A stretch of 64,000 nt of DNA from Escherichia phage JLBYU08. A program made the position numbers and the translations under genes. Positions 1 to 64,000 of this stretch are shown here, in pieces. How positions within the stretch are numbered: position 1 is the stretch's first letter; every line of letters starts with the position of its first letter. The stretch lies in the sequence record OK272482.1. One strand, written 5' to 3'. The notes beneath the pieces were generated by a model. The model saw only the letters and a program-made list of their open reading frames with translations. It made no database searches and had not been told where the DNA came from.

Positions 1-2
1 TG

Positions 3-74
3 CTGGCACGAGACGATAGTGAAGACCAGAAATTCCTGGTTATTGAACTGAACGGTATTTTTGTAGAACGTTAA
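3..74 (+). CDS. 3' end of an upstream gene (partial, runs off window start)
   Basis: Frame open from window edge to TAA at 72-74; next gene starts 103 with its own SD. Confidence 0.3.
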   Translation: MARDDSEDQKFLVIELNGIFVER

Positions 75-102
75 TTTAAAACAACATAAGGAGACTCTTA
101 CT

Positions 103-408
103 ATGGCTAAATCTAAAGTTGAACTGTTCACCTCTCTTCCTTCTGACACTGCAGAACGTGATCGCCTTCGCAAAACAATCGAAGAACTGGTGGAACTCCA
201 ACTTCAGATTAAAGATCTGAAAGATGCCATCAAGGATATCATTCTTGTTGAGAAGCAGGATCATCTGTATTCTCCTAAATTCATCAAATCTCTGGTGGCT
301 ACCGAGTTCGATATTCGATATGAGGCTGAAAAACGTCGAGCTAAAATCGAAGAAGAGGTTGAGCACATGTCCGAGGCAGACATTCTGTTCAAACGCTCTG
401 TAGAATAA
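103..408 (+). CDS. hypothetical protein, 101 aa, charged/coiled-coil-like
   Basis: ORF with AAGGAG about 9 nt upstream of ATG; followed by hairpin terminator. Confidence 0.6.
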   Translation: MAKSKVELFTSLPSDTAERDRLRKTIEELVELQLQIKDLKDAIKDIILVEKQDHLYSPKFIKSLVATEFDIRYEAEKRRAKIEEEVEHMSEADILFKRSVE

Positions 409-417
409 TGACAAAGA

Positions 418-441
418 GAGGGGCTTGGGCCCCTCTTTTTA
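418..441 (+). terminator. rho-independent terminator
   Basis: GAGGGGC-TTGG-GCCCCTC stem-loop followed by TTTTT. Confidence 0.7.
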
Positions 442-463
442 CTATCTATGAAGGAGATTTGAG

Positions 464-790
464 ATGGGTATACCGATCACTGTAAAAGAATTGAATGAAC
501 GTGATGCAGGCGGTCTATGGCCTGCACGAAAAATACGCTGTGTCTACATGAAAGAGAATCTTGAACATCTTGATCAACAGATCAAGGTCGGTGATATTTT
601 CGAGGTCTTCTATTCCAATCGTCGCAACTGGGAAACCATTCAACCTTCTGGTTTTGTTCTTGCCAAACTTGACACTGGAGAAGTGATTATCCCAGGGTTG
701 GATATTGTCTTCGAAATTATCCAGGAGTGGGATCCGGATAAGATTAGATACGAAGAGTTATTCGGTAAAGGTATTATCAAACCTGCGTGA
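464..790 (+). CDS. hypothetical protein, 108 aa
   Basis: ORF; GAAGGAG SD upstream of ATG. Confidence 0.6.
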   Translation: MGIPITVKELNERDAGGLWPARKIRCVYMKENLEHLDQQIKVGDIFEVFYSNRRNWETIQPSGFVLAKLDTGEVIIPGLDIVFEIIQEWDPDKIRYEELFGKGIIKPA

Positions 791-1098
791 GGTGGATTAT
801 GTCTACAAAGGCGGCTAAATACTCCTACATGCCATCAACCTCTGCAGAGGTAGACTTTAGTTTCGATGTGTTTCCACTGTTTGAGGTGGTTCTGGCATAC
901 CCAACAATACTATCTACTCCCGAATCACTTGTGCCTGTTAAGTTGCAGAACGCTATGCATTCTATGCACTACAACAATAAATGTAGGCACAGATGGTGTC
1001 AGGACGGGGAAAAAGATCTGGATAGTTTGAGAGATTTTGACAGTCACCTTTTGACACCTTTCAGCTACTCCAACCTTGATAAGCCCTCGTGGGTATAG
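787..1098 (+). CDS. hypothetical protein, 103 aa
   Basis: ORF overlapping stop of previous gene; GAGGTGG SD. Confidence 0.5.
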   Translation: MRWIMSTKAAKYSYMPSTSAEVDFSFDVFPLFEVVLAYPTILSTPESLVPVKLQNAMHSMHYNNKCRHRWCQDGEKDLDSLRDFDSHLLTPFSYSNLDKPSWV

Positions 1099-1122
1099 CA
1101 AAATATCAAATTTAAGACACCT

Positions 1123-1149
1123 AGGACGCTCTGTGGCGTCCTTTTCTTT
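1123..1149 (+). terminator. rho-independent terminator
   Basis: AGGACGC-TCTGTG-GCGTCCT stem-loop followed by TTTTCTTT. Confidence 0.6.
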
Positions 1150-1311
1150 ATCTAGTGCACGATTGCATACCTTGGACAGGTAATCTCATTACAGAGCGTT
1201 TAAGAGCTTTCTGCAAACAACTCCATATTTCGAGCGTAGCGAGAACGCACGTCCGTTTTGACCCAAATCACCATACGCTCGGATTTTAACCAAACCCTCG
1301 CGGCGTTTCTG

Positions 1312-1340
1312 TTGACACATTACCGCCCTCGTGATATTAT
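1312..1340 (+). promoter_or_regulatory. sigma70-like promoter (TTGACA-17-TATTAT)
   Basis: Consensus -35 hexamer and near-consensus -10 with 17-bp spacer, downstream of terminator and upstream of next ORFs. Confidence 0.5.
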
Positions 1341-1372
1341 CCACACATCGTTTAGAGAATATAGGATACACA

Positions 1373-1462
1373 ATGAGAACATTGTCCGAAGTTTTAGTGG
1401 TGATCCTGATGATCATTACGTCCATAGCGGCTGTTGCCGGAATACTCACGGGTGGAACATGA
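1373..1462 (+). CDS. small hydrophobic protein, 29 aa (MRTLSEVLVVILMIITSIAAVAGILTGGT)
   Basis: Short ORF below the ORF-track cutoff; AGGA SD; ATGA overlap with next gene. Confidence 0.35.
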   Translation: MRTLSEVLVVILMIITSIAAVAGILTGGT

Positions 1463-1671
1463 TCAACACACCTGTATCTGAAGAGACATTCAAAGAAGTG
1501 ACCATATGTCCCTTGGCTGAGCCAGGGAAAGAGGAAAACTTCGATTCTGAAGATTCTCCATCTTCGCTACAGGTAGATCCTGAGGCTGATGACCTGACGT
1601 GGGAGGACATCGTAGATATCTGGTTCTCTATTATGCCTGAGCACGAAGAGTTCAGGGGTGGTAGACTATGA
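1459..1671 (+). CDS. acidic hypothetical protein, 70 aa (start trimmed from ORF 1258..1671)
   Basis: In-frame ATG with GGTGGA SD, coupled to preceding small ORF; upstream part of the track ORF overlaps terminator and promoter. Confidence 0.5.
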   Translation: MINTPVSEETFKEVTICPLAEPGKEENFDSEDSPSSLQVDPEADDLTWEDIVDIWFSIMPEHEEFRGGRL

Positions 1672-1791
1672 AGCACCGAGCACACACAGGTTCCTCATGC
1701 TAAAGCATGGCCTGAAGAGGCAAACGTGCATAATTCCTGTGCATTGTGACGTATAAAACCCGTCCACACTCTCATTTTCAGAGGAGATTTC

Positions 1792-2007
1792 ATGAAGATA
1801 GAAATATTTGGTGGAGCTGACAACACTCGTGGCCTGATTTACCTTGAATTCGATGAATCATACCTGCCAGAGGTGTTAAATATAGACTCTGTTGCGGAGG
1901 CTTTGGGAGTAAACCCTAAAGAACTCCACTCTTGTGCTGAGATCGATGGTTGGGAAGAGACCATGAACATTGATTTCAGTGAAGTAGAGGATGAACCGCT
2001 GGACTGA
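1792..2007 (+). CDS. hypothetical protein, 71 aa
   Basis: ORF with GAGGAG SD. Confidence 0.5.
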   Translation: MKIEIFGGADNTRGLIYLEFDESYLPEVLNIDSVAEALGVNPKELHSCAEIDGWEETMNIDFSEVEDEPLD

Positions 2008-2772
2008 CACACAATTAGCTGCCCGGCTAAAGTGCTGGAAGCACCTATAACACATCTTTCAACTAAATTTCCTACAACCACAATCACTTACCTCCCACAC
2101 ATGACTGTTTGCTTGTTTAGTGAGCAGTCATGCCTTGACATTCTTGCCTATCCTGATAAAATTAAGTTCTTCTCTTTTCTTTTACCGAGTAATTCGGGTT
2201 TTCTGTTCTCTTCGGTTTGAAGGGGTATGGAGATACACCTGAGTGAACAGGGTGAACAACCGAACATTTGGCTATGGCATTAGCATGGCGAAGCGGACGG
2301 GTGACGAAAGAGGGGCCGGAGGACACCAGTCACTGCCATATGATATATGGGTGATAACCTGAAGAGTCTGAATAAGTGTTTAAGTACCAGTCAGAGGAAA
2401 AGGTGAATGGTAGCCGAAGGGGGAGGGGGGGTTTCTTGTATCTTTAATTTGTATATTATGTATACACTTGTAAACCAATCTCATTTGAATTTGTTTACCA
2501 CACAAAGGGGATAGAGACAAATATTATCTATTAAACTTGAATTATTTATAGAAAATACCACAACACCACTTAAGTCTTTGATTTTACACACAAATCCTAC
2601 AGATATTCACCCTCCATATTTAACATACCTGTAACATATTCCATACCCTACCTGTCTGATCAATTCACCCAACCACACCCTCCATATTTTCCCTGTCTGT
2701 ACCACCCCTGCCCCGCCGGGAGTCCCGTCATATCTGGCTTTCCAGCAAATATCACACCCACAAATATCATTG

Positions 2773-2900
2773 CCTGAAGAGGGTTTCATCCCATAATACC
2801 TGCCTTACCTGAAGAGCGCTTCATATACCCCGTAAATTTTTTTAATTGACCTCCTCCCCGCCGCCGGAGGGGTCGGCTTTTCCCACACAGGCCTGAAGAG
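2773..2900. repeat. three copies of the 9-mer CCTGAAGAG within 130 bp
   Basis: Exact 9-mer at 2773, 2808 and 2892 in a coding-poor region. Confidence 0.5.
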
Positions 2901-3537
2901 TCAGCCAGAAATATTTGAACAGGTCCAGTTATACCACGATTTTGACCTGACCGACAGGGAGGCCCGAAGGGTCTAGCTTTCAGCTAGAGTCCTTGCAGGA
3001 CCTACAGGAGCGCTGCCAGGCGGACGAAATGGGAATACTTCTCATTCTTATAACAATTCTCAAATATCAAGGCAGTGAGGCAAATTAATAGGTGAGGCCG
3101 TTCACATAGTGGCACAACATTTGCAATCTATTTTGTGTGGGGGAATGAGAATACATATCATTGTGAGAACCATTATCATTACGGGCAATTTAACATAATA
3201 CCCATTATACGCACCACTGACGATACATACAGGGATTGATAACATGGGTTACTGTTTACGCATATAACAATTATATTTCTTACTATTTGTGTGGGATATA
3301 GTTAGCAGCCGATAGATTAGATATTGACCTGCGGACTTCTGACCGTCTAGACGTCTAAACGCCCACACAACAAGGCTTATACATACATCGCTGAATGTAA
3401 ACAGGGCCGCAAAAATGCTACCATACCAGATTGTAAATTTTTCATGCAGCACTTGACAAAGAGGAGAAAAACTTGTCTGACACAATATGACATACTGGGC
3501 ACATTAAACACACTTTAGACTTAATTGACATGCCTGA

Positions 3538-3660
3538 CTGTTTACGCTGTCACTATTCACGCTATTACTATTCACTCCCTTTACTGTTCACGCTCTTACT
3601 GTTTACATGCTTAATGGTTTACATGCTTAATATACTGCATGTCTAATAGTTTACATAGCT
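3538..3660. repeat. iteron-like array of 7-8 short direct repeats (TGTTTAC / TATTCAC / TGTTCAC), 14-16 bp period
   Basis: Directly visible tandem degenerate repeats; no ORF. Confidence 0.6.
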
Positions 3661-3684
3661 AACTATTTATACAGATATGATAAG

Positions 3685-3901
3685 CCATGCCATTCGTTTG
3701 CATGTTAATAATTTATGACATAATATAAAAGCAGGGCAACTATTAGCAGATCTATAGTTGCCTTGCTTGTCATGTCATGATTAACTAAATACAAGGCAAC
3801 TATGATCTGATTAATAGTTTGCAGACAAACTATCACGGGGGTGATGGTTACTGCTTTTATATTATGTCGCGACTCCGTCGCGCCATGCCATTCGTTTGCA
3901 T
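3685..3901. repeat. palindromic element: 19-bp direct repeats flanking an 18-bp inverted repeat pair and inner hairpins
   Basis: CCATGCCATTCGTTTGCAT at 3685-3703 and 3883-3901; GACATAATATAAAAGCAG at 3717-3734 inverted at 3851-3868; inner GGCAACTAT/ATAGTTGCC hairpin around a BglII-like AGATCT centre. Confidence 0.6.
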
Positions 3902-4516
3902 AGTTGCCTTATTGTTACAGATAAAATAATTGTATTGTTAATTATTTCTTATCTTTCTCTTAGTCATCTAATGATTCCAGTTAGTATAGTAATGTACAGT
4001 AAACATTAGACGACTAAAGATTTATATGCTTATAATAACTTACAGTGACAATTTCGGACTGTTTACGAAAAATGTTGACACCTGAGCCGATTTATGTTAT
4101 GCAGTTTACACGAATAATTATTTTATGCAGGTATTGACTATTCCGTTATTCCATGGTTGGAATAAATACTTAGCAGTCTATAGAATGGTGACGCTACGTG
4201 AATTCTGGAATTTAGTGGCTATAGTTATACTCGATTTTTCACGTAGAACACGCTTTTGTTAGTGTGTAAGTGTATGACTTATAAAGATTTTTAGTTGTTG
4301 ACAAGATACTGAAGATATGCATCAGGTTAAATTTTGTGCAATAGCGGCATTACGTGCAATTTTGGGAGAGAAAACGGGCAAAAATGGCCTTGCTACCACA
4401 CAATGAAAAATTATGCAATAGTTATTTTCCATGTATATTTGTACAGTGTGTGGGATTAATGGCTAGTCAATTATTCCACTTGCCAGGTAGGGCCGTTTAT
4501 GGTAGGAGAAGAGCAG

Positions 4517-4543
4517 ACAAAAAGAAAGGGGCCTAAGCCCCTT
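4517..4543 (-). terminator. rho-independent terminator at end of leftward block
   Basis: On minus strand: AGGGGC-TTAG-GCCCCT hairpin followed by TTCTTTTT. Confidence 0.6.
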
Positions 4544-4561
4544 GATAATTCAGTTAAAAAA

Positions 4562-4981
4562 TTATAATGATTCGTATATTTCAAAAATCCGATTTGCCAG
4601 GTCGTTACGGTAGCGGAATTTTTCCTCACGTTTGATCATAAGATCTTTATAGCCGTACTCTTTAAGCACTTCATTAACTTTATGGCGGCATACTTTCATA
4701 TTATCCTGCGCGTCACCAATAAATCTGTTGCTATGGTGCATGGCTTTAATTTCTTCTTCCAGGACCAGGGCAACTATGCGGACCGGATCAAGCTGATAGG
4801 CGGTAACATCCATGCGGCATTGTAGACGGCTTTTAACGTCCGCCACCGGATATACTGCAACCTCTTCCCCGTCAACATTGACAATAATTAGTTTACCATC
4901 GATTTCGAATCCTTTCGCCGCCGGACCGTGACAAAAAGCGTTATCAAAGCTATATGCCGGATTATCAGATTTAATGTTCAT
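4562..4981 (-). CDS. hypothetical protein, 139 aa
   Basis: ORF with GAGAGG SD; terminator downstream. Confidence 0.6.
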   Translation of the reverse strand: MNIKSDNPAYSFDNAFCHGPAAKGFEIDGKLIIVNVDGEEVAVYPVADVKSRLQCRMDVTAYQLDPVRIVALVLEEEIKAMHHSNRFIGDAQDNMKVCRHKVNEVLKEYGYKDLMIKREEKFRYRNDLANRIFEIYESL

Positions 4982-5127
4982 GGTGTTTTTTTACCTCTCA
5001 GTTAATTTTCTTACAACTTCCCTTCAAAAAAGAATATAGCAAAACTGCCGATCCCTGTCAACCAAGGATAGCATAATTTTTATGTGATCAAGGGGCTTTA
5101 TTGCCCCTGACCATGTAACTTGTTGTA

Positions 5128-5391
5128 TTATTTGTTGCTCATCCAGTTTTCCCAAGCTGCCTGATAATCTGCCTCACTACGGCGGATCTCTTCTTGTTCT
5201 TCAAGTCGGATCTCTTCTTCCAGGTACCCCAAGATGTCAGCCTTTTTGGTCTGGCGTAGCATCCAGTCATCTTTTTTGCGGGTAAAGATCTTATAAGCTT
5301 TCTCGCAAACCTCTTTTTTGCTACCTTTCTGGACTTCCAGAACACGATAAGCCATATATTGAACTAGTTTGAGCTGGTCAAGACGTTTCAT
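5128..5391 (-). CDS. hypothetical protein, 87 aa, basic
   Basis: ORF with AAGAGGA SD. Confidence 0.6.
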   Translation of the reverse strand: MKRLDQLKLVQYMAYRVLEVQKGSKKEVCEKAYKIFTRKKDDWMLRQTKKADILGYLEEEIRLEEQEEIRRSEADYQAAWENWMSNK

Positions 5392-5453
5392 GATGTTTTT
5401 CCTCTTTATGTGGTTTTTGTTTAGTGGGCCTTTTGGCCCGTGTCATTATCTTA

Positions 5454-5726
5454 TTACTTACGGCGGCAGAATTCAAGCGTTTTTAATTGATAATCTTCCT
5501 CAGCCTGGAGTACAACCGCCTCGATCATTTCGTTGGCATTGTTGAAGCCATACCCTTTAGCGAACTCATCCGCACCACCTTCGTGATCATGTTCTGCGTT
5601 CATCGCTTCCACGAAATGGAATTCAAGATTATTGAGATAAGGGCTTGATGTTCCGTCCTCTTTTTCGATGAGATCCCAAATAGCATTAAAACGTGATTCG
5701 ACTTCTTGATTAATCCAGCTTGACAT
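5454..5726 (-). CDS. hypothetical protein, 90 aa, acidic
   Basis: ORF with AGAGGAAAA SD. Confidence 0.6.
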   Translation of the reverse strand: MSSWINQEVESRFNAIWDLIEKEDGTSSPYLNNLEFHFVEAMNAEHDHEGGADEFAKGYGFNNANEMIEAVVLQAEEDYQLKTLEFCRRK

Positions 5727-5945
5727 AATGTTTTCCTCTCTTCTGGTTGTTGTGTGGGCACTTTTGCCCCTTCAAGATAAATGTTACCCCACCACCTGGC
5801 AGATGTCAACGGTTTTTATAGTTCTTATATGACAGGCAGGCCCGGTGATTGTCTCCCCCTGTTCCCAAGTGCCGCCCGTTTAATAAGAATAGCAAAAGGG
5901 GCCGAACAAGTCAACCCCCAAAATCAGTACCAAAACACTTTTTAT

Positions 5946-6257
5946 TTATACGGTCCGATCATTGGCCTTTGTCCAGGACCTGGCGATCCGTTTCCCGGTC
6001 ACCTGGAACGGAGACTGCATTGTGTGTAAGGAGTCCAGCGTAAGGGAGGACCGTTTACGGCGTATCTTCAGGATCGCTAACGTATTGTCCATCTCACGGC
6101 CAGGCCCTGGGCGGTATGGTGTGCCTCCAGCGTTAAGGTTGATGATCTCATGTATTGAGATCCGGCGTTGTTTTGCTTCCGCATCTTTGAAGATAGCCAG
6201 CGGAGGAGCTATGCGTTGCCGATACCAATCTAAAACGGTTGGCGTAATAGCGATCAT
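5946..6257 (-). CDS. hypothetical protein, 103 aa
   Basis: ORF; ATGA overlap with upstream gene. Confidence 0.45.
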   Translation of the reverse strand: MIAITPTVLDWYRQRIAPPLAIFKDAEAKQRRISIHEIINLNAGGTPYRPGPGREMDNTLAILKIRRKRSSLTLDSLHTMQSPFQVTGKRIARSWTKANDRTV

Positions 6258-6445
6258 ATTTTACCCCCTATGTAGTCCGGTCGGTTTTTCTCTGTCATGC
6301 GCTTAAGCAATTCTTGCATATGGCTGATAGCTTGTAGCGTGTCTTCTTCCAGGCTTGAATCTACATAATCAGGATCGTCTATGACCTTTCTATGATTATG
6401 ATAACGCAGTACCGCCAATACCTTTCTAACTTGTTCAGTATTCAT
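6254..6445 (-). CDS. hypothetical protein, 63 aa
   Basis: ORF coupled (ATGA) to downstream gene. Confidence 0.5.
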   Translation of the reverse strand: MNTEQVRKVLAVLRYHNHRKVIDDPDYVDSSLEEDTLQAISHMQELLKRMTEKNRPDYIGGKI

Positions 6446-6461
6446 TTTACATCTCCCTTAC

Positions 6462-6752
6462 TTATTGTTGGCGGTTTACGTAAGCTTTACCGTTTACGGT
6501 GATGGGCAGATCTTCCAGGTCTGGATCTTCCTTAAGGTCGCGAGCAAGCTCACCGCACCGGATACCCTCAAATCCGTAGTACTCTGTTGTACCGTCATTA
6601 AAAGTTTTAGTGGCAAGGCATAAGCGATAAGTAACCCCGATTCGATTGACGGCATGAATATCCGTTAGATTAACCTCTTTTGCCAGCTCATTAGCCATTG
6701 CAGGCGCACTAAGTCCAACAACCAGGGCAACCACTGCGATCATCTTTTTCAT
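6462..6752 (-). CDS. secreted or periplasmic protein, 96 aa, N-terminal signal peptide
   Basis: MKKMIAVVALVVGLSAPAMA signal-like N-terminus; AAGAGGA SD. Confidence 0.65.
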   Translation of the reverse strand: MKKMIAVVALVVGLSAPAMANELAKEVNLTDIHAVNRIGVTYRLCLATKTFNDGTTEYYGFEGIRCGELARDLKEDPDLEDLPITVNGKAYVNRQQ

Positions 6753-6843
6753 TGTGTCTATCCTCTTTCTGCTACGTTTAAGGCGGCGGTAACCGCCTGT
6801 TTATGCTTTGTTGGTTAATTTTCGGGTATCGGTATAAATTAAA

Positions 6844-7059
6844 CTATGCTGTACGCTCAACTATAACAACGGTTTGGGGGATCTCCCCTTCCACCACTAG
6901 TAAGGCCTTTTTCTGCGTGATAGATATCTTTACCCGTTGCAGCGTGGCGGTGAAGTCTTTCATTTCGTCACGCGGTGTTTTAGTGCAGTACCAGATCTCA
7001 GGCTTGCCGATCTGTAAGTTGCGTAAAAATTCTGTTTTGCCTGTTTTGTTAGTGATCAT
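6844..7059 (-). CDS. hypothetical protein, 71 aa
   Basis: ORF with GGTGAGG SD. Confidence 0.5.
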   Translation of the reverse strand: MITNKTGKTEFLRNLQIGKPEIWYCTKTPRDEMKDFTATLQRVKISITQKKALLVVEGEIPQTVVIVERTA

Positions 7060-7062
7060 TTG

Positions 7063-7173
7063 CCAACCTCACCCGATACCGTTGGAAGACAAGATCATAT
7101 TAGACATGGTTGCAATCAGGCCAATACCCAGGGCAATAACCAAGATCACTGCATCGATTAATTTCTGTTTCAT
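7063..7173 (-). CDS. small membrane protein, 36 aa
   Basis: Hydrophobic short ORF below ORF-track cutoff, in intergenic gap. Confidence 0.3.
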
Positions 7174-7250
7174 AGTGTTTATTCTCTTCTGTTAGTAACC
7201 TTATTCATGGGGCCGCTACCACAGCCCCAGGGTAAGGCGGCTATGTGCTT

Positions 7251-7496
7251 TTAGTGTTTCATTCCAACCATCGCGGCACGGATCGCCGTAGTGCTGTACT
7301 TGAAGCCGTCCGGGGTCTTATCTTGTCCGGTTAGCTCCAGAAAAAGCATCATATCCCGCGCCGCATCATTACGATCAGCATTAGCGTTAATAAATCCTTG
7401 GGCCAACCGGTACAATGACTCATCGTTATTAATCCAAAGGCTTACATTCCAATGAGTTTTGTTTTTGTAACCGTTATAACCTTTATTGCTTTTCAT
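7251..7496 (-). CDS. hypothetical protein, 81 aa
   Basis: ORF with AAGAGG SD. Confidence 0.55.
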   Translation of the reverse strand: MKSNKGYNGYKNKTHWNVSLWINNDESLYRLAQGFINANADRNDAARDMMLFLELTGQDKTPDGFKYSTTAIRAAMVGMKH

Positions 7497-7587
7497 GGTG
7501 TTTACCTCTTCTTTGTTCCGGGTGGCGGATCATTCCACCACCTTATGTATTATGCTTTGTTAGATGGTTGTTTGTTGTCAAACTATT

Positions 7588-7767
7588 TTAACGATAATCA
7601 TCGTACGCTTTATTAACCTGGCGAATATAACATTCAAAAGCTAGATCAATAGATTCATATTCACGGATATACTCACCATAGGAAACCACATACATTTCTA
7701 TAACTTCCTCATATGCGAGGAGAATAGAATCTAAGCCTACGATCTCGGTCTTTGCAATAATAGCCAT
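7588..7767 (-). CDS. hypothetical protein, 59 aa
   Basis: Short ORF with AAGAGGA SD, not in ORF track. Confidence 0.45.
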   Translation of the reverse strand: MAIIAKTEIVGLDSILLAYEEVIEMYVVSYGEYIREYESIDLAFECYIRQVNKAYDDYR

Positions 7768-7843
7768 GATTTTTTATCCTCTTTGTGGTTGGTGGGGCTT
7801 GTTGCCCCCTTTGATTTATATACTACAGTTTTATATGGTCATG

Positions 7844-8077
7844 TCAACTATTTTCAAAAAATTTTTCTGCTGTAATATTTTTCCCGGTAGGGTTCGCTAC
7901 TTTCAAAATTTTATCATGCACTGGACGCCCAAAAGAATAAGCGCCGTACACAGTGCACCAATAATCGCCGTCAGGCTGTACTATTACAGCCGCATAGGGT
8001 ACGCCTTTTTCGTTTTTGCTGACAAAATAGATCACGTTGCCATTAATAGCCTCGGCGCGTTTAATTTGTTCCATCAT
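7844..8077 (-). CDS. hypothetical protein, 77 aa
   Basis: ORF with AAGAGAGG SD. Confidence 0.55.
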   Translation of the reverse strand: MMEQIKRAEAINGNVIYFVSKNEKGVPYAAVIVQPDGDYWCTVYGAYSFGRPVHDKILKVANPTGKNITAEKFFENS

Positions 8078-8132
8078 GATGATTTGCCTCTCTTTATTTT
8101 CATAATTGGGGGCCTTTTCGGCCCCGCCAGGT

Positions 8133-8417
8133 TTATTTATTGATAGCGTGCAGCGGGAAAGGTACGCCAGGTTGATAGATAACTTTTACAACCTCATCAG
8201 AGCAAAAGAAATTACAAAATTCACCCTGATAAGCCTCATCCTCTTTTAATTCTTCATCAACATACTGGAAAAAGTAGTCAATGCTTGGATAATCCTGACC
8301 GGGATTATATTCAACCATGGTTAATAACAATTCTTGATCATTCCGTATGATATGCATACCAGCTTTTAAGTATTTGGCTTCCATTTCTACTACATCGCCA
8401 ACGGTAACAATAGCCAT
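8133..8417 (-). CDS. hypothetical protein, 94 aa, acidic
   Basis: ORF with TAGGAG SD. Confidence 0.55.
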   Translation of the reverse strand: MAIVTVGDVVEMEAKYLKAGMHIIRNDQELLLTMVEYNPGQDYPSIDYFFQYVDEELKEDEAYQGEFCNFFCSDEVVKVIYQPGVPFPLHAINK

Positions 8418-8622
8418 GGTTTTAACTCCTATCTATCCGGTTAATGATTGGAGGCCTCACCGCCCCCGACACCCTTTATTATCCATATTGTAGGACTTGA
8501 TGCAAGTACTTCTTTAAAAATTTTTTAAGCGCCTTGGGGGCCGCTGTAACGCCAAAATAATAAAGGCTATGCAACCGCATAGCCTTTATGTGATTATATC
8601 GCTGCAGGCCCTGCCAGGGACC

Positions 8623-8973
8623 TTATTTTGCATTCTTTCCTATATTGCCGCTACGGTACCAGCGTTTACGGTGAAAATGGTAATAATCACCATCGGCATT
8701 GAACATCAGATGATTTTCAATAACCAGCTTACGAAGGTGGGCCGGATCTTGTTCCATTCTTGCCAGATTCTGGCGGCTGTTACGTAAGCGGATAAATTCT
8801 ATATTCAGGCCGTTGATTGCAGCATGGATGTCAAAGTAACCACCTTTGAGACGTTCACGCATGGCGTTAAGCTCAACACAATATACAGATTTCTCACAAA
8901 TCAAGGTATTAGCCAGGGCGCGGACCTGGGCAAGGGGGTTAAGCTCATTAAGGTAATATAGTTTTACTTTCAT
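8623..8973 (-). CDS. hypothetical protein, 116 aa
   Basis: ORF; weak SD. Confidence 0.5.
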   Translation of the reverse strand: MKVKLYYLNELNPLAQVRALANTLICEKSVYCVELNAMRERLKGGYFDIHAAINGLNIEFIRLRNSRQNLARMEQDPAHLRKLVIENHLMFNADGDYYHFHRKRWYRSGNIGKNAK

Positions 8974-8990
8974 AAAATCACCTGCTGAAA

Positions 8991-9290
8991 TTAGTTTGAG
9001 AAAACATCGTTCACAATAGCGATCACAATGCCGCCCACCTTGTCACGGTCAACAATGCACAAATCACCATAGATCATGTGGTAGTCTGGATGATCTTTGA
9101 CGGAATAGTCGATAAGTGTTTTCTTGTCATCCAGCTTACTAACTTCCATTCTCATAACGATATGAGAATCATCAAAGGCATTATTCCGAAAAGTCATAAC
9201 CTGACCGCCAGGGCACCCGGTGATTTCCACCTCCACGCCGTCTACGATCTGACCATCAAAGAAATAAAGATTATTAGCCTGGATAAACAT
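8991..9290 (-). CDS. hypothetical protein, about 100 aa (start moved to ATG after AAAGGAG)
   Basis: Track ORF starts at GTG; AAAGGAG SD sits in front of the in-frame ATGs. Confidence 0.55.
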   Translation of the reverse strand: MFIQANNLYFFDGQIVDGVEVEITGCPGGQVMTFRNNAFDDSHIVMRMEVSKLDDKKTLIDYSVKDHPDYHMIYGDLCIVDRDKVGGIVIAIVNDVFSN

Positions 9291-9332
9291 GATCATTACT
9301 CCTTTTTGCACTGATTATTTTAACAAGGTTTA

Positions 9333-9378
9333 AATTTACTTTATTGATGGCCCTGGAGTCAAGGCCATCTAAAAATAA
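9333..9378 (-). promoter_or_regulatory. repeated promoter-hairpin element copy 1 (TTGACT in hairpin loop, then TAAATT)
   Basis: One of three near-identical 44-bp elements; 7-bp stem GATGGCC/GGCCATC; lies upstream of gene 8991..9290. Confidence 0.5.
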
Positions 9379-9381
9379 ATT

Positions 9382-9582
9382 TTACAGGCCTACAATCTCT
9401 TTAATTCGTTTTACTGCTGCCTCAGCGCCTTGAGGGTAAAAATTATGGTAACCAATCACGCGAGTGATACTAATCGCCGTTTGATGATCTTCATAATCAC
9501 CTTTAAAGATTTCTTGACCGTCAATCAGCACGGCAATTTTTTCTTCTTTTTTGAAGTTAATAACGCGGATATTGTTGCTCAT
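9382..9582 (-). CDS. hypothetical protein, 66 aa
   Basis: ORF with AAAGGAGAA SD. Confidence 0.6.
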   Translation of the reverse strand: MSNNIRVINFKKEEKIAVLIDGQEIFKGDYEDHQTAISITRVIGYHNFYPQGAEAAVKRIKEIVGL

Positions 9583-9680
9583 TTTGTTTCTCCTTTTGGA
9601 ACTTTGTCTATGCGGTGGGGAGTGTCTCCCCGTTGATTGTTATTATCCATATTCTGGATCGGATTGCAACACTCAGGGAG

Positions 9681-9720
9681 AAAAAAATTTGAAAAGTTAG
9701 GCCCCCATGATCGGGGGGCC
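9681..9720 (-). terminator. rho-independent terminator
   Basis: On minus strand: GGCCCCC-loop-GGGGGCC hairpin followed by T-rich run. Confidence 0.55.
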
Positions 9721-9723
9721 GTT

Positions 9724-9843
9724 CTTAGTTACTTACAGCGATAAAGTACATCCCTACGCCTAGCAATATTTCAAGGGCGATAATCTCAAGCCATACCATA
9801 ACGCGGCGCACCTTATCGGTGCATGGCTTATCCTTGGTTGTCA
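9724..9843 (-). CDS. small membrane protein, 39 aa
   Basis: Hydrophobic short ORF not in ORF track. Confidence 0.3.
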
Positions 9844-9953
9844 TCGTCTCCCCCTTTCCTTCTGGTAGTAGTGACGCGATCTACAATGGCCCCCAGGAGT
9901 CCTATCCCGACACACACCACAAGAAAAATTATCTCCGCTGTTGTTCGATCCAT
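9828..9953 (-). CDS. small membrane protein, 41 aa
   Basis: In-frame ATG with GAGGAA SD inside track ORF 9828..10010; hydrophobic core. Confidence 0.3.
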   Translation of the reverse strand: MDRTTAEIIFLVVCVGIGLLGAIVDRVTTTRRKGGDDDNQG

Positions 9954-10063
9954 TGTTATAAAATTCCTCAAGATCAGGCCTGAAAATAAAGCGTTCGTTA
10001 TTGAATCCATCCCGCCAGGCGGCTGGCTTCAAATCTTCACTAAAGGGATTAATTAACGTGGCA

Positions 10064-10435
10064 TTATTTAAACGGCTGGTCCACATATTTTCTATTCCTC
10101 TCAAATAGGCGATCCGCCTCAGTTAAACAAATCTCATGGGCGTGATCTCTGGTTTTAGCTTCATCGAAAACCTGTTGTGCAAGGCTGCAACGTAGGGAGA
10201 CTGGAAGATCACTATAATAGGCGTTGACAAACGTTTGAGCGTCGTACAGGTCTGAAAATACTTTACCCTTTCTATTATTCCCCTTGTCAACAATTGCAAG
10301 GATAACCAATACAATAGTTGCAACCACCCCCAGGAAAATAGATATAATAAACCATAAAAAGGCGGATCTTCCCATCTTGCCAGCGATCCAGGCGTTAAAC
10401 AAGGCAACCAATACAGCCAAAATAATAAATTCCAT
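10064..10435 (-). CDS. membrane protein, about 123 aa (start at MEFIILAV)
   Basis: AAAAGAGG SD before internal ATG; two hydrophobic helices at N-terminus. Confidence 0.55.
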   Translation of the reverse strand: MEFIILAVLVALFNAWIAGKMGRSAFLWFIISIFLGVVATIVLVILAIVDKGNNRKGKVFSDLYDAQTFVNAYYSDLPVSLRCSLAQQVFDEAKTRDHAHEICLTEADRLFERNRKYVDQPFK

Positions 10436-10499
10436 TCTATGTACCTCTTTTACAGTTCTGATTAACAATAAGGCGGCAAATATGCCGCCTGCTACCTGA

Positions 10500-10880
10500 T
10501 TAAAAATTATCGCCGTAAATCTTTCCGCTTTCTACCCATACCACCACGCGAGGCATACTATCCCACACGTCTTGTTTTAGATTGAGCGCGTGCAATTCTT
10601 CGGTGGTGCTCATACCGGGCACGGGCTGATTGTATACTGCAAAACGACCGCCTGCATAATCATAGGCCAGGGTTAAATCACACTGGATCATCTTTTTGAT
10701 CATGGTATTAAGCATGGCGTTAGCCGCATATTGATCACGTTTTAAAGGCAACTCTTTGATTAGTTTGCGATAGTTTTCGATATGGTCGCACACTGTTTCA
10801 CGAGGAAGATCTTTCATATCTTCACGGAATGTAACCAGGTTAAACATAACGGTGTCAATAGCCTTGGTAGTGTTTTTCAT
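10500..10880 (-). CDS. hypothetical protein, 126 aa
   Basis: ORF with AAGAGGA SD; own promoter. Confidence 0.6.
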   Translation of the reverse strand: MKNTTKAIDTVMFNLVTFREDMKDLPRETVCDHIENYRKLIKELPLKRDQYAANAMLNTMIKKMIQCDLTLAYDYAGGRFAVYNQPVPGMSTTEELHALNLKQDVWDSMPRVVVWVESGKIYGDNF

Positions 10881-10934
10881 GATGTTATCCTCTTTGTTTT
10901 GTGTTGGGGCAAACGTCTTGCCCCCTTGAGTTTT

Positions 10935-10962
10935 AATATAGCAGGTTTTTAGGTTATTGCAA
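10935..10962 (-). promoter_or_regulatory. sigma70-like promoter (TTGCAA-16-TATATT)
   Basis: Hexamers read on minus strand, 16-bp spacer, upstream of gene 10500..10880. Confidence 0.45.
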
Positions 10963-10970
10963 CACTTTAT

Positions 10971-11594
10971 TTATGAAAAAGTCATCTCACCATATTCATC
11001 GACATCAAACCGCCAATCATTGGCCTCGATAAGGCCGATCAGGTTTTCTGCGGTGAACTGTTCTAGATAGGCCTCCTCCAGGTCTACGTAAACCTTGCGG
11101 GATAGCTCCCGTACCGTCTCGGTGATCAGTTCTTCCAGGTCTTCCACTTTGTTTTCTTGTTTGGCGGTCAGATCTAGCCAAGTGGTATCAATGTACCCGC
11201 TTACAGTGTTTTCATGGCTGTAATGGCTGTACTTGTCGCGTTCAACACTGGCTGATAACTCGCCATCGTGCATTGTGCCGAACAAGTGACGAATTGATCG
11301 GAACTTGGTCAGGGCCTTTACTTTACGCAAAAATTTTTCTAAATCCACGTTTTCAGCACTGATTGACGCGCCGTCACCCTGGCACCAAAAGCCTGACCAA
11401 TGTACTTCGGTATCTTCAAGGCCATACTCTGGAAAAACATATTCTTTATAGTATTCAATTACACTTTCTGCAAAAAAGTTATCCCCGCTGTGTTCTTCTC
11501 TTTCGCGGACCATTTCAACGGCTTTTTCTTTTTGTTCGTCGGTCAGCACGTCGAAAGATAAATTGTAACCTGCGGTAATGTTAACGGTGGTCAT
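10971..11594 (-). CDS. acidic hypothetical protein, 207 aa
   Basis: ORF with TAGGAGAA SD; own promoter. Confidence 0.65.
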   Translation of the reverse strand: MTTVNITAGYNLSFDVLTDEQKEKAVEMVREREEHSGDNFFAESVIEYYKEYVFPEYGLEDTEVHWSGFWCQGDGASISAENVDLEKFLRKVKALTKFRSIRHLFGTMHDGELSASVERDKYSHYSHENTVSGYIDTTWLDLTAKQENKVEDLEELITETVRELSRKVYVDLEEAYLEQFTAENLIGLIEANDWRFDVDEYGEMTFS

Positions 11595-11651
11595 GATATT
11601 TTCTCCTATTTTCTTTGTTAGTGGCGGGAAGTTTTCCCGCCTGTGTGTTTA

Positions 11652-11679
11652 AGTATACTTATTGAGGCTTACTTGTCAA
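11652..11679 (-). promoter_or_regulatory. sigma70-like promoter (TTGACA-16-TATACT)
   Basis: Consensus -35, near-consensus -10, 16-bp spacer; upstream of 10971..11594. Confidence 0.55.
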
Positions 11680-11929
11680 CACTATTTTTTAAATTATTGT
11701 GGCGCAAAATGTTTAAAATCTCCTCAACGTCATCAACACGGCGGCAATTTTTAAACGCTACCAATTGCCCCATGATTTTAATCACTGGGCGGCCTTGCCA
11801 GTGCCCTTGAATAAAGCGCGCCTTAACCTTATCGGTGGAACTATCCCGCCACCAAACGGCTTTATTATTGCAGTAGTAAAAATTATTTAGGACAACATCG
11901 ACTTTATCAAAATTTTTCAATTTACGCAT
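11669..11929 (-). CDS. hypothetical protein, 86 aa
   Basis: ORF with AAGGGGGG SD. Confidence 0.55.
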   Translation of the reverse strand: MRKLKNFDKVDVVLNNFYYCNNKAVWWRDSSTDKVKARFIQGHWQGRPVIKIMGQLVAFKNCRRVDDVEEILNILRHNNLKNSVDK

Positions 11930-11966
11930 GGCGTTTACCCCCCTTACTTCTCGCTTTGATGTGATT

Positions 11967-11994
11967 AGTATAGCTAACCTGTTGACGATGTCAA
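11967..11994 (-). promoter_or_regulatory. sigma70-like promoter (TTGACA-16-TATACT)
   Basis: Same architecture as the promoter at 11652; upstream of 11669..11929. Confidence 0.55.
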
Positions 11995-12152
11995 TGATAT
12001 TTTTAACGCCATGAAACGGCCCTGGGCGATGTTTTCAGGTTAAAGGGGGCGATTGCATAGGTGGGGGCCTTTTTGGCGCTTACAGGGCCAACCAGGGGCG
12101 CTATTCGTAGGATAGAAATAAAAAGCCCCGCACAATGGCGGGGCGTTGGTTG

Positions 12153-12350
12153 TTATTTGTCTTTATGGCGGTATCGTTCTGCCTGTCGTTCACGTTCCAA
12201 AAGTAGGCCGGGCAATTTACGATCATAATGATTACGCCAGATCTTCCCAAACCTTTTTGGCTTATTCAGTTTATTGTTACGCTGGCGGCGTTCTGGCAGC
12301 TCTTCGGAATCATGAGGGCGCTTTACAATTTTCTCGAAATTAATTTTCAT
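12153..12350 (-). CDS. highly basic small protein, about 65 aa
   Basis: Arg/Lys-rich ORF; AGGGGGG SD before internal ATG. Confidence 0.5.
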   Translation of the reverse strand: MKINFEKIVKRPHDSEELPERRQRNNKLNKPKRFGKIWRNHYDRKLPGLLLERERQAERYRHKDK

Positions 12351-12693
12351 ATATTCCCCCCTTGCTAACTTCAATATTGGCCTGAATAGCCCGGATACGG
12401 CGCTTTATAACTTCCTGATCTGTGTGGTCGTATCCCCAAAAGTCTACAATTTTTGCGCCCCCCGCCTCCAGGCGGTATAGTGTTTCCTGCATTTTGTAAG
12501 CCGGGATCGGTCGCGGTGTTACTTGGTCACCTTCTTTATTTTTATACTTTATAATATAATCTTCGTTATCGTTGAATGCCCAAAATGGATATTCTGCAAG
12601 GGCGGTACTTCCTCTTTCCTTTTTATCCTGGATCTTATTTACAATTAAAGCCGTAGCAATAGCGCCAATAATAAAACTTGCCCCGCTGATCAT
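12340..12693 (-). CDS. membrane-anchored protein, 117 aa
   Basis: N-terminal hydrophobic helix; AAAGGAGAAA SD. Confidence 0.6.
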   Translation of the reverse strand: MISGASFIIGAIATALIVNKIQDKKERGSTALAEYPFWAFNDNEDYIIKYKNKEGDQVTPRPIPAYKMQETLYRLEAGGAKIVDFWGYDHTDQEVIKRRIRAIQANIEVSKGGIYEN

Positions 12694-12767
12694 GTACTTT
12701 CTCCTTTCATGGTGTTAATAAATTATCTTTATAGATGGCCCTGCAACCAGGACCACCGAAAAAATAA

Positions 12768-13013
12768 CTATTTCACAATGCCTACAAAACAGATCCCGCC
12801 TTCACCTATATAAGCAATATCGGTCACTTTATAACTTGTCAAGATCTGCTTATTTAGTTCATTAATAAAATCGGTCATTGCGTTGGTGTAGTTGTCTTCC
12901 GTGTCTAAGGCATAATCCCAGGTGTACACCTTTTTACGTCCGAAGCCTTTTACCATGATACGGGCGCTTTTGGTGTTGGTAGGGGCATAATATTTGGTGA
13001 TTAGTGCTGCCAT
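12768..13013 (-). CDS. hypothetical protein, 81 aa
   Basis: ORF with TAGGAG SD; promoter-hairpin element upstream. Confidence 0.6.
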   Translation of the reverse strand: MAALITKYYAPTNTKSARIMVKGFGRKKVYTWDYALDTEDNYTNAMTDFINELNKQILTSYKVTDIAYIGEGGICFVGIVK

Positions 13014-13054
13014 GGTTTTAACTCCTATGCATTAGTTCAGTGTTAACAGTATAA

Positions 13055-13100
13055 AGTTTACTTTATTGATGGCCCTGGTGTCAAGGCCATCTAAAAATAA
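13055..13100 (-). promoter_or_regulatory. repeated promoter-hairpin element copy 2 (TTGACA in loop, then TAAACT)
   Basis: Near-identical to the copies at 9333 and 13676. Confidence 0.5.
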
Positions 13101-13102
13101 GC

Positions 13103-13444
13103 TTACTCGTTTTCTTCCAGCTCCGCAAGCTCTTCTTTTGCTTCTTCTAACTCTGTCTGTAATTCCTGGTATTCTTCATCGTCCTCAATATCCAGGCTGT
13201 CGATGTAGTCGCTAAATCCGCAGCGGTAAGCGATAGGATCTAGCTCCTTGAGGATACGCGACGGAAGAAAAGAAATGTTTCCGATCATAATTTCGCCGTA
13301 GATCTCGTCTAACCATTCATCATAGTTTTCGTCGTACTTGTCCTCGTCGATTTCAAAGTTATCGATCTTATTCTCAAGGTCTGCGATCTGTTTTTTCAGT
13401 TCAGCGATCTGCATAGCTTTTTCTGAGGCGGTCATAGTAGTCAT
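13103..13444 (-). CDS. acidic coiled-coil protein, 113 aa
   Basis: ORF with AAAGGAGAAAAA SD; consensus promoter upstream. Confidence 0.6.
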   Translation of the reverse strand: MTTMTASEKAMQIAELKKQIADLENKIDNFEIDEDKYDENYDEWLDEIYGEIMIGNISFLPSRILKELDPIAYRCGFSDYIDSLDIEDDEEYQELQTELEEAKEELAELEENE

Positions 13445-13495
13445 GGTGTTTTTCTCCTTTTGTGTGTTCTGGGAAGTTTTCCCGTTTATGTGCTT

Positions 13496-13523
13496 ATTAT
13501 ATCGATTTAAGTTAGCTTGTCAA
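13496..13523 (-). promoter_or_regulatory. sigma70 consensus promoter (TTGACA-16-TATAAT)
   Basis: Perfect -35 and -10 hexamers with 16-bp spacer on minus strand. Confidence 0.6.
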
Positions 13524-13643
13524 TTAAAAGTTTAAGAAAAATTTTGCGACACCGTTGGCGCTACCCATCAACATTTGCGCCAGGATGTACCCAATGATGC
13601 AAACGATGATGGTTACCTTTGTGTGCTGGCGTGTAGTGCTCAT
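13524..13643 (-). CDS. small membrane protein, 39 aa
   Basis: Short hydrophobic ORF with AAAGGAGG SD, not in ORF track. Confidence 0.4.
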   Translation of the reverse strand: MSTTRQHTKVTIIVCIIGYILAQMLMGSANGVAKFFLNF

Positions 13644-13675
13644 CTTTAAGCCTCCTTTTCCGCTCAACTGTGGTT

Positions 13676-13721
13676 AGTTTACTTTATTGATGGCCCTGGT
13701 GTCAAGGCCATCTAAAAATAA
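13676..13721 (-). promoter_or_regulatory. repeated promoter-hairpin element copy 3
   Basis: Near-identical 44-bp element upstream of small gene 13524..13643. Confidence 0.5.
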
Positions 13722-13723
13722 AC

Positions 13724-14119
13724 TCAATAAGTTTTTAGTACTTTCCCGTCCAATCTGTCAAGCTGGATCTCGATAGCTGCAGAAAACCTATTGTAAACCA
13801 CATCGCCCAGGGAGTCCAGCCAATCTATGACGTTATATACCTGCTCTTTATTCTTGCAAGTCCGGATCCGTTTCATTACGTAAGACGGATCAATATTAGC
13901 GCTCTCGTTGTTGTGGTCCTGCGCCTGGCCTGCTGCGCTAGTTATAGATTTTACAACCACCTGAAAGGGCTTTAAGGTGCCTTTTGCGTTCATCTCACGC
14001 GCTTTTGCGGCGCGGTTGTTATATGTTACACAACGGCGGCAAATGTTGACCAAATGCATATCAATAATTTTTTCATCGTTTGCCAGTTCGTTCATGATGC
14101 GGCGTACGTTCTTATTCAT
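13724..14119 (-). CDS. hypothetical protein, 131 aa
   Basis: ORF with AAAGGAAA SD. Confidence 0.6.
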   Translation of the reverse strand: MNKNVRRIMNELANDEKIIDMHLVNICRRCVTYNNRAAKAREMNAKGTLKPFQVVVKSITSAAGQAQDHNNESANIDPSYVMKRIRTCKNKEQVYNVIDWLDSLGDVVYNRFSAAIEIQLDRLDGKVLKTY

Positions 14120-14167
14120 GATCTTTTTCCTTTGTGCTGGCGGGAAACATTCCAGCCTTTTGTGTCT

Positions 14168-14195
14168 AGTTTACTTAAATTTTGCAGCGTGTCAA
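14168..14195 (-). promoter_or_regulatory. sigma70-like promoter (TTGACA-16-TAAACT)
   Basis: Hexamers on minus strand upstream of 13724..14119. Confidence 0.45.
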
Positions 14196-14201
14196 TGATT
14201 T

Positions 14202-14600
14202 TTATTCGTGGGCGCATGTTACAATGTGTTTTTTATAGCCCAGGTGGTCAGCAAGTGCCGACAAAAACTCTTCTTCGTAGATCCAGCCGTCGGCAGTGAT
14301 CCCCATAGCATTTAATGCGCTCTCAAGTGCTGCGTTAGCTTTATCGTAACCGTGACCGCTCGCCTTGCCGCCAGTATAACCGTACTTATTGTTCTTGTTG
14401 TCGTGAATCCAAAACACGCAGTAGTGAGTGTTCCCGCTGGCGGCGGCATAATACCGGATCTCAGCTACTTCGTGCAAATTATTGTCATCGTCCAGGCCCA
14501 CCAGATTATAAGCCTTGTAAAATCCACGATCACGGCGGCAGTTCTTGACATCAGAAAAAGAAAAGTCTGCATTATCAAAATTAAAGGTAGTGGTTTTCAT
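14202..14600 (-). CDS. hypothetical protein, 132 aa
   Basis: ORF with AAGAGGA SD. Confidence 0.6.
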   Translation of the reverse strand: MKTTTFNFDNADFSFSDVKNCRRDRGFYKAYNLVGLDDDNNLHEVAEIRYYAAASGNTHYCVFWIHDNKNNKYGYTGGKASGHGYDKANAALESALNAMGITADGWIYEEEFLSALADHLGYKKHIVTCAHE

Positions 14601-14664
14601 GATTTTATCCTCTTAGTGTCTTTTGTGCTTTTAGTGTATTTGGTGTCGGACTGTATGTCAATAC

Positions 14665-14862
14665 TTATTTTTTATTAAACCAGTGGTTGATCTGACCTTT
14701 TGTCAGGGCGCAACGATTAAGCTGTTGCAGGGTATAGCTATGACCGCGACGAAATTTATAAAGGCCTTGCCCGTTGTTGATGGTTACATCCACCCGGCAA
14801 ATCACTTGATTGGTGACCACCTGGCGAGTGTTGCGACGTACTTTGATCCCGTATGCGTTCAT
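14665..14862 (-). CDS. basic hypothetical protein, about 65 aa (start at MNAYGIKV)
   Basis: AAGAGGA SD before internal ATG; upstream part of track ORF overlaps a promoter. Confidence 0.5.
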   Translation of the reverse strand: MNAYGIKVRRNTRQVVTNQVICRVDVTINNGQGLYKFRRGHSYTLQQLNRCALTKGQINHWFNKK

Positions 14863-14912
14863 AAATTTATCCTCTTTACTGGTTAGTGCGGTGTTGTTCA
14901 CCTTGTAGGGTA

Positions 14913-14940
14913 ATAATACCATGATTAACCTTGTTGTCAA
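14913..14940 (-). promoter_or_regulatory. sigma70-like promoter (TTGACA-16-TATTAT)
   Basis: Hexamers on minus strand upstream of 14665..14862. Confidence 0.45.
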
Positions 14941-14948
14941 CGACTATT

Positions 14949-15110
14949 TTAAATTATTTTTATGATAGAATCCACCTGCCGTCCCCGCCAGGTTAACCAC
15001 CATTTTTCGTACTCTTCTTTATGTTCCAACGCTCCCGCCATAGCCTTTTCAACCAGGGCGATAGCCTCAGAGTCATTAATAGCTACATTTTCCAGGGGGG
15101 ATCATATCAT
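14949..15110 (-). pseudogene. small acidic ORF broken by a frame shift at a C6 run (G6 on plus strand, 15095-15100)
   Basis: Strong SD (GAAGAGGAGG) and ATG, then stop within 10 codons; a 50-codon frame resumes after the homopolymer. Confidence 0.3.
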
Positions 15111-15264
15111 TTTTGTACCTCCTCTTCAATTGTTACCTATCCTGTAGCATAGGCCCACCAGGTTTACAAGCCTTCATTCTCCCCTACCTGGTCAGTTAGG
15201 TCCTGCCAGGCTGGCCCCGCCAGGTGGCACAATATACCTATCGAAAGGACGGCAGGCACCGGTG

Positions 15265-15470
15265 ACGGGGGAGACAACCACCGGGGATGGGCGCTGCATA
15301 AAATGAGAACGGTTATCATTATCATTTAAAAATTTATGCAAAAAAAAAAATCCTTGCTTTCTTTGTCCTGTGTGATACTATAATAACAAGCCGGGGCAAC
15401 AGGGGCCGGGAGACAATCACCGGGCCTGCCCGTTATTCTGCAAACGAGAATGATTATCATTCAAAATTCT
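15265..15470. repeat. two imperfect direct repeats of about 65 bp (GGGAGACAA-CACCGGG ... ATGAGAAC ... TTATCATT)
   Basis: Visible by eye at about 15267-15330 and 15406-15467; A11 run at 15340-15350 between them. Confidence 0.5.
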
Positions 15471-15574
15471 AAATGAGAACTCCTCGCATTTAATAAATTT
15501 AATTAGCACGCTAATTACCCTCCGTAACAATTTACTATAAAATAGTATCCACTAAAATATTCCCATATAGAAAT

Positions 15575-15770
15575 TTTAAAAATCCATTTCTGAAAACGAA
15601 AAATCGATTTCGTCCCCAAAAATTTCAGGTTGAGAGCCGGAACGATTTCCAGAAAATCCGATTCAGAAAACGAAAAACAGATCGAGTACTGAGAAATTTA
15701 TCGAGAAAAATTTTCAGAAAATCCAAGCCCTGAAATGAAAAGTAGATCGAGTACCTGGAAAGCTGCACCG
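15575..15770. repeat. A-tract repeat cluster (TCAGAAAA, AAAATCC, AGATCGAGTAC motifs)
   Basis: Several copies of short motifs in a 900-bp non-coding gap. Confidence 0.5.
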
Positions 15771-16066
15771 CAACTTCAAGATAGCGGTTAGATTGTTACC
15801 ATAGAAGGTCAAGGGTAAGTGGAGGAAGTTCTAGTAGAGAGAGGTTAGCATGTGTGGGAAATCTATAATGGTGGCCTGGAATATGGTGCAAACGATAGGA
15901 TGAGTTATTCAGCTTGTCGCGCCTACTCTGAAAAATCCATTTTAGTTTTCGATCCATTTTCTGATTTTCTAAGAATTTTAAAATATCCAGCCCGGTGAAA
16001 TATCAAAAGGAGGAAATCCATTTTAGAAATCCCCCTTATACTTGATATGCCAGAAATTTTCAAGTA

Positions 16067-16396
16067 TCAGTTGTCTTTGTTTTTAGGTTTGTACATGCGC
16101 AGAGGTATGGTCTTTGTAACATTCCATTTCCTCAACCCTTCCCAGCTCCAGTTGTGGGCGTGGTATCCGGTTATGCATGCACTACTGGAGTGATCGTAAG
16201 CATAAGAGAACGCTAAGCGCACCAGGTGGGGCCAGTCCTTCCATGGTTGTGGACCGTAAGCTTTTCTCCAACACCGACACAAACTAAATGTCTCAAGGAT
16301 AGGAAGGATAACAAACCCATACACTGTCACCAAAATAGCCAGTGCAATGATTGTCAGGAATACATACCCTGCAGTTGAAATGATGATCTCTGTCAT
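16067..16396 (-). CDS. membrane protein, 109 aa
   Basis: N-terminal hydrophobic segment; AGGGGAGGA SD; ATGA coupling. Confidence 0.6.
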   Translation of the reverse strand: MTEIIISTAGYVFLTIIALAILVTVYGFVILPILETFSLCRCWRKAYGPQPWKDWPHLVRLAFSYAYDHSSSACITGYHAHNWSWEGLRKWNVTKTIPLRMYKPKNKDN

Positions 16397-16590
16397 TTGT
16401 CCTCCCCTTTCTTACGAATATAGATGTGAGATCCTGCCTGTATATAAATTTCTCGACCATCTTCTGCAAAGATATGAAATACACGATCACCTTCGTACTC
16501 GATACGAGATATTTTCATAATGGTCTTTCCACCTGGGATACGGATCTCGTCCCCCACAGCGATGTTCCATGCAGATTTAAGCTTAAACAT
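16393..16590 (-). CDS. hypothetical protein, about 65 aa
   Basis: AAGGAAGG SD before internal ATG of track ORF. Confidence 0.5.
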   Translation of the reverse strand: MFKLKSAWNIAVGDEIRIPGGKTIMKISRIEYEGDRVFHIFAEDGREIYIQAGSHIYIRKKGEDK

Positions 16591-16828
16591 CTGCACCTTC
16601 CTTTGGGAGCTCGAACTCTGGCATAGCCATATACGCCACAACAGGGTTGTAATCAAAGTAGAAATGACCGTTAATTATCCCAGTTTTGTGAGCATAGTCA
16701 CCAGATCCTGCAAGAACAACCTCGCAAACTCCGAAATCAACCTTGCCATTCTCATCTGCCATGGCTACAATATACTTTCCTAGAGGCATGTTTTTAACGC
16801 CGTCTACAAATGTCCACCCTTTGTTCAT
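16583..16828 (-). CDS. hypothetical protein, 81 aa
   Basis: ORF with GGAGA SD. Confidence 0.55.
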   Translation of the reverse strand: MNKGWTFVDGVKNMPLGKYIVAMADENGKVDFGVCEVVLAGSGDYAHKTGIINGHFYFDYNPVVAYMAMPEFELPKEGADV

Positions 16829-16849
16829 AACTTTATCTCCTGGACTTTC

Positions 16850-17182
16850 TTAAGGTAACCAGTAAACAATTTCGCCTTTCAGTTCCATGTCGTTACCGAC
16901 ATAGATTTTCCAGCCATCCATTTTAGCCACTGCAGGAGTGAAGTCCGAAGAACCACTAACCTCTTTCCAAGTCCCGTAGTCAGGTTGCCAGATATAGAAT
17001 CCACCTTCCTTGTCCCATGCTCCATATACCACATCGAGCAGGTTGCCCATTGCAACAATAGTAGGCCGTGGGAATAATACACCTACAGATGCACCACAAT
17101 TTCGGGTAGATTTTAAATTACAATCCCAAAAGATGTCTGCCAGTGTGGCGGCAATAGCTTTACGTCTTTCCAATGTTACCAT
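16850..17182 (-). CDS. hypothetical protein, 110 aa
   Basis: ORF; weak SD. Confidence 0.5.
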   Translation of the reverse strand: MVTLERRKAIAATLADIFWDCNLKSTRNCGASVGVLFPRPTIVAMGNLLDVVYGAWDKEGGFYIWQPDYGTWKEVSGSSDFTPAVAKMDGWKIYVGNDMELKGEIVYWLP

Positions 17183-17192
17183 GGCACGATAC

Positions 17193-17384
17193 TCACTTGT
17201 TGTTAAGAAGTTCTAAAACTTTCTGTTTTACTTTGTCAAGGTCTGTGGATTCAAAAACTGTACGATATCCCCAACTTTGCCCATAGGAGTGACTGCAATC
17301 CCCGTAGCACCATTGCTCAATTTGATAGTATTCAAGGAAGGGGTGCTGTCTAACTATGATACCATCCCGGTTAAAAATTACCAT
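17193..17384 (-). CDS. hypothetical protein, 63 aa
   Basis: ORF. Confidence 0.45.
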   Translation of the reverse strand: MVIFNRDGIIVRQHPFLEYYQIEQWCYGDCSHSYGQSWGYRTVFESTDLDKVKQKVLELLNNK

Positions 17385-17447
17385 AATACATCACTCTCTG
17401 TTAGTTTATGCATATATTATACACTGCAGTTTTCAGATGTCAATCTT

Positions 17448-17642
17448 TTACAGGTTACTCCAGTATAATCGGCATTTACATTTTGGGCAATGAGGTTCTT
17501 TTATGTAATAACCATCAGTCTTTGGAACACTTTTTGGTGCAGTTTTAAGATTGTACCTGGTAAAACATCGGAAGCAGGTTACCTCTCCCACCTGTTGATC
17601 GTTGATCCACTCACCAGAGTAAAGCTCTTTCTTGTTTCTCAT
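17448..17642 (-). CDS. zinc-ribbon-like small protein, about 64 aa (CxxC...CxxC)
   Basis: Two Cys pairs; GGGAGAG SD before internal ATG. Confidence 0.5.
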   Translation of the reverse strand: MRNKKELYSGEWINDQQVGEVTCFRCFTRYNLKTAPKSVPKTDGYYIKEPHCPKCKCRLYWSNL

Positions 17643-17668
17643 AATTCTCTCCCAAATCCTCTGCAATC

Positions 17669-17839
17669 TTATACCAAAATCTCCAGCCAGAAAGCACACG
17701 GGAACACCTTGAGGATTGAATCTTTACTTGGCTCGGAAGTTCTTTTTCCGTATGGTAGGTAGAAATACCCCCCTGCAGATTCGAATATAGCTCCTTCGGT
17801 TGTATCTACCACAGCAAGAATTAAGATTTTAGTCTCCAC
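17669..17839 (-). CDS. hypothetical small protein, about 56 aa, GTG start
   Basis: GAGAGGAGAG SD before GTG; not in ORF track. Confidence 0.35.
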   Translation of the reverse strand: METKILILAVVDTTEGAIFESAGGYFYLPYGKRTSEPSKDSILKVFPCAFWLEILV

Positions 17840-17893
17840 AGTGCTCTCCTCTCTTAGTTGTTGTGGAAACTATATCACCTCAGAAGATGGTCG

Positions 17894-18352
17894 TCAACAC
17901 TTTTTGTACTCTACTACAACCACATCAATATCTGTGGTTGCAAGATTAATTACATCTTCTACATGTTCCCACTTTAGACCGCCAATACCGCATCCAATTT
18001 TAGGAATGTAGAACGGCAATGACACACCTTTGAATACCTCGTTGACTCGCTCAAAACCTTTCATTATTGAGAAGTATTCAGCATTGGGCCCTGGGTAGAA
18101 CTGGGTATACAGGTTGATTCCATATACGACCCTGTTCTTGGCAAAATGCTCCCAACAAGAAAACATACCCAGCTTGTCCAGATTACCATAGGCAGTCTCT
18201 TTGTCGGCTGCCAGTGCTTGAGGGAACTCACGGGCAATATCTTTCGCTATGCCTGCACCCATTGTATGAAAGCAGTTACAACCGTGGATCAGGTGACCAG
18301 CACCGCTCTTAAAAAGGGAGATTAAATCTCCCGCTACAGTATCAATAATCAC
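17894..18352 (-). CDS. macro-domain protein (ADP-ribose binding/hydrolase-like), 152 aa
   Basis: GDL...HGCNC...MGAGIAKDI and IGCGIGG motifs match macro-domain signatures; GTG start coupled to upstream gene. Confidence 0.7.
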   Translation of the reverse strand: MIIDTVAGDLISLFKSGAGHLIHGCNCFHTMGAGIAKDIAREFPQALAADKETAYGNLDKLGMFSCWEHFAKNRVVYGINLYTQFYPGPNAEYFSIMKGFERVNEVFKGVSLPFYIPKIGCGIGGLKWEHVEDVINLATTDIDVVVVEYKKC

Positions 18353-18767
18353 GGTATGTTAGCTCCTCTTCCGCAATTTCAAAAAACTCATCCCAACCTT
18401 GTGGCATATTTGAGTTGCCGAAGTGGCTTTCATAGTAAAGGTTCTCACCACTTGGGAGATAGAAATCTGTTACCTCGTAGAATCCACAATCGTCGCACTC
18501 GCCTTCTTCAAACTTGGCCTCAACCTTAATACCTAGGAAGGTGAAAAGTTTATGGATATCTTCAGTTTCGAACTCCCAGAAGATATTGTTTTCCGCATCG
18601 GTGTAGAACTGGATCAGCAGACCATTATCCAGTTTACCAAAATATTCTGTGAAGTAACTACCTTCCCAGAAATCTTTATGACAAATAATATCCATGCGCT
18701 TGCCCATGATAAAGGTGTGGGCGTTTTGGGCATCGTCACGAATCAGTTTTGGCATTTCATAGATCAT
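18342..18767 (-). CDS. hypothetical protein, 141 aa, acidic; coupled to macro-domain gene
   Basis: ORF with GGAGAA SD; 11-nt overlap with macro-domain gene. Confidence 0.6.
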   Translation of the reverse strand: MIYEMPKLIRDDAQNAHTFIMGKRMDIICHKDFWEGSYFTEYFGKLDNGLLIQFYTDAENNIFWEFETEDIHKLFTFLGIKVEAKFEEGECDDCGFYEVTDFYLPSGENLYYESHFGNSNMPQGWDEFFEIAEEELTYRDY

Positions 18768-18835
18768 CTTAGTTCTCCGGGTTCAACAGGTGGGGGTGCT
18801 ACAGGAAGATCATAAAACATAGCTATCACAGTCTC

Positions 18836-19033
18836 TTACACAGGAATTGCTTCAAACAGGCCGTTATCTATACCGTCCTTCAGATAGAGATTATATTCTA
18901 TGTCGGTATCTGTATAAAGGGCAGCATCCAGCATTCTATCTGTGAGTCCATCCATTGGGTGGAGAAACCACCACCCACGCCAGTCAAAGTAACAGCCTGG
19001 TGCATCTTCTCTTACACGGATTCGATAAATCAT
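18836..19033 (-). CDS. hypothetical protein, 65 aa
   Basis: ORF with CAGGAGG SD. Confidence 0.6.
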   Translation of the reverse strand: MIYRIRVREDAPGCYFDWRGWWFLHPMDGLTDRMLDAALYTDTDIEYNLYLKDGIDNGLFEAIPV

Positions 19034-19129
19034 GGGCAGTGGCCTCCTGTTAGTTATACATCCCAGTTTTCTTCGTTCATCACGTCCTCCCGTTCTATGA
19101 AGTTATAATTGCACACCTTTCCACCTGTG

Positions 19130-19546
19130 TCAACAGAAAACTTCAACAAACTCTTCCACAGTTTTAATGTCGTGGGAAAAAGGTTTACGGCTATAACGGG
19201 CAATAGCACTATCAACCACCGCCCGGTACTCCAAATCTTCAGAATATTTCATGAAGCATTGCAGCGTCTCTGGGCAGATAGCTAAATAGCTCCACCACCC
19301 TTCTTCAGATTGGTAGTCGAATCCCATACTTTCCAACCATGAAGCATATACTCCTGCACCCTCAAGCCAGTGAGTATTTTCATCCAGAAACTTGTTAATA
19401 GACATGTGAGCTTCTAAGCATTTATCCAGCTCTTTTCCGTTAACCAGCCACGCACTGACCGTGGCGCATCCAAGGTCTACAGATTGAGTTGACAGGTTGT
19501 ATTGGTCATAGTTCTCAGGTTTAACAATGATATCTTCTAATGTCAT
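19130..19546 (-). CDS. hypothetical protein, 138 aa
   Basis: ORF with AAGGAG SD just after terminator. Confidence 0.65.
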   Translation of the reverse strand: MTLEDIIVKPENYDQYNLSTQSVDLGCATVSAWLVNGKELDKCLEAHMSINKFLDENTHWLEGAGVYASWLESMGFDYQSEEGWWSYLAICPETLQCFMKYSEDLEYRAVVDSAIARYSRKPFSHDIKTVEEFVEVFC

Positions 19547-19565
19547 TTTTTAGATCTCCTTATAC

Positions 19566-19593
19566 AAAAATGCCCCACCCTTTCGGGCAGGGC
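19566..19593 (-). terminator. rho-independent terminator (copy 1 of an identical hairpin)
   Basis: Minus strand: GCCCTGCCC-GAAA-GGGTGGGGC followed by ATTTTT; identical hairpin at 30031-30057. Confidence 0.7.
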
Positions 19594-19608
19594 TATGTTA
19601 ACTAAATG

Positions 19609-20835
19609 TTAAAATGGGATGTCATCATCAAAGACGTACTGTGCTGGATTCTGATCCATTGGGTCATCTTCCGCATCATTTACAGGAGGAGCGTCTACAG
19701 TGTTTTGCTGTGGAGCTGCTTCCTGTTTGGCAGCCTGAGGTTCTTGATGGTCAGTGGACTCAGCACCGTTCTTGATCCAATCGTACAACGGCTCAGCTAG
19801 ATTAGTCAAGACATCTTTTGCTTCTGCAGTAATTGCCACTGCAAAATCATCAACTTTCGTTTTCTTGTCAATACGGCGACAAGCGTTCAACACCGCATTA
19901 CCGACACTGGCACCTACTTCATCTTCAGTTCGGTTGGTGGCTTGAGCATACTCTTTCTTAAGCTCAATGGTGACTACGTGCAGTGTTTTAGCCACGCCCA
20001 GTGGGTCGTCTACCTTAAACCCGCGATCCAGGATGATCTGCAACGCATTGATGCTATGCCCCGTTTCCACACCGATAGGGTCGTAAGAGGATTTACGCTT
20101 GCCACCAGAGCCTTGAGTGCCGTTCTCTGCCTTAGGGGGATAGGCCTTGAAACCACTGATAATGTTTCCGGTGTCTTTGTCAACAATGGCTGCAACACGA
20201 CCACCTACCACCAGGTCTTTAAGCTGCTCATCAGTTACAACCATAGCACCTTCGCCAATCTTGTGGTCATTAACAGTAACCACGTTGCCAACAATCTGAG
20301 TCACATCACCATAGATGCGTAAAACGTCCTGATTGGCATTCTGCTGAGGTTTCTGCTTCTGGCCTTGTGATTGTGCACCTTGTTGCTGTTTTTGCTGCTG
20401 AGTCGCTGCTGGAGCCTCTCCTGCACCCAGCTTAACCATCTTAGCCAGTGAGCCCTTGTAATAGGTCTTACCGTTATGCTCGTTTGCCTTCAAAGGGATA
20501 TTTACGATCCATCCTGGCGTTACGGTTTCCCACTTGTCATCAATCTTAACAGAGACAGAGTCTTGATGACCTGGTTTAAGCAGCTTATCACCCATGCTGA
20601 TCCAGACTTCTTCACCACCTTGAAGCAGGTTATCAGAGGAATCCAGTTCAGAAATCAGTAAAGAGATGGTGTGGCTGGATTCAATTTTCTTACCTTGCCA
20701 CACAGTGGTTTTAATACCTGTTGTAGGATCAGCACCTTTGATAGGCTTAATGCTAACACGTTTAATCATGCCGTGAGCCAGTAAAACAGTTTCACGCGGA
20801 TTCATTGGGTTAGCGAATTGTTGAATAACGCTCAT
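19609..20835 (-). CDS. single-stranded DNA-binding protein-like, 408 aa, Gln-rich linker, C-terminus DDDIPF
   Basis: Last six residues identical to E. coli SSB tail; Q-rich linker; position beside replication genes; AAGGAG SD. Confidence 0.6.
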   Translation of the reverse strand: MSVIQQFANPMNPRETVLLAHGMIKRVSIKPIKGADPTTGIKTTVWQGKKIESSHTISLLISELDSSDNLLQGGEEVWISMGDKLLKPGHQDSVSVKIDDKWETVTPGWIVNIPLKANEHNGKTYYKGSLAKMVKLGAGEAPAATQQQKQQQGAQSQGQKQKPQQNANQDVLRIYGDVTQIVGNVVTVNDHKIGEGAMVVTDEQLKDLVVGGRVAAIVDKDTGNIISGFKAYPPKAENGTQGSGGKRKSSYDPIGVETGHSINALQIILDRGFKVDDPLGVAKTLHVVTIELKKEYAQATNRTEDEVGASVGNAVLNACRRIDKKTKVDDFAVAITAEAKDVLTNLAEPLYDWIKNGAESTDHQEPQAAKQEAAPQQNTVDAPPVNDAEDDPMDQNPAQYVFDDDIPF

Positions 20836-21200
20836 TATTTATCTCCTTGTTCTTCGTTAGTGTTTGCCGTGTGTGCAAACCCTGCTTGAATTAATTTGTC
20901 CTGAACTTGAGCCAACAGGCCCATTGCAAAACTTGTGGTCCCAGAGAGGGCCATTAGCATATCTCGTTGTTGAGCTACCCAACCTAAGGCATAGTCCAAA
21001 CGACGATATTTTTCTTCTTCGCGCAGAGCCTGAAATAATTGTTCAGCCTCCGGTTGTTGTGTGAGCTCCTGAAGTCTTCCCATGAAAGAAGAAAGCACTA
21101 GCAAAAGAGACACTTGATCTTTACTTAACCCTAAGAAAAATTCTTGAGGTTGTTCTTGCTCGTTCATCGCAACCGACTCTTGATCGTTCATTTGTTCCAT
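20835..21200 (-). CDS. hypothetical protein, 121 aa, acidic
   Basis: ORF with GGAGAT SD; TAATG coupling to SSB-like gene. Confidence 0.55.
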   Translation of the reverse strand: MEQMNDQESVAMNEQEQPQEFFLGLSKDQVSLLLVLSSFMGRLQELTQQPEAEQLFQALREEEKYRRLDYALGWVAQQRDMLMALSGTTSFAMGLLAQVQDKLIQAGFAHTANTNEEQGDK

Positions 21201-21283
21201 TATGGAATCTCCGATTTTATTTGAACAACATAGAAGGAGACACTATTTTAGCATCCCCTTCTGTAAATTACAATAGGTATTTG

Positions 21284-21529
21284 TTAGTCAATCACTTCAA
21301 AAGTTCCCCAATTCCCGTCCAGCAGGCAGGTGATCGGATCCCCATCGTCGTCAAAGATTTCAAAGTTCTCAGCATCCAGGATGTGGCCCTCGAACACAAT
21401 ACTTTCGTCGCCACCACCAGAAATAACAGCGTATTCCTTACCTTGAGTCAAGTTTTGACATCCTTTGCCACCAAAACCTACTTCAACACAACGTACTTTC
21501 TGTCCTGCGCGAGCAACTACTTCAGTCAT
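21284..21529 (-). CDS. hypothetical protein, 81 aa
   Basis: ORF with CAGGAGA SD. Confidence 0.6.
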   Translation of the reverse strand: MTEVVARAGQKVRCVEVGFGGKGCQNLTQGKEYAVISGGGDESIVFEGHILDAENFEIFDDDGDPITCLLDGNWGTFEVID

Positions 21530-21546
21530 CTTAAGGTCTCCTGATA

Positions 21547-21849
21547 TTAATCGTCAAGTTCAAAATAGATTTTAACAGCTTCATCAAAGATTGGAATCCC
21601 GATGTTGTTGATAAGCTGCCAAACTACCATATCTTTGCCTGGGTCTGGGAGAATGTCAACCTTTCTCCATGCGCTGTATATCCAGTTTGGACCACCTTCT
21701 GCACTAACTGGCAGATTTTCACCAGCCTCCTGCAGATACTTATACAGCAAAAGATATTCTGGATACTCTAGAACACTGTCCTCTGTAGTATATAGCAGTT
21801 CACGGTATACTTTTAAGAACCCTGCTGGGGTGATGTTTTCAGTCTTCAT
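21547..21849 (-). CDS. hypothetical protein, about 100 aa
   Basis: GGGAGAAG SD before second ATG. Confidence 0.55.
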   Translation of the reverse strand: MKTENITPAGFLKVYRELLYTTEDSVLEYPEYLLLYKYLQEAGENLPVSAEGGPNWIYSAWRKVDILPDPGKDMVVWQLINNIGIPIFDEAVKIYFELDD

Positions 21850-22231
21850 TTGCTGCTTCTCCCGCATTCATCAGATCTGCCATAGCGTCACCCACGAAGA
21901 GAACAACCACATCGTTTACCGCGTCAGCATCATCTTTGTTGACGTTGCTGAATTTAGGACACACAGCAATAATCATATAGACACCGTTACCAACCTGAAC
22001 TGTCCGTGTGGTGCACATCATGGTGGTATTTGTGCCTTCTTTGAAGGCGAAGCCTTGAAGACGCTCCTCTAAAGTGTTACCGGTAGATTTCAGAAGCGCC
22101 AGCTCGTCCAAGGCATAGATGATATCTCCGGAAGTTAGTGTTGCCTTGCCATCAGACACCATAATAACTCCATCAGCACCGTCAAGCTTAGAGGCTTCAA
22201 AGATATCAATATCCCAAATATTTTTCATCAC
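21839..22231 (-). CDS. hypothetical protein, 130 aa
   Basis: ORF with GAGGAAG SD. Confidence 0.55.
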   Translation of the reverse strand: MMKNIWDIDIFEASKLDGADGVIMVSDGKATLTSGDIIYALDELALLKSTGNTLEERLQGFAFKEGTNTTMMCTTRTVQVGNGVYMIIAVCPKFSNVNKDDADAVNDVVVLFVGDAMADLMNAGEAANED

Positions 22232-22488
22232 GCTTCCTCGTCGTCTAAAGAGTTGAAGATTTCACCGAAGTATTCTAAGACTTCTAGCTCCCGTGTGGTG
22301 CAGAAAACACAGTCACCGTTGTCATCCTCGATAACGGCCTCTTTACCCAGCACATCTACTTCAAGTTTATCGTTCAACAGGACAGCCCCTGTGTAAACTT
22401 TGTCGGCTGTGCAGTCCCGAAAAGCAGAGTCTTTCTCCAGATAGTCTGGCTTAACCTTGGCTTTAATTCGTTGGTATTGTTTGGTCAT
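22228..22488 (-). CDS. hypothetical protein, about 86 aa
   Basis: AAAGGGGA SD before internal ATG; track ORF begins at TTG. Confidence 0.45.
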   Translation of the reverse strand: MTKQYQRIKAKVKPDYLEKDSAFRDCTADKVYTGAVLLNDKLEVDVLGKEAVIEDDNGDCVFCTTRELEVLEYFGEIFNSLDDEEA

Positions 22489-22551
22489 TGCTGTGGTCCC
22501 CTTTCGTTTTGATAGGGCCATTATATTAGGCTCCATCACTGTTGTCAAGTA

Positions 22552-22773
22552 TTAATGTTCAGGTTTTACAAAAACTACTTCATTAACAGTGCACCAGACA
22601 GAGTCTCCTTCATCATCTTTAAAGGTAAGGCACTGTGCTGAGTTTTCCAGCTCATCGATCTCTTCTTGTGATAAAGGGGCCCCTTCTTCCAGGAGGGCTT
22701 TTACCAGGGGGGTTCTCACAAAACTCTGCTTCATAAATTGCACCGACTGTGCAATCTTTAAAAGCTCGGTCAT
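22552..22773 (-). CDS. hypothetical protein, about 73 aa
   Basis: ORF; no clear SD. Confidence 0.4.
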   Translation of the reverse strand: MTELLKIAQSVQFMKQSFVRTPLVKALLEEGAPLSQEEIDELENSAQCLTFKDDEGDSVWCTVNEVVFVKPEH

Positions 22774-22883
22774 TTGCAACGCATTCTGACTTCAAAGTAA
22801 TTTTCATCTTGGCAGTCTCCTTAGTTATTTAAAAATCAACGCTCTGTTTGTGTGAAACATCTTATATCTAATCTTACTTCTTG

Positions 22884-23255
22884 TCAATGACTATTTTCAA
22901 TCAGCCACACAGGGTCGAGGTAAATTTGTTGGCGTGTTGCCCAATGACAAACTTCATTGTACATCTGAACCTCTTTGTCTGTCAATTCACGAATAGGCTC
23001 ATCTATACCCTCATTTTTGTGGTAATCCCAGTCGGCATCGATTTCCCACAGCCATGACTTGTTGTCACCACGCTTACGCACACAGAAGTCACCAGGACGG
23101 CCTGCCAGTGCATTTAAGAACTCGTTCTCTGCTCGCTCCTGAAGAATGCTAAGGAGCAAAACGTTAGAACATGACCGTAGAATATGCTTCAGCTCACAAT
23201 CATCAATCTCAACTTCAATACGCTGTTTGACTGTGTGAGTACCTTTTACTAACAT
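22884..23255 (-). CDS. hypothetical protein, about 123 aa
   Basis: GGGGAGG SD before internal ATG. Confidence 0.55.
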   Translation of the reverse strand: MLVKGTHTVKQRIEVEIDDCELKHILRSCSNVLLLSILQERAENEFLNALAGRPGDFCVRKRGDNKSWLWEIDADWDYHKNEGIDEPIRELTDKEVQMYNEVCHWATRQQIYLDPVWLIENSH

Positions 23256-23265
23256 CCTGCCTCCC

Positions 23266-23460
23266 CTATACAAACTCTGCAAGTGTTGTGTTGTTCACTG
23301 CACCGCAGTAAATGGAGTATCCCAGCCCATTAAAGTGCAGAAACCACGGCGTGCCGGAATTATCTTTCACGTAGACATCGCCGTTGCTTGTAAAGGGCCA
23401 ATATTCTTCACCAAGGGTGAAATACCTACTCATACCCTCAGCCAGATACTTTACTTTCAT
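23266..23460 (-). CDS. small protein, 64 aa; member of a three-gene tandem paralogue set
   Basis: Shares pattern F..G..Y.V...D..G..W(F/Y) with the two upstream genes; ATGA coupling. Confidence 0.55.
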   Translation of the reverse strand: MKVKYLAEGMSRYFTLGEEYWPFTSNGDVYVKDNSGTPWFLHFNGLGYSIYCGAVNNTTLAEFV

Positions 23461-23684
23461 AGGCCCTCTTCAACAGCTACAAACTTGGCAAGCAGGGTGG
23501 TTCCGTAGATATGATACTCACCGTTTGCCAGATGGGAGATAAACCAGGCAATCCCTTCCTCGTCTTTAATCATCTTGTTTGCACGATTTTTATCGTAATA
23601 AACCTCGTAGGTCTTTCCTTCTTTAAAGAATGACAGGTCTGTCATCTTTTCTTCTACAAAGGTAGCTTTAACCAAAGTCGTCAT
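23457..23684 (-). CDS. small protein, 75 aa; tandem paralogue
   Basis: AAGGAG SD; ATGA coupling; shared motif. Confidence 0.6.
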   Translation of the reverse strand: MTTLVKATFVEEKMTDLSFFKEGKTYEVYYDKNRANKMIKDEEGIAWFISHLANGEYHIYGTTLLAKFVAVEEGL

Positions 23685-23965
23685 TGATCGGTCTCCTTCT
23701 TGTTAAGTCTGAATACTGCAATAATAGCATTCCCAAGGTGCAGTGTCAAGTCATTTCCAAGATACCACAGCATCCCACGGTCATCTTTAATGAAAGGGTA
23801 ACAATCTGGTGCCTTCCAGACATTGTACACTTTCCCAACCTGAAAGAAATCAGGCCCTGTTGGGATTTTGGTGCCAGGCCACACTTGAGATACCTGAACA
23901 CACTCCACCTGCATAATAACAGGAATGGTCATGGATGTAAATGTTTTTGTTGGCTCTACTACCAT
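23681..23965 (-). CDS. small protein, about 94 aa; tandem paralogue (start at MVVEPTK)
   Basis: AAAGAGGAGA SD before internal ATG; track ORF N-terminus would overlap polymerase exon 2. Confidence 0.55.
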   Translation of the reverse strand: MVVEPTKTFTSMTIPVIMQVECVQVSQVWPGTKIPTGPDFFQVGKVYNVWKAPDCYPFIKDDRGMLWYLGNDLTLHLGNAIIAVFRLNKKETDQ

Positions 23966-24014
23966 AAAAGTCTCCTCTTTGCTCAACAACACTTCCATGT
24001 GTTGATAGTTTACA

Positions 24015-24368
24015 TTAGTGACAATCACCCCAATTACGACCACACAAGTATTCACCTGTGATCTGGAACGGGACTCCCATCATTTTAGAAGCTTGCCAGA
24101 AGCAATGTACCACCATTTCGCCCACAGGACTCCAGATAAGTTCAAGCTTTCCGTCATCGTTCAAGATAGGATCGTACACCGTGTTTCCGTCTCTGTCAAC
24201 CACTTCGTTTCCGTTTTCATCCTTGCGTGCCTTTTTGTACTTATGACCGTCGAACACATGAAGTTTGGCCTCCTGCTCTGCCTTAAATGCTTCCAATTCT
24301 TCAATTGTGTCGAAGGTGTACACAGTCTTATACTTCGGTGTGTCAGGTACTTGAAGCTGATATTCATC
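24015..24368 (-). CDS. DNA polymerase (family A) exon 2: motif C (H|DEYQLQV) and C-terminal end ...NWGDCH
   Basis: Supplies the HDE motif and terminal His absent from the upstream 809-aa ORF; follows the omega-G of the intron. Confidence 0.75.
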   Translation of the reverse strand, partial: DEYQLQVPDTPKYKTVYTFDTIEELEAFKAEQEAKLHVFDGHKYKKARKDENGNEVVDRDGNTVYDPILNDDGKLELIWSPVGEMVVHCFWQASKMMGVPFQITGEYLCGRNWGDCH

Positions 24369-24697
24369 CATCTGTTCAGGTAGGTCGTTAAGCTACCCCG
24401 CACCATTACGTGCATAGCCATACAGTTTCCTGTATGGATCGGACTACCTCACTGCCTTGGTAACAAGGCACCTCCCATTTCGACCGCACTTGCTGGCCTA
24501 CTCTACTCGCTTCTTCACACCAACCTATGTTGGAGCTATGCTTTCGATAGTCTCTGAACGTTCATCCTCTCGGATGCTTCGCTGCGGATTAGCATATTGA
24601 GCTTTTACCATACTCAGGTGTAAAAGTCAACTTAGCTTTCCCGTCAATTAAAGAGGTTATTCGACATAGATCACTCTATGAAGCCACAATGTTATTT
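24369..24697 (-). mobile_element. group I self-splicing intron, 329 nt, no internal ORF
   Basis: AAUUGACGGGAAAG, GUUCAGAGACUA and GGUAGUCCGA elements; exon 1 ends in U, intron ends in G; in-frame TAA just inside intron. Confidence 0.8.
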
Positions 24698-27121
24698 ATG
24701 GTAATAGATAATACGACGGACACCTTCATCGTACCACCCACGCTTCACCATTTGGTGGTGCATGAGTATCCCAACTAAGTCACACAACGATGCACCACCA
24801 TTTTGTTGGTATGCATTAAGTAAAGAGTGTTTAGATCGGGTCCAGATGGCATGACCATCAAAAGAGTATATAAACTTCTTACCAGTTGCTTCCCAGAATT
24901 TCTCCAGATCCTCTTTACGCCCCTTAAGACCAGGGTTGGCATCCCAAAGCGCATCGATTACCCTTTGCCCCAACTCTGGAGAGATATCCAGCATGTCTGC
25001 AACTTTATCTTTTTGTGCCCCGTACATAACCCCATACGTGATAGGTTTACCGTCGTTACGGGACACCTCTCTGCCTGCTACTTTTGTATATGCCTCAGCA
25101 TTGTTTTGGTGTGCGTCCCCGTTACTTACAACATCATAATACAAGCCGTTGTCGAACTCAAAGGCACCCCAAGCCCCGATAAGCTGCTCTAAGTTGGACC
25201 CGTCAATACCGATCTCAAAGTATCCTGGAGGAACACCCCACAGACTACGCATCTCTTTACCCATAACCACTTTAGGAGATGGTTTAGGCATGTTTGCACA
25301 AATACTGTGTTTCTGTCGGGAAGTGTTTGTTAGCCCAGAACTTTTAGCAGGAAGCTTATGGTCAATCTTCAAACGTGGGTGATTAAGAAGACCAGTATCA
25401 ACCTTATCCTCCTTGATTGGATCAAGGACCGATCTGCGGTTTCGCAATGATAACCACAAGACGATATCTTTAGCCATCTCTCCGTTCAATTTTTCAAGAT
25501 TTGGGCATAGGTGTCCAAACGTATCTTTCAGCTGCGGAGAAGTAATAAGTGCTCTGGCTTTTCTACGTATTTTCCCGAATACTTCCTTTTTAATCCTTTC
25601 GGAGTTAGGAAAGCTTCGGAACTTGTGCACGGTTGTCTGAAACTTAGCATCAGTTTTGTTCCAGAAGTTGATAATCAGGTCACAATACTCTGACTCTAAA
25701 AGCTCGTCCATGTATGCATATACTCGTGCATCAACATCTGCATCAGGTAGAGCTTTCTTCTTGCTGTCTTTAGTTACATCCTTAGTTCTCCACATTGTCG
25801 GAAGCCAACCAGCACTGATCAGGTATCGCTTAATGTCGTCCTGATTGCTGATTTTCATAGGTATCTTGCAGTCCGGCATTCGCTTCTGCTGTAGATCACT
25901 TATTGCCTGATCCATCAGCTCTTTAGGTAAAGGTTGTGGTGTGGAAGTGCCCTTAATATAGCCTCTCAAGAAATCAGCCATCTTATCAGGGTCTTTGCAG
26001 CCCATCTCTTCACACCATTTTATCCCCATCTTGCTGACATCTCCTGTGGAGGTAAATGCTCGCTTAGGCGGGGCTTTGAACTCCAAAGCACTCATGTCCA
26101 CAGGATAGCCAAGCTTATCTTTTAACCATTTCCAACCATTGTTGGAGATTGTCCCATCTTGGTTAAACGGCTTTTCAGGGAACTTGGGCCGCTGAGACAT
26201 TGACAGCTCTTTTAAAGGAAGTTGAGGTTCAACACGATCAGCGATTTCTTTCATCCACGCATCGCAACGGTCACGTAAAGCAATAGCTCCATCTATGTCG
26301 AAGTATACACCCTGACGGGCCTGCAGCTCCATCAGGAAGTGCTGCAGCATGCCTCGACGTAGTGCGTTCTTCCAGGTGATCTTCTTGAACCCTTTCGGCT
26401 TCTCTTTGGCTGGATCGTACATAAAGTTCTGCATGTCAGATTTGCCGTAGAATACACCTTTTGATTCCGCTACCAGCTCTTTCCAGAGCAGCTCCTGGAT
26501 GATAACGTCCTCGAATACACGATCCACATACTTCCACAACGGAAGATCGCGCCAGTCATCAATTTGAACTTTCTGGTTACCAAGGGCGTAGCCCCATGCC
26601 ATAAGGCCGTGAGGACCAACAGGCTGCATTTTCTTAGTAACCGGGTTGAATACAGAGTCCGGACAACCTTTTGGTAAAGGGCGATCAGGCCACAAGATTC
26701 GGCTCATCGCCAACGTATCAAACAGGTTAACCTGGTGGTCGTTGATAGTCCCCATACATTTAGGATCACGGAACATATCAAAATGAATACCGGATAATCT
26801 CTCCATCAGCATAAAGTCATAACTGTAGCAGTTATGGCAGTTCAAAGCTGTTGGTGACCAGTCGGAATTGCCTGTAAGCCAACCCTCCAACTCTGAAAAA
26901 TCTGCTATGCGAACTTCAAAATCTTTATAAAAAGTTTTCTTTGCCAGAATAAAGTTCTTAGCCTTCTCTATATCCTCTTCGGAGTAGTGTGTGCGGTCAT
27001 TTAGAGGAAGGAACAGCATAAAACGGTTCTTATTCAGCTCTTTAAACAGGCCGCAGTGATAATAAAGATCTGGGTCTTCCAGCAAACCGGATGACTCAAA
27101 ATCGAACGACCACATGCTCAT
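24698..27121 (-). CDS. DNA polymerase (family A) exon 1: 3'-5' exonuclease and polymerase domains through motif B
   Basis: N-terminal WSFDFESSG exo motif; IGIDGSNLEQL (motif A-like); KPITYGVMYGAQ (motif B); AAGGAGAA SD. Confidence 0.9.
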
Positions 27122-27179
27122 ATACAGTTCTCCTTAAAGGGGAGGTGGTTGTACTACCCCTCCCACTCTTTGTTAAACA

Positions 27180-29258
27180 TTAAAAAGGTGTTTCATCATC
27201 CTCAAAACCAGGGACCGGATCAGAGGATGGATCATCGTATTGGAGGTCTTCCTGCGTGTCAATAGGCTTGACAGTGGGTGTTACAACCTTATCAGCCACA
27301 ACCTTGCCCATAGGTGTTTCTACAACTGCATGCTCCTGATCCTCAAACATAGCCTGAGGTCTCCAAACAACCTCCCCACCTTCTCCGTCTGTGAACATCT
27401 GCATTTCTTTGTCCCAGTACCAATTACTGGCATCATAGAACTTACCTGTATGCGGATCCATAACTAAAGTGTCAGCAATACCTAAAGTTTTTGCTGGACG
27501 GTTTTTAAGACCTACCAGACGGACACGTCCACGAGAACGATCCACCATTTCTTCGGCCTCGACACCTATGACTACCCAACTCAACTGTTCAAGCCCAGCC
27601 GATCCTCGCAAATTCTCTTTTCGCACAGGATACCAGAAAGGTAATGGGTTACCATCCTTGTCCTTAGGGGGCACAATCTCTGTACGTTTGAGGTGAGCGA
27701 TCACCAAGATAAACACGTTAAACTGCTTACAAAACGCAGCCAGTTGGGTCATAGCCATGTCCAGTTCTTTTCGCTCATCCTTAACATTAAGCCCTGAAAT
27801 TACCATGGACAGGTGATCCAGCACAATATAACGACAATGGTACAGGCAAACCATTTGCTTAAGCTTGGTAATCAACTCGTCCACTGGAATAGACCCGAAA
27901 TGTTTGAACACTTTGATTTTTCCAGCTTTTGCCCATGATTGGTGAATCTCTGCGTGTTCTTGATCAGTTAAAAACTGGCTAGGATCTTCAACAAACTCTT
28001 TAACATCAAACCCTAACTGGTTTGCATACAAGGAGTTAATTGCTTCCTCTGGGTCCTCCTCAAGATGAATCATGCATAGACGATCATCCTCTTCATAGTC
28101 ATCGGCCTTCGGGCATGTCGGGTCCATTAGGTATCTTGCAATACAGTGTTCCAGTTTTTTAGCCACGGTTGTTTTACCGCCGCCTGATGGACCTGTAAGC
28201 ATTACAAGTGTCCCTTTGTGCAAGCCTTTTAGCATTTTTTGCAGTTTTGGGAACTCTGCACTGATATCTACCCCGTTGGAAGTCTTTTTCCGCAAAGACT
28301 CGATAGAGAAGTCTTCTAAATCCGACACAGCATCAGGCACATATTTAACAGGGTGCCGGAACATGTTGACAATATCTTCCAGCTTTTTAGCCTTCAGCAT
28401 GTCTCGGATATCTTTTACACCGTCAGGGTCATTTACTTCACCAGGGTATTCTACGTGGTAAACGTTATCAGCCATCAAAAATGCTGCGATATTGTGCGTG
28501 GCCTCAACACCTTTAATGACGTGTTTTTGCTTCTCTACCTCGTTAGCTGCATCGTTATCCATTGCCAGCACAACTGTTCCATAGCTACGGATAAACTTCT
28601 CATTGTTTGCAAAAGTATCTACTGCGTTTGCACATCCACAGTTAATTCCAACAAAAGGCAGGCAGGGTTTTCCTGCCAGATCACCACCGTTGATAACTGC
28701 GTCGATCCCGTCCTGGACCTCTTTAGCCCACTGCTTCACCTTTGCCGGGGCTTTAGCGTTGGTGAGAATCCCTTTTACTTGTATCTGATATGCAGCCTGC
28801 CATGCTGCAATAACATCACCTTCTCCCTCACAAACGTTAATCTGCTTACGGTTGTTGGAAGATGCACACAGCTTTTGACCAAACATCTGGGAGTTGGCCT
28901 TTACGATACCAACAACGGAGAAATGGCCCCTTTGCTCTTTAGGAATAGTCCAGTCACGCTTTTTGAAACCAGACAGATTTCCGTAGCGGTCGTAATATGG
29001 GAAATATGTTGCAGTGACTGTCACACCGTCTTCTTGGGACAATGCTGATCGCACACCAAAATATTGTGCAGCCATCAGACCGATATTTTGTTGTGGGACA
29101 GGGACAATTTTAGTATTTTCTAAAACAGTCTCTACAGTTTCAACTTCTTTTTCATCACGATAGTCTCGTTTCACACTTCCCCCACTTTTATACTTAGTTT
29201 CTTTCGGGTTTGGCTCACCGAAACGGTTGTATGCAGATGCCATAAATTTACTTCCCAT
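27180..29258 (-). CDS. primase-helicase (T7 gp4-like: TOPRIM primase plus DnaB-like helicase), 692 aa, acidic tail ending in F
   Basis: VCEGEGD and LAMDNDAANE TOPRIM motifs; Walker A TGPSGGGKTT; Walker B IVLDHL; C-terminus EDDETPF; AAGGAG SD. Confidence 0.85.
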   Translation of the reverse strand: MGSKFMASAYNRFGEPNPKETKYKSGGSVKRDYRDEKEVETVETVLENTKIVPVPQQNIGLMAAQYFGVRSALSQEDGVTVTATYFPYYDRYGNLSGFKKRDWTIPKEQRGHFSVVGIVKANSQMFGQKLCASSNNRKQINVCEGEGDVIAAWQAAYQIQVKGILTNAKAPAKVKQWAKEVQDGIDAVINGGDLAGKPCLPFVGINCGCANAVDTFANNEKFIRSYGTVVLAMDNDAANEVEKQKHVIKGVEATHNIAAFLMADNVYHVEYPGEVNDPDGVKDIRDMLKAKKLEDIVNMFRHPVKYVPDAVSDLEDFSIESLRKKTSNGVDISAEFPKLQKMLKGLHKGTLVMLTGPSGGGKTTVAKKLEHCIARYLMDPTCPKADDYEEDDRLCMIHLEEDPEEAINSLYANQLGFDVKEFVEDPSQFLTDQEHAEIHQSWAKAGKIKVFKHFGSIPVDELITKLKQMVCLYHCRYIVLDHLSMVISGLNVKDERKELDMAMTQLAAFCKQFNVFILVIAHLKRTEIVPPKDKDGNPLPFWYPVRKENLRGSAGLEQLSWVVIGVEAEEMVDRSRGRVRLVGLKNRPAKTLGIADTLVMDPHTGKFYDASNWYWDKEMQMFTDGEGGEVVWRPQAMFEDQEHAVVETPMGKVVADKVVTPTVKPIDTQEDLQYDDPSSDPVPGFEDDETPF

Positions 29259-30012
29259 TAATTCTGCTCCTTACTGCAGGCTCGTTTGCTAAGAATACGG
29301 CTTTTGCCCAGCCACGTGGTGTGAGGCTTCGGATCATCTTCGTTCTTGCACTCTTTCCACCCAGCTTGGCGTGTTGCATGGAATACCCGCTAACCGCGTC
29401 AACTATTTGCTGGACAGGTTTTGTGGCCGGGATTATAAATCCATTACCTATCCAGCCGCAAGTTATTTTTGGATAGGCATCACGTGGAGCTATAAATTCA
29501 GGAAACCAGGGGTTTACATCATCCTCCGGTAAATACCCGCCATAGTCAGAAGGGTGAAAACGGTAATCAGGTTTGCGCCACAGTGTGGACATAACACCCA
29601 CAGGATTCTCTACATGCCACGGGCAATCGTAAATCTCTCCCAACTCTTCTGCAACCCGAGCATCCTTTACAGCATTAATCTGGATCAGCGGGTCCTTAGC
29701 CAGCTTCTTCTTAAAGTGTGCAGCACCTGACACCGCTAAGTGGGTGCACGGAGGAAATGCAAGAACAAAGTCCGGAGCTGGGTACATGCAGAAAGTTTCC
29801 TGAGGGAACCATGGATCAATCCAATAATCTACATAGTGAATATTTGGATGATCGGTGATCACCTCTGCATAACTGCCGTGGTCAGCACCTTCTGCGTTAA
29901 AGCACAGGCACAGATATCCAGCTTTTGCCCAGTCAATGACTGCACCGCCAGATCCGTCAAATAGACTCCACACAACACCTTTGTGGTAGTGTTCTTTATA
30001 GATAAATTTCAA
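29248..30012 (-). CDS. DNA (cytosine-5)-methyltransferase-like protein, about 254 aa, probable TTG start
   Basis: Motif I LFDGSGG, motif IV FPPCTHLAVSG, motif VI HVENPVG; AGGAGA SD before TTG; small and lacking an obvious target-recognition domain. Confidence 0.6.
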   Translation of the reverse strand: MKFIYKEHYHKGVVWSLFDGSGGAVIDWAKAGYLCLCFNAEGADHGSYAEVITDHPNIHYVDYWIDPWFPQETFCMYPAPDFVLAFPPCTHLAVSGAAHFKKKLAKDPLIQINAVKDARVAEELGEIYDCPWHVENPVGVMSTLWRKPDYRFHPSDYGGYLPEDDVNPWFPEFIAPRDAYPKITCGWIGNGFIIPATKPVQQIVDAVSGYSMQHAKLGGKSARTKMIRSLTPRGWAKAVFLANEPAVRSRINGK

Positions 30013-30030
30013 TTTGCTGTCTCCTAATGC

Positions 30031-30057
30031 AAAAAGCCCCACCCTTTCGGGCAGGGC
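30031..30057 (-). terminator. rho-independent terminator (copy 2 of identical hairpin)
   Basis: Minus strand: GCCCTGCCC-GAAA-GGGTGGGGC followed by TTTTT. Confidence 0.7.
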
Positions 30058-30063
30058 CTAGTG

Positions 30064-30546
30064 TTAAACCCGGATACCTATTGTATACTCGGTGGATACC
30101 AATGTCAAATCTAAATTTAAAATTTCTTGCATCTCATAGTATGCATCCAGGGTGAGATACATTTCCCCATCCTTTTCTACATACTTGTCAAGGTGTTTGA
30201 GGCACTTTGGATAACTATTAAGGGCAGCCTTTAGGCACTCAAACTCTGTGCTGTTGATGAATCCTTCCATCTTGGCTACCCGTTCTGGGGTAACGATAGC
30301 ACTGTAGTGAGATTTAGCTTCCTGAATGCAATGGGTCCAAGCATCAACTTTCTCTTCGAAAAGTCCGAAGAACTTCTTTTTGGTGAGCTTCAGATTCTTT
30401 AAGTGCTTAAGCACTCGGTTGCCGATCACAGATACATCACGAAACTTAAAGATCACTTTGTCAATATCCTCGCGGCCTATTTTTACAAAGCAAGCCTCGC
30501 ACATTTCAGGAGAGGCATAACCTACTTTCCACATAAAATCTGACAT
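30064..30546 (-). CDS. hypothetical protein, 160 aa
   Basis: ORF with AAGGAGAG SD. Confidence 0.6.
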   Translation of the reverse strand: MSDFMWKVGYASPEMCEACFVKIGREDIDKVIFKFRDVSVIGNRVLKHLKNLKLTKKKFFGLFEEKVDAWTHCIQEAKSHYSAIVTPERVAKMEGFINSTEFECLKAALNSYPKCLKHLDKYVEKDGEMYLTLDAYYEMQEILNLDLTLVSTEYTIGIRV

Positions 30547-30558
30547 AACACTCTCTCC

Positions 30559-30954
30559 TTATTCCTGAAAAGCAACGATATCATATGCACTTACCAATGA
30601 TTCCGGTGAAGAATGACTCCAGTCCAGGTTATCAGAGTATCCAGCGTGCTGTGCACCGCTACGTAGTTTGTATTTTACCCACTTACCTGGTGCAGGGTTT
30701 TCACCACCTTCCCATGCTTCCCAGTCTTCTGACAGGCCGTCCTGAGAGCAGTCATCCACTTCACTGATAATCTTAGGGTTTGGCACCAAGATCCCTGCAG
30801 GCTCCTCCTTCCGGATAAGTGTCCACACAGCGTAGGTGTCTGAGCAGGCGCATGATAGCAAAGTATATCCACTATTTAGAACTTCTGCAAGCTCTTTTTC
30901 AGCATCTTCCAATTTGGTTAAGTGGTATTGGATAATCTTCACACCTGTAATCAT
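30559..30954 (-). CDS. hypothetical protein, 131 aa, acidic
   Basis: ORF with GGGAGG SD; TGATG coupling. Confidence 0.6.
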   Translation of the reverse strand: MITGVKIIQYHLTKLEDAEKELAEVLNSGYTLLSCACSDTYAVWTLIRKEEPAGILVPNPKIISEVDDCSQDGLSEDWEAWEGGENPAPGKWVKYKLRSGAQHAGYSDNLDWSHSSPESLVSAYDIVAFQE

Positions 30955-31259
30955 CAGAAACCTCCCACTTCTTCAGCAAATGCAGCTGCTGTCGTCGCTG
31001 CATCCAGATAGGACTCTAGTTCACGAGCTGCACGTTTGTAAATTGAGTGGCGAATATCGTTTGGCAGTTGGTGGAAGTCCACCTCTTCACCGTTGCGGTA
31101 AACATGCACATCAGTGATCTGTCTAAATCCGTAATAGTCAACATCAGAATCACGGCACTCCGGGTCTGGCAACTGGACAACTGCCTGAGCTTCTACAGTG
31201 AACATATCGTCAAGTTCGAAATCGATTTCAAAAGTGTATGGTTTATAACGTTTCATCAT
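30954..31259 (-). CDS. hypothetical protein, about 101 aa
   Basis: AAAGAG SD before internal ATG. Confidence 0.55.
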   Translation of the reverse strand: MMKRYKPYTFEIDFELDDMFTVEAQAVVQLPDPECRDSDVDYYGFRQITDVHVYRNGEEVDFHQLPNDIRHSIYKRAARELESYLDAATTAAAFAEEVGGF

Positions 31260-31272
31260 TTGATTGTACTCT

Positions 31273-32598
31273 TTATTGATCAGACTTATCTTTCGCAATT
31301 AAGGTCGGGGCAAGTTTGTAATAACGGAAGCCACCACCACCTTGCCAGTTTACAGACTTAGAAATACCACCTTGATCTTCACCGTCGATCACTTTTTCCA
31401 AGCGCGGAATAATATGGGTATGACAATGATCACCTAGCTCGATTGAGATCCAACATCTTTTCATCTTGTGAGCTACAGCGGCGGTAGTTCCCGAACCACC
31501 GAATGAATCCAATACCAAATCACCTTCTCGCGTACACATTTCGAAAATCCGCTTCAAAAGCGCTTCCGGTTTTTTCCCATTTTTGAAACTAACGCCGCCT
31601 TCATTTGCTATTCCATTCCAACTAATGTCTGTCCAAACATCAGTTATCAGTTCCGCAGGTTGCATCTCACCATCAATTTCCAAAAGCCTGTTGGAGTAAA
31701 AGACCATTTGCCTACCATTTGCGATATAAAATCCTTCAACATCCTCATTTGGATGTACATAAACCTTATCTCTATCTTTCTTTGACTTCTCTATAGTTTC
31801 TTTTCTCTTTATTTTAGCACCACCACCAATTGCAACAGATTGAAATACACGTTCTGCATTATCAATTGCGAATTGTGCTAATTCATCATCGAATGTATTA
31901 GGCAGTTTTTTCTTGGCTTCTTTTGCATCTTTATAGCCATTGGCCTTTGCAAACGCATCGGCAATACCGCACCACGTCCAATTTTTATAATGGTCGTCCG
32001 GGTTTAATAAGTATTTGTTATACCCTGTATCATACCCTTTAGGTATATAGATTTTGTTAAGCGGTTTCTGGGTGCGATCTTTTGCATATACAAGCAAAAA
32101 GTTTGCTGTGGAGAAAACTGTAGCTCCTGTTGCCTTAAATCCTGAAGGGGAGTTTGTGGTCATCGATATGGTATTTAACTGATTTGCACGACCAAAAATC
32201 TCGTCCATCAAAACTTTTAAATACGCCATTTCGCAATCATCTAAGTGAACGAATATTACCCCATCATCACTTAGAAGATTACGAATTATTTCTAACCTAT
32301 CCCTCATTAAGCCCAGCCAAATGGAATGCTCCAGGCTATCATCGTAGTGCTCAAAAGCCCTTCCGGTATTGAATGGTGGGTCGATGTAAACACACTTCAC
32401 TTTGCCTGTATACTCTTGCTCTAGCGCCTTCAATGCTAATAAGTTATCTCCAAAAATCAGTTTATTATCAAAAATACCGTTTTCGGTCACTTTCTGGCTG
32501 CGGTAAGACTTGCTCGAATCTTCTAACAAAATGTGCGGCTCTAGCTTTTTGCGCTCGTTTTTACCTATCCAGGTAAGTTCTAATTTAGTTTTGCTCAT
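31273..32598 (-). CDS. DNA methyltransferase, beta-class amino-MTase (N6-adenine or N4-cytosine), 441 aa
   Basis: Motif IV DPPF near N-terminus and motif I DSFGGSGTT near C-terminus (beta-class order); AAGGAGAG SD. Confidence 0.8.
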   Translation of the reverse strand: MSKTKLELTWIGKNERKKLEPHILLEDSSKSYRSQKVTENGIFDNKLIFGDNLLALKALEQEYTGKVKCVYIDPPFNTGRAFEHYDDSLEHSIWLGLMRDRLEIIRNLLSDDGVIFVHLDDCEMAYLKVLMDEIFGRANQLNTISMTTNSPSGFKATGATVFSTANFLLVYAKDRTQKPLNKIYIPKGYDTGYNKYLLNPDDHYKNWTWCGIADAFAKANGYKDAKEAKKKLPNTFDDELAQFAIDNAERVFQSVAIGGGAKIKRKETIEKSKKDRDKVYVHPNEDVEGFYIANGRQMVFYSNRLLEIDGEMQPAELITDVWTDISWNGIANEGGVSFKNGKKPEALLKRIFEMCTREGDLVLDSFGGSGTTAAVAHKMKRCWISIELGDHCHTHIIPRLEKVIDGEDQGGISKSVNWQGGGGFRYYKLAPTLIAKDKSDQ

Positions 32599-32659
32599 CG
32601 TTTGGTGCTCTCCTTAGTTTTTGTGGGGAGGAGTGCCTCCCCTTTATACTCACATCTTA

Positions 32660-33001
32660 CTACTCAAGGTCTTCAGAGTCAAGCTCAAAAAGAATCAAAC
32701 TGTGCATGCCTGCAGAGAGATTAACACACCCTGCAACAATAAGGGTTTGATAGTAAGGTTCAGCACCCTCAATGTCTTCGTTAAAATCCACAACAAGGTA
32801 GTCACCTTTGTTAAAGGTGTATTTGTCCGATGTAAACGCAAAACCTGCCCAGTCCCCTACTGCAGGATCTTTATCAGTCACCTTTGTTAGCAGTAGATCT
32901 TTTTCACGAGATCTTTTAGTAAAATCGTGAATCACAACATCCTTCTCTTCAGGAGTCGAATTGCCACACACGTAGTTAACGATATTTCTCCACAAACTCA
33001 T
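32660..33001 (-). CDS. hypothetical protein, 113 aa
   Basis: ORF with GAAGAGGGGG SD; ATGA coupling to helicase gene. Confidence 0.6.
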   Translation of the reverse strand: MSLWRNIVNYVCGNSTPEEKDVVIHDFTKRSREKDLLLTKVTDKDPAVGDWAGFAFTSDKYTFNKGDYLVVDFNEDIEGAEPYYQTLIVAGCVNLSAGMHSLILFELDSEDLE

Positions 33002-34368
33002 ACGTCCCCCTCTTCTGCTCTGGTTTCAAAATCTTTCCTGACAATTTTGTCTAAGTCAGGGAATGTTGTATTGTAAAACTCTACTACTCGCGGGTCAACA
33101 ATAATGTCAACTTCTCTTAGGGGACGCAACAAGTTTATTCCTTGTATTGTCTTAACTCTACTCAAAGCGACATACGTCATCCCAGGGGAGAAAGCTCCGT
33201 TCTTTCCAAGGTCTAGGTTGTAACAATCTAGCGTAAGTCCTTGACTTTTATGAGATGTTACGGCGTACCCAGATTTCAGAGGAAGTTGCTTGTATGACCC
33301 AATCACTACCCTCTCTATAAACTTCTCCATCTTCCTTTCTGCAATGTTGTATCTCTGAGAGGGCTTATACTCGTTATTCTCCCACAACCTCTGCTCTATG
33401 TCAACCTGTGTTCCATCTTCAAGCTCTACCACCACCGCCTTGTTCTTAAATTTAACAATTGTGGCACGTGTTCCGTTAACATAATAAGGTACTTTGTGCG
33501 TCGGGTCAACATCGTTGGCGGTTATCATAACTTTCATGCCAATTTTCAACCTCATCTCCTGCTCAACTGGCAGGGTGGAGGGAAACTTACCCTTCATTTC
33601 ACCAGTGTATACCTTCTCTGGGGCGTTGATGGCATCATAGAACCTTCTGTTTACTTCCTCTGCTTGTTTGTTGGTGGCGCAAATTGTGAGAGCATCTGTT
33701 GGTACACCACCTTTGTAACAGCGAGCATTGAGTTCTGCTACAACCTCTTTTATGCGACGACCCTCACGAACACAGTTGAGCATTGTGGCAAATCGAATAG
33801 AATCCTGTCGGAACTGATCTATTAGGGCTATGTTGTGGAGGTCAAGCTCTTTCCAAGATTCGGTGTAGCAACACAGGTCCGTATGGTAGAAGTTGAAGTA
33901 GGCTTCCTTCTCCATAGAAGAGACAACAGGAGGTGCCTGGTAAAAATCGCCAAACAATATGACCTGTATGCCTCCGAAAGGTTTGTCATTTTTTCGAAGG
34001 AAGCGGAGTTTCCTATCCATCTCTATAAACTTATCAGCACGGATCATAGAGATTTCATCGATAATTAGGATGGTAAATGCCTTGCTTTTCAAAGGCTTCG
34101 CTGTTTTTGCCCTTATTGCGGTCCAGTCCGACTCCATGCTCACACCTGCTGCAAGATCGAATGTTCGGTGTGCTGTTGCTCCATTAACGTTTAAAGCGGC
34201 TACCCCTGTCGGGGCAACCGTTATGCAAGAGTCTCCATACATTGACTGGATCATGTTGATGAGATACGTCTTCCCACAACCTGCAGGTCCTGAAACGAAG
34301 ACATTCTCACCACTCATGATTGCAATGAGGGCAGCATCTGTGCCTACGTCATACTGCCCTTTTTCCAT
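32998..34368 (-). CDS. Dda/PIF1-like superfamily 1 DNA helicase, 456 aa
   Basis: Walker A GPAGCGKT, TGVAA motif, Walker B IIDEISM; GAGGAGG SD; TAATG coupling to rIIB. Confidence 0.8.
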   Translation of the reverse strand: MEKGQYDVGTDAALIAIMSGENVFVSGPAGCGKTYLINMIQSMYGDSCITVAPTGVAALNVNGATAHRTFDLAAGVSMESDWTAIRAKTAKPLKSKAFTILIIDEISMIRADKFIEMDRKLRFLRKNDKPFGGIQVILFGDFYQAPPVVSSMEKEAYFNFYHTDLCCYTESWKELDLHNIALIDQFRQDSIRFATMLNCVREGRRIKEVVAELNARCYKGGVPTDALTICATNKQAEEVNRRFYDAINAPEKVYTGEMKGKFPSTLPVEQEMRLKIGMKVMITANDVDPTHKVPYYVNGTRATIVKFKNKAVVVELEDGTQVDIEQRLWENNEYKPSQRYNIAERKMEKFIERVVIGSYKQLPLKSGYAVTSHKSQGLTLDCYNLDLGKNGAFSPGMTYVALSRVKTIQGINLLRPLREVDIIVDPRVVEFYNTTFPDLDKIVRKDFETRAEEGDV

Positions 34369-35573
34369 TACGCCTCCTCGTAGATAATGTCGATGATGTT
34401 ACCATCACGGTCAACTACGTATTCAATCGGATCGCCATCTTTGCGTGATTCCGGTGCTGCTACGATTTCGTAGCGGCATGCACGGCACTTAGCACTGTTG
34501 TGTTGGTATGGCACACTAACCACATCCGCAGGGTCAACCATAACCATCATTACAGTGCCATAGCCCGCTGCATACTCTTTGCTGGCGCAGTGCAGGCCAT
34601 AAGAACACGCAGCTTCCGGATCATCTTCTACAAAGTTACGAGGCATGGACACAAAAGCACCCTGGTATTGTGGAACTTTACCGCTGTGCCAATCCACCCA
34701 CCTGCTCCCGTTAAACTGAACCCCCTTATAGCAAATGATTCGACCATCTTCTGCAACCTGGATGTCATTAGCCTGCATGAAATCGTAGAGCATGTTCACA
34801 GATTTTGCAGACGGGTTGCGTAGCAGACGGACAAGGAATTTAACATATCGGTCGTCCAGTGTTCCATCTACATAATCTTCCTCAATTTTCTTTGCAATGG
34901 TGGATCGCATCTCTACACCGTAGTAGTAGAGCTTACCATCTTTCATGATCAGGTTGTCTGCAAGTGTGGTGAACTCATTCTTGCGTTCCAGCCAGACAAG
35001 GATTTCACCAATTGCCTCATCATATTCCTGAACAGAAATATGGTCGAAGACTTTCTGGTAAACTTCCTCACTTTCGCTGCGGCGAATTTCAAAAATGCCT
35101 TCGTTGCAGGTGATCTGGAGGAGTTCCCCGCAAATAACTACCAAAGGATCGATGCTTCGAGACTGTTGCTGAGACACACTGCTCACCACTTCCAGCACCG
35201 GATCTTTGACTTCTACTAAAGGTTCTTCTGACTTGATTGCTACCCCAGTGAACCCCACACCGTGAACAACACACAGTGGGTATACCACGCCCCAACGTTT
35301 AACGGAACCTTCACCTGAATCTAAGATCATGGCGTACTTACCGTTGTCTTCCAGTCCGTAGCGGAATAAACGGGCCTCTTCGCGGGTTTCAAAATCCTCA
35401 CGGGTATAGCAGACACTGTCTCGGTCAGGATCAAACAGCTCTGGGGCACCTACTGCCAGTGTCCATGTTGTAGTACCTTTCTCAATAGCACATGTGAAAC
35501 CCTTCTTCTCAAGTTCTGCACGGCGGTCGCGTGCTTCTTTACGAGTTTTGAAATGTTCGTAGATGAAAATCAT
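34368..35573 (-). CDS. rIIB: rIIB-like protein, 401 aa
   Basis: C-terminal region resembles T4 rIIB as recalled from memory (NDIQVAEDG..., MPRNFVEDD...SYGLHCASK, VDPADVVSVP...CRYEIV); directly downstream of rIIA-like gene; AAGGAGA SD. Confidence 0.65.
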   Translation of the reverse strand: MIFIYEHFKTRKEARDRRAELEKKGFTCAIEKGTTTWTLAVGAPELFDPDRDSVCYTREDFETREEARLFRYGLEDNGKYAMILDSGEGSVKRWGVVYPLCVVHGVGFTGVAIKSEEPLVEVKDPVLEVVSSVSQQQSRSIDPLVVICGELLQITCNEGIFEIRRSESEEVYQKVFDHISVQEYDEAIGEILVWLERKNEFTTLADNLIMKDGKLYYYGVEMRSTIAKKIEEDYVDGTLDDRYVKFLVRLLRNPSAKSVNMLYDFMQANDIQVAEDGRIICYKGVQFNGSRWVDWHSGKVPQYQGAFVSMPRNFVEDDPEAACSYGLHCASKEYAAGYGTVMMVMVDPADVVSVPYQHNSAKCRACRYEIVAAPESRKDGDPIEYVVDRDGNIIDIIYEEA

Positions 35574-35583
35574 AGCTGTCTCC

Positions 35584-37566
35584 TTATTTGGTGTTATTCT
35601 TTGCGTCGATCAGTTCACGGTATTCAATCATAGCAGGAGTGTCCCAATATTTCAAGCCCACATGCTTCAAAAGTGGATATTTCTTTTCCAATCTTGCAAT
35701 ATAGGCCTTCCCGCACTTGACTCGGTTGGCGATTAAGATTTTGGCACGATGATTTAGCTCACTGTGCTTCCACGCGGTGTTACCTTCCCACTTGTGGAAA
35801 TGTGGCCGATAATTTCCAAAATCTTGCATGGGGATAATTTTCCCTAATTGTCTATACAGGCTGTCATATGAAGTTTCATTTGCTGCGCGAGTCAGTAAGA
35901 ATTTCCAGGCGTCCTCTTTCAACAAATGTTCCACATTTTTCTCTGTAACATACTGGCAATCAGGATCAGTCCAAAGCAGACGAGATTCTGATACCAGGTA
36001 CAGATCTTCCCCTTCAGGAATCTGGAGTGCCGCACGCACACGGTCATAATTTTGCTGGTAGATGTTACTTAGCTGTCCCAGCCAACAACTTCCACGTTGG
36101 ATATCACCCTCATAAGGAATGCAGTGCTTAATCTTCTTGAACTCTGCCTTAGTAATACGCTCACGACGGAAGTAACCATCTTTCTCAAGTTTTTTAACCC
36201 AATACCCTGGCTCATAGTGAGTTTTTGTTTCACCTTTCTTTACAGGACGGCGAGGGAGCTCTGATAACAATTTGACCGTATCTGCAAAGAACGGGTGGTG
36301 TGCCGCTTCTTTAAACTCTTCCATCAGATCCGTGTTACGGCAATAGAAAACGTTGCGTCCGGTGATCTCGCTTAAGTAGTTACACTTATTTCGGTTATAT
36401 TTGCCGTCTCCGTCGTTAAATACAAGGTATACACCTCGTAAGAACTCCGACTTTCCGTAACGAGCATAGCCTATGCGGCCTTTATTTAAGCCGCCAGCGA
36501 AAATTTCACAATCGCCTAAGTCGCCAAGCCCTGTTTCTTCCCAACGGTTCCACATAAAGTTTTTGCCGAAGATGTGTCCGAACACTCCACTGTTCTTCAT
36601 CATCTCACGTGCTTCTGAGGATGTTTTTGCTGTCTCCAATTCCGCAACAACTTCTGCCCCACGAAGACGTATACCTTCTTTGACAAAGGCCTCCAGGCGA
36701 TCCTGGAATCCACCGTCGTCATGGCCCTCTATGGTCCATTCACGCCCAGGGTTAATATTGCAATCCCCAATAGGAATTTCCACGCAGATTGCAGGGTAAT
36801 CGGTCAATGTCTCCAGGAACTTAGAGCGGTAAGGTTGGTGACCCATCACAACACGGCTCTCATCAGAACTGGTATAACCTTTCAGGATAGTCATTTTCCA
36901 ACCATCTTTCTCGTAGCGATACTGCGCCTCAACCTTGTCACCTTCCAGCATCTTACTGGTCATAGGGTCGGTAACGGTAAACGGAAACTTTGCATAGCGT
37001 AGGCATGACGCAATAGCAGTGCGATATTTCAGAACATGCTCTTTCTTAACATGGAACTGAACTTTTACCCCGTTGTGCTCTTCAGTCTTCCGCTCGCGGA
37101 TCTTGGTAACGTTTGGGATACCCTGATCCAAGAACAATAGATATGTGCTTTCAACACCGTTGTGCACACTAATCACATCGAAAGTGTCCACCATGCTGAA
37201 CGGGGCCTTTGAACCTACACCTTTATTACCTACCAGAGCGTTGCTGTTGCGCTTGGTTGACTCCCCGAGGTTCATGAAAGTGTTGCGGACCATCTCTTCT
37301 GACATACCCAATCCAACGTCCTGCACAAAGAAGTATGGTTCAAGGTCTGTAGGGGAGTGAATGATGATCGGTACATCACCCCGTCCAGACTCAACATGGG
37401 AGTCCACAGCATTGAAGATTGGTTCACGGCAGCTTGCCAGCACCTTATCTTCGTAAATCCCTTTAATGATTAGCCCAAAAGTCTCTTTGTTCAGAGAAAT
37501 TGAGCCCCTGGTGACCTCCATATTTCCGGTTAGCACTGCTTTAGTTTCATTACTGTTTACAATCAT
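35584..37566 (-). CDS. rIIA: rIIA-like protein with N-terminal GHKL/histidine-kinase-like ATPase domain, 660 aa
   Basis: GHKL motifs (VQDVGLGM, GNKGVGSKAPF); size and pairing with rIIB-like gene; AAGGAG SD; ATGA coupling. Confidence 0.75.
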   Translation of the reverse strand: MIVNSNETKAVLTGNMEVTRGSISLNKETFGLIIKGIYEDKVLASCREPIFNAVDSHVESGRGDVPIIIHSPTDLEPYFFVQDVGLGMSEEMVRNTFMNLGESTKRNSNALVGNKGVGSKAPFSMVDTFDVISVHNGVESTYLLFLDQGIPNVTKIRERKTEEHNGVKVQFHVKKEHVLKYRTAIASCLRYAKFPFTVTDPMTSKMLEGDKVEAQYRYEKDGWKMTILKGYTSSDESRVVMGHQPYRSKFLETLTDYPAICVEIPIGDCNINPGREWTIEGHDDGGFQDRLEAFVKEGIRLRGAEVVAELETAKTSSEAREMMKNSGVFGHIFGKNFMWNRWEETGLGDLGDCEIFAGGLNKGRIGYARYGKSEFLRGVYLVFNDGDGKYNRNKCNYLSEITGRNVFYCRNTDLMEEFKEAAHHPFFADTVKLLSELPRRPVKKGETKTHYEPGYWVKKLEKDGYFRRERITKAEFKKIKHCIPYEGDIQRGSCWLGQLSNIYQQNYDRVRAALQIPEGEDLYLVSESRLLWTDPDCQYVTEKNVEHLLKEDAWKFLLTRAANETSYDSLYRQLGKIIPMQDFGNYRPHFHKWEGNTAWKHSELNHRAKILIANRVKCGKAYIARLEKKYPLLKHVGLKYWDTPAMIEYRELIDAKNNTK

Positions 37567-38063
37567 TTATTGCGCTCCTTGTAGTAGATATGACTCCCGA
37601 ATTGAGCTGTCCTCTGCATCTTTTTTGCCCATTTCGGTCGTACTTTGGTTGTATGGTAGTGTGTTGCTCCACCTGTTATGTCCATAGCCATGTATGCAAC
37701 ATGGTTGTTATTATAGACCTTTAGAAGCATCTTTGCAAGACTTTTAGCGTGATCCCATGAATCTTTTTCTGTCACCTTAAAAGTTTTGCCGTGGTTTGTC
37801 CACGAAAACTGGTTAGGTTGGTAGACAATCTTTCTTATAGTGTCTGGGTATTTGGGGTGAGATTTCCTGTTTAGTGTGGCAAACCCTGATGCCAGCATAC
37901 CCATCGTGCCATCCCCTCTAGCCTCCCTGTAGATATTGCATGCCAGAATGTTTTCCTTAGTATCTGATGGCTTGCAAGTATGATATACTTTTTGTTTTGG
38001 TGCTGCAACAACAGGCAGCGATAAAAGTGCGCTCAAAATAATAGCAAAGATCTTAATTTTCAC
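37563..38063 (-). CDS. secreted cell-wall hydrolase, SleB/Hydrolase_2-like, 166 aa, signal peptide, GTG start
   Basis: N-terminal signal peptide; NIYREARG...YQPNQFSW motif; GGAG SD; sits just after a terminator. Confidence 0.65.
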   Translation of the reverse strand: MKIKIFAIILSALLSLPVVAAPKQKVYHTCKPSDTKENILACNIYREARGDGTMGMLASGFATLNRKSHPKYPDTIRKIVYQPNQFSWTNHGKTFKVTEKDSWDHAKSLAKMLLKVYNNNHVAYMAMDITGGATHYHTTKVRPKWAKKMQRTAQFGSHIYYKERNK

Positions 38064-38070
38064 AATGACT

Positions 38071-38100
38071 CCAAATAGAAAATCCCCGCCGAAGCGGGGG
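38071..38100 (-). terminator. rho-independent terminator
   Basis: Minus strand: CCCCGC-TTCG-GCGGGG hairpin followed by ATTTTCTATTT. Confidence 0.6.
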
Positions 38101-38112
38101 AGGTCTTAGAAA

Positions 38113-38493
38113 TTAATCGTAGTGTGCCAAAATCTCTCCATCGTTGCAAGTTCCCTCTACAAAGTTATGAAGATTCATGCACTCATCTTGATAGAAGAAT
38201 TTACCGCTTTTCAGCCGTAGGCCAAACAACTCCGCATCTCCACGATGGCAAGCCTCTACAAGTTCATAGATTTCATACGGCAACTCTCCGTCGTCATGGA
38301 AGAATCCAGCCTTATCGTTGACATAAATGAAGAAATAATCACTGCTATCGCAAGCGTCCAATATTTTAAACCAGACTTCATCTACATCTTTTTCTCGGAT
38401 ATCGATCACGCAAGTGGAGCTGCATTCGTACTCCTTCTCCGGCTCCTCGGTCAATACCACCAGGTAGTTTCCCCGCTTACCTACTTTAGCCAT
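38113..38493 (-). CDS. hypothetical protein, about 126 aa, Cys-rich
   Basis: AAGGGGGG SD before internal ATG (MAKVGKRG). Confidence 0.55.
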   Translation of the reverse strand: MAKVGKRGNYLVVLTEEPEKEYECSSTCVIDIREKDVDEVWFKILDACDSSDYFFIYVNDKAGFFHDDGELPYEIYELVEACHRGDAELFGLRLKSGKFFYQDECMNLHNFVEGTCNDGEILAHYD

Positions 38494-38503
38494 ACAACCC
38501 CCC

Positions 38504-39688
38504 TTAAGCTTTAGCCAAAATGGCGCTAAACTCTTCACCAAACTCTTTTACAATCTTCATCAGGTTTGGGTATGCTTTGATCAGCTGAGCAACAATCTTG
38601 TCACGCCCTTTACCGATAAGCAAGGCATTTCCTAAGGCATTAGGTTTCATCATCGCCATAAAGACTGAGAATACAAAATCTCGGTTCTCGTCCTTGAAGT
38701 TTTCCCAAAGGAAATCGAGGAAGTTTGCCACGCAGCTGACAAGATCTTCGTCTGAGATACTTGCATTTTCCATCATATTACGAATAGCGATACAACCTTC
38801 AGATCCAAGAATCCACAAAATGTCTGGCTGCTTAGGACCTACGTATTCTTTGCAGCCACCTGCCATAATCCGACCGATTTCCGGTAAATTGCGTTTCTTG
38901 GTGTGGTATGTCCAGATCTCTACCGCTGCAGTGTGACCAATAGCACCTTGCAGAAGAACACGGGCCATAGCGTCAGAAATAATACCGCTGTCAAAATCGT
39001 GCAAGATGTCAGATGCAGCAACCCAAGATCGTGGTGTGGCAAAAGATGGACAATTAATCTCAGCCATAGCCTCATAATTATCAATAGCTGATGGAACTCT
39101 TTTCAGATACCCAATTACAGAGGAGTGAACCCCGTTGAGGAATGCGTAGTCCTCAATAAACACCTCTGCATTGCTTGTAACCTCTACAATGATAAAACGG
39201 TTAGCCAGAGGGGCTTCGAGCGCCGAAAGAACCGCACCATCTGTAGAACGGTTACCCGCAGCCACAAAAACAGAACCCTTAGGGAATGCATAGGTGCCGC
39301 ACTTGTGGTCAAGCATAATTTGCATTGCAACCTTTTGCAGGTAGTTATCTGCATGAGTGAGCTCATCCAGAAAGATAATTCCGCTCCAGTCAGGATCCGC
39401 AGGCCAAAATTCTGGAATTGCAAACACTGTACGTGTAGTTCCATCCGCTTCTACAGGGATAGGTAGCCCAGATAAGTCGGCAGGATCTTTATCTGACAGT
39501 CGCACGTCAACAAGGTTGTCATCTCGCTCACCGAACATATTATCAGCGATCTGCTTCATCACCTGGCTTTTACCCACACCCATTGGTCCCAAAATTAGGA
39601 CAGATCGGCTATGACGTTGGGCAAACTGAATAATAGCTGGCAACTCACGGACAGTGATTTGACCACTTTCGAATACGTTTCTTGACAT
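38504..39688 (-). CDS. MoxR-like AAA+ ATPase, 394 aa
   Basis: Walker A GPMGVGKS, Walker B IFLDEL, MoxR/AAA_5-like spacing; TAGAGGA SD. Confidence 0.8.
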   Translation of the reverse strand: MSRNVFESGQITVRELPAIIQFAQRHSRSVLILGPMGVGKSQVMKQIADNMFGERDDNLVDVRLSDKDPADLSGLPIPVEADGTTRTVFAIPEFWPADPDWSGIIFLDELTHADNYLQKVAMQIMLDHKCGTYAFPKGSVFVAAGNRSTDGAVLSALEAPLANRFIIVEVTSNAEVFIEDYAFLNGVHSSVIGYLKRVPSAIDNYEAMAEINCPSFATPRSWVAASDILHDFDSGIISDAMARVLLQGAIGHTAAVEIWTYHTKKRNLPEIGRIMAGGCKEYVGPKQPDILWILGSEGCIAIRNMMENASISDEDLVSCVANFLDFLWENFKDENRDFVFSVFMAMMKPNALGNALLIGKGRDKIVAQLIKAYPNLMKIVKEFGEEFSAILAKA

Positions 39689-39957
39689 TAGTAAAAGTCC
39701 TCTACTTGTGTGTAAGTGTTTTCAAAGTTTTCCAAAACAGATATCACATCGAATCTGTCAATATCATACGTGACTCTCCAGTTGTACGCAACCCTTTCTG
39801 CTGTTGCCTCTTCTGGCGCTAGTCGTCTGCTGGCATAAAAGAGTGTTGGAGTACACTTTCTTGCTTGCCCTCTAACTTTCCCATAATAATATCTGTGAAT
39901 ATCTTTGTCAAAATTTAACTCTTTTTCTGCACGAAGTTCATATTGCTGGTATAACAT
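39688..39957 (-). CDS. hypothetical protein, 89 aa
   Basis: ORF with AAGGAG SD. Confidence 0.6.
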   Translation of the reverse strand: MLYQQYELRAEKELNFDKDIHRYYYGKVRGQARKCTPTLFYASRRLAPEEATAERVAYNWRVTYDIDRFDVISVLENFENTYTQVEDFY

Positions 39958-40001
39958 CTCTACTACTCCTTAAGCAGCATCCTTGCCGCCATTCCTGCCC
40001 A

Positions 40002-40382
40002 CTAAAATGCAGTCCGAATCCAGACAAGGTTCTTATCTGCCCAATCATAGAGGCAAGTCATTGCACTATTGAATTGCTCACACGGAGGATAATCTTCTTC
40101 CATCTGGCGCATAGCAGAGCCTTGTGGGTAAAGCTCCCGTGCTGCAAACCACGCGTCGTAGTCATCAACGGTGTCGAAGTAGTATACAACATCCTCTAAC
40201 TCAGGATCGAACTTTGAACTATCAGGATCCAGTTGTTCAGGGAACTTGGAGCGTAACTTGCCAGCCACAATACTTGCCAACTCGCTAACATGCTTATTGT
40301 CCCACTCCACTAGCTTCCCGTCTTCAGTGATGCGTCCTAACCACTGATCATGAAGGTCAACTGTTGTCTTCCACTGAGCCAT
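40002..40382 (-). CDS. hypothetical protein, 126 aa, acidic
   Basis: ORF with GAGGTGGA SD. Confidence 0.6.
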   Translation of the reverse strand: MAQWKTTVDLHDQWLGRITEDGKLVEWDNKHVSELASIVAGKLRSKFPEQLDPDSSKFDPELEDVVYYFDTVDDYDAWFAARELYPQGSAMRQMEEDYPPCEQFNSAMTCLYDWADKNLVWIRTAF

Positions 40383-40384
40383 TA

Positions 40385-40642
40385 TCAGTCCACCTCTTCT
40401 TCTCGTTGTAGTTCAAGATACCCGTAGGTCTGGACATCTTGAAGGGTGTGGAACTCCCCCTCTGCCGCTAAGGCACGAACAACTTGGCACAAAACCTTAT
40501 GAGGAACTTCATCCAAACCTAGATTCAGTGCAGGAAACACCTTATCTAAGTCAACAAAATAAACGAACTGTAGCTCACCAGCTTCAAAAGGTGTATCTTC
40601 AATAAACATCTTCTCGGCATTAGTCAAGATCTGCACTTTCAT
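40385..40642 (-). CDS. hypothetical protein, 85 aa
   Basis: ORF with GAAGAGGGGG SD; TAATGA coupling. Confidence 0.6.
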   Translation of the reverse strand: MKVQILTNAEKMFIEDTPFEAGELQFVYFVDLDKVFPALNLGLDEVPHKVLCQVVRALAAEGEFHTLQDVQTYGYLELQREEEVD

Positions 40643-40998
40643 TATTCTACCCCCTCTTCTTTTTCTTCGGCATTAGTTTCATGGCTACCCCACTCGGGAG
40701 TTTCCACCTCGATAGTAAACTCACGCACTACACGGTAATTGCCCATGAAGCGCTCTACTTCGTCAAGGCTTATGGAGAGGCCATTGGCAACCAGGTCTGC
40801 AGCACCCTCTTCTACCAGGTAGTCCAGATTGGCTTCCAGAGCCTCAGGTTCAAACCCTGTCAATGCAATCAGATAACCTTCCCCTTCATCAGGGAGGACA
40901 ATACAGCCCAATTGATTTTCTTTAAAAAGGCAGTGACCATCATTATTGATTGGGTGTTCATTGCAGTAAATAGCTGCACGATAAGTAACTTTAGACAT
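40642..40998 (-). CDS. hypothetical acidic protein, about 118 aa, starting MSKVTYRA (start lies in the 29-bp inverted repeat)
   Basis: AAGGAG SD 9 nt before ATG; first 8 codons identical at nucleotide level to an internal restart of the rightward gene at 42842. Confidence 0.55.
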   Translation of the reverse strand: MSKVTYRAAIYCNEHPINNDGHCLFKENQLGCIVLPDEGEGYLIALTGFEPEALEANLDYLVEEGAADLVANGLSISLDEVERFMGNYRVVREFTIEVETPEWGSHETNAEEKEEGVE

Positions 40999-41003
40999 CG
41001 GTA
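40975..41003. repeat. 29-bp perfect inverted repeat, left copy (TACCGATGTCTAAAGTTACTTATCGTGCA read on minus strand)
   Basis: Exact reverse complement of 42837-42865. Confidence 0.85.
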
Positions 41004-41011
41004 AGGTCTCC

Positions 41012-41290
41012 TTAGGCAATTGTCATTTTACATTCTTGAAATTTTAACACAAGACGGTGATTGTGTCTAGTGTCTAAAAAGATTTTTTCAACCATCAGGC
41101 ACACGGTATAACCGTCCATCTTGTTGACAACAAAATCTCCAGGATGAGGGAGGATGTCTCCCGGATTGGGGAAACATAGTCCACTCAGAAAGGCATCGTC
41201 AGTGGTGGACTTAATAGATTTCCACACACTGTCTGCCTGAACATGTTCACCGACGTAATATACATTACCACATGCCTTCATCATAGTCAA
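41012..41290 (-). CDS. hypothetical protein, 92 aa
   Basis: ORF with GAGGG SD; inside the inverted-repeat-bounded segment. Confidence 0.5.
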   Translation of the reverse strand: MTMMKACGNVYYVGEHVQADSVWKSIKSTTDDAFLSGLCFPNPGDILPHPGDFVVNKMDGYTVCLMVEKIFLDTRHNHRLVLKFQECKMTIA

Positions 41291-42186
41291 ACCCTCGCAT
41301 AAATTAAACTTGTATCAGTATACTTCTTTAATGGGTAAATATCCTGTCCATAGATGCAATCATTAAACACCTCATCTACCCAAAGGCTACACTTATATCC
41401 CATCATTTCTAAAACACCCATCTCTTCTTCTGTAAACTTATCACCGCTCTTGCAAGATGTCAATACCTCATTCTGAACTCTTGCTACCTCGAAGCGGTTA
41501 TTGGCAATATCGCTATTGGCGATCAAATACTCACCTAGAGGGTGTGCGGCATTAAAGATGCACAGTGGACGGCTGACGTAATAGTCTCCGGGTGTATAAA
41601 AATTGTTGAGGTCTTTCACTAGAACATTCTTATCAGTCACTTCATTTATAACATCATGCATATCGCACATCTTTATATGTTTGAGGATTCCATCCCCCAT
41701 CACAAAATAAAAACTTGCTGAGACACTTTCGGCATAGATCTTACTAGATCCGTTGTAGTTGTATTTTACTCGGATGCTAACGGGGGTTTTTCCTGTCGCG
41801 TTAGCCATCATCCAAAGAAATGGCAGCTCATACTTCTCCTCTGAGGAAACAAAAGGTGAGGTAGCCAGAGATCGAAAACCTCCAGAGAAGTTGAAAGTTA
41901 CAGAACCGCTCCGGCGGTATGATACCGCGTATTCTACTTTTATATCGACGTACCCATTGGAATAGGTGTGTCCTTCATTATCTAAATATGTCCACTTATC
42001 AGACCCAGATACCAATCTACGCTCGATAACCTTCATCACTACAGGAATTAGTGGGTTGGTACAAACCGCTTTTGAAGTAGCTTTATCATCTAAAGCCTCG
42101 TAAATTGCAGAAAGGATGTCCCCAGCTGAAAGATTGGTTGTTATGTCCTGTTTCCACCGCGTACTAAAACTGTTAAGATTTGCCAT
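41287..42186 (-). CDS. hypothetical protein, 299 aa
   Basis: ORF with TAGGAGCA SD; inside the inverted-repeat-bounded segment. Confidence 0.6.
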   Translation of the reverse strand: MANLNSFSTRWKQDITTNLSAGDILSAIYEALDDKATSKAVCTNPLIPVVMKVIERRLVSGSDKWTYLDNEGHTYSNGYVDIKVEYAVSYRRSGSVTFNFSGGFRSLATSPFVSSEEKYELPFLWMMANATGKTPVSIRVKYNYNGSSKIYAESVSASFYFVMGDGILKHIKMCDMHDVINEVTDKNVLVKDLNNFYTPGDYYVSRPLCIFNAAHPLGEYLIANSDIANNRFEVARVQNEVLTSCKSGDKFTEEEMGVLEMMGYKCSLWVDEVFNDCIYGQDIYPLKKYTDTSLIYARV

Positions 42187-42265
42187 AAGTAAGTGCTCCT
42201 ATGTTAGTTTTCTTTCGAATGGGTGCACTATATTGTGGAGTTAGAGTAAAGTCAACACGTTTTTG

Positions 42266-43306
42266 ATGTTGACATCTGTTGAGACAATTGATACGATTTC
42301 TTCACTTACAGAGCACGAGAGACGACTCATGAATCTTGAAAAATATTATACACCAGAAGAGTTAGAGCGCTTGCTCAAAAAATATAGACGCAAACAGAAT
42401 AACGCACGGAAACGAGATATAGAGTTCGACCTGTCATGGGAAGAATACCTCCTATTTGGTAAAAAACTTTTAGGAGATGGAGTATGCGACTATACCCTTA
42501 TACCTTTTGACATGCACACAGATGAAAACGGGCTGGGAAATCCTTTCTACCCATCTCTGGAGCGGATAGATGATGAAGGTCCTTATGCGGTTGATAACTG
42601 TTGTGTGGTGGGATTGAGATGCAACTCTCTAAAGGACTGTCTGGTAGATAAAAAGACTGCAGTCTTGATTAAAGACGAAACTGATCGAAAAATTGTCCAG
42701 CAGATGATGCTCCACCTGAGCGAAGAGCGTATGGAGAAATTGAAAGGTGATTATACTTTTGAAGATTTCATCTTACAATATGGAACGGAAGAGGATAAAC
42801 TAGCACTCTTTGACGAAGAAGAGGAGGAAGATATGCTACCGATGTCTAAAGTTACTTATCGTGCACCCAAGAAGCACATTTCCGACATTGTAAACGAGCC
42901 TATCACAGAAGAGATTGAAGAAATGACGCAACAGGTGCATGAAGAGGAAAAAGAGACTCAGGAGGTCGAAGAGGAGCTTACAGAAGAGGTTCCTGCACTA
43001 CCTGATGATGTTGAGATTGCCAAAGCTTACACTTTCTATTGTCAAACGTTCTACGATGTAGGTATGAAAGTTGATCTGTCGTTCAGCCAATTTAAGAGTT
43101 CGTATATTCGCAAATGCTGTGCTTTAACTGGTGAACGTCTTGGAGCTGGACTTAAACCTCTGTTGGTGACCGACTGGAATAAAGGTTTCACTAAAGGAAA
43201 CTTTATGGTAGTATCTCCAATTATGGAGAAAGCTATGACAGATCTTATGAAGACCACCCGCATGACAATGACCGAGTTGGCAGGTATTTTCAAACACGTT
43301 AAATAA
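42266..43306 (+). CDS. ORF with two tandem copies of a Cys/Asp-rich domain, 346 aa; possibly two in-frame genes, second starting at MSKVTYRA (42842)
   Basis: Both halves carry C-x-(Y/A)-T...(R/T)(I/D)D...G(Y/F)..GN(c/f).V motif; GAGGAGG SD before internal ATGs; no clear SD at annotated start. Confidence 0.5.
   Translation: MLTSVETIDTISSLTEHERRLMNLEKYYTPEELERLLKKYRRKQNNARKRDIEFDLSWEEYLLFGKKLLGDGVCDYTLIPFDMHTDENGLGNPFYPSLERIDDEGPYAVDNCCVVGLRCNSLKDCLVDKKTAVLIKDETDRKIVQQMMLHLSEERMEKLKGDYTFEDFILQYGTEEDKLALFDEEEEEDMLPMSKVTYRAPKKHISDIVNEPITEEIEEMTQQVHEEEKETQEVEEELTEEVPALPDDVEIAKAYTFYCQTFYDVGMKVDLSFSQFKSSYIRKCCALTGERLGAGLKPLLVTDWNKGFTKGNFMVVSPIMEKAMTDLMKTTRMTMTELAGIFKHVK
42837..42865. repeat. 29-bp perfect inverted repeat, right copy
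   Basis: TACCGATGTCTAAAGTTACTTATCGTGCA on plus strand. Confidence 0.85.
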
Positions 43307-43310
43307 TAAC

Positions 43311-43335
43311 AGGGGCCAATGGCCCCTTCTGGAGT
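43311..43335 (+). terminator. possible weak terminator hairpin
   Basis: GGGGCC-AAT-GGCCCC followed by TTCTGGAGTTTT; short loop and interrupted T-run. Confidence 0.35.
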
Positions 43336-43339
43336 TTTA

Positions 43340-44800
43340 ATGGATAGCAGAAGTTCAGAAATCATTGCCTCGCAGAAAGATGATGCCCTGAGAATGTTGC
43401 AGGCTGCACGTATGTATCTCCTTGAAAAGCTGCCGTTCTATGGCACACTACTGTCAGGGTTGCAGTTCGTAGAAAACCACACATGGTGCTCCACCATGGC
43501 AACCGACCATAAACGCATCTATTACAGTCCTGAGTTCATTATGGGATTGGCTGATGAACGCAAGGCTATTCTTAAGGCTTCTCTAACTGACGAGCAGTTT
43601 GAGATGGCTGAAGTTTTCTATTCCCCAAAATCTGTGAAAGAGGTGGCCTTCCTTCTGTCACATGAGGTGGGGCATATTATCTGTGATCACCTAGTCCGTG
43701 GTAAAAGCTTTGAGCCGGAACTGTTCAATATTGCTTGTGATCACGTTATCAACACAGGCCTTGTGGTTGACTTTAGCAAACCTCCTTGTGTTTTCTTCCC
43801 GAAGGGGAAAAGCACTACGTTCGTGAAAGGTAAGCCTTTTGGCTTCTTAGCCAGCTGCTACTGCGACATGAAGTTTCATGGATGGATTGCTGAGAACGTT
43901 TATGCAGTTCTTGATAAGCAAAGAGATCAGAATAACGGTAAAAGTAAGAACGGTAAAGGTGAGAACTCTCAAAGTGATAAGCGACAAACCGATGATCACA
44001 TGAGTGGGAACGGTGGCACCAGTGATAATCTTGGAAAGGCTATGGGGTATGATCAGCCACAACCTGTAATCAGCCAATCTGATAAAGATCAGGCCATGCA
44101 GGACTCTGGTGATATGCTGGAGGCAGCAATGCAAGCGTCCGGAGGCCGTTGCCCTGAGGCGGTGCGTGAGTTTGTCAAGAACAGAGGTAAACCTGTAATC
44201 AACTATATAGACATCATTAAGCAACGCATGTTGTCTAAAAGAAAGGCCGAACTGACCTACAGAAAACCTGGTCGCCGATCTGGGTCTTTGACCAGCACAA
44301 TGCGAAAAGTTGGGGCTATAAACAAGAACCAGCACGTTATTGTTCCTGGTCGTAATCCGGAAAACACTATAGATATTGTGGTGGCTTTAGACGTTTCTGG
44401 CTCGATCTCTCAAAGAACTTTAAAGAAAATGTTCAATGAAATCACCGGATTGTGCAATCTGTATAAAGAGTTTAAGGTTACAATGTTCTGTTGGTCAACT
44501 GAGGTTGGAGAGGTTAAAGTATACACTCGCGGCAACATAGACGAGATGATCAACTATGAGGTCCACTCAACATGGGGCACAACAGCTGCTTGCGTGTTCG
44601 AGCATCTGGATGCCAACATACCTAATGCAAAAGATGTCATCGTCCTGACCGACCTATACTTTGAGCATAACTTTGAACAAAAGGTTGTTGACAACAAGTG
44701 GAAAAAGTACGATACTCTATGGGTCCTCACTGAGGGGTATAATAAAAATTATATCCCGAGCTTTGGGAAAACTGTGGAATTAATCGAGTACGCTAAGTAA
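43340..44800 (+). CDS. putative metallopeptidase (HExxH) plus von Willebrand A domain protein, DUF2201-like, about 486 aa
   Basis: HEVGHIICDH zinc-binding motif in N-terminal half; MIDAS-like VALDVSGSIS in C-terminal half; GGAG SD before internal ATG. Confidence 0.7.
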   Translation: MDSRSSEIIASQKDDALRMLQAARMYLLEKLPFYGTLLSGLQFVENHTWCSTMATDHKRIYYSPEFIMGLADERKAILKASLTDEQFEMAEVFYSPKSVKEVAFLLSHEVGHIICDHLVRGKSFEPELFNIACDHVINTGLVVDFSKPPCVFFPKGKSTTFVKGKPFGFLASCYCDMKFHGWIAENVYAVLDKQRDQNNGKSKNGKGENSQSDKRQTDDHMSGNGGTSDNLGKAMGYDQPQPVISQSDKDQAMQDSGDMLEAAMQASGGRCPEAVREFVKNRGKPVINYIDIIKQRMLSKRKAELTYRKPGRRSGSLTSTMRKVGAINKNQHVIVPGRNPENTIDIVVALDVSGSISQRTLKKMFNEITGLCNLYKEFKVTMFCWSTEVGEVKVYTRGNIDEMINYEVHSTWGTTAACVFEHLDANIPNAKDVIVLTDLYFEHNFEQKVVDNKWKKYDTLWVLTEGYNKNYIPSFGKTVELIEYAK

Positions 44801-44815
44801 GAGAGGAGGTTATTT

Positions 44816-45079
44816 ATGGCAACAGAGTTAAAATTTGCATCAAACCGTAAAACTAAGAAGTATCTGTCCTCAGTAGCTCCAGGCACTGTGGTGATGTTTG
44901 TTGATGAACTTGGGGATGTGAATACAGCACTTGTTGTAAAATCACATCCTGCAAACATATATGTTGGGGTATTTGACCTGTTCAGAAAGGTGTTTGTAGA
45001 ACTACCTCACAGTTTGGTTGTTACAGAAATGGATGCCTGCATAGAAATTCTTGGCGAAGTTATGGTGGAGGAACAATAA
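44816..45079 (+). CDS. small protein, 87 aa; paralogue 1 of a four-gene tandem array
   Basis: Shared pattern MAT..kF.s..k.K.....GtVV...D.......mvvk...fdl...L...kVtE.d..I.iLGE; GAGGAGG SD. Confidence 0.6.
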   Translation: MATELKFASNRKTKKYLSSVAPGTVVMFVDELGDVNTALVVKSHPANIYVGVFDLFRKVFVELPHSLVVTEMDACIEILGEVMVEEQ

Positions 45080-45342
45080 TGGCTACCAGCATTGTATTCA
45101 ATTCTAAGGTGAAGAACAAAAAGCGTGCAGACAGCTTTCCGTGTGGGACCGTGGTAAGTTGCGACGGAGACGGCATTCAAAACATAGTTATGATTGTCAA
45201 AACAGGAGAACATTGTGTGTGGGGGTTCGATTTAGAAAATAATGAGTTGTACGATCTGCCACCAAACATGAAAGTTACAGAGCTTGACACCAAAATTACC
45301 ATCCTTGGAGAGACAAGCTATTCAAAAGAAGGAGGAGAATAA
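45079..45342 (+). CDS. small protein, 87 aa; paralogue 2
   Basis: TAATG coupling; same length and motif pattern. Confidence 0.6.
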   Translation: MATSIVFNSKVKNKKRADSFPCGTVVSCDGDGIQNIVMIVKTGEHCVWGFDLENNELYDLPPNMKVTELDTKITILGETSYSKEGGE

Positions 45343-45605
45343 TGACCACAAAAATCACTATCGCAGAACCGAAAGCTAACACTCAACCTATCGAAAAGTT
45401 TAAGTGCGGTGAGGTGGTAACATTCACACCAGATAATGAAGATGCTAAGATTTTCGCAATGGTCACAGCTGAGTGGATGTGTGACAACACCACACAGGTT
45501 CTGCGTTTTGACACCTATCTTACCGATGAAATCAGGAACGACAAGATTGTGACTGGTGTGGATACTGAGATTGTTTTCTACAAGAGCTTTTTAGAGGGTT
45601 TCTGA
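45342..45605 (+). CDS. small protein, 87 aa; paralogue 3
   Basis: TAATG coupling; same length and motif pattern. Confidence 0.6.
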   Translation: MTTKITIAEPKANTQPIEKFKCGEVVTFTPDNEDAKIFAMVTAEWMCDNTTQVLRFDTYLTDEIRNDKIVTGVDTEIVFYKSFLEGF

Positions 45606-45606
45606 T

Positions 45607-45840
45607 ATGGCAAAAATTCGTAAATTATCTAGCAATCAGGTTGTGAAAGACTTTGAATCTGGAGAGATTCTTTATGTTCGTGATGCAGATGACGAAGGTG
45701 AAGATCTCGTTATGTTGGTGGGGCACGCTGAGGACGGATGCATCCAAGCTGTTTTTCTTGAAACAGCTATGGTGCACTGGATAGAGCTGGACCTGAAAGC
45801 ACGAAAACCTAAAGCAGAAATCCTGATTTACGAAGATTAA
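45607..45840 (+). CDS. small protein, 77 aa; divergent paralogue 4
   Basis: Coupled start; similar size; weaker motif match. Confidence 0.5.
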   Translation: MAKIRKLSSNQVVKDFESGEILYVRDADDEGEDLVMLVGHAEDGCIQAVFLETAMVHWIELDLKARKPKAEILIYED

Positions 45841-45855
45841 TAAAAGGAGAGAGCC

Positions 45856-46305
45856 GTGTTGAGCAAACGTGAATGCGACAGCATTAGCCTGAATTCTTAT
45901 AAGAAACAATGGTTTGGGGTAGAAGTTTGCCGACTGCGGCTAGGCTCCTACCTGAACTTCGTTTATTATGAGAGTGACAGTCGTATCGTTTCTTATGAAG
46001 TGTTCTACACTAAGAACACCTTCGAACTGCGCCGTAAAGTGGATGGCGGGAGAACTACCGCCCAGAATAATTGGGAAACTATTCTGCCTCCAGATGTTAT
46101 AGGAAGCCCCCTGAATGTATCTGAAGATGAAAATCTTATGGTTCATGCTATGATGGGACTTGACAGCTTAGAGCTGGCGATCTATGATATGTCCATAGAA
46201 GCAGTTAAGCTGGACTACATCGAAAACACTTTAGAGGAAGGTATCAAGAAGTTTCTCAGTGAGAAATTAAAAGACCACTTTCATAAGGAGCTATATCTGT
46301 TATGA
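45856..46305 (+). CDS. hypothetical protein, 149 aa, GTG start
   Basis: AAAGGAGAGAG SD before GTG. Confidence 0.55.
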   Translation: MLSKRECDSISLNSYKKQWFGVEVCRLRLGSYLNFVYYESDSRIVSYEVFYTKNTFELRRKVDGGRTTAQNNWETILPPDVIGSPLNVSEDENLMVHAMMGLDSLELAIYDMSIEAVKLDYIENTLEEGIKKFLSEKLKDHFHKELYLL

Positions 46306-46547
46306 AGACCCGTAAAGAACGTAACAAAATTTTACCTGGAGCTCTCGAACACCTGATGAAGTGCAGATCTATTTGGCACTCTGCCAAGGAAGGGCAGAAG
46401 GTGGTTGTGGTTAGTGACAATACCAACCCGTTTGGAGATTATACCACCATGATGGCCCCATATGTCCGTGATGGCGTTGTAGAAGTGGTCCCTTACAACG
46501 GTTTGCATGAACGGCACTTTGAAAGCACTTTGCTAGTGGAGCTATAG
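46302..46547 (+). CDS. hypothetical protein, 81 aa
   Basis: ATGA coupling. Confidence 0.55.
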   Translation: MKTRKERNKILPGALEHLMKCRSIWHSAKEGQKVVVVSDNTNPFGDYTTMMAPYVRDGVVEVVPYNGLHERHFESTLLVEL

Positions 46548-46549
46548 TC

Positions 46550-47116
46550 ATGGCGGTCAATGTGGCTTACAACACAGGAAAGCTTGACAGAGACATTGGG
46601 TGTCTTGTCCTTTCAGATACAGAAGAGTATTGGGGTTATGGGTTGCTGTCAGACCCACACCCGAGCAACCTTGTATCAACAGTGCTATACCGCTACGACC
46701 CTGTGCCAACGGTACACGACAAAGACATTCACGACCTTCGGATCAAGTGTCTGGAAGATCTGCTGAACAATGGTTGCAACGATCTGCGGGTAGCCAAGGA
46801 GAAGCTTACAAACATTCACAAAGAGGAAGTGATGAGTACCCTCAGTAAAAGATCAGTGCACAAAAAGACGATGCTGAACTTTGCAATGGGTATCTACATG
46901 GATGGGTATAAGGGAGGGGATCCGATCCTCAAGCTTCGCTGCCCGACACTGTGGGAAAGAGTGGTTGACAGTAAGGACGGTACTGCCCTGCTCGAACTCC
47001 ACACTGCAGGTTGGATTTGGAGGTATGTAGACGGATACCCTCTGTGGGCATGTGGACCTGGGGAATTTGTTGACAGACCTAGCGCTGTGGTGGACTTACT
47101 ATTGCAGTTTGAATAA
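46550..47116 (+). CDS. hypothetical protein, 188 aa
   Basis: ORF with GGAGCT SD. Confidence 0.6.
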   Translation: MAVNVAYNTGKLDRDIGCLVLSDTEEYWGYGLLSDPHPSNLVSTVLYRYDPVPTVHDKDIHDLRIKCLEDLLNNGCNDLRVAKEKLTNIHKEEVMSTLSKRSVHKKTMLNFAMGIYMDGYKGGDPILKLRCPTLWERVVDSKDGTALLELHTAGWIWRYVDGYPLWACGPGEFVDRPSAVVDLLLQFE

Positions 47117-47173
47117 AAAGGTGAGTTATAAGGTATTCATACACCTACCAACAATACAACAGGAGAGACTAAG

Positions 47174-47449
47174 ATGACGAAAGAAGAGGCCGACGTATTA
47201 GATTTTGCACTAGAGGCTACGCAGGAGGCTTTGGTGTTAGCTTGGAAAATGAACCAGCGTGCTGCAGAATGCAACCGCCGCATCAATGAGATCTTGGGCA
47301 TGTCTATGTATGATTTCACCATGCATGCCGGAGAGATTCCTGAATTAACTGCCGAGATGAATGATCTTGACGATAAAATTAATATCATTCTGAAGACAGC
47401 AGAAACAACTCACCAAACCGCCCGTAAATTTATCAACGAGAAGGTGTGA
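47174..47449 (+). CDS. hypothetical protein, 91 aa
   Basis: ORF with GGAGAGA SD. Confidence 0.55.
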   Translation: MTKEEADVLDFALEATQEALVLAWKMNQRAAECNRRINEILGMSMYDFTMHAGEIPELTAEMNDLDDKINIILKTAETTHQTARKFINEKV

Positions 47450-47918
47450 ATATGGACTACAGCTACTGCGGGGAAGAAGTCCCTTTTAATTACAGCAATC
47501 TTACCACGAGCAATCCATATGAGACTCGCCACGGCACGCACATCATTGCCATCGACTTTGATGGAACGTTTAATGCGAGCCCTTTCATCTTCTCCCGCCT
47601 GATCAGGGATCTGAAGAAGGAGGGGGGTGGACAGTCTACCTTGTGACTTTCCGATTCATTACTCAAGACAATGTAGACATTGAGTATTGGCGCAAGGAGC
47701 TCGATGTTGGTGTGTTCTACACAGGTGGTGTTCAGAAGGCAGCCTACCTGGCGCAGTTTGATATCTACCCAGATATCTGGATTGATGATTCTCCGGCATG
47801 TATTCCGGCTAAGAATCAGTTAGAGTTTGCAATGAAGGAGATTGAGTATAAGTCTGAGGCTAAGCGGAACGGATGGCCCTTTATTATTGAAGATTACCCA
47901 GATCCTGAACCGGAGTAA
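47446..47918 (+). pseudogene. HAD-like phosphatase/nucleotidase gene split into two frames at a G6 run (47622-47627)
   Basis: N-terminal ORF carries HAD motif I (IAIDFDGT); downstream -1 frame carries K and DD motifs (DIWIDDSP); the two frames overlap only across the homopolymer. Confidence 0.5.
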
Positions 47919-47923
47919 GAGCC

Positions 47924-48094
47924 ATGAGGCGAAGATATCATTACCTGATGTGGAAGTTATATCAAAATGCTGCCAAAGCCTATCATACCATGTTTGGCAA
48001 TGACGATCACTACATCATGTTACATCTCACCGCTATTGAGCATCACAATGAGTGGATTCATGCAATCGTGGCAGGTGATAAAGACTTTAAGTAA
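47924..48094 (+). CDS. hypothetical small protein, 56 aa, His-rich
   Basis: ORF below track cutoff with GGAGTAAGAG SD. Confidence 0.35.
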   Translation: MRRRYHYLMWKLYQNAAKAYHTMFGNDDHYIMLHLTAIEHHNEWIHAIVAGDKDFK

Positions 48095-48144
48095 AGTATA
48101 CCTCAAAAACGTATAGTGCGGCTTTCTAGACGGAGACTGATTAA

Positions 48145-48525
48145 ATGTGCAAGTGTAAATCCTATAATTGGAAAGTGAAAGGTGCCAAGCATCCAAATGT
48201 TATCGTTGATGTGCCTAAAAATCTTCGTGACGGCAAAAAACGTGTGTGCCTTGATAAGTGTATGGCTAAGCCTATCATGAGTTTGTGGGCAGCAGGTTTG
48301 AAAACGCTAAACTGCTGCTGTGGTCATAACAAAGATATTCCAAGCATCATTATCCCAGAAGATGCAGATCCTAAAGCTTATGCCAAAATACTGACCCGCT
48401 ATCCCAGCACCTTCCTGATCGGAAAATGGTGTCACGATGAACTCCAATGGTGGATAGCCTATGGTAGTATAGGCACTACTTTTGGCTTCCCAGCTTTGTC
48501 AGAGCGCTATGTCAAAGTGTCATAA
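48145..48525 (+). CDS. Cys-rich hypothetical protein, 126 aa
   Basis: ORF with GGAGA SD. Confidence 0.55.
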   Translation: MCKCKSYNWKVKGAKHPNVIVDVPKNLRDGKKRVCLDKCMAKPIMSLWAAGLKTLNCCCGHNKDIPSIIIPEDADPKAYAKILTRYPSTFLIGKWCHDELQWWIAYGSIGTTFGFPALSERYVKVS

Positions 48526-48686
48526 TAGAATTTAAGGCCTCAAACGAGGCCTGTGCCTTCATAAATTTCCCCACCCTGTGCGATTGCCTTCCTGAATAAA
48601 ATACCCTCTCAGATCTCTTAAAATTAAGCTTGACACCACCACCAGATCTATATATAGTTCTCACCAACCAAACAGAGGAGATCGTC

Positions 48687-49094
48687 ATGGATAATCTTGC
48701 AGATGTAAATGTCGAAATTGTTAAACTAAAGTTCTTGGGCTTTCGAGACCCTTATTCTTTAACAGCCATACTAATGGATACTCACTTCACACCAGGTAAA
48801 GAGTACACTGCCTTCCGTTATATTTGCGGAGATCACGAATCAGCTTACAGTGTGAATACAAACCTCGGCGAGGGATATTTCATCAGAGATATCACAGATC
48901 ACTTGTGGGGTATGTGGGAGTTGGTGGAGGAAGAGAATAAATCCCTTCCTAAAGAGATTTGGGTGCACACCTTCCACACAGGTAAGTTTGGAGGTACGGA
49001 ACATAAGTCTATCCACTATGATGAAGAAAGTGCCATCAAACAACAAGCTGTGCTTGGTGGATCTATAGAAAAATTTGTTAAATGCGAGGACTGA
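48687..49094 (+). CDS. hypothetical protein, about 135 aa (start at MDNLADV)
   Basis: GAGGAG SD before internal ATG. Confidence 0.55.
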   Translation: MDNLADVNVEIVKLKFLGFRDPYSLTAILMDTHFTPGKEYTAFRYICGDHESAYSVNTNLGEGYFIRDITDHLWGMWELVEEENKSLPKEIWVHTFHTGKFGGTEHKSIHYDEESAIKQQAVLGGSIEKFVKCED

Positions 49095-49097
49095 GAA

Positions 49098-49298
49098 ATG
49101 GCTGATTTTTGTAAAGATTGCTCTGAAGAGTTGTTTGGCTTTGACTGCAAAGATTTGGAAGGTCTGATCACTGAGGATCAGTGGAAGGAAGGCTATGCAG
49201 CACCTGTTATTTGTGAAGGTTGTGGCTATACCTATGTTGACCATAAAGGTAAGCGCGTCAAGCCGTCTGAAGATGGGGCATGTTGGGAGTATTACTAA
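49098..49298 (+). CDS. small Cys-rich (zinc-ribbon-like) protein, 66 aa
   Basis: CxxC ... CxxC; GAGGA SD. Confidence 0.55.
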   Translation: MADFCKDCSEELFGFDCKDLEGLITEDQWKEGYAAPVICEGCGYTYVDHKGKRVKPSEDGACWEYY

Positions 49299-49302
49299 CT
49301 AT

Positions 49303-49333
49303 AAAAAGAAAGGGGCCGTTTGGCCCCTTTTTA
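49303..49333. terminator. bidirectional rho-independent terminator between convergent blocks
   Basis: GGGGCC-GTTT-GGCCCC hairpin flanked by an A-run upstream and a T-run downstream. Confidence 0.75.
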
Positions 49334-49345
49334 TTTACCCCCTTG

Positions 49346-52300
49346 TTAACGAGAAAAGGTTGCGTAGGCTTCTAGACGATACTGCTGGTCACCAGGGAAC
49401 ATAACACCTATAGAGGCTGTCCCTAGAATCCTGCCTTCCTTTCCAGACTCCATTCTGAACCCTACCCATCCTGAACTCCTTGCAGCCTCGATGTTGTCGC
49501 TATACCCGAAAGTGGCAAGATCGTCAACACCAGCCCCAAACAGCAACTGAAGCTGACTTCTCGGAAGACCTATAATTTCAGGAATATACGCACCAAAGTA
49601 CACCATCTGCCCTACCTTAGGACCGCTGCCGTACTCCATCGGTTTGCTTGTAGAGAAAGTCTTCATACCAGAAGTACCTGCCGGATTAGGGTATGCCCCG
49701 TTTGTTGCTGTACCTATCCACATTCTCCACTGTGGTGCCATCTGTTTGACAGTAAAAGATGTTGAAGACGTTTTGCGCCCTGCATCATCTGTAACTACAA
49801 ACTTTATGGTGACATTCCCAGTAGCTTTAAATGTTACCAGTCCTGTGGTGGCATCCACTGTTGCAATGTTGGTATTACTACTTTCCCAAGTCTTTCTAAT
49901 CCCGGATACGTTGGAAGGGGTAATAGAAGGTTCCTGCATCTGCAGTTTACCACCAACAATCCCTATGCCGTTGCCCGGATTATACAGCGCACCAACCTCG
50001 TCTATAATGTTCCCTGCTTTGAGACTATACTTCCTTGAGAAGTTGTAGGTTCCGTTATAAGTGTGTGTCCCTGAGAAGGTGACATCTGCCTTCCCGTAAG
50101 AGATGCAAACCAAAGCATACTTCCTGTCAGGCAACGTTGCTCCAGTCTCCGGGTGAGTTTTACCCACCTGAAACACACTCGGGTCAGTGGAGTCGTGGCT
50201 ATCACTAACGGAGCTTGGACCACCCATCAGTTGTGACAAGCAATTCCTTACCCATGTCCAGTTATTATCGCTGGAGAAGTCCACAGTCAAATCAAACACA
50301 ACCCACTCATTTGGCTTCCACACAGGTGTTGTAATGGACTTGCCTACACCACCTCCTTGGAGTGTTGCCGACTGTTCGGTGATCAGGGCCGCATAGGCCA
50401 GAGTTCCTAAACTCAGAGTCTGGCTTGCTGTCCTCACTACCTTAGAATCAGCATCTGTGAAGTTGTTGATGATTTGGAATGTGCCATAAGTGTTTTTACA
50501 GGTAATTCTGGCGTTCAGCGTGTCAATCTTCCTCACATCTGCCATAGCAGTGTTAGACACAGAGAAGTCAGAAGCTTTAGCTGAGTTTGCCGCAACAGCA
50601 GGATCAACGTTAAGAGTTGCGTTGAACTGACAGGCAGGGGTAACCAGCAGCTTGTTATCACCTATTTGCTTCCATGAAATACTTTGGACAGGTAGATTCC
50701 ATTTAATACCTGAGAAAACTTTAGCAACCCTTGGCCCCAAAGCTCCAGTCCTGTTGTCTTTACAGCACATAGACATGGTGATCGTTGACGGAGTTGCCTG
50801 ACCAAATAATTGCTGTGCTTTTGCAGAGGACATAGTGTAGAAATTGTCCTTAACAAACTCATCAGCGGCTAAAGATCCGTCAGCCCTCCACCATTGAACC
50901 TGATACCCTGTTTTGTCCCAACCACCGACCTGCTTCAGGTCTTCCCAGGAGATTTCCAGATCCCCAGTGGTAGGGTTGATTGCAGCAGTTCCCGGTGTTC
51001 CTGGTGACCACAATGGAATATCGAACCACGCTGGTTTAACCGACTGCACTGCGCTGGGACCTATTGCGGCAGCAAGTTGCTGGCCCATCAATACGCGAGC
51101 ATCTTTCACCAGACCCCACTCGATCATAGACCCAGAGTAACCTTCTTTCTTGTAGGCTGAGGATCCGTTCAAATGGATGAGTCGGCTTGTGCCAAAGTTA
51201 TGTGCTCCACCACCGTTATCGTCTGCAAAATTGGTTATGATTCTATCCCTGATATTTTTCCATGCCCTGCCCCCAATCTCATAGTCATGGTCATAACATC
51301 TTTGCAGTGTTGTCCAGCAAATGATCGCCATCCTTCTACCATCGCTGAATCCAAAGGCCTGATCGTTAAGCTCTCTCCACAAGTAGCAGTTAGTGGTCCA
51401 CATGGCCCTATGAATGTTAAACCAGTTTATAGATTTGGCTGAGTTGTCCCACTGAGTCCCAGGTAATTCAGGCCATACTGCATTAACCAGCATGTCTTCT
51501 GTTCCTGCATCAACCAAGAACCCTCTTACCTTCTTACCCATGCCTACCCTATCTTTTGCAATCCAGCTGCCAAACAATCTCAGTTTTGGACCGTAGACAA
51601 CATCTTCCGGATGCTCAAAAGAAACATATTTTAGGTATATTGTAGGGTCACCATAGGTGCCATCACAAACAGCTTTGTGCATGTTCTCGCCAAGGTCTAG
51701 ACGAAGTCCTGTTACAACTTTAGACGTGTCGGTGAATTTGTCTGTTAAATCAAACTCATACCACCACCAACCTGCACCCAACAATACTTTCTTACAACGC
51801 TGTGCGTCTGTATCAGATATTCTCTTATCCCCTGCAAAAGGTGAGTCAGCAAACTGATAGTGCAGAGCGATCTCAAAAGGATGTGTGGATGTCCCGTTTT
51901 CTGCAAGAACTTGTTTACCTATCAGGTCGCACTTAATGATCATCACAACACGTTTGTATCCGTTTGTTACCGGAATTTGCATGGACATGGGTGTCCCATC
52001 CATGTTTGATCTCAGTGCAGTCATGATGATATAAGGGTCAACTGCATTGCCCAAAGTCTCAGGACCGGGGATTATCTTATACTTCTTGACCTGCCCCATG
52101 ATGTAGTCACTTGCGTAAGTTGCCTCATTCAAGCAAGATCCCCCACCAGGTAACTCACCAGGTCCCCAGAAAAATGCGCCGTAACAGTTGTAGAACCACT
52201 TGTTAGGATCGTATTTATTCTTGAAGGTCTGAACCTCGTTGGCCTGTTTTGTCAAGAAAACCTGCGTGTCTGTGAAGATTGCAGGGTTTACTCTCGCCTG

Positions 52301-54982
52301 TCTTGGAGGGTAACCTGTAGTTTGGTTAAACCACAAATTACAAGAGTAATCCCTCATATAGTCATAATCAGAGTATTTGTTTACATCTTCGTTCCAACAC
52401 ATGTTTAGGTTGGTACCGCCCATGCATACAATATATTCTGCGACATACTTATCACTTCTGGTAGGAATACCTATGAACCATCTGTTAACAGGCTCATCCC
52501 AAGCTGTGCGCTCATCTTTAACGCAGATAGCAATCCAGTCATGTGTTCCTGTTTTCTTGCACACATCTCGCTTCATACCATAGTAGAACTCTTTAGTATT
52601 CGGCTCAGGTGCATTTATCAGGTAACTCCATGCCTGATTTGCATAAGTTCCATTGGTGCGAGGATCATGGTCAAAGGCATACATGATGATCCTTTCTCCA
52701 CCAAGATGTTCACCGAGGGTAACTTTGATGTTTACATCACCGTAACCGTTACGAACTATATCCATATTGTCAATAGAGATGCCTCTAGGGGTGTAGGCAA
52801 TTTTCAGAGAACTATCTTCACTGGTACCACCCAGAGTAATACCTATATTGTTTGTTGTTCCATCAACATATTTTACTGTAGCTTCCCAACGTATCCCGAA
52901 ATACCCTGCGTTGTGGCTAACAACTTTCAGTGTGCGAGCACCTGGGTGAGGCTTACCAGGATCAGGCCATGGATCAGCATGCTCGTGCACTGTTAACGAT
53001 GTTCCGTTCTGCTCGTTAACCTGCAGCATCTTCCCGCCTTTGCCGTTAGGGTTGAACTCCCACAAGGCTTGTGTTTTCACAATATTGTCATACGTGGCGC
53101 GTCTTTGATCGTAGATCTCTTGGGTCACATCATAAGTGACTGATCCAGCATCCATTCTGTGGAGTCTGACCATATACGATGTATCCCCTTCTACTGCAGG
53201 CTGGGTCCCATTCAGCCCAAAGTATACAGTATCGTTAACATGGAACTGCTTGTTTCTACCAACGGTATGCCACTTGCCGTTGGACGGATACGCAGGAACT
53301 ATGGTGTTCCAGTTCAAAGTCCTTGTCGTGTGAGTTCTGCCTGTGCCATGCTTGTCATGATAGGTTATTTTTACAGAGTACAGGCCACGTCTGTTAACAT
53401 TTCTGTTATACTGGGTAACAACAACTTCGTTGGCCCCGCCGTGGTTCCAGTTGGTGGAGAATTGGTAATTTGCATCTGTAACAACCGTACCTGCAGCATT
53501 CACCAGTTCAATCTTGTCAATGATGAACGTAGCTCCCTCTGGCTGAGGCTTCAATTTCATCTTGACCGTGTCACCAATGTAGATATTGCTAACACTGCTA
53601 ACACCATTAACGTCGAAAATATCATCAACGCCCCAACTGTCTACTGGGACATTTTTATACCAATTCTCAGGAACCTCTGTGAACCCCTGACTATTAAGTC
53701 TGCCGCCAAACAGGTTATTAGAGCCTGTAAAACTTCCCCTTGGGATACCTGACCACCAAAGTTTACCATTAACAACAGTAAAGGTCCCTAAGAAACCTTC
53801 TCTGTGGATGCCTTGGAAATAAACACTCTCTGTCCAGCTGACTGGCAGGCGTTGCTCAACATATTTAGCTGTAGCAAGAGCTTGATAGTGGATAAAATCG
53901 GCCCTAGGACTATTGTTTGCAGATTGTGCACCAATATCATTACATAAGTTGCGAGAGAACCCACGATACTGCTTAGTGCCATTATTGAAGAAAATGCCAC
54001 TTGTGCCGTACCCACGAGCCATCATTACCTCATGGGTGTAGGTGATATTCAGTTCCCGCCATGTATCATCTCCCCAAATGTTTTGACCATAAAATACGTT
54101 AACAAGCTGCTGGTCATCGGGTCTATGCATCCTCTGTGTAGCAATTACTGCCCCGTTAGGACCACACATAAACCCTTTCCACTCCTCATCTGCAGGAATG
54201 CCCCTCAAATCGTTACGAGTAATCTGCACAGGAGGCCAAACAAGGTCGTTTCTACTGTTATTTCTCAGAAAGTCGTATCCAGCAATCCAGAAACCCCTAG
54301 GACCACCGAAAATAACAGAGTTGTCATGCACCTCACAGTTGATGCTTGGGTTTTTCCAAGGGCCTGTTTCAGGATTTTCCGATGTCTCACCAATCTTTAC
54401 AGGGGTTGCATGCTGATTTTTATCTACATGCAAAGATCCGTAGGTGTTGTTACCAGATCCATACAGGTTAAGTATGCCAGTACCTTCTGCCTCTGCAATA
54501 ACCCAGACAGTGTTGTTAATACCGCCCATCACCTCAATAAGGCGTTCTGGGTGGGTGTCAAGGTGCAATCCTTTAACAATCTGCTCTGGGAGTGGTGTCC
54601 ACTCGTTTACGCAAACATCATTACCGCCTGCCGCAGTGGATCCGATAAGACCTGCAGTGCAGCCGATGTAGAAAAACTGGTTATCAAAAGTCCGGATCAC
54701 AAACGCGCGGTCTGCTCTCCACACATGATCAACATTCCAGGCTGTTTCGCTCGGATAGTTTATAGGGCTACGATCCCCAGTGCGGCACTCTCCGAACTTG
54801 TTATAGCCAGTAATATTAAGCTGACCATCATCAAAAAGTATAGCTAAGCTATTTACATAGGATACTGTGTTGCTTGTACCATCACTGTTGTCTATTGGGT
54901 ATGACAGAACAGCAAGTTCCTTAATTCCACCCCTCTTATCGAGGAAATGACGACCAAGTTTTAGCAAAGGGATTGGAAGCAT
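49346..54982 (-). CDS. large tail fibre or adhesin-like structural protein, 1878 aa, with an Ig-like (Big_2-like) segment
   Basis: Single uninterrupted 5.6-kb ORF in the tail module; Gly/Asn/Thr-rich beta-type composition; Ig-like stretch near C-terminus. Confidence 0.75.
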   Translation of the reverse strand: MLPIPLLKLGRHFLDKRGGIKELAVLSYPIDNSDGTSNTVSYVNSLAILFDDGQLNITGYNKFGECRTGDRSPINYPSETAWNVDHVWRADRAFVIRTFDNQFFYIGCTAGLIGSTAAGGNDVCVNEWTPLPEQIVKGLHLDTHPERLIEVMGGINNTVWVIAEAEGTGILNLYGSGNNTYGSLHVDKNQHATPVKIGETSENPETGPWKNPSINCEVHDNSVIFGGPRGFWIAGYDFLRNNSRNDLVWPPVQITRNDLRGIPADEEWKGFMCGPNGAVIATQRMHRPDDQQLVNVFYGQNIWGDDTWRELNITYTHEVMMARGYGTSGIFFNNGTKQYRGFSRNLCNDIGAQSANNSPRADFIHYQALATAKYVEQRLPVSWTESVYFQGIHREGFLGTFTVVNGKLWWSGIPRGSFTGSNNLFGGRLNSQGFTEVPENWYKNVPVDSWGVDDIFDVNGVSSVSNIYIGDTVKMKLKPQPEGATFIIDKIELVNAAGTVVTDANYQFSTNWNHGGANEVVVTQYNRNVNRRGLYSVKITYHDKHGTGRTHTTRTLNWNTIVPAYPSNGKWHTVGRNKQFHVNDTVYFGLNGTQPAVEGDTSYMVRLHRMDAGSVTYDVTQEIYDQRRATYDNIVKTQALWEFNPNGKGGKMLQVNEQNGTSLTVHEHADPWPDPGKPHPGARTLKVVSHNAGYFGIRWEATVKYVDGTTNNIGITLGGTSEDSSLKIAYTPRGISIDNMDIVRNGYGDVNIKVTLGEHLGGERIIMYAFDHDPRTNGTYANQAWSYLINAPEPNTKEFYYGMKRDVCKKTGTHDWIAICVKDERTAWDEPVNRWFIGIPTRSDKYVAEYIVCMGGTNLNMCWNEDVNKYSDYDYMRDYSCNLWFNQTTGYPPRQARVNPAIFTDTQVFLTKQANEVQTFKNKYDPNKWFYNCYGAFFWGPGELPGGGSCLNEATYASDYIMGQVKKYKIIPGPETLGNAVDPYIIMTALRSNMDGTPMSMQIPVTNGYKRVVMIIKCDLIGKQVLAENGTSTHPFEIALHYQFADSPFAGDKRISDTDAQRCKKVLLGAGWWWYEFDLTDKFTDTSKVVTGLRLDLGENMHKAVCDGTYGDPTIYLKYVSFEHPEDVVYGPKLRLFGSWIAKDRVGMGKKVRGFLVDAGTEDMLVNAVWPELPGTQWDNSAKSINWFNIHRAMWTTNCYLWRELNDQAFGFSDGRRMAIICWTTLQRCYDHDYEIGGRAWKNIRDRIITNFADDNGGGAHNFGTSRLIHLNGSSAYKKEGYSGSMIEWGLVKDARVLMGQQLAAAIGPSAVQSVKPAWFDIPLWSPGTPGTAAINPTTGDLEISWEDLKQVGGWDKTGYQVQWWRADGSLAADEFVKDNFYTMSSAKAQQLFGQATPSTITMSMCCKDNRTGALGPRVAKVFSGIKWNLPVQSISWKQIGDNKLLVTPACQFNATLNVDPAVAANSAKASDFSVSNTAMADVRKIDTLNARITCKNTYGTFQIINNFTDADSKVVRTASQTLSLGTLAYAALITEQSATLQGGGVGKSITTPVWKPNEWVVFDLTVDFSSDNNWTWVRNCLSQLMGGPSSVSDSHDSTDPSVFQVGKTHPETGATLPDRKYALVCISYGKADVTFSGTHTYNGTYNFSRKYSLKAGNIIDEVGALYNPGNGIGIVGGKLQMQEPSITPSNVSGIRKTWESSNTNIATVDATTGLVTFKATGNVTIKFVVTDDAGRKTSSTSFTVKQMAPQWRMWIGTATNGAYPNPAGTSGMKTFSTSKPMEYGSGPKVGQMVYFGAYIPEIIGLPRSQLQLLFGAGVDDLATFGYSDNIEAARSSGWVGFRMESGKEGRILGTASIGVMFPGDQQYRLEAYATFSR

Positions 54983-55030
54983 TGTGTTCTCCAGATAAGA
55001 AAACCGCCCCGTCAGGAGCGGTTAGATATA

Positions 55031-56776
55031 TTAACGTTGTGCAATTACTACGTCTACGATATCACCAACACCACAATACGTTAATTGCAGCAAGGTAACA
55101 CTGTTAGCCTTGTTGTTAATAACAGGTGTTGCCGACAGGATAGCATACTTATCGTGCAAAGTCACGTTGTGACCTACAGCATCCTGAATTACATAGATAA
55201 CCGCAGTGAATGGATAAGGTTTATCTTCCGCTGATGTCCCAGGCCACTGTCCTATTGTAAAATCCCCTTTCGCGTGAACAACATACATACTGGCCTGCCC
55301 GTTAGGTGTCCATGTCCCACTGGACGCGTCAACCTCCTCTAAATCAAAATCTACCTTTCCTGCGTGGAAAGTAGGGGCAGTAATGGTTTTACCCGCCTCA
55401 ATTTCTTGAGAGGTGGTTATCTTGCCACTGGAGTTAATGCCATTACAGACAAAGTTGACATTAGAGAAGTCAGGCAACCACCCAGTCACCGTGCCGGATA
55501 TTTCAAGGTTGTGAACAGAGGTGGTGCCAGTCCCTGCTGCGTTTAAACTGACATCTCCATTTACCTGCAAGTTGCGGGTAACGTTGCAGTTTTCAGAGTT
55601 TGCAGTTGTTGCAGTTAAAGTGGTTGTTGTCAGCTCGGTAATTACACCTTTGTTGGCTGTAAGCCCTTCTCCTTCAAAAGTTGCACGCTCATTGACTCTT
55701 AAGGTATTCAGAGCTATGTTTTGGATAGAGGCCGTACCTCGAATAACTACAGACCCGCCAACCTCCAAATCGCCATTTATCAATGCATCACCAGTGCTTT
55801 CAATATAGCTAGGGTAGATCATGGTGCCATCGACAGAGTATGTTATCCCTGTAACGGTACCTGTCACCTCAAGGTTCTTAACCCTGGTGGTCCCATCTAC
55901 CTGCAATGTCGGTTCGGTTGCTGCCTTCATGGCATTACCACGAATGTACACGTAGTCAAAAAAGTTATTACCCAGACCATCAAAATGCACATCGTTATTA
56001 TTAGCCACTGGTTTCCCAGAAGTTATAGTGTCAGCTATAACCCTGTGGGTGGACACTTCATGAGGTTGCAGCTCTGTACTTCTCCAGTCTGCATGCTTAG
56101 GATCGCTCCACGCAAAAGTAAGTGTAGAAGTATTTGCCGTGAGGATTAGATTCCTAAAGCGTGCAGTAGAATCTGCCCCATTAACAGGTCCATGTAAGGT
56201 AAGGGTGCCACCAACTATAGTGTTAGCGAGTTCTGTAAGACCTTTTACCACCAAAGACCCTACAGTAACTTTCATCCCCTCCATGGCTTTAAATATGCTA
56301 TCAACATAGTCAACAACAAACTCTGTGTTTGCTATGGACTCTGACTTATCGTCCATTGGAGGTGTAGGTACTCGTGGGTCACCTTCGAACCTCGGGCTGT
56401 TAAGTTTTGCGTAGTATTTTGCCATTACTGCAGAGTCGGTATATAATCTCCAGTTTGGAGATTGTGAAGGATCTGCTGGCATTCTAACCGGGTTAGATTT
56501 TGATGCTGCGGGAGCGTACCACCACTGAGGGCCTGTGTCCCCTTTAAACTCGTACAGCTGGTTAAAAACTGTTGTGGATGCACCATACGCCCAAGGGATC
56601 GGTGGCGTTTTAAAATAAAGGTTGTCAAGCATGGCTTTTCGTACCGTAGGGATGGTGGTCCCATCCTCTACGACAACTTCATCCACAGCGTTACCGTTGA
56701 CAACCAAGTGCAAACGTTCAGAATCAACAATTACTTGATCTACCGCCTGCTCAAAGCTTGTCATGTCTTGCGCCAT
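55031..56776 (-). CDS. tail fibre or tail spike-like protein, 581 aa
   Basis: Thr/Gly/Asn-rich repetitive beta-type composition; position in tail module. Confidence 0.6.
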   Translation of the reverse strand: MAQDMTSFEQAVDQVIVDSERLHLVVNGNAVDEVVVEDGTTIPTVRKAMLDNLYFKTPPIPWAYGASTTVFNQLYEFKGDTGPQWWYAPAASKSNPVRMPADPSQSPNWRLYTDSAVMAKYYAKLNSPRFEGDPRVPTPPMDDKSESIANTEFVVDYVDSIFKAMEGMKVTVGSLVVKGLTELANTIVGGTLTLHGPVNGADSTARFRNLILTANTSTLTFAWSDPKHADWRSTELQPHEVSTHRVIADTITSGKPVANNNDVHFDGLGNNFFDYVYIRGNAMKAATEPTLQVDGTTRVKNLEVTGTVTGITYSVDGTMIYPSYIESTGDALINGDLEVGGSVVIRGTASIQNIALNTLRVNERATFEGEGLTANKGVITELTTTTLTATTANSENCNVTRNLQVNGDVSLNAAGTGTTSVHNLEISGTVTGWLPDFSNVNFVCNGINSSGKITTSQEIEAGKTITAPTFHAGKVDFDLEEVDASSGTWTPNGQASMYVVHAKGDFTIGQWPGTSAEDKPYPFTAVIYVIQDAVGHNVTLHDKYAILSATPVINNKANSVTLLQLTYCGVGDIVDVVIAQR

Positions 56777-56785
56777 GATTTCTCC

Positions 56786-57052
56786 TTAAGCTTTTTGCTC
56801 TTCGTTTTTAACGTGGTCAGGGTGCTGGCAACCCCATCGGAGCGAGATGAATTTGCTAATAAGCTGGGGGCAAGCTACTGAAGGCGCGTATATCCACGCA
56901 TACCATTCAGGAAGCGTATCATTATACCCCATATGAATAAACACCCCAGTCATCACCGCCATGCCTATGTTCGACCATAGCTTATTTTGGGACACTTTCG
57001 TAGGGTCATCAGATGCCGCAACCAGTCCCCATAAAAACTGAGTTAGTTTCAT
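56786..57052 (-). CDS. small membrane protein, 88 aa (holin-like features: hydrophobic core, charged C-terminus)
   Basis: Hydrophobic segments and charged tail; function not established. Confidence 0.45.
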   Translation of the reverse strand: MKLTQFLWGLVAASDDPTKVSQNKLWSNIGMAVMTGVFIHMGYNDTLPEWYAWIYAPSVACPQLISKFISLRWGCQHPDHVKNEEQKA

Positions 57053-57063
57053 TTACCCTCTTT

Positions 57064-58110
57064 TTAAGCATAAGATATAGTGATCCATTGACCATTTACA
57101 AGTTTTTGGATAGCACCTGTCCAGTAATCACCTTGATAAGGGTGTTTATAAGCGTAGTTACCAGAGCACATCACATGTCCAGGGTAGACTCTTGACTCTC
57201 TGTAGGTGGTTTTGAAACGGTTTGCTATCCTTACATCATCAACCCCTCTGCTGGGCATAGGGATAGTAAGGTTACCACTACTGTCTGCGCCGTTACCATT
57301 TACCCTGCGGACCACGTTTCTTCCGCCAACTGTTGCATATTGACCCCTGACTGTTTCATCGTTACAATCAACTCTTCCACCTATTTGAGCGCTTCCGCAG
57401 GATTGTTGTCCGTTAACAGTGGCTCTTGGTATCGTGACCGCATTGGCATTTGCAGAGTAACTTTTTGCATCGTTGCATTCAAGATTTCCTTGGATAGCCA
57501 GTCTTGCACGGTTGGCAGTTATAGCATTGAGCTTCATAGCCGAAAACACAGGCTGCCCACCAGAAGGTTGAAATCTCCAACGGAACCCGTCTATTTGGTG
57601 AGAAGGATCATCAAGGTCTGTGCCGTCAGCACCACCGATGTTGTCCATAATCCAGAAGTCCATCGTCGTCTTGTCTGGAGTTATGGTGGTATATATTGCC
57701 GCATTGTCTGTTGACGCAGATGCAAACTCGATTCTTTGAATGCCTAAAGTTTGAGTCTGAGTCATTATGTCTCCAGACTTGTCAACATACAGATCGTCCA
57801 TTTCTTCAGGCGAGTATACATTGAGAACTTGACGTGCAGCAGCTTTGTCTGGAACGTCTGCTAGATTATTAGTGACCCTTAAGAATCTATTATCCCATCC
57901 TGGGACAACATCTTCTGTTAAATGCTTTAACCACGCAGAAAGCATGTGAAGTTCAAAGTTAACAACTTCACATGCCACTCTTTGTGTCATATCCCAACCT
58001 TTCAATCTCTCTTCTTTTTTTGGTTGAGACTTATTCAACTCTCCCGTATTTTCAAGCACAACATCCTGATTGGCCCAAATATCAAGAGGGATAACTGGTT
58101 TAGTCATCAC
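57064..58110 (-). CDS. tail fibre / receptor-binding protein, paralogue B, 348 aa
   Basis: N-terminus (PLDIWANQDVVLENT) and C-terminus (QKLVNGQWITISYA) shared with 59122..60162; central part divergent. Confidence 0.7.
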   Translation of the reverse strand: MMTKPVIPLDIWANQDVVLENTGELNKSQPKKEERLKGWDMTQRVACEVVNFELHMLSAWLKHLTEDVVPGWDNRFLRVTNNLADVPDKAAARQVLNVYSPEEMDDLYVDKSGDIMTQTQTLGIQRIEFASASTDNAAIYTTITPDKTTMDFWIMDNIGGADGTDLDDPSHQIDGFRWRFQPSGGQPVFSAMKLNAITANRARLAIQGNLECNDAKSYSANANAVTIPRATVNGQQSCGSAQIGGRVDCNDETVRGQYATVGGRNVVRRVNGNGADSSGNLTIPMPSRGVDDVRIANRFKTTYRESRVYPGHVMCSGNYAYKHPYQGDYWTGAIQKLVNGQWITISYA

Positions 58111-58196
58111 GTTCTCCTGAGAAAATTCCTTAGGACTATTTTAACACTTTAGGGAACAAAATGCAAGAACGGAGTCCTTTCCGTTCTGACCTTTGT

Positions 58197-58511
58197 TTAC
58201 CTTTTACTATGCTCTACGAGCATGTGCAAAATCTTTTGTACATCGGCTCTGATGCCGGAGACATCTGTCCTGACATCCTGCTTAAGGTCGTTAATATCGG
58301 CCTCTAGCTTGCTTAACCGGGTCTCTATAACGGAATCAAGTTTATCTTTTGTAACCATACTGTTTTTCACTAAGATGAGGTCTTTCTCCAGCTCTTCCAA
58401 CCTCTTGGAAATGCCTTTCCATTTGGTGTGCCACTGGTTGAAAGCCCATACACAGATCGGGACAACGGTACCCATGCAGATACCGTACAATGCCGCCAAA
58501 TCCAACTCCAC
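58197..58511 (-). CDS. membrane-anchored coiled-coil protein, 104 aa
   Basis: N-terminal hydrophobic helix followed by heptad-like charged region. Confidence 0.5.
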   Translation of the reverse strand: MELDLAALYGICMGTVVPICVWAFNQWHTKWKGISKRLEELEKDLILVKNSMVTKDKLDSVIETRLSKLEADINDLKQDVRTDVSGIRADVQKILHMLVEHSKR

Positions 58512-58522
58512 AACACCTCCTC

Positions 58523-59107
58523 TTAGAGGGTAGGTCGCTCCGGGAAGAAAATGTCAGGGGCTTTAGATGTATCTATTTCAAGAAGTTTTACCCTGTACAT
58601 TTTCAAATCTCTGATGTTACGTTTCTGGTCATCAGTAAGATCATATTCAAGGTCAATCATGTCTTGATAGGCACCAATTCTAGCAGTAGCCCAAGCAAGT
58701 TCTGTCTCTATGACACCCTCTGCCTGTTGAACAAAGAATTCATTGTCTGTGACAAATTCATCACCAACTAAACGCAAAGCGTCGTGGTGAAGCATAATGT
58801 TTTCTGGTACCTCTTCTTTTTTGGCGATAACCACACGAAGACCTGGAGCAGGCCATAAGGCATCAGGTTCTTCTGTAGATGTCTTAAGAATTCCCTTCTC
58901 GTCAACAAGTAGGAAGATACACCCTGGATTTTCTTGTCGTAATGTTCGTGACTGCACATACCAATCACCATCATCATTACGTAAAAAATACCCAGTGTAT
59001 GCGGTGTAATCCTCGACCTCTTGAGGGGTCAGCTCCTTGGTTTCCTTGTTGGAGTGGTATTCGCCAGATCCCGGTTGGTAAAGTTTAAACTCTTGAAGTA
59101 TTTTCAT
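58523..59107 (-). CDS. tail fibre assembly chaperone (Tfa-like), 194 aa
   Basis: C-terminal ...YRVKLLEIDTSKAPDIFFPERP resembles the conserved Tfa C-terminal motif; immediately downstream of a fibre gene. Confidence 0.6.
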   Translation of the reverse strand: MKILQEFKLYQPGSGEYHSNKETKELTPQEVEDYTAYTGYFLRNDDGDWYVQSRTLRQENPGCIFLLVDEKGILKTSTEEPDALWPAPGLRVVIAKKEEVPENIMLHHDALRLVGDEFVTDNEFFVQQAEGVIETELAWATARIGAYQDMIDLEYDLTDDQKRNIRDLKMYRVKLLEIDTSKAPDIFFPERPTL

Positions 59108-59121
59108 GCTAGTCCTCCGAT

Positions 59122-60162
59122 CTATGCATAATTAACAGTGATCCATTGACCATTTACAAGTTTTTGTAAAGGTCCTGCCCAGTAGGTTGAACCACGCATC
59201 TCTTTTTTGTCACCGAAACGCCAGCCTGTGACAACGTATCCGTTGCGGATTGGAGATTCAGAAACGCCGTCCACAAGTCTTGCACCGATTCTGATGTCTT
59301 GCACACCTGTCTGCGGGATAGTGATCGTTACATCACCGTTACCGTTAGCCGTCACTCCATTCACGGAGCGCACCACATTTCTGTTACCGACAACACAGTG
59401 CTGGCTTCTTACAACCATACTGTCACAACTTGCACCACCATTAACATATACTGACCCAGCCGTCAACTGACTGGCCACATTACAGTTGGTGAATGTTGCT
59501 GTATTGCTGATAGTAAGGTTATTGCACCTCATGTTATCGACAACTTCAACATTGCCTACCACTTTCAACAGCGCACGATTAGCCGTGATCGCGTTAAGGT
59601 ACATCAAAGTGAACTCTGGATTAATATCCGGCTGAGTTGGCTGGAATCTCCAACGAAACGCATCTACTGTAGATGTACCACCATCATCAAACGACCCGGT
59701 ATTATCACTTAACCCAAAGTCGAGGGTTGTCTTATCTGGGCCAATAGTTGTCTCTATCCAAGCCTTATCTGTCTCGGCAGCTTTAAAGTTGATACGTTGC
59801 AACCCCAAGGGGCCTGTCATTGTATCACCTGTAACTTTTACATACCTGGCGTCTGCCTCTTCCTTAGTGATAATCCCAAGGTTTCTACGGGCAACAGGAA
59901 TGTTCAAAAGATCGCTCAAGTTATTATCACGTACCAGATAACGGCCTTCTTGAGCTGGGATCTGCTCGTCAGCAATGTATTTTGCCCAAGTCCCGAGCAT
60001 ATTGAAAATATAGTTAAGTTCTTCACATGAGGGCTTTTGACCAAGATCCCAACCTTTTCTCCACAAATCATCAATCGGGCGTAGCCTGTTCTGTCTGTGG
60101 GTGTTAGGCAGAACCTGATCCTCCTCTGCCCAAATCTCTAATGGAAAACTAGGTTTTGACAT
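59122..60162 (-). CDS. tail fibre / receptor-binding protein, paralogue A, 346 aa
   Basis: Shared termini with 57064..58110 (ends QKLVNGQWITVNYA). Confidence 0.7.
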   Translation of the reverse strand: MSKPSFPLEIWAEEDQVLPNTHRQNRLRPIDDLWRKGWDLGQKPSCEELNYIFNMLGTWAKYIADEQIPAQEGRYLVRDNNLSDLLNIPVARRNLGIITKEEADARYVKVTGDTMTGPLGLQRINFKAAETDKAWIETTIGPDKTTLDFGLSDNTGSFDDGGTSTVDAFRWRFQPTQPDINPEFTLMYLNAITANRALLKVVGNVEVVDNMRCNNLTISNTATFTNCNVASQLTAGSVYVNGGASCDSMVVRSQHCVVGNRNVVRSVNGVTANGNGDVTITIPQTGVQDIRIGARLVDGVSESPIRNGYVVTGWRFGDKKEMRGSTYWAGPLQKLVNGQWITVNYA

Positions 60163-60174
60163 TTTATCTCCTGA

Positions 60175-62247
60175 TTATGAGAAGTCTGGCGGGACAACAT
60201 CTTCTACATACCCTTTCAGAGCAACCTGCCCCATATGAAGCACGGTAGAATCTCTAGCGGTAACAGTGATGCTGTCAGACATTACTTGCGGGTATGCCCA
60301 CACATACTGTTTTACCTCAGGATATCTATACTCTATAGTTGCCATGTTTCCGCAAATACATCTCCATAAAAATTCTTGGTAATTCCTGGTTGGGTCGTAA
60401 CCATATACCGGAGCAAGCTCTTTACTAGGAACGAACCCTGCAAGGTATTGTATTTCAGACGGTTGCCAACCTAACTTAACGATAGGTATGTTTACAGACT
60501 CTTTTGCCTTTTCAATACCTCCCTGCATCACCCAATCGTAGCACTCGGTGCAGAAGAAATCAAGAGCACCTGCTTCCTTTTTATATTGGTCAGCAAGGTT
60601 AAGCTTTTGCGTAAGCTCGGTTTCCATAATGGTTGGGAAAAACAGCAGAGCTGTCATCTGAGCTGATGCAGCGTGTGCCTTTATTGCCTTTGAAATAGCC
60701 GCAATACGAGCGCCAAGCTTACCACGACAAAATGCTACATACTTATCGTAAACACCGCCAGTTTTAGGATCGTCAATAGTCCCAATATCTAATGCATACT
60801 CGCCTGTCTCATCATAAAACGCCTGTTTTGTAGGGTAATCATAAATACAAGGTCTACGAGTATCGGTATTGTACCACCACCACGGTTCACCAACCTGCAT
60901 AATCACTGGCAGGTTGTTTCTCATAGCGGCTGATGCAAAATTCTTAAATACTGCAGTAAGGAAATTCATACCCTCTTCAATGGTTGGAGACAGGAGGTAG
61001 CTACAAGGTGTATACCCTGTTTTAGCGTAGTTATCGTTCCAGTCTCTTTGGGTCCATTCCAACGGGCAGGCATCGCTGAAAAGCTCAAAACTTACAGATT
61101 GCATAACGTCGAAGTTATGTCGTTTGGCATTGTACATAAAATCATCATGCCATTTATAAGCTGCAGCGTTTAGCGCTCCTGTTCTGTTTATAGACCATTG
61201 GGTTCCTGACCATGTGTAGTCATAATAATGACTCATACCAACATAATGGTTTATGGTTCCGGTATAGCCCAGACGCTTGATATTGTTCAACACCCTTAAA
61301 GGAGACACGTTCCACATATCGTCATATGCGGTGCAGATCCCAACATCGTGCTCTCTCACCTGGATATTGTTAAGTTGCATCATTTTCCAGCCTGTGTCTG
61401 GCTGAAGCAGATCTAGGCGCAACTCACACTCTACATTTTCCGTTCTCGGGTCTGTGCTATTACTTACCCAGTCTTTAGGCATAAGCGGTATTAAAATCCT
61501 TCTCACCTGCCGAGGATCAACACCCATCATGTTGTTGTTCTGGTCCATCCCGACGCAGTCCTCAAAATCAATATGAATTTCTGCAACATTCTTATCCTCT
61601 GAGATGCTGACAGCATATTGAGCTAAAGGAACATAGATGATTGTGCCATCAACAAGGTCTACAGTCATAATCATCTTTTCAGGAGTGGAGAAGTTGCTGG
61701 CGTTGGTTATTGACATTCTGAACCAAAGCTTGGTGTTTCTCATCTCATAGTGATCATCAAACCCAATACCGAAATGGTCATACTTGTCAACTGTTTCCCA
61801 AATGCACCCAGCCATACCTCCATATGTTCTTGACACTAAACGGTTAATACAACAGTTGTTATCTGCAACAATACAGGTACTTTCAGTCTGCTGAGTGGTT
61901 GTAACCCAATATCTTGGGTGAAACATTCTCTCCTCAACAGTATCCCAAGATATCCTGTCAAGATTCTCATCTGAAACTATTGTACATTTCGCCCTTTGTG
62001 TTCCAATCATCACCCCTTGAGATTTTGATGAAAACTCCATAAAGAAGCTTCTTGGCAACCTGTTGGGTAATTTGTCAACAATTTCCACGGGGATCTCAAT
62101 ACTGGTTGCCCCAACTGGGATAGTTACATCGCCCTCAACATGATCATAATCCCTACCAGGAACGGCAGTATCCTGAACTGTTCGGTAATGAAACCGTGCA
62201 GCCATTGTAGAGTAATCACGGTAAGGTTTAAAAACAGCTGTTGCCAT
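60175..62247 (-). CDS. tail or baseplate structural protein, 690 aa
   Basis: Large ORF in the tail module; TAATG-style coupling to upstream gene. Confidence 0.65.
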   Translation of the reverse strand: MATAVFKPYRDYSTMAARFHYRTVQDTAVPGRDYDHVEGDVTIPVGATSIEIPVEIVDKLPNRLPRSFFMEFSSKSQGVMIGTQRAKCTIVSDENLDRISWDTVEERMFHPRYWVTTTQQTESTCIVADNNCCINRLVSRTYGGMAGCIWETVDKYDHFGIGFDDHYEMRNTKLWFRMSITNASNFSTPEKMIMTVDLVDGTIIYVPLAQYAVSISEDKNVAEIHIDFEDCVGMDQNNNMMGVDPRQVRRILIPLMPKDWVSNSTDPRTENVECELRLDLLQPDTGWKMMQLNNIQVREHDVGICTAYDDMWNVSPLRVLNNIKRLGYTGTINHYVGMSHYYDYTWSGTQWSINRTGALNAAAYKWHDDFMYNAKRHNFDVMQSVSFELFSDACPLEWTQRDWNDNYAKTGYTPCSYLLSPTIEEGMNFLTAVFKNFASAAMRNNLPVIMQVGEPWWWYNTDTRRPCIYDYPTKQAFYDETGEYALDIGTIDDPKTGGVYDKYVAFCRGKLGARIAAISKAIKAHAASAQMTALLFFPTIMETELTQKLNLADQYKKEAGALDFFCTECYDWVMQGGIEKAKESVNIPIVKLGWQPSEIQYLAGFVPSKELAPVYGYDPTRNYQEFLWRCICGNMATIEYRYPEVKQYVWAYPQVMSDSITVTARDSTVLHMGQVALKGYVEDVVPPDFS

Positions 62248-62933
62248 TAACCCTCCTGTCTAGTTGCGTTTACTGTAATACTTTCACAATAAATGGTTGT
62301 GGTGTCCCAATCAGGTCTTACGTCAGGAACATACAGCAAAGTAGCCAGCCCACCAACTCCAAACTGGTTTTCTTCCCATACTGATCCGAAGCCAAGAGCT
62401 GTAGAGTCCCCTTCAAAACCAAAAGCTTGCCCTTGCGATTCTGTAAGACGCAAATGACAAGGCAATGGTAGCATATCTAAGATCTGATCGATAGACTGCA
62501 ATATGTCAAAGCAAGTTTTTCTAATATTTATGTCAAACCTGAAGTTGTCTCCTTTCCACGTATCGAAATTGTCTCTTCCGAACAATTGTCGCAAGGTGGA
62601 GATGACATCTTCGCGAGTCCCGCCCCTTGATGCTGCGGCCTGCTGAATAATTAGTGTGGCACGAAAATCAGCATCTGAAAGTCCATTCCTAAGAATACCA
62701 AGTTGATTACCAACTTCGTCAAGGTATCTTCCGCTGGCATTGTTAAGCAATCTTCCTTCAGCCAAACCTACCAGCATCTTATCAACATCCTCCAACCTTT
62801 TAAGGTATACGGTTAAGAATGTGACTAAATTAACCTTCTCAGCCAGAAAATCTCCAGGCAGGTAGTCAAGACCTCCCTGAACAAAATCTGGCAGAGTGTG
62901 GATGTGGTTAACATCCGACTTAATCTCTGCCAT
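62247..62933 (-). CDS. putative baseplate component, 228 aa
   Basis: Position between the baseplate-like gene and tail proteins; coupled start. Confidence 0.5.
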   Translation of the reverse strand: MAEIKSDVNHIHTLPDFVQGGLDYLPGDFLAEKVNLVTFLTVYLKRLEDVDKMLVGLAEGRLLNNASGRYLDEVGNQLGILRNGLSDADFRATLIIQQAAASRGGTREDVISTLRQLFGRDNFDTWKGDNFRFDINIRKTCFDILQSIDQILDMLPLPCHLRLTESQGQAFGFEGDSTALGFGSVWEENQFGVGGLATLLYVPDVRPDWDTTTIYCESITVNATRQEG

Positions 62934-62944
62934 ATCTTGCCGCC

Positions 62945-64000
62945 TTAAATAGTTTGTTGGAAAGTTATATTACTTTCGTCGAGGTCAAACACCTCGGTCA
63001 TGTTCGCAACAATATCGTTTGTAGTGTAAGCTTCATCAGAAGCTCCTACGGATTTAACTTGAATTACCAGCCTATTAAATCTGCCTATTGACACAGCAGC
63101 AGATGCAGCACCTACCAATTGGATATTATACAACGTATCTGCAACATCCAGTCCGTTAACAACCTGCAAAAGAGCCTCTATAATGGCATCTTTTTCGGTT
63201 GTAGAAAGCGCAGCACCGGAGTAGGTAATTCTTACATCTAGGCGGTAGGTGTTTGCCTTGGAGTAATAAATTCTTTCAGTTTGACCGTCAGATGTAGTCA
63301 CATCGTAGAAAATATTACCATAAGTCCTGTTCGTACAGGCTATAGTTTGGTAAAGTGCTTGGCAAATGTCTTCCGTTGCACCACCAAACACAACCACTTG
63401 GAACTTGTAAGGAGGTATACCTTTAGCATCAGTTTTATCGGTGTTGTTGGAGAACACTCTCACTTTCTCAACACCTTTCACCTCGCTTACAGCGCTAAGG
63501 ATTGCAGGACGGGTAGTCTTAGATGTTAACTGTTTTGTGCTGGAAGCTCTTAAGCGATACTCTGAGTCTTTCTCAACATCCCTGCCCTCATTGAATCTTT
63601 CTCGGTTGGTAAGCTTGATAAATCCACTAGGAGTAGGTGACATTGTTGTCACGGTTTCTGCTTCTCTTGACAGCTCACCAGCCTCGTTAGCGATAACATC
63701 CAGTGTGATAGTTCTTTCCCCTACAATCGGGGATACTCTGAAATCTACCCTACTGTTAAGTCCAACTTGATCAAGATTCGAATTGTACCCTATCCACAAC
63801 GTTCCTGTCAACATATCGATCTGAATCAAATCGTCGTTCAACAGGGTTGTATTATCGACAATGAATTGCTTAATCTCTCCGTAAAAGCTTGGCAAATCAG
63901 AAGAGTCCAGAGATTTATCTGTTAAAACTAGGCTTTTTGTTTTGATACTTCCATCTGTCTGGTTGGTAATTTGGAAGTTGTATTTCCCAATCCTTAGGTC
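62945..64000 (-). CDS. putative baseplate protein (possibly Baseplate_J-like), 5' end beyond window
   Basis: Reading frame stays open from the track TTG start (63895) up to the window edge with no stop and no SD at the TTG, so the gene probably begins upstream of the window. Confidence 0.55.
   Translation of the reverse strand, partial: DLRIGKYNFQITNQTDGSIKTKSLVLTDKSLDSSDLPSFYGEIKQFIVDNTTLLNDDLIQIDMLTGTLWIGYNSNLDQVGLNSRVDFRVSPIVGERTITLDVIANEAGELSREAETVTTMSPTPSGFIKLTNRERFNEGRDVEKDSEYRLRASSTKQLTSKTTRPAILSAVSEVKGVEKVRVFSNNTDKTDAKGIPPYKFQVVVFGGATEDICQALYQTIACTNRTYGNIFYDVTTSDGQTERIYYSKANTYRLDVRITYSGAALSTTEKDAIIEALLQVVNGLDVADTLYNIQLVGAASAAVSIGRFNRLVIQVKSVGASDEAYTTNDIVANMTEVFDLDESNITFQQTI

What the first reader, a model, noticed from the sequence alone, without database searches (positions are those of the whole stretch)
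24369..24697. Group I self-splicing intron splits the DNA polymerase gene exactly at catalytic motif C
The 809-aa polymerase ORF stops at a TAA (24692-24694) straight after ...RRIIYYHK, before any HDE motif. The next ORF on the same strand (24015-24368) encodes DEYQLQVPDTP...NWGDCH, which is the missing motif C and polymerase C-terminus. The 329 nt between them carry group I hallmarks (AAUUGACGGGAAAG, GUUCAGAGACUA, GGUAGUCCGA), start after an exon-terminal U and end in G. Splicing after CAU and before GAU gives ...IIYYH-DEYQLQV, restoring HDE. There is no ORF in the intron, so no homing endonuclease.
Basis: partly seen in the sequence, partly recalled or inferred. Interest (0 to 1): 0.7.

Follow-up and report, generated by a model that had tools for sequence, protein, structure and literature searches.

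The report
Group I intron in phage polymerase
A 329-base self-splicing-type (group I) intron without its usual endonuclease gene interrupts the DNA polymerase gene of this rV5-like coliphage exactly between the His and the catalytic Asp of the active site; the call is correct, but this intron is already annotated or shown to splice in close relatives, so it is ordinary.

Summary
Window 24369-24697 (minus strand) is a group I intron (Rfam RF00028, 72.5 bits against a cut-off of 50). It splits a family A DNA polymerase gene between His and Asp of motif C (T7 H653|D654).

- **Splice junction:** removing the 329 nt gives a 925-aa protein. It matches the uninterrupted polymerase of phage JES2013 without gaps, 920 of 925 residues identical.
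- **RNA structure:** 15 diverged versions at the same codon boundary support P1-P9.2, including the P3/P7 pseudoknot. 99.5% of cells are paired and 35 of 62 pairs show compensatory changes.
- **No endonuclease gene:** close relatives carry an HNH gene in P6a; the window has a 14-nt hairpin there.
- **Separate translation is unlikely:** no ribosome-binding site precedes exon 2 in any of 17 variants.

It is not new. BASEL-collection records annotate this polymerase as a two-piece joined gene. The homologous intron of Pectobacterium phage CB7 was shown by RT-PCR to splice. T7-like phages ΦI and W31 carry IA2 introns at the same site (Pol I 881).

Minor new points:
- This endonuclease-free allele with an FFH2-type core is not in the phage collection searched.
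- Endonuclease presence does not follow the intron-core lineage.
- P6a is identical to that of the terminase intron of these phages.

Splicing in this phage itself was not tested.

The parts
24698..27121 (-). DNA polymerase exon 1 (808 codons, ends ...TAT TAC CAT = Y-Y-H). The unspliced reading frame runs on into the intron for AAA TAA.
   Evidence: ORF list. Pfam DNA_pol_A matches residues 620-742. Motif A GIDGSNLE aligns with T7 GIDASGLE. A UAAGGAG Shine-Dalgarno lies upstream of the ATG at 27121.
24369..24697 (-). Group I intron of IA2-like architecture, 329 nt, with no endonuclease gene.
   Evidence: Rfam RF00028 at 72.5 bits. Boundaries are fixed by the ungapped match of the spliced junction to intron-less alleles. 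Covariation supports the structure.
24015..24368 (-). DNA polymerase exon 2 (117 codons plus stop). It starts GAT GAA = D-E of motif C and ends ...NWGDCH.
   Evidence: The Pfam match extends to residue 822 only in the spliced protein. There is no Shine-Dalgarno upstream.
24684..24701 (-). P1. The 5' exon CCAU (24698-24701) plus intron AA (24696-24697) pairs with the internal guide sequence UUGUGG (24684-24689). U24698.G24687 is the wobble pair at the 5' splice site.
   Evidence: Rfam alignment. All 6 pairs are invariant in 15 variants.
24365..24368 (-). 3' exon side of P10. GAUG pairs with intron CAUU (24688-24691), next to the guide sequence.
   Evidence: 3 pairs invariant, the fourth G-C in 12, G.U in 1 and G/A in 2. 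Intron-less Vequintavirus alleles read GAC here and not GAU.
24665..24680 (-). P2 hairpin, CAUAGA-GUGA-UCUAUG (6 bp, GNRA loop).
   Evidence: All 6 pairs show compensatory changes (helix 2).
24651..24656 (-). P3 5' strand CCUCUU. It pairs with GGGAGG at 24471-24476.
   Evidence: helix 3: 3 of 6 pairs compensatory, 100% paired.
24582..24647 (-). P4 (UUG-A-CGGG with UCCGCAG), P5 (GC/GC) and the long P5a/b extension (24594-24634).
   Evidence: helices 4 and 5. The P5a stems CUUUUAC/GUAAAAG and UUGA/UCAA are recovered by the MFE fold.
24559..24581 (-). P6 (CG/CG) with P6a hairpin CAUCC-GAGA-GGAUG (24563-24576). In relatives, a ~500-530-nt insert bearing the HNH gene occupies this position.
   Evidence: helices 6 and 7: all pairs compensatory. 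The segment is identical to the rV5 terminase intron.
24548..24552 (-). P7 5' strand GACUA, preceded by J6/7 UUCAGA. It pairs with UAGUC at 24442-24446. P7 crosses P3 (pseudoknot).
   Evidence: helix 8: 100% paired, one compensatory pair (U-A to C-G).
24482..24547 (-). P7.1 (extended, 24502-24547), the GUA linker (24499-24501) and P7.2 (GGCC...GGUC, 24482-24498).
   Evidence: helix 9. P7.1 and P7.2 joined by GUA is the IA2 hallmark quoted in PMC3428280.
24453..24470 (-). P8 hairpin, UGCCUUG-UUAC-CAAGGCA.
   Evidence: helix 10: 4 of 5 pairs compensatory.
24369..24434 (-). P9 (UACAG-GAAA-CUGUA), P9.1 (GCAC...GUGC), P9.2 (GGUAG...CUACC), the tail UGAACAGAUG and the terminal guanosine G24369.
   Evidence: helices 11-13. 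The terminal G is present in 17 of 17 variants.

Best explanation
The window comes from a Vequintavirus (phage rV5 group). Its family A DNA polymerase gene is interrupted by a 329-nt group I intron of IA2-like architecture. The intron sits between the His and Asp codons of motif C (HDE; the Asp is one of the two metal-binding catalytic carboxylates).

Inferred mechanism, following established group I chemistry:
1. The pre-mRNA folds into P1-P9.2.
2. The guide sequence UUGUGG pairs with the exon end CCAU, placing U24698 in a U.G wobble.
3. A free guanosine attacks after that U.
4. P10 (GAUG/CAUU) brings in exon 2, and the terminal G24369 is exchanged.
5. The exons are ligated to CAU-GAU-GAA.

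The ligated message encodes one 925-aa polymerase. Unspliced RNA would yield an 809-aa product that lacks the catalytic Asp, because a UAA follows two codons into the intron.

This copy has no homing endonuclease gene. A short P6a hairpin stands where relatives carry an HNH gene. This copy therefore cannot promote its own homing and would spread only by ordinary recombination or by the endonuclease of a co-infecting relative.

Shown here: sequence, boundaries, structure conservation and restoration of the reading frame. Inferred: catalysis, and splicing in this phage.
For: - Rfam RF00028 scores 72.5 bits against a gathering score of 50 and matches the full model 1-253. It is the only RNA-family hit in the window.
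- The predicted spliced junction matches intron-less Vequintavirus genomes over 500 of 500 bases without a gap, at 96-98% identity. JES2013 reads ...TAT TAC CAT GAC GAA TAT = YYHDEY.
- The spliced protein is 925 aa, as is the JES2013 polymerase. 920 of 925 residues are identical, and all five differences lie in the first 64 residues.
- The Pfam DNA_pol_A match grows from profile positions 137-261 to 137-348 on splicing.
- The alignment to T7 DNA polymerase runs across the junction onto H653-D654-E655.
- 17 introns, in Vequintavirus, Avunavirus, Seunavirus, Certrevirus, a Vibrio phage and uncultivated viral contigs, sit at the same CAY|...G|GAY boundary.
- ORF-less variants score 64.7-91.2 bits with Rfam, and the intron-less control locus gives no hit.
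- Covariation on 15 variants and 62 pairs: 99.5% of cells paired (82.5% in shuffles; 32-43% when partners are slid). 35 pairs changed on both sides (23.3 in shuffles, 0 of 500 reach it; 2-10 when slid).
- No Shine-Dalgarno precedes exon 2 in 17 of 17 variants, whereas neighbouring genes have UAAGGAG. One variant ends in ACG, which is not a start codon.
- The homologous intron in Certrevirus CB7 (the one containing HNH gene CB7_50, between polymerase fragments CB7_51 and CB7_49) is recorded as spliced by RT-PCR and Sanger sequencing (PMC7344957).
- BASEL records join the two polymerase pieces across introns of exactly 842 and 276 nt.
Against: - No RNA data exist for this phage, so splicing and self-splicing are inferred.
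- The single-sequence MFE fold is only modestly better than shuffles (z = -2.1) and does not recover P3/P7. That is expected for a pseudoknot.
- The core alignment was built by anchoring on conserved junctions with my own regular expressions, and peripheral loops were replaced by fixed linkers. Register was therefore partly imposed, although no pairing was enforced.
- Related sequences can exceed the shuffle control without any structure. The slid-partner control addresses this.
- The guanosine-binding pair in P7 was not individually identified.
Confidence: 0.93

Rival explanations
1. The polymerase is made as two separate polypeptides (809 aa and 118 aa) that associate after translation. The intervening RNA would be a non-splicing remnant, as described for the split NrdA of Aeromonas phage Aeh1.
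For: Many GenBank records annotate two separate ORFs, and the 118-aa ORF has an in-frame ATG, TTG or GTG made of the last three intron bases. The CB7 paper reports one HNH-associated insertion that did not splice, though it is in a different gene.
Against: - The break falls between His and the catalytic Asp of motif C.
- No Shine-Dalgarno precedes exon 2 in any of 17 variants, and one ends in ACG.
- The full ribozyme core is kept by compensatory changes. A dead spacer would have no reason to maintain that.
- The homologous CB7 intron is spliced (PMC7344957).
Confidence: 0.03
2. The intron is real but needs help or is regulated. Splicing in vivo would depend on translation of exon 1 or on a host or phage protein, so that it gates polymerase production and is not constitutive self-splicing.
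For: From established knowledge, T4 group I introns need ongoing translation for efficient splicing in vivo. Here a stop codon lies two codons into the intron, a layout typical of such phage introns. No data here address kinetics.
Against: From my recollection of Bonocora and Shub 2004, the IA2 introns at the same site in phages ΦI and W31 self-splice in vitro under mild conditions. All core elements are intact. Nothing in the sequence points to a specific regulator.
Confidence: 0.04

Closest known systems
Same-site DNA polymerase intron of other Vequintavirus phages, annotated as a joined CDS in BASEL collection records (EmilHeitz bas49_0077, RudolfGeigy bas52_0076; Maffei et al. 2021)
   Same: Same gene and same codon boundary. 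The intron core is 92-99% identical to the FV3/FFH2-type alleles. The joined CDS spans imply intron lengths of 842 and 276 nt, identical to those derived here.
   Different: The window combines the FFH2-type core (99.4%) with an endonuclease-free P6a. All 8 records at >=99% intron identity cover only 96% of the query, and the three shown carry the HNH gene. The ORF-less alleles identified, SYGMH1 and HMD-6, have the FV3-type core where examined (SYGMH1 is 92.9% identical to the window). Most other records, including rV5, FFH2, I29 and SYGMH1, leave the intron unannotated.
Certrevirus CB7/phiTE DNA polymerase intron containing HNH gene CB7_50 (Buttimer et al. 2020, PMC7344957)
   Same: Homologous intron at the identical H|DE boundary, with the same P1, guide sequence and core helices. 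Splicing was demonstrated by RT-PCR and Sanger sequencing.
   Different: 687 nt. Its HNH ORF starts in the P5 extension and runs through P4'/P6. CB7 has a second polymerase intron upstream that this window lacks. The paper classified the introns as group I only because they carry HNH genes and gave no RNA structure.
[quoted passage not shown]
   Same: Inserted at site 881 in E. coli Pol I numbering, which I read as after His881 of the HDE motif, the same boundary as here. Subgroup IA2, with P7.1 and P7.2 linked by GUA and the HNH gene in P6a (PMC3428280).
   Different: The host phages are podoviruses unrelated to Vequintavirinae. Their sequences (AY769989, AY769990) are not in the collections available here, so sequence-level homology was not tested. 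Those introns carry an endonuclease gene.
SPO1, SP82, Bastille and Pf-WMP3 DNA polymerase group I introns
   Same: Group I (IA2) introns in family A polymerase genes of phages, usually with nicking HNH endonucleases.
   Different: Inserted at a different site, Pol I position 674 in the fingers subdomain and not motif C (PMC3428280).
First intron of the rV5 terminase large-subunit gene (Kropinski et al. 2013, PMC3606486)
   Same: Same phage group, ORF-less group I intron (Rfam 84.9 bits). A perfect 37-nt stretch covering P4'-P6-P6a-P6' is shared with the window's polymerase intron.
   Different: Different host gene, P1, P2, P5 extension, P7.1/P7.2, P8 and P9. It is not in this window.

Membership tests
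Group I catalytic intron (Rfam RF00028) | Covariance-model score at or above the curated gathering score | tested here: met
   72.5 bits against 50, E = 1.9e-16, model positions 1-253.
Group I catalytic intron (Rfam RF00028) | Conserved core helices P3-P8, including the P3/P7 pseudoknot, maintained in evolution | tested here: met
   15 same-site variants: 99.5% of cells paired, 35 of 62 pairs with changes on both sides, 0 of 500 shuffles reach this, slid controls 32-43% paired.
Group I catalytic intron (Rfam RF00028) | 5' splice site after a U that forms a U.G wobble with the internal guide sequence in P1 | tested here: met
   U24698.G24687. The pair is invariant in 15 of 15 variants.
Group I catalytic intron (Rfam RF00028) | Terminal guanosine at the 3' end, with P10 pairing between the guide sequence and the 3' exon | tested here: met
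   G24369 is the last intron base, and a terminal G is present in 17 of 17 variants. P10 is GAUG/CAUU, 3-4 bp.
Group I catalytic intron (Rfam RF00028) | Exon ligation restores an uninterrupted functional reading frame | tested here: met
   The spliced junction is identical in register to intron-less alleles. The protein is 925 aa against 925 aa, 920 identical. HDE aligns with T7 H653-D654-E655.
Group I catalytic intron (Rfam RF00028) | Guanosine-dependent self-splicing of the RNA | not testable with these tools
   Needs in vitro transcription and a splicing assay. Only a homolog (CB7) has in vivo RT-PCR evidence (PMC7344957).
Subgroup IA2 | Extra helices P7.1 and P7.2 between P7 and the 3' strand of P3, linked by G-U-A | tested here: met
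   P7.1 at 24502-24547, GUA at 24499-24501, P7.2 at 24482-24498. GUA is present in all 15 parsed variants (it was a fixed anchor in my parse, so its invariance is not an independent test). P7.2 has 2 of 4 pairs compensatory. P7.1 is present in 12 of 15 variants, all with covariation. The criterion is quoted from PMC3428280.
Subgroup IA2 | Assignment by a subgroup-specific model or phylogeny | not tested
   No subgroup models were available. PMC11878797 notes that phage 'IA2' is heterogeneous.
Mobile (homing) group I intron | Intron-encoded homing endonuclease gene | tested here: not met
   Only 27-28 aa ORFs lie inside the intron on the sense strand, and no Pfam family matches the two overlapping ORFs scanned. 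Relatives carry a 168-aa HNH ORF in P6a.
Mobile (homing) group I intron | Presence/absence polymorphism among closely related genomes at a conserved target site | tested here: met
   Allele probes against the phage collection: intron-less 44 records at >=95% identity, HEG-bearing 31, rV5-type 24, ORF-less FV3/FFH2-type 3.

The most novel reading that the evidence does not exclude
The endonuclease-free allele in this window may have arisen by ectopic recombination between two different introns of the same genome. On this reading, the ORF-less terminase intron donated its P6-P6a segment to the polymerase intron and erased the HNH gene, and this happened more than once. Three observations fit:
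- The two ORF-less polymerase-intron alleles belong to different core lineages (92.9% identical to each other, but 99.4% and 97.4% to HEG-bearing partners).
- Both carry the same 19-nt P6a segment.
- That segment lies within a perfect 37-nt match to the terminase intron.

The alternative is that the hairpin is ancestral and the HNH cassette moved between intron lineages.
Probability: 0.25. Interest if true: 0.4.

Novelty: already known. Interest (0 to 1): 0.2.

Why it matters
The main practical value is for annotation. Many GenBank records of rV5-like phages, and the rV5 genome paper itself ("775 amino acid DNA polymerase"), describe a truncated polymerase plus an orphan "hypothetical protein". 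The true product is a 925-aa enzyme encoded across an intron. Polymerase-based phylogenies and pangenomes of these therapy-relevant phages are affected.

Biologically it adds one more case to a well-known pattern, group I introns targeting the most conserved codons of essential phage genes. It also offers a tidy natural series at a single site for studying the gain and loss of homing endonuclease genes: intron-less, intron with endonuclease, intron without, and a diverged intron.

Tried and rejected
- **Chance ORF break or sequencing frameshift:** rejected, because the same 329-nt insert architecture recurs in many independent genomes and the exon frames match exactly.
- **Intein:** rejected, because a stop codon follows two codons into the insert and the insert matches an RNA model.
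- **Rfam's 3' end (24419) as the splice site:** rejected, because only G24369|G24368 restores HDE and matches intron-less alleles. The extra 50 nt form P9.1 and P9.2, both with covariation.
- **Direct comparison with ΦI/W31:** the accession is not held and the Bonocora and Shub paper is not in the library.
- **Endonuclease as a link to T7-like introns:** tblastn with the relatives' HNH protein finds a huge, diffuse family of 745 records and was uninformative.
- **Single long regular expression for the 3' half:** it failed on all sequences and was replaced by stepwise anchors.
- **Divergent-context contigs:** L013 and L023 gave no Rfam hit at E <= 1, and L022 gave only a sub-threshold hit of 32.8 bits. 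L021 and L025 could not be parsed into the common core. All five were left out of the covariation set.
- **Other introns or tRNAs in the window:** none found.

Full report
**1. What is in the sequence**

On the minus strand, an 809-aa ORF (24692..27121) ends ...RRIIYYHK-TAA. A 118-aa ORF (24015..24371) reads M-DEYQLQVPDTP...NWGDCH. Between the His codon CAT (24698-24700) and GAT (24366-24368) lie 329 nt.

The Rfam group I intron model matches 24419..24707 with 72.5 bits (gathering score 50, E = 1.9e-16) over its full length. It is the only RNA-family match in the 64-kb window, even at E <= 0.1.

**2. Where the window comes from**

The polymerase region is 93-98% identical to more than 100 genomes of the genus Vequintavirus, the rV5, FV3 and FFH2 group of E. 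coli myoviruses. Several of these records are deposited under Campylobacter phage names.

**3. Exact splice sites**

In the Rfam alignment, the exon bases CCAU plus intron AA pair with the guide sequence UUGUGG. This places U24698 opposite G24687, the U.G wobble that marks a group I 5' splice site. The first four exon-2 bases, GAUG, can pair with CAUU immediately 5' of that G, forming P10. The intron ends in G24369.

Joining the exons gives a 925-aa protein reading ...IIYYH-DEYQLQV....

The decisive check is natural. A 500-nt query made of the predicted spliced junction matches intron-less Vequintavirus genomes (JES2013, HdK5, EdH4, Murica, slur16 and others) in one ungapped piece at 96-98% identity. 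JES2013 reads ...TAT TAC CAT GAC GAA TAT.... Its annotated polymerase is also 925 aa. 920 residues are identical to the spliced product, and all five differences lie within the first 64 residues.

The Rfam hit stops 50 nt short of the 3' splice site. Those 50 nt form two peripheral hairpins, P9.1 and P9.2, plus the tail.

**4. The site is catalytic motif C**

- The Pfam DNA_pol_A match covers profile positions 137-261 for the 809-aa ORF. It covers 137-348 for the spliced protein.
- Against solved structures, the spliced protein aligns with T7 DNA polymerase through the junction: riiyyHDEyql against ymawvHDEiqv, T7 residues 653-655.
- From established knowledge, T7 D654, together with D475 of motif A, binds the catalytic metals. 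Motif A is also aligned here (GIDGSNLE against GIDASGLE).
- An unspliced message would therefore give a product without one catalytic carboxylate.

**5. The same intron elsewhere, and its structure**

Low-stringency DNA searches and one pattern scan of viral contigs recovered 17 introns at exactly the same boundary, CAY|...G|GAY-GAR. They come from:

- Vequintavirus: the FFH2/window type, the FV3/I29/SYGMH1 type, and a 276-nt rV5 type only 69% identical
- Avunavirus: 18-1-2 and Av-05
- Seunavirus: GEC_vB_MG and PVP-SE1
- Certrevirus: PBES02, phiTE and CB7
- Vibrio phage K412
- uncultivated contigs

Every ORF-less variant that parsed into the common core passes Rfam's threshold (64.7-91.2 bits). 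The intron-less control locus gives nothing.

I parsed 15 of them into helices using conserved single-stranded junctions as anchors and counted pairs. With my own count, 69 pairs were 99.3% canonical and 39 had compensatory double changes.

On a gapless 241-column core alignment (A1), the pair-counting tool gave the following.

| Measure | Observed | Shuffled partners | Partners slid by 1-3 columns |
|---|---|---|---|
| Cells forming a standard pair | 99.5% | 82.5% (0 of 500 reach observed) | 32-43% |
| Pairs with changes on both sides (of 62) | 35 | 23.3 (0 of 500) | 2-10 |

P2, P6, P6a, P8, P9 and P9.2 vary at nearly every pair yet stay paired. P3 and P7, which cross each other, are both supported. 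P1 is invariant.

The architecture is P7.1 and P7.2 between P7 and the 3' strand of P3, joined by GUA. That is the subgroup IA2 hallmark as quoted in PMC3428280.

Caveats:
- I imposed the register through anchors, and peripheral loops were replaced by linkers.
- The sequences are related by descent.
- The single-sequence MFE fold gives only z = -2.1 and misses the pseudoknot, as expected.

**6. No endonuclease gene here**

In FFH2, I29 and about 30 other records, a 533-nt insert sits between GCAGCG and AACGUUCAGAG, in P6a. It carries a 168-aa ORF with a weak HNH_3 match (below Pfam's cut-off) that the records annotate as an HNH endonuclease. In the window that insert is replaced by AAG-CAUCC-GAGA-GGAUG-AA.

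Inside the window's intron only 27-28 aa ORFs exist on the sense strand. The two overlapping ORFs of 40 aa or more match no Pfam family.

Other lineages place their endonuclease ORFs elsewhere. In phiTE and CB7 the ORF starts in the P5 extension. In PVP-SE1 the insert lies between P7 and P7.2. This indicates repeated independent endonuclease invasions of one intron family.

**7. Rival: two polypeptides**

The ORF that annotators call downstream starts with the last three intron bases: AUG here, UUG or GUG in most relatives, and ACG in one. None of the 17 variants has a Shine-Dalgarno-like element upstream. The polymerase, primase/helicase and a neighbouring gene all have UAAGGAG at the usual distance.

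Together with the conserved ribozyme core and the position of the break inside motif C, this makes separate translation very unlikely.

**8. What is already known**

- The rV5 genome paper reports introns only in the terminase gene and describes a 775-aa polymerase (PMC3606486).
- Most GenBank records list two ORFs.
- The BASEL collection records annotate the polymerase as a two-piece joined CDS. EmilHeitz spans 3620 nt (2778 + 842). RudolfGeigy spans 3054 nt (2778 + 276). These are exactly the intron lengths derived here. The BASEL paper states that intron boundaries were identified by comparative annotation.
- In Certrevirus CB7, the homologous intron contains HNH gene CB7_50, between polymerase fragments CB7_51 and CB7_49. 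It is recorded as spliced by RT-PCR and Sanger sequencing (PMC7344957).
- PMC3428280 states that the IA2 introns of T7-like phages ΦI and W31 lie at Pol I site 881, which I read as the same His|Asp boundary, with their HNH genes in P6a.

The finding is therefore a correct rediscovery of a known intron at a known site.

**9. Small things that may be new**

Allele-specific 44-nt probes against the phage collection give a rough census.

| Allele at the polymerase site | Records |
|---|---|
| Intron-less (>=95% identity) | 44 |
| Intron with HNH gene | 31 |
| rV5-type intron | 24 |
| ORF-less FV3/FFH2-type at >=99% identity | 3 |

- All 8 records at >=99% identity to the window's intron cover only 96% of it, and the three listed carry the HNH insert. 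The window's FFH2-type core without the HNH gene therefore appears to be absent from that collection.
- The window's core is 99.4% identical to FFH2 (HEG-bearing) but 92.9% to the ORF-less SYGMH1. SYGMH1 in turn is 97.4% identical to HEG-bearing I29. Yet both ORF-less alleles have the same 19-nt P6a segment.
- That segment lies inside a perfect 37-nt match to the first, ORF-less intron of the rV5 terminase gene. Endonuclease presence is thus decoupled from the intron-core lineage. Either the hairpin is ancestral and the HNH cassette moved between lineages, or the terminase intron served as a template for its removal.
- All intron-bearing alleles read CAT|GAT, except L025, which reads CAT|GAC. 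The five intron-less alleles checked read CAT|GAC (Vequintavirus, 3) or CAC|GAT (Seunavirus SPLA5a and Certrevirus CR3). This fits a requirement for U at position -1 (P1 wobble) and U at +3 (P10). The sample is small.

**10. Verdict**

- Observation: confirmed.
- Interpretation: supported.
- Mechanism: standard two-step group I splicing, restoring a 925-aa family A polymerase. The structure and boundaries are shown here; the catalysis is inferred.
- Novelty: already known.
- Interest: low, apart from annotation clean-up and a modest lead on endonuclease gain and loss.

Noticed in passing
window 24559-24591 (P4'-P6-P6a-P6'); L041 1500-1536: A perfect 37-nt stretch of the polymerase intron (UAAUCCGCAGCGAAGCAUCCGAGAGGAUGAACGUUCA) is shared with the first, ORF-less intron of the rV5 terminase large-subunit gene. 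About 47 Vequintavirus records carry it at the terminase locus. The rest of the two introns differs.
   Followed up: partly
window 24561-24579 compared with L003, L004, L001: HNH gene presence is decoupled from the intron-core lineage. The window (ORF-less) is 99.4% identical to FFH2 (HEG+), and SYGMH1 (ORF-less) is 97.4% identical to I29 (HEG+). The two ORF-less alleles are only 92.9% alike, yet they share an identical 19-nt P6a segment.
   Followed up: partly
window 24366-24700; L005, L037, L038, L039, L040: Intron-bearing alleles read CAT|GAT at the junction in 16 of 17 cases. The five intron-less alleles checked read CAT|GAC (Vequintavirus) or CAC|GAT (Seunavirus, Certrevirus), so one of the two wobble bases needed for P1 (U at -1) or P10 (U at +3) is always different.
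   Followed up: partly
L017 1104-1479; L011 2808-3520; L007 1-470: Some relatives (an uncultivated contig, CB7, phiTE, GEC_vB_MG) have a second group I intron about 1.1 kb upstream in the same polymerase gene. The window's exon 1 is uninterrupted there.
   Followed up: partly
L013, L022, L023 (viral contigs): The same 5' splice-site, guide-sequence and P2 pattern follows quite different peptide contexts (...VLHFH, ...YVHFH, ...IKIH) and is followed by a different core. Only L022 gives a sub-threshold Rfam hit (32.8 bits). These may be further introns at the motif C His codon of unrelated polymerases.
   Followed up: partly
L004 380-1114; L005 1-330; L011 266-832: FFH2, JES2013 and CB7 carry a free-standing HNH endonuclease gene immediately upstream of the polymerase gene. 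The window has only a 58-nt gap between primase/helicase (27180..29258) and the polymerase (start 27121).
   Followed up: no
one search hit list (MG0656xx records): About 17-20 records named 'Campylobacter phage' with host Campylobacter jejuni are 95-98% identical to E. coli Vequintaviruses over this locus. The naming looks questionable.
   Followed up: no
L002 (DQ832317) 483-3434: The reference rV5 record starts the polymerase at a later ATG (775 aa) and annotates several small overlapping 'hypothetical' ORFs (ORF 225-227) across the intron and exon 2. These are most likely annotation artefacts.
   Followed up: partly

What the first reader, a model, noticed from the sequence alone, without database searches (positions are those of the whole stretch)
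29248..32598. Two different DNA methyltransferases inside the replication module
A small C5-MTase-like protein (motifs I, IV with PC, and VI ENV; about 254 aa with little room for a target-recognition domain) sits directly upstream of the primase-helicase, and a beta-class amino-MTase (DPPF then FGGSGTT) lies 1.2 kb further on. Phage-encoded orphan MTases commonly protect the genome from host restriction. The truncated C5-type enzyme could instead act on a different substrate or in a hypermodification pathway.
Basis: partly seen in the sequence, partly recalled or inferred. Interest (0 to 1): 0.55.

Follow-up and report, generated by a model that had tools for sequence, protein, structure and literature searches.

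The report
Two phage DNA methyltransferases, one host-derived
This rV5-like E. coli phage carries two working DNA methyltransferase genes among its replication genes: a common small phage cytosine methylase, and a shortened copy of the methylase subunit of an E. coli restriction system that the phage most likely uses to disguise its DNA. Both are ordinary in kind, but the second has a clear origin.

Summary
The window is a Vequintavirus (98.7% identical to phage Murica).

**Gene 29248-30012 (- strand, 254 aa, TTG start).**
- It is 53% identical to the 711-bp Dcm-like gene of a Drexlerviridae phage. That protein has C82/E128/K175/K176, the residues mutated in phage K42 Dcm.
- K42 Dcm was shown by LC-MS to make 5mC and to trigger retron Ec86.

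**Gene 31273-32598 (- strand, 441 aa).**
- It is a beta-class N6-adenine MTase, 96% identical in protein (about 94% in DNA) to the first 440 residues of the 568-aa Mod subunit of a type III-like Mod-Res system found in 28 of 5,426 complete E. coli genomes.
- It lacks the C-terminal domain, which in EcoP15I docks the Res subunit.
- It is a 1.34-kb cassette, present in about 85 and absent from about 30 Vequintavirus records, with junctions I could map.

Both genes are under purifying selection (dN/dS 0.02-0.2). Self-protective pre-methylation is the best reading. Target sites remain unknown. Both genes are already annotated in GenBank, so interest is modest.

The parts
29248..30012 (-). Small Dcm-like C5-cytosine DNA methyltransferase, 254 aa, TTG start; overlaps the primase-helicase gene by 11 nt
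30019..30024 (-). AGGAGA ribosome-binding site, 7 nt (30013-30018) upstream of the TTG start of the Dcm-like gene
   Evidence: Read directly from the sequence; Murica annotates an RBS here.
30034..30059 (-). Intrinsic-terminator-like hairpin followed by a T-run, between the upstream 160-aa gene and the Dcm-like gene
   Evidence: Pattern scan: 11 pairs, 7 of them G-C. A terminator is annotated at the equivalent place in Murica.
30080..30108 (-). Sigma-70-like promoter match (TTGACA-17-TACAAT, 11 of 12)
   Evidence: Consensus scan only; function not shown.
31273..32598 (-). CTD-less type III Mod-like N6-adenine methyltransferase, 441 aa, beta class (DPPF 73-76, FGGSGTT 366-372)
   Evidence: PF01555 E 3.7e-42. 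PADLOC MTase_III PDLC03636 E 6.7e-203, covering profile positions 2-444 of 575. Best PDB sequence hits are the Mod subunits 6k0w and 4zcf. 95.9% identical to residues 2-440 of the E. coli Mod. dN/dS 0.06-0.12.
31257..32597 (-). Approximately 1.34-kb acquired cassette: the host mod fragment, inserted at the start codon of the downstream phage gene
   Evidence: Absent from AlexBoehm and about 30 other Vequintavirus records. The stretch of DNA homology to E. coli nearly coincides with it (about window 31264-32611). An 11-nt deletion near the 3' end creates the stop codon.
30954..31256 (-). Downstream 100-aa phage gene of unknown function (phrog_4240). Its original ribosome-binding site now serves the Mod gene.
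   Evidence: BASEL phages annotate a 303-nt CDS here. The 114-aa form in the ORF list (to 31298) is an out-of-frame remnant of mod, 'INKEYN'.
30064..30546 (-). 160-aa gene of unknown function between the two MTase genes
   Evidence: phrog_12900, unknown function; no Pfam hit.
30559..30954 (-). 131-aa gene of unknown function between the two MTase genes
   Evidence: phrog_11995, unknown function; no Pfam hit.

Best explanation
Both genes encode active SAM-dependent DNA methyltransferases. They are made alongside the replication proteins and methylate newly made phage DNA, so that progeny virions carry protective marks whatever host they were grown in.

(1) The 254-aa protein belongs to a large family of compact phage C5-cytosine methyltransferases, the same family as phage K42 Dcm. 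It makes 5-methylcytosine at a short site. That site is still undetermined for this protein; CCWGG-type is the lead from K42.

(2) The 441-aa protein is the methyltransferase-plus-recognition part of the Mod subunit of an E. coli type III-like restriction-modification system. The phage captured it by illegitimate recombination as a 1.34-kb cassette. It has kept the host enzyme's recognition region almost unchanged, so it should methylate the same site and make the phage immune to that particular system. It lacks the C-terminal domain that docks the Res subunit in EcoP15I, so it should act as a pure methylase.

Shown here: gene identity, fold, origin of the cassette, its junctions, and purifying selection. 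Inferred: enzymatic activity of these two particular proteins, their target sites, and the protective effect.
For: Identity of the Dcm-like gene:
- phrog_757 E 1.3e-86.
- The catalytic Cys89 and Glu135 are invariant across 44 diverse family members.

Link to an experimentally tested member:
- The Ec86 preprint reports a 711-bp dcm in the Drexlerviridae phage K42, with residues C82, E128, K175 and K176. It reports 5mC on msDNA by LC-MS, lost in the catalytic mutant.
- The Drexlerviridae phage tonijn has a 711-bp homologue with exactly those residues at those positions, and it is 53% identical to the window protein.

Mod origin:
- 95.9% protein and 93.5-94.5% DNA identity to the E. coli Mod.
- The host gene is followed by a ResIII / REase_III gene.
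- Only 3 of the 18 substitutions fall in residues about 175-335, the TRD-equivalent region.
- The cassette is a presence/absence polymorphism with mapped junctions.

Role of the missing domain:
- In EcoP15I, the CTD (aa 539-644) of ModA makes extensive contacts with Res. Mod2 dimerises through the NTD and MTase domains and is a stand-alone methylase (PMC4490356).
- The phage protein ends where EcoP15I residue about 522 aligns.

Selection: dN/dS is 0.06-0.12 for Mod (0.085 against the E. coli copy) and 0.02-0.2 for the Dcm-like gene.

Phage-encoded methylation does occur in this genus:
- In Bas51 virion DNA, 509 of 516 GTAC adenines plus several hundred other adenines are methylated, independently of the GATC enzyme.
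- As far as I know, E. coli K-12 has no GTAC methylase.

CCWGG is not avoided in the window (observed/expected 1.71).
Against: - Neither protein from this phage, or from any Vequintavirus, has been assayed. Neither target site is known.
- Vequintavirinae are highly sensitive to all RM systems tested in BASEL, so these enzymes give no broad protection.
- The Mod cassette is missing from about 30 relatives and frameshifted or truncated in some (EmilHeitz; P0128, P0129 and P0141). It is therefore dispensable.
- The only Vequintavirus MTase with an assigned motif (GATC) is a different gene, bas51_0176, outside this window.
- The host locus also carries a conserved DrmD-like SNF2 gene, so it may not be a plain type III system.
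Confidence: 0.62

Rival explanations
1. The small C5-type enzyme is not a methyltransferase. It would be a CmoX-like carboxymethyltransferase that uses host-made carboxy-SAM, or another first step in cytosine hypermodification.
For: - CmoX is marked by an SPPC motif and by an Arg replacing HhaI Asn304 (PMC12783734). The window protein has FPPC. By hand alignment to the DNMT3 motif 'GRSWSVPV', it has Arg233 at the equivalent place.
- E. coli makes Cx-SAM itself, so the phage would not need its own cmoA.
Against: - The family member K42 Dcm yielded 5mC by LC-MS.
- Arg233 and the second Pro of PPC vary across the wider family (TPEG, TPYG, TPNG; FPVC, FPEC).
- DNMT3A/B carry Arg at what I take to be the same position (hand alignment of sequences recalled from memory) and use SAM.
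- No cmoA, amide ligase, TET or glycosyltransferase is annotated beside the gene or in the complete Bas51 genome.
Confidence: 0.05
2. The methylation serves the phage's own biology, for example replication timing, packaging, transcription or mismatch-repair evasion, rather than evasion of restriction.
For: - Both genes sit in the replication module, and the Dcm-like gene overlaps the primase-helicase gene.
- The phages are broadly sensitive to restriction.
- The BASEL authors found no simple link between MTase genes and restriction resistance in Drexlerviridae.
Against: - A Mod copy 96% identical to a host restriction system's own methylase, with the recognition region preserved, is hard to explain other than as mimicry of that system's self-mark.
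- The cassette is dispensable in about 30 relatives, which fits an accessory counter-defence gene, not a core function.
Confidence: 0.15
3. The 441-aa Mod fragment is an inactive remnant of an accidental gene capture, because it lacks the C-terminal domain.
For: - It was truncated by an illegitimate junction plus an 11-nt deletion.
- It is frameshifted or shortened in some phages and absent from others.
Against: - dN/dS is 0.06-0.12 among phage copies despite dS up to 0.15.
- All catalytic motifs are intact.
- In EcoP15I the CTD is not part of the catalytic, recognition or dimerisation surfaces.
- The gene is placed exactly behind a functional phage ribosome-binding site.
Confidence: 0.1

Closest known systems
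Phage K42 (KarlJaspers-like, Drexlerviridae) Dcm, the trigger of retron Ec86/Eco1
   Same: Same family of roughly 230-260-aa stand-alone enzymes. The Drexlerviridae homologue tonijn is 53% identical. The catalytic Cys, the Glu and the first Lys are at equivalent positions (C89/E135/K182 here, against C82/E128/K175). Both have a DNMT3-like fold with a minimal recognition region.
   Different: The Vequintavirus clade has His instead of Asp after the Cys-Thr (CTH), Ile instead of the second Lys (PKIT), a 5-residue insertion in the mini recognition loop, and 10 extra N-terminal residues. Its site specificity, and whether it triggers retron Eco1, have not been tested.
Canonical bacterial C5-MTases (M.HhaI, M.HaeIII, E. 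coli Dcm; Pfam PF00145)
   Same: Rossmann-type fold, motif I FxGxG, catalytic Pro-Cys, and the motif VI Glu-Asn.
   Different: No PF00145 hit. No QxRxR motif VIII. The recognition region is about 40 aa instead of 80-100 or more. The C-terminus resembles the DNMT3 motif X. Total length is about 75% of the smallest classical enzymes.
Type III Mod subunits (EcoP15I Mod, PDB 4zcf; H. pylori Mod, 6k0w; Mbo45V Mod, 7dsu)
   Different: There is no C-terminal domain, which is the Res-docking domain in EcoP15I. There is no adjacent res gene. The gene lies in a lytic phage genome as a mobile cassette.
Phage orphan methyltransferases acquired from host RM systems (a general, well-described class, recalled from my own knowledge of the literature)
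   Same: A stand-alone methylase in a phage genome, with a bacterial RM origin, presumed to protect the phage itself.
   Different: Here the donor system, the nucleotide-level junctions and the exact domain that was lost can all be named.

Membership tests
C5-cytosine DNA methyltransferase superfamily | SAM-binding motif I (FxGxG) | tested here: met
   FDGSG at residues 18-22.
C5-cytosine DNA methyltransferase superfamily | Motif IV Pro-Cys with the catalytic cysteine | tested here: met
   PPC at 87-89. Cys89 is invariant in 44 diverse members.
C5-cytosine DNA methyltransferase superfamily | Motif VI Glu-Asn-Val | tested here: met
   Present as ENP at 135-137. Glu135 is invariant and Asn136 is at least 90% conserved.
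C5-cytosine DNA methyltransferase superfamily | Motif VIII QxRxR and a large target-recognition domain between motifs VIII and IX | tested here: not met
   Replaced by RDAYPK(I/K)T. Only about 40 residues precede RSLTPRG.
C5-cytosine DNA methyltransferase superfamily | Match to the curated profile PF00145 | tested here: not met
   No Pfam family at E <= 0.01. A few family members carry a precomputed PF00145 hit.
C5-cytosine DNA methyltransferase superfamily | Fold similarity to solved C5-MTases | tested here: met
C5-cytosine DNA methyltransferase superfamily | Produces 5-methylcytosine in DNA | not testable with these tools
   Shown by LC-MS for the family member K42 Dcm only.
Small phage Dcm-like family (phrog_757; K42 Dcm) | Full-length profile match, 210-260 aa stand-alone architecture, conserved Cys, Glu and Lys positions | tested here: met
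   - phrog_757 E 1.3e-86 over residues 10-261 of the 264-aa ORF form submitted, i.e. about 1-251 of the 254-aa protein.
- 2,054 cluster representatives, nearly all 210-260 aa.
- Residue positions match in tonijn.
CmoX C5-carboxymethyltransferases | SPPC motif plus a conserved Arg replacing HhaI Asn304 | tested here: inconclusive
   The protein has FPPC, and has Arg233 by hand alignment only. Neither feature is conserved across the family. No structural superposition was available.
CmoX C5-carboxymethyltransferases | Genomic association with cmoA and/or an amide ligase (CmoY) | tested here: not met
   - Neighbours are small ORFs of unknown function.
- No such gene is annotated in the complete Bas51 genome.
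- E. coli could supply Cx-SAM itself, so a missing cmoA is weak evidence.
Type III restriction-modification Mod subunit | Beta-class N6/N4 MTase with motif IV (DPPY/F) before motif I | tested here: met
   DPPF at 73-76, FGGSGTT at 366-372. PF01555 E 3.7e-42.
Type III restriction-modification Mod subunit | Profile match to type III Mod families, with the recognition domain inserted in the MTase domain | tested here: met
   PADLOC MTase_III PDLC03636 E 6.7e-203. Best PDB sequence hits are 6k0w and 4zcf.
Type III restriction-modification Mod subunit | C-terminal domain (Res-contacting in EcoP15I) | tested here: not met
   - Profile positions 445-575 are not covered.
- The protein stops where residue 441 of the 568-aa host Mod aligns.
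- The CTD is conserved in cellular homologues.
Type III restriction-modification Mod subunit | Adjacent res gene | tested here: not met
   tblastn of the E. coli Res against the window finds nothing at E <= 0.01. Neighbours are small phage ORFs and a Pif1-like helicase.

The most novel reading that the evidence does not exclude
The CTD-less Mod may be more than a self-methylase. It is 96% identical to the host Mod, and colinear with it up to the point of truncation, and so probably retains the surfaces through which Mod dimerises. It could therefore form mixed dimers with the resident host Mod that cannot dock Res. That would poison the restriction complex during infection as a dominant-negative anti-restriction protein, protecting even DNA that is not yet methylated.
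Probability: 0.12. Interest if true: 0.6.

Novelty: new member of a known kind. Interest (0 to 1): 0.3.

Why it matters
- Phage-encoded methylases decide which restriction systems a therapeutic or typing phage can overcome. They can also betray the phage to retrons.
- The origin of the Mod-like gene yields a directly testable prediction. rV5-like phages that carry the cassette should plate on the minority of E. coli strains (many from cattle and STEC surveys) that carry the cognate Mod-Res system. Cassette-free relatives such as AlexBoehm or LL12 should not.
- The gene is also a natural experiment showing which part of a type III Mod is needed for methylation alone.
- The Dcm-like gene predicts sensitivity to retron Eco1.
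- None of this changes how such systems are understood in general.

Tried and rejected
1. Sequence-only searches gave nothing usable for the Dcm-like protein.
   - Pfam, NCBIfam and PADLOC returned no hit.
   - The top PDB sequence hit, a sperm-tail ciliary protein at E 0.0047, was dismissed as a chance match to a Pro/Gly/Tyr-rich loop.
   - A family profile reached DNMT3B only at E 0.27.
2. [quoted passage not shown]
   - The escape mutations D69G, D79G and T83P fit only bas51_0176, a 177-aa enzyme with no homologue in this window. That assignment is rejected.
3. I could not assign the GTAC motif, or the 349 'other' m6A sites of Bas51, to the 441-aa enzyme or to bas51_0200.
   - A palindromic 4-bp site argues against a type III Mod for GTAC, but nothing decides it.
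4. Literature searches for restriction-digest or methylome data on rV5-like phages, and for the specificity of the small Dcm-like family, found nothing.
5. I looked for a link to ARMADA II or Druantia papers that mention Vequintavirinae. ARMADA has a different gene set, so it is not the donor system.
7. A 442-aa CTD-less homologue from metagenomes (P0169) lies in a cellular-looking context, not a phage. I make no claim that CTD-less Mods are typical of phages.


Full report
**What the window is.** The 6.1 kb around the finding is 98.7% identical to Escherichia phage Murica and 96-98% identical to dozens of other rV5-like phages of the genus Vequintavirus. All genes in the region are on the - strand. 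In order of transcription they are: rIIA, rIIB, a Pif1/Dda-like helicase (32998-34368), a 113-aa ORF, the 441-aa MTase (31273-32598), three small ORFs, the small C5-like MTase (29248-30012), the primase-helicase (27180-29258) and the DNA polymerase. GenBank records already label the two genes 'Dcm-like C5 cytosine methyltransferase' and 'putative N6 adenine methyltransferase' or 'type III restriction-modification system methylation subunit'.

**Checking the observation.**
- The mechanical ORF starts at GTG 30042 (264 aa). That codon lies inside a terminator-like hairpin (30059-30034).
- An AGGAGA ribosome-binding site sits 7 nt before TTG 30012. This is the start used in Murica and the BASEL phages and gives 254 aa.
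- Motif VI reads ENP rather than ENV. Motif positions are FDGSG 18-22, PPC 87-89, ENP 135-137 in the small protein, and DPPF 73-76 and FGGSGTT 366-372 in the large one.

**The small C5-type enzyme: family and fold.**
- It has no Pfam, NCBIfam or PADLOC match, but it matches phrog_757 at E 1.3e-86.
- The 5.8-billion-protein collection held 3,529 homologues at E <= 0.001, and all of the best 120 listed are 219-262 aa.
- An exhaustive profile search found 2,054 cluster representatives at 50% identity, again almost all 210-260 aa.
- tblastn finds the family in 1,502 of 50,697 phage records. These are mostly Escherichia, Klebsiella and Salmonella phages, including Drexlerviridae, Dhillonvirus, Kagunavirus and Vequintavirinae.
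- An AlphaFold2 model built on 38 homologues is confident (pLDDT 91.3).
- Foldseek puts the DNMT3A/3B catalytic domains first, at E about 1e-6.
- In a diverse 44-sequence alignment the catalytic Cys89 and Glu135 are invariant. The canonical QxRxR motif is absent, and the recognition region is only about 40 residues.
- The protein is therefore a real but minimal member of the C5-MTase superfamily, closest in design to DNMT3.

**The small C5-type enzyme: link to experiment.**
- A preprint on retron Ec86 (10.1101/2023.08.16.553469) isolated escape mutants of the Drexlerviridae phage K42. All of them disrupted a 711-bp 'Dcm-like' gene.
- Expression of that gene raised 5mC on the retron msDNA by LC-MS. 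A C82A/E128A/K175A/K176A mutant did not. Changing the CCTGG in the msDNA stem abolished defence.
- I could not obtain the K42 sequence. The Drexlerviridae phage tonijn, however, carries a 711-bp homologue whose product has C, E, K and K at exactly positions 82, 128, 175 and 176. It is 53% identical to the window protein (E 5e-87).
- Near-identical genes are annotated 'Dcm-like' in BASEL Drexlerviridae.
- The window protein thus belongs to a family with a member shown to make 5mC in DNA.
- The site specificity of the family has only been assumed to be CCWGG. In this window CCWGG is over-represented rather than avoided (observed/expected 1.71). That is compatible with protection by methylation but proves nothing.

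**The hypermodification alternative.**
- The second-best structural neighbour, CmoX, transfers a carboxymethyl group from carboxy-SAM. It is marked by an SPPC motif and by an Arg in place of HhaI Asn304 (PMC12783734).
- The window protein has FPPC. By hand alignment with the DNMT3 motif X, it has an Arg (R233) at the corresponding place.
- Three points argue against this reading. Both positions vary across the wider family. DNMT3 enzymes, as I recall their sequences and align them by hand, carry the same Arg and use SAM. The K42 enzyme yields 5mC.
- No cmoA, ligase, TET or glycosyltransferase gene lies nearby or is annotated in the complete genome of the close relative Bas51.
- I give this reading about 5%.

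**The 441-aa enzyme: identity and origin.**
- It is a beta-class N6/N4 MTase (PF01555, E 3.7e-42).
- Its best matches among solved structures are the type III Mod subunits 6k0w and EcoP15I Mod.
- Its closest relative in the protein collection is a 567-aa 'site-specific DNA-methyltransferase' of E. coli at 96% identity. More distant cellular homologues are nearly all 560-600 aa.
- At the DNA level the phage gene matches 28 of 5,426 complete E. coli genomes at about 94.5%.
- In strain SMN152SH1 the 568-aa gene lies in an island at tRNA-Sec. The gene order there is mad1-like HTH, a DrmD-like SNF2 protein, AbiD, a hypothetical protein, the MTase, and then a 912-aa ResIII-family protein.
- PADLOC calls the pair MTase_III (E 7.4e-285, full length) and REase_III (E 8.9e-191).
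- The same SNF2, variable module, Mod, Res order occurs in an Acinetobacter genome.
- The phage protein covers profile positions 2-444 of 575 and is 95.9% identical to residues 2-440 of the host Mod. No Res homologue is in the window.

**How the phage acquired it.**
- About 85 Vequintavirus records carry the gene. About 30 lack exactly 1,343 bp at this place, among them AlexBoehm, EduardKellenberger, LL12 and I29.
- Comparison with AlexBoehm shows where the insert sits. It begins at the ATG that originally started the downstream 100-aa gene, so the Mod gene now uses that gene's ribosome-binding site.
- DNA homology to E. coli runs from the start codon to about codon 452 of the host gene, and there it is fused to the ATG of the downstream gene.
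- An 11-nt deletion relative to E. coli shifts the frame and creates the stop after residue 441.
- The N-terminal extension of the '114-aa ORF' in the mechanical ORF list is the out-of-frame remnant 'INKEYN' of mod.
- Patchy microhomology at both junctions points to illegitimate recombination.

**What was lost, and what that implies.**
- In the EcoP15I structure, Mod has four parts: an N-terminal domain, an MTase domain, an inserted recognition domain, and a C-terminal domain (aa 539-644).
[quoted passage not shown] Dimerisation uses the N-terminal and MTase domains. Mod2 alone is a functional methylase (PMC4490356).
- The window protein aligns to EcoP15I up to residue about 522.
- The missing 128 residues form a conserved, confidently modelled domain in cellular homologues.
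- The phage therefore kept what is needed to recognise and methylate, and lost the part that, by position, docks the nuclease-motor subunit. Homology of the two C-terminal domains is inferred from position only.
- Only three of the 18 amino-acid differences from the host Mod fall in the recognition region, so the same target site is expected.

**Are the genes in use?**
- Pairwise Nei-Gojobori estimates give dN/dS of 0.06-0.12 among phage Mod copies and 0.085 between the phage and E. coli copies (dS 0.24). For the Dcm-like gene the range is 0.02-0.2. Both are under purifying selection.
- Some lineages have broken the Mod gene: EmilHeitz has a frameshift, and truncated variants appear. This fits an accessory gene that is only sometimes useful.

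**Experimental context for the genus.**
- The BASEL study found Vequintavirinae 'exceptionally susceptible' to the RM systems it tested. Protection by these enzymes can only be narrow.
- Bas51 (WalterGehring) has four annotated MTase genes.
- Its native nanopore data show methylation of 1,405 of 1,406 GATC adenines and 509 of 516 GTAC adenines, plus 576 other sites.
- A T83P mutant of the GATC enzyme keeps 511 GTAC sites and 349 other sites.
- The GATC enzyme is bas51_0176 (residues D69, D79 and T83 match). That gene is outside this window and is neither of the two genes in the finding.
- Which of the remaining adenine methylases makes the GTAC mark and the 'other' marks is open. A palindromic 4-bp site is an unlikely type III target. 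The several hundred 'other' sites are about the number expected for a 5-bp asymmetric motif, but that is only arithmetic.

**Verdict.**
- The protective interpretation is well supported in origin for the Mod-like gene and plausible for the Dcm-like gene. The hypermodification idea is not supported.
- Both genes are already annotated. The Dcm-like family has a published function as a 5mC methylase and retron trigger. Orphan phage methylases of host origin are a known kind.
- What this analysis adds is the donor system, the cassette junctions, the loss of the presumed Res-docking domain, and the presence/absence polymorphism. Together these give a clean, testable prediction.
- Interest is modest (0.3).

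Noticed in passing
window 24018-27121 (- strand); insert 24369-24697: The DNA polymerase gene is interrupted. Residues 1-808 and 809-925 are separated by a 329-bp insert that is absent from phage MaxBurger. Rfam finds a group I intron (RF00028, 72.5 bits, E 1.6e-18) at 24419-24707. Relatives carry homing-endonuclease genes in the polymerase gene instead.
   Followed up: partly
GenBank MG0656xx records (hits H4, H11, H19, H86-H89 and others): About 39 records named 'Campylobacter phage', with host given as C. jejuni, are 97-99% identical to E. coli Vequintaviruses across this region. The host label looks doubtful.
   Followed up: no
L003 (phage EmilHeitz/Bas49) 1315-5035: In this relative a 1-bp indel shortens the Mod-like gene to 1,035 nt. 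A homing-endonuclease gene is also inserted between the Dcm-like gene and the primase-helicase gene.
   Followed up: partly
Bas51 genome (L007-L009); genes bas51_0176 and bas51_0200, both outside this window: Vequintaviruses carry two further adenine methylase genes. Virion DNA is fully methylated at GATC and at GTAC. GTAC and 349 other m6A sites persist when the GATC enzyme is inactivated, and the enzymes responsible have not been assigned.
   Followed up: partly
whole window: Observed/expected counts: GTAC 0.52 and CTAG 0.27 are depleted, while CCWGG 1.71, TGCA 1.65 and GATC 1.34 are enriched. GTAC is depleted even though it is fully methylated in a close relative.
   Followed up: no
L011 4115-13464 (E. 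coli SMN152SH1) and L015 1366-10571 (Acinetobacter sp. Root1280): The donor Mod-Res pair is preceded in both genomes by a DrmD-like SNF2 gene and a variable module (AbiD, or an OLD-like ATPase with DUF4276). It may be a composite defence system rather than a plain type III RM.
   Followed up: partly
window 30034-30108 (- strand): A near-consensus sigma-70-like promoter (11 of 12) is followed immediately by a strong terminator-like hairpin, and then by the ribosome-binding site and TTG start of the Dcm-like gene. This is an unusual promoter-then-terminator order that might regulate expression of the gene.
   Followed up: no
window 32625-32642: A G+C-rich hairpin (GGGGAGGAGTGCCTCCCC) lies just upstream of the Mod ribosome-binding site. 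It is native to the phage and is also present in cassette-free AlexBoehm.
   Followed up: no

What the first reader, a model, noticed from the sequence alone, without database searches (positions are those of the whole stretch)
37563..38063. Signal-peptide SleB-like cell-wall hydrolase inside the replication block, far from any lysis cassette
The 166-aa protein has a cleavable-looking signal peptide and the NIYREARG...YQPNQFSW hydrolase motif. It starts at GTG straight after a terminator and is coupled to rIIA. It could be a secreted endolysin, a virion-associated enzyme or a host-wall remodelling factor; its placement is unusual.
Basis: partly seen in the sequence, partly recalled or inferred. 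Interest (0 to 1): 0.45.

Follow-up and report, generated by a model that had tools for sequence, protein, structure and literature searches.

The report
Known secreted SleB-like phage wall hydrolase

Summary
Window 37563..38063 (minus strand) encodes a 166-aa protein. It has a canonical-looking Sec signal peptide (MKIK, a 15-residue hydrophobic core, PVVA|AP) and one SleB/CwlJ-type Hydrolase_2 domain with the catalytic Glu (E47) intact. It starts at GTG, 20 nt after a strong terminator hairpin, and overlaps rIIA by ATGA.

The window is a Vequintavirus (rV5-like myophage). The gene is about 98-99% identical to rV5 gp2, which is annotated "cell wall hydrolase/SleB" in over 100 GenBank records.

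The phage's canonical endolysin is a separate lambda-R-type lysozyme with no export signal; its homologue LysECP26 has been shown to be muralytic. Vequintavirinae have no lysis cassette, because holin, endolysin and spanins are scattered. "Far from the lysis cassette" is therefore normal for this group.

The order SleB, rIIA, rIIB, helicase is conserved in four genera. So is a "terminator + SD + non-ATG start" layout, which suggests deliberately low expression. The published virion proteome of CB7 does not list the homologue, and the held rV5 MS file has none of five gp2 peptide strings searched.

Best reading: a holin-independent, periplasmic accessory murein hydrolase. Interest is low to moderate and the gene is already known.

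The parts
37563..38063 (-). SleB/CwlJ-family 'cell wall hydrolase' precursor, 166 aa, GTG start (orthologue of rV5 gp2)
   Evidence: ORF listing. Pfam PF07486, E=2e-19. 99% protein matches annotated 'cell wall hydrolase' or 'SleB' in vequintavirus records. rV5 Table S3 lists gene 2 as 166 aa, pI 10.0.
38004..38063 (-). Predicted Sec (type I) signal peptide, residues 1-20: MKIKIFAIILSALLSLPVVA|AP
   Evidence: Rule-based features: +2 n-region, uncharged run 5-22, V-x-A at -3/-1, no lipobox Cys. Low pLDDT (about 52) for residues 1-20 in the model. The same MK[IL][KR] ... PV[VL]A| pattern is conserved in Seuna-, Mydo- and Avunavirus orthologues. A signal peptide was reported for the homologue CB7_83 (PMC7344957).
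37581..37913 (-). Hydrolase_2 (SleB catalytic) domain, residues 51-161 by Pfam; the fold begins at about residue 27
37923..37925 (-). Codon GAG for Glu47, the predicted catalytic glutamate in the NIYREARG motif
   Evidence: Aligned to the Glu of YGESRG in 4F55/4FET. Invariant among 9 homologues. Codon read directly from the sequence.
38073..38099 (-). Intrinsic-terminator-like hairpin (6 G-C pairs, UUCG loop) plus T-rich tail, between gp3 and the hydrolase gene
   Evidence: Identical to rV5 t003, -16.0 kcal/mol. A hairpin plus T-run at the same position, with a different stem sequence, is present in PVP-SE1, DP, 19-1-2, L013 and L014.
38069..38072 (-). Shine-Dalgarno GGAG, 5 nt upstream of the GTG start
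   Evidence: Read. GGAG is conserved in all six aligned orthologous loci.
37563..37566 (-). ATGA overlap: hydrolase stop TGA and rIIA start ATG (translational coupling)
35584..37566 (-). rIIA (660 aa)
   Evidence: phrog_612, E=2e-124. Knockdown of rIIA/rIIB in the vequintavirus EdH4 lowers plating only on RexAB-expressing hosts (PMC11879866).
34368..35573 (-). rIIB (401 aa)
   Evidence: phrog_609, E=3e-60; annotation.
38113..38493 (-). Upstream gene gp3 (126 aa, acidic, unknown function; phrog_12370; T5.083 homologue). It is the last gene before the terminator.

Best explanation
The gene is the Vequintavirus orthologue of rV5 gp2, an accessory murein hydrolase that reaches the cell wall without a holin.

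Shown by sequence or structure prediction:
- The product is a single-domain SleB/CwlJ-family (Hydrolase_2) enzyme with the catalytic Glu47 intact.
- It is preceded by a canonical-looking Sec signal peptide.

Inferred:
- SecYEG exports the precursor and signal peptidase I cuts after Ala20. This releases a 146-aa, very basic (pI about 10) soluble periplasmic enzyme.
- The two Cys residues (C30, C42) may form a disulfide.
- By homology to Bacillus SleB, the enzyme most likely acts as a lytic transglycosylase on the glycan strands.
- Expression is kept low. The gene sits 4 kb downstream of the early divergent promoter and directly behind an intrinsic terminator, with no room for a promoter of its own, so it is probably made only from read-through transcripts. 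It also uses a weak GTG start. In sister genera the start is TTG, behind an equivalent terminator.
- It is co-transcribed and translationally coupled with rIIA, then rIIB, helicase and the replication genes, so it is a delayed-early or middle gene rather than a late one.
- Its most likely role is to load the periplasm with a small amount of wall-cutting enzyme. This would assist, or act as a back-up for, the canonical cytoplasmic lambda-R-type endolysin when the holin fires. Lysis-assisting activity may be restrained until membrane de-energisation, as is known for other secreted endolysins.

The biochemical identity and export are well supported. The physiological role is not.
For: Identity and fold:
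- (Pfam, PHROG, PDB sequence search, invariant residues, model, Foldseek).

Export signal:
- Searches show the signal-peptide features conserved in four genera despite sequence drift.
- A signal peptide was reported for CB7_83, and that protein was toxic when expressed in E. coli (PMC7344957; 'data not shown' in the paper).

A separate canonical endolysin exists:
- rV5 Gp89 is called the obvious lysin (PMC3606486).
- LysECP26, 156 aa, was purified and shown to be muralytic (PMC9728275).
- The CarlMeissner homologue has no hydrophobic N-terminus.

Not a virion protein:
-.

Low-expression layout:
- Terminator.
- No promoter-like site between gp3 and the start codon.
- Terminator plus SD plus GTG/TTG start is conserved in Vequinta-, Seuna-, Mydo- and Avunavirus and in IMG/VR loci L013 and L014.
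- Only 8 of 67 neighbouring annotated CDS use a non-ATG start.

Operon context:
-.

The same kind of accessory, signal-bearing SleB-like gene lies outside any lysis cluster in other phage groups:
- T5-like phages (PMC3326045; PMC11180984).
- Phapecoctavirus (PMC10793346).
- Menderavirus.

The family can act as a true endolysin:
- N-terminally short versions in Vibrio phage R24D sit between small membrane proteins, which looks like a lysis cassette.
Against: - No experiment on this protein or a close orthologue shows muralytic activity, export, cleavage or timing. The CB7_83 toxicity is reported only as 'data not shown'.
- The signal peptide was judged by rules, not by a trained predictor.
- Terminator read-through and delayed-early timing are inferred from layout only. 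I found no transcriptome for any vequintavirus.
- An active free periplasmic hydrolase made before assembly would be expected to cause premature lysis. The model therefore needs low dosage or a restraint on activity, and neither is demonstrated.
- Vequintavirus lacks the small two-TMD partner gene that follows the hydrolase in Seuna-, Mydo- and Certrevirus, so any pinholin-type triggering would have to come from elsewhere.
Confidence: 0.6

Rival explanations
1. It has an early periplasmic function that is not lysis. Examples would be local wall remodelling, superinfection exclusion, or an envelope-related counter-defence role functionally tied to the rIIA/rIIB anti-Rex module with which it is co-translated.
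For: - It lies in an early or middle operon and is ATGA-coupled to rIIA.
- The SleB-rIIA-rIIB order is kept in four genera at only about 40% rIIA identity.
- The same order appears in a more distant IMG/VR contig, L050.
- Vequintavirus rII is needed only on RexAB hosts (PMC11879866).
- The phage already owns a complete canonical lysis set: holin candidate, endolysin and spanins.
Against: - The linkage to rII is absent in T5-like phages, Phapecoctavirus, Menderavirus, Pakpunavirus and Vibrio phages that carry similar genes.
- It is also absent in Certrevirus, which keeps the hydrolase but has no rII (PMC7344957).
- In L050 a terminator and a promoter-like site separate the two genes.
- Synteny within one subfamily may be simple vertical inheritance.
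- No PADLOC match.
- No known mechanism links a glycan-strand cleaving enzyme to exclusion or to Rex.
Confidence: 0.2
2. It is the phage's principal endolysin: a Sec-type secretory endolysin like Lys44 of Oenococcus phage fOg44 (comparison from my own knowledge). On this view the lambda-R-type lysozyme is secondary.
For: - PHROG and many GenBank records label homologues 'endolysin'.
- CR3_087 was 'implicated in host lysis', and CB7_83 is followed by a class II holin-like ORF (PMC7344957).
- Seuna- and Mydovirus also have a two-TMD ORF directly downstream.
- In small phages, SleB-like proteins appear to be the only lysin.
Against: - Vequintaviruses carry a conserved lambda-R-type lysozyme with demonstrated lytic activity (PMC9728275), which the rV5 authors regarded as the lysin.
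- The hydrolase is in an early or middle operon behind a terminator with a weak start codon, the opposite of what a main lysis enzyme needs.
- The adjacent small membrane ORF is missing in this genus.
Confidence: 0.1
3. It is a virion-associated peptidoglycan hydrolase that helps genome injection.
For: Phage tails often carry murein hydrolases, and Hydrolase_2 domains occur inside large virion-type proteins in some phages (for example the PBC5 'DarB-like' hit).
Against: - A cleavable export signal would send it to the periplasm, away from cytoplasmic assembly.
- It lies outside the structural module.
- None of five gp2 peptide strings was found in the held rV5 supplementary files, including the MS data (completeness of the held file was not checked).
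- CB7_83 is not named among the structural proteins in the CB7 virion proteome text; the only one encoded outside the structural gene region is CB7_55.
- The PA5oct SleB-like gp447 is also absent from virions.
- The tail already has gp25-like and hub lysozyme candidates.
Confidence: 0.03
4. It is a catalytically dead or decaying passenger gene (a moron) with no role in infection.
For: No phenotype has ever been reported. The gene is small and sits at an operon boundary.
Against: - The catalytic Glu and 15 other positions are invariant across homologues down to 32% identity.
- Orthologues keep the position, the signal peptide and the regulatory layout in four genera.
- The protein is about 98-99% conserved in the 115 phage records with matches at 95% identity or more.
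- The homologue is toxic on expression.
Confidence: 0.05

Closest known systems
rV5 gp2 'cell wall hydrolase' and its Vequintavirinae orthologues (PVP-SE1 gp243 'SleB', Pectobacterium phage CB7_83, Cronobacter phage CR3_087)
   Same: - Same gene: 166 aa, about 98-99% identity within Vequintavirus and 51-57% to Seuna-, Mydo- and Avunavirus.
- Same position in front of rIIA.
- Same signal peptide and Hydrolase_2 domain.
- Same upstream terminator.
   Different: - Nothing of substance within Vequintavirus.
- Sister genera use TTG instead of GTG.
- Seuna-, Mydo- and Certrevirus have a small two-TMD ORF downstream, which is absent here.
- Certrevirus lacks rII.
Bacillus spore cortex-lytic enzyme SleB (PDB 4F55, 4FET), a germination-specific lytic transglycosylase
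   Same: - Catalytic-domain fold.
- The catalytic Glu motif.
- Both are exported proteins.
   Different: - There is no N-terminal peptidoglycan-binding domain.
- It scores 48 bits against the 236.5-bit cut-off of the SleB equivalog model TIGR02869.
- The host is Gram-negative and has no muramic-delta-lactam cortex, so substrate recognition must differ (the last point is from established knowledge of SleB).
Secretory (signal-peptide) endolysins such as Lys44 of Oenococcus phage fOg44 (own knowledge, not checked here)
   Same: A murein hydrolase with an N-terminal Sec signal, which reaches the wall without holin holes. For this class, activity is thought to be restrained until the membrane is de-energised.
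   Different: - Here the enzyme is an extra one beside a canonical cytoplasmic endolysin.
- It is encoded in an early or middle operon rather than next to a holin.
- The host is Gram-negative.
- Restraint by the proton-motive force is untested.
SAR endolysins (P1 Lyz, phage 21 R21; own knowledge)
   Same: Sec-dependent and holin-hole-independent export of a phage muralytic enzyme in Gram-negative hosts.
   Different: - SAR domains are weakly hydrophobic, rich in Gly and Ala, uncleaved, and tether the enzyme in an inactive state.
- This N-terminus has no Gly, has a strongly hydrophobic core, and has a V-x-A peptidase site.
- Some marine IMG/VR homologues do look SAR-like.
Second, 'far-from-holin' SleB-domain lysins of T5-like phages (AKFV33 ORF81; Salmonella T5-likes) and of Phapecoctavirus
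   Same: - A signal-bearing single-domain Hydrolase_2 protein of about 150-175 aa.
- It sits in an early-type region, beside a different canonical endolysin.
- Its function is untested (PMC3326045; PMC11180984; PMC10793346).
   Different: - Only 37-42% identity.
- Not next to rII.

Membership tests
Pfam Hydrolase_2 (PF07486; SleB/CwlJ catalytic domain) | Profile match above the curated gathering score | tested here: met
   70.4 bits against a cut-off of 27, E=2e-19, profile positions 2-100 of 100.
Pfam Hydrolase_2 (PF07486; SleB/CwlJ catalytic domain) | SleB catalytic-domain fold | tested here: met
   AF2 model with pLDDT 88. Foldseek against the PDB gives only 4F55 and 4FET as significant hits, probability 1.00, TM 0.71-0.79 normalised to the target.
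Pfam Hydrolase_2 (PF07486; SleB/CwlJ catalytic domain) | Conserved catalytic glutamate in the Y-x-E-[AS]-R-G motif | tested here: met
   E47 aligns to the Glu of YGESRG in 4F55/4FET and is invariant in 9 homologues.
Pfam Hydrolase_2 (PF07486; SleB/CwlJ catalytic domain) | Peptidoglycan-cleaving (lytic transglycosylase) activity | not testable with these tools
   Needs purified protein, sacculi and muropeptide analysis.
Spore cortex-lytic enzyme SleB proper (NCBIfam TIGR02869, equivalog) | Full-length match above the equivalog cut-off | tested here: not met
   48.3 bits against a cut-off of 236.5. Only model positions 82-201 (the catalytic domain) match.
Spore cortex-lytic enzyme SleB proper (NCBIfam TIGR02869, equivalog) | N-terminal peptidoglycan-binding domain ahead of the catalytic domain | tested here: not met
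   Pfam finds only Hydrolase_2. Only a few residues separate the predicted signal-peptide cleavage site (after A20) from the start of the folded domain at about residue 27.
Secretory (Sec signal-peptide) endolysins | N-terminal tripartite type I signal peptide with an A-x-A-type cleavage site | tested here: met
   Rule-based only: +2 n-region, hydrophobic core I5-V19, P17, V18-x-A20|A21, no lipobox. The features are conserved in orthologues. A signal peptide was predicted for CB7_83 in PMC7344957. No trained predictor was available.
Secretory (Sec signal-peptide) endolysins | Actual export and cleavage in vivo | not testable with these tools
   Needs fusions, fractionation or N-terminal mass spectrometry.
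Secretory (Sec signal-peptide) endolysins | Is the enzyme responsible for host lysis at the end of the cycle | not tested
   Indirect evidence argues against a main role. A separate lambda-R-type endolysin exists and is active, and this gene is in an early or middle operon.
SAR (signal-anchor-release) endolysins | Weakly hydrophobic, Gly/Ala-rich N-terminal transmembrane segment without a peptidase site | tested here: not met
   The uncharged run has a Kyte-Doolittle mean of 2.35, a Gly/Ala/Ser/Thr fraction of 0.33 and no Gly, and a V-x-A site is present.
Virion-associated peptidoglycan hydrolases | Present in purified virions | tested here: not met
   Literature data only. None of five gp2 peptide strings was found in the held rV5 supplementary files (completeness of the held MS file was not checked). 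The CB7 virion proteome text names 26 structural proteins, and the only one outside the structural gene region is CB7_55.
Virion-associated peptidoglycan hydrolases | Encoded within the structural (tail or baseplate) module | tested here: not met
   The gene lies between the MoxR ATPase/gp3 and rIIA/rIIB/helicase. The structural genes are more than 10 kb away.

The most novel reading that the evidence does not exclude
Signal-bearing SleB-like hydrolases encoded in early or middle regions of several unrelated families of large virulent phages may form a distinct functional class. The families are Vequintavirinae, T5-like Demerecviridae, Phapecoctavirus and Menderavirus. The class would be an early, dose-limited periplasmic wall-modifying factor whose job is not end-point lysis. 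It might condition the envelope, exclude superinfecting phage, or work with the rII anti-Rex module. Alternatively it might be one half of a second, membrane-potential-gated lysis pathway, paired with the small two-TMD protein that follows it in Seuna-, Mydo- and Certrevirus. The conserved 'terminator + weak start codon' layout would then be the dosage control that makes an early secreted lysin tolerable.
Probability: 0.2. Interest if true: 0.55.

Novelty: already known. Interest (0 to 1): 0.25.

Why it matters
As a gene it is ordinary. It has been annotated since the rV5 genome paper, and its signal peptide was noted for a homologue in 2020.

What remains open, and is modestly interesting, is why many large virulent Gram-negative phages keep a second, exported murein hydrolase outside any lysis cluster, apparently under tight dosage control. 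Resolving that would refine models of lysis timing in phages used for biocontrol and therapy, since rV5-like and T5-like phages are common cocktail components. It would also tell enzybiotic developers whether these enzymes are active lysins that need no holin.

Tried and rejected
- Rfam scan of 36500-39000, both strands: only two sub-threshold chance hits and no RNA element.
- PADLOC: no defence-family match for the hydrolase or gp3.
- Plasmid collection: 67 weak hits to alphaproteobacterial and Acinetobacter 'cell wall hydrolase' genes.
- Search for the Seuna/Mydovirus small two-TMD ORF in the window and in the CarlMeissner genome: nothing significant, best E=0.05.
- Test of whether gp3 (the T5.083 homologue) and the hydrolase form a conserved pair: gp3 is found only in the two Vequintavirus IMG/VR loci and not next to the T5-like hydrolase. 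Rejected.
- Transcriptome or timing data: literature searches found nothing for any vequintavirus or for SleB-like genes. The PNAS 2026 Bas33 supplements contain no hit for 'hydrolase', 'SleB' or 'endolysin'.
- CRISPRi-ART paper: it tested rIIA/rIIB of EdH4 but not the hydrolase.
- Covariation support for the terminator hairpin: the hairpin is present in all six loci, but the alignment shows essentially no compensatory changes, so the argument rests on positional conservation only.
- Word-indexed homology search: only 10 hits. The exhaustive search showed the family is huge, with 11,355 cluster representatives at E<=1e-3.
- SAR endolysin and lipoprotein readings were considered and rejected on composition and on the absence of a lipobox.
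Full report
**What the window is.** Region 35000-40000 is 97-99.4% identical at the DNA level to more than 100 Escherichia phages of the genus Vequintavirus, the rV5-like myophages such as naswa, CarlMeissner, HdK5 and EdH4. In those records the ORF in question is already annotated 'cell wall hydrolase', 'putative hydrolase' or 'SleB cell wall hydrolase'. In the type phage rV5 it is gene 2: 166 aa, 19.05 kDa, pI 10.0, PF07486 (PMC3606486 Table S3).

**Checking the observation.**
- The ORF 37563..38063 on the minus strand, 166 aa with a GTG start, is real.
- It matches Pfam Hydrolase_2 far above threshold: 70.4 bits against 27.
- It matches PHROG 938 'endolysin'.
- By sequence, its only PDB relatives are the Bacillus SleB catalytic domains 4F55 and 4FET. 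The Glu of the phage motif NIYREARG aligns to the Glu of YGESRG.
- An AlphaFold2 model built on nine homologues is confident (pLDDT 88, pTM 0.80) except for residues 1-20.
- Its only significant Foldseek hits in the PDB are again 4F55 and 4FET.
- E47 and 15 other positions are invariant down to 32% identity.
- The protein is not an equivalog of spore SleB. It scores 48 bits against the 236.5-bit cut-off of TIGR02869 and lacks the N-terminal peptidoglycan-binding domain.

**The N-terminus.** MKIKIFAIILSALLSLPVVA|APKQK has the classic tripartite layout:
- two Lys in the n-region;
- a hydrophobic core (I5-V19) without Gly;
- Pro at -4, Val at -3 and Ala at -1;
- no lipobox Cys.

A Pro at +1 makes the alternative site after A21 unlikely (established rule for signal peptidase I). 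The pattern MK[IL][KR], hydrophobic core, PV[VL]A| is kept in the orthologues of PVP-SE1 (Seunavirus), DP (Mydovirus) and 19-1-2 (Avunavirus), although the residues in between have drifted. The authors of the Certrevirus CB7 paper reported a signal peptide for the homologue CB7_83 and toxicity on expression in E. coli (PMC7344957). I had no trained signal-peptide predictor, so this is a rule-based call. The predicted mature protein is 146 aa with pI 9.95 and has two Cys, C30 and C42. These Cys positions recur in many homologues. A periplasmic disulfide is an inference.

**Regulatory layout.**
- On the minus strand the upstream gene gp3 ends at 38113.
- The hairpin CCCCGCTTCGGCGGGG plus ATTTTCTATTT follows at 38099..38073. 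It is identical to rV5 terminator t003, -16 kcal/mol.
- Then come GGAG, 5 nt and GTG.
- There is no room for a promoter, and no promoter-like site, between gp3 and the start.
- The nearest published upstream promoter is the early divergent P010, about 4 kb away.
- I therefore infer that the hydrolase, rIIA, rIIB, the helicase and the following replication genes are expressed by read-through of this terminator, as delayed-early or middle genes.

The same layout occurs in PVP-SE1, DP, 19-1-2 and IMG/VR loci L013 and L014: a GC hairpin, a T-run, ATTTGGAG, 5-7 nt, then a non-ATG start. Those loci have a different stem sequence and use TTG instead of GTG. In the neighbouring 45 kb of phage CarlMeissner only 8 of 67 annotated CDS start with a non-ATG codon. 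A weak start codon right behind a terminator, kept over about 50% protein divergence, suggests selection for low dosage. This is an inference, and the hairpin alignment gives no useful covariation.

**Coupling to rII.** The stop TGA of the hydrolase overlaps the ATG of rIIA (ATGA, 37566..37563), and the rIIA Shine-Dalgarno AAGGAG lies in the last hydrolase codons.
- The order hydrolase, rIIA, rIIB, helicase is conserved in Vequintavirus, Seunavirus, Mydovirus, Avunavirus and IMG/VR L011-L014.
- A more distant IMG/VR contig, L050, also has a membrane-anchored SleB-like gene followed by rIIA and rIIB. There a terminator and a promoter-like site lie between them.
- The linkage is absent in Tequintavirus, Phapecoctavirus, Menderavirus, Pakpunavirus and a Vibrio myophage.
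- Certrevirus keeps the hydrolase without any rII genes.
- In the vequintavirus EdH4, knock-down of rIIA or rIIB matters only on hosts expressing lambda RexAB (PMC11879866). The hydrolase itself was not tested.

**The lysis context.** Vequintavirinae have no lysis cassette.
- In phage CarlMeissner the spanins sit beside terL at the start of the genome.
- A putative holin is at 86 kb; its window equivalent is 10064..10468 on the minus strand.
- The endolysin is at 127 kb, outside this window.
- The canonical endolysin is a 156-aa lambda-R-type lysozyme with no hydrophobic N-terminus. Its homologue LysECP26 was purified and lyses permeabilised Gram-negative cells (PMC9728275).

The hydrolase studied here is therefore a second, accessory enzyme. 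Its distance from 'the' lysis genes is the norm for this lineage.

**Is it a virion protein?** Probably not.
- None of five peptide strings from gp2 occurs in the held rV5 supplementary files, which include the virion MS data (I did not check whether the held MS file is complete).
- The CB7 virion proteome lists 26 proteins. The only one encoded outside the structural gene region is CB7_55, not CB7_83.
- The jumbo phage PA5oct SleB-like gp447 was likewise not detected.

**Wider family.** The domain is very common: 11,355 cluster representatives at E<=1e-3 and hits in 1,334 phage records.
- Almost all of the 150 best representatives, and most of 80 IMG/VR loci, carry an N-terminal hydrophobic segment. 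Some look like cleavable signals and some look SAR-like, rich in Gly, Ala, Ser and Thr.
- About nine IMG/VR loci, and small phages such as Vibrio phage R24D and Salmonella phage 7-11, have versions that begin at the catalytic motif with no export signal. In R24D the gene sits between small membrane proteins, which looks like a normal lysis cassette.
- The family can therefore serve as a true endolysin.
- In large virulent phages the signal-bearing form is repeatedly found as an extra gene in early-type regions beside a different canonical endolysin: T5-likes (PMC3326045; PMC11180984), Phapecoctavirus (PMC10793346) and Menderavirus. None has been characterised.

**A lineage difference.** In Seuna- and Mydovirus a conserved ORF of about 51-57 aa with two hydrophobic segments and a basic tail lies between the hydrolase and rIIA. 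The CB7 authors proposed the equivalent ORF, CB7_82, as a class II holin. Vequintavirus and Avunavirus lack it. This hints that the ancestral unit was a small 'secreted lysin + membrane protein' module.

**Conclusion.**
- Its identity as an exported single-domain SleB-family murein hydrolase is well supported.
- Its role is inferred. The most likely role is a dose-limited accessory lysin that reaches the wall without a holin. A non-lytic early periplasmic role is less likely.
- Virion association is unlikely.

Noticed in passing
L005 5440-5637 (PVP-SE1 record 145767-145964); compare L014 6455-6690, L092 4440-4625 and L013 6470-6680: Seuna- and Mydovirus have a conserved ORF of about 51-57 aa between the hydrolase and rIIA. 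It has two hydrophobic segments and a basic C-terminus, which is holin- or pinholin-like. In the PVP-SE1 record the annotated gp244 (MKNFFAALCLHYPVS...) is in a different frame from the conserved protein (...LLLCVCIIPYLVILSITQWMFWEQVSGAYLLGLLAGIYIVRKARKRN). This suggests an indel or a mis-annotation in that record. The ORF is absent from the window.
   Followed up: partly
PLSDB record CP057073.1 (137,565 bp, 'Escherichia coli' plasmid), hit H81: This 'plasmid' carries the hydrolase at 99.4% protein identity, next to an 'ATP-binding protein' that is presumably rIIA, and has the size of a vequintavirus genome.
   Followed up: no
Phage records MG065635.1 (Campylobacter phage C12) and MG065674.1 (A140), among the 16 (DNA search) and 23 (protein search) records labelled 'Campylobacter': Records labelled as Campylobacter jejuni phages are about 99% identical to E. 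coli vequintaviruses across this 5-kb region. The host assignment looks doubtful.
   Followed up: no
window 38113..38493 (-), with a possible TTG extension to 38541: gp3 is an acidic 126-aa protein (rV5 lists pI 4.3) of unknown function. It belongs to phrog_12370 and is listed in rV5 Table S3 as a homologue of T5.083. It is the last gene before the terminator. It is not linked to the hydrolase outside Vequintavirus.
   Followed up: partly
window 10064..10468 (-): This is the equivalent of the CarlMeissner 'putative holin' bas48_0115. From the internal Met it reads MEFIILAVLVALFNAWIAGK...FLWFIISIFLGVVATIVLVILAIV, with two hydrophobic segments. It lies about 27 kb from the hydrolase, which illustrates how the lysis genes are scattered.
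   Followed up: partly
L050 893-4735 (IMGVR_UViG_3300043467_000795): A distant uncultivated phage contig has a 200-aa SleB-like protein with an N-terminal membrane anchor and a long linker. It is followed by a terminator-like hairpin, a sigma-70-like promoter, a 718-aa rIIA with a TTG start, and rIIB. The gene order matches the window, but the genes are in separate transcription units.
   Followed up: partly
IMG/VR loci L017, L027, L029, L032, L040-L042, L044, L046 and others (N-termini listed): Many homologues from these uncultivated phage contigs start with a weakly hydrophobic segment rich in Gly, Ala, Ser and Thr, for example MSRTLNITSGLLTMSVLTGALVITLSMGG. These look like SAR domains rather than cleavable signals. 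SleB-type phage lysins therefore seem to use all three routes: cytoplasmic, SAR and cleaved signal.
   Followed up: no
window 38504..39688 (-): The MoxR-type AAA ATPase (phrog_1297) lies two genes upstream of the hydrolase and is present in Vequintavirus. In Seuna-, Mydo- and Avunavirus an RNA ligase 2 gene lies about 1 kb upstream of the hydrolase in that region instead, although 19-1-2 shows a partial MoxR-like match about 3.5 kb upstream. The conserved block therefore begins at the terminator and the hydrolase.
   Followed up: no
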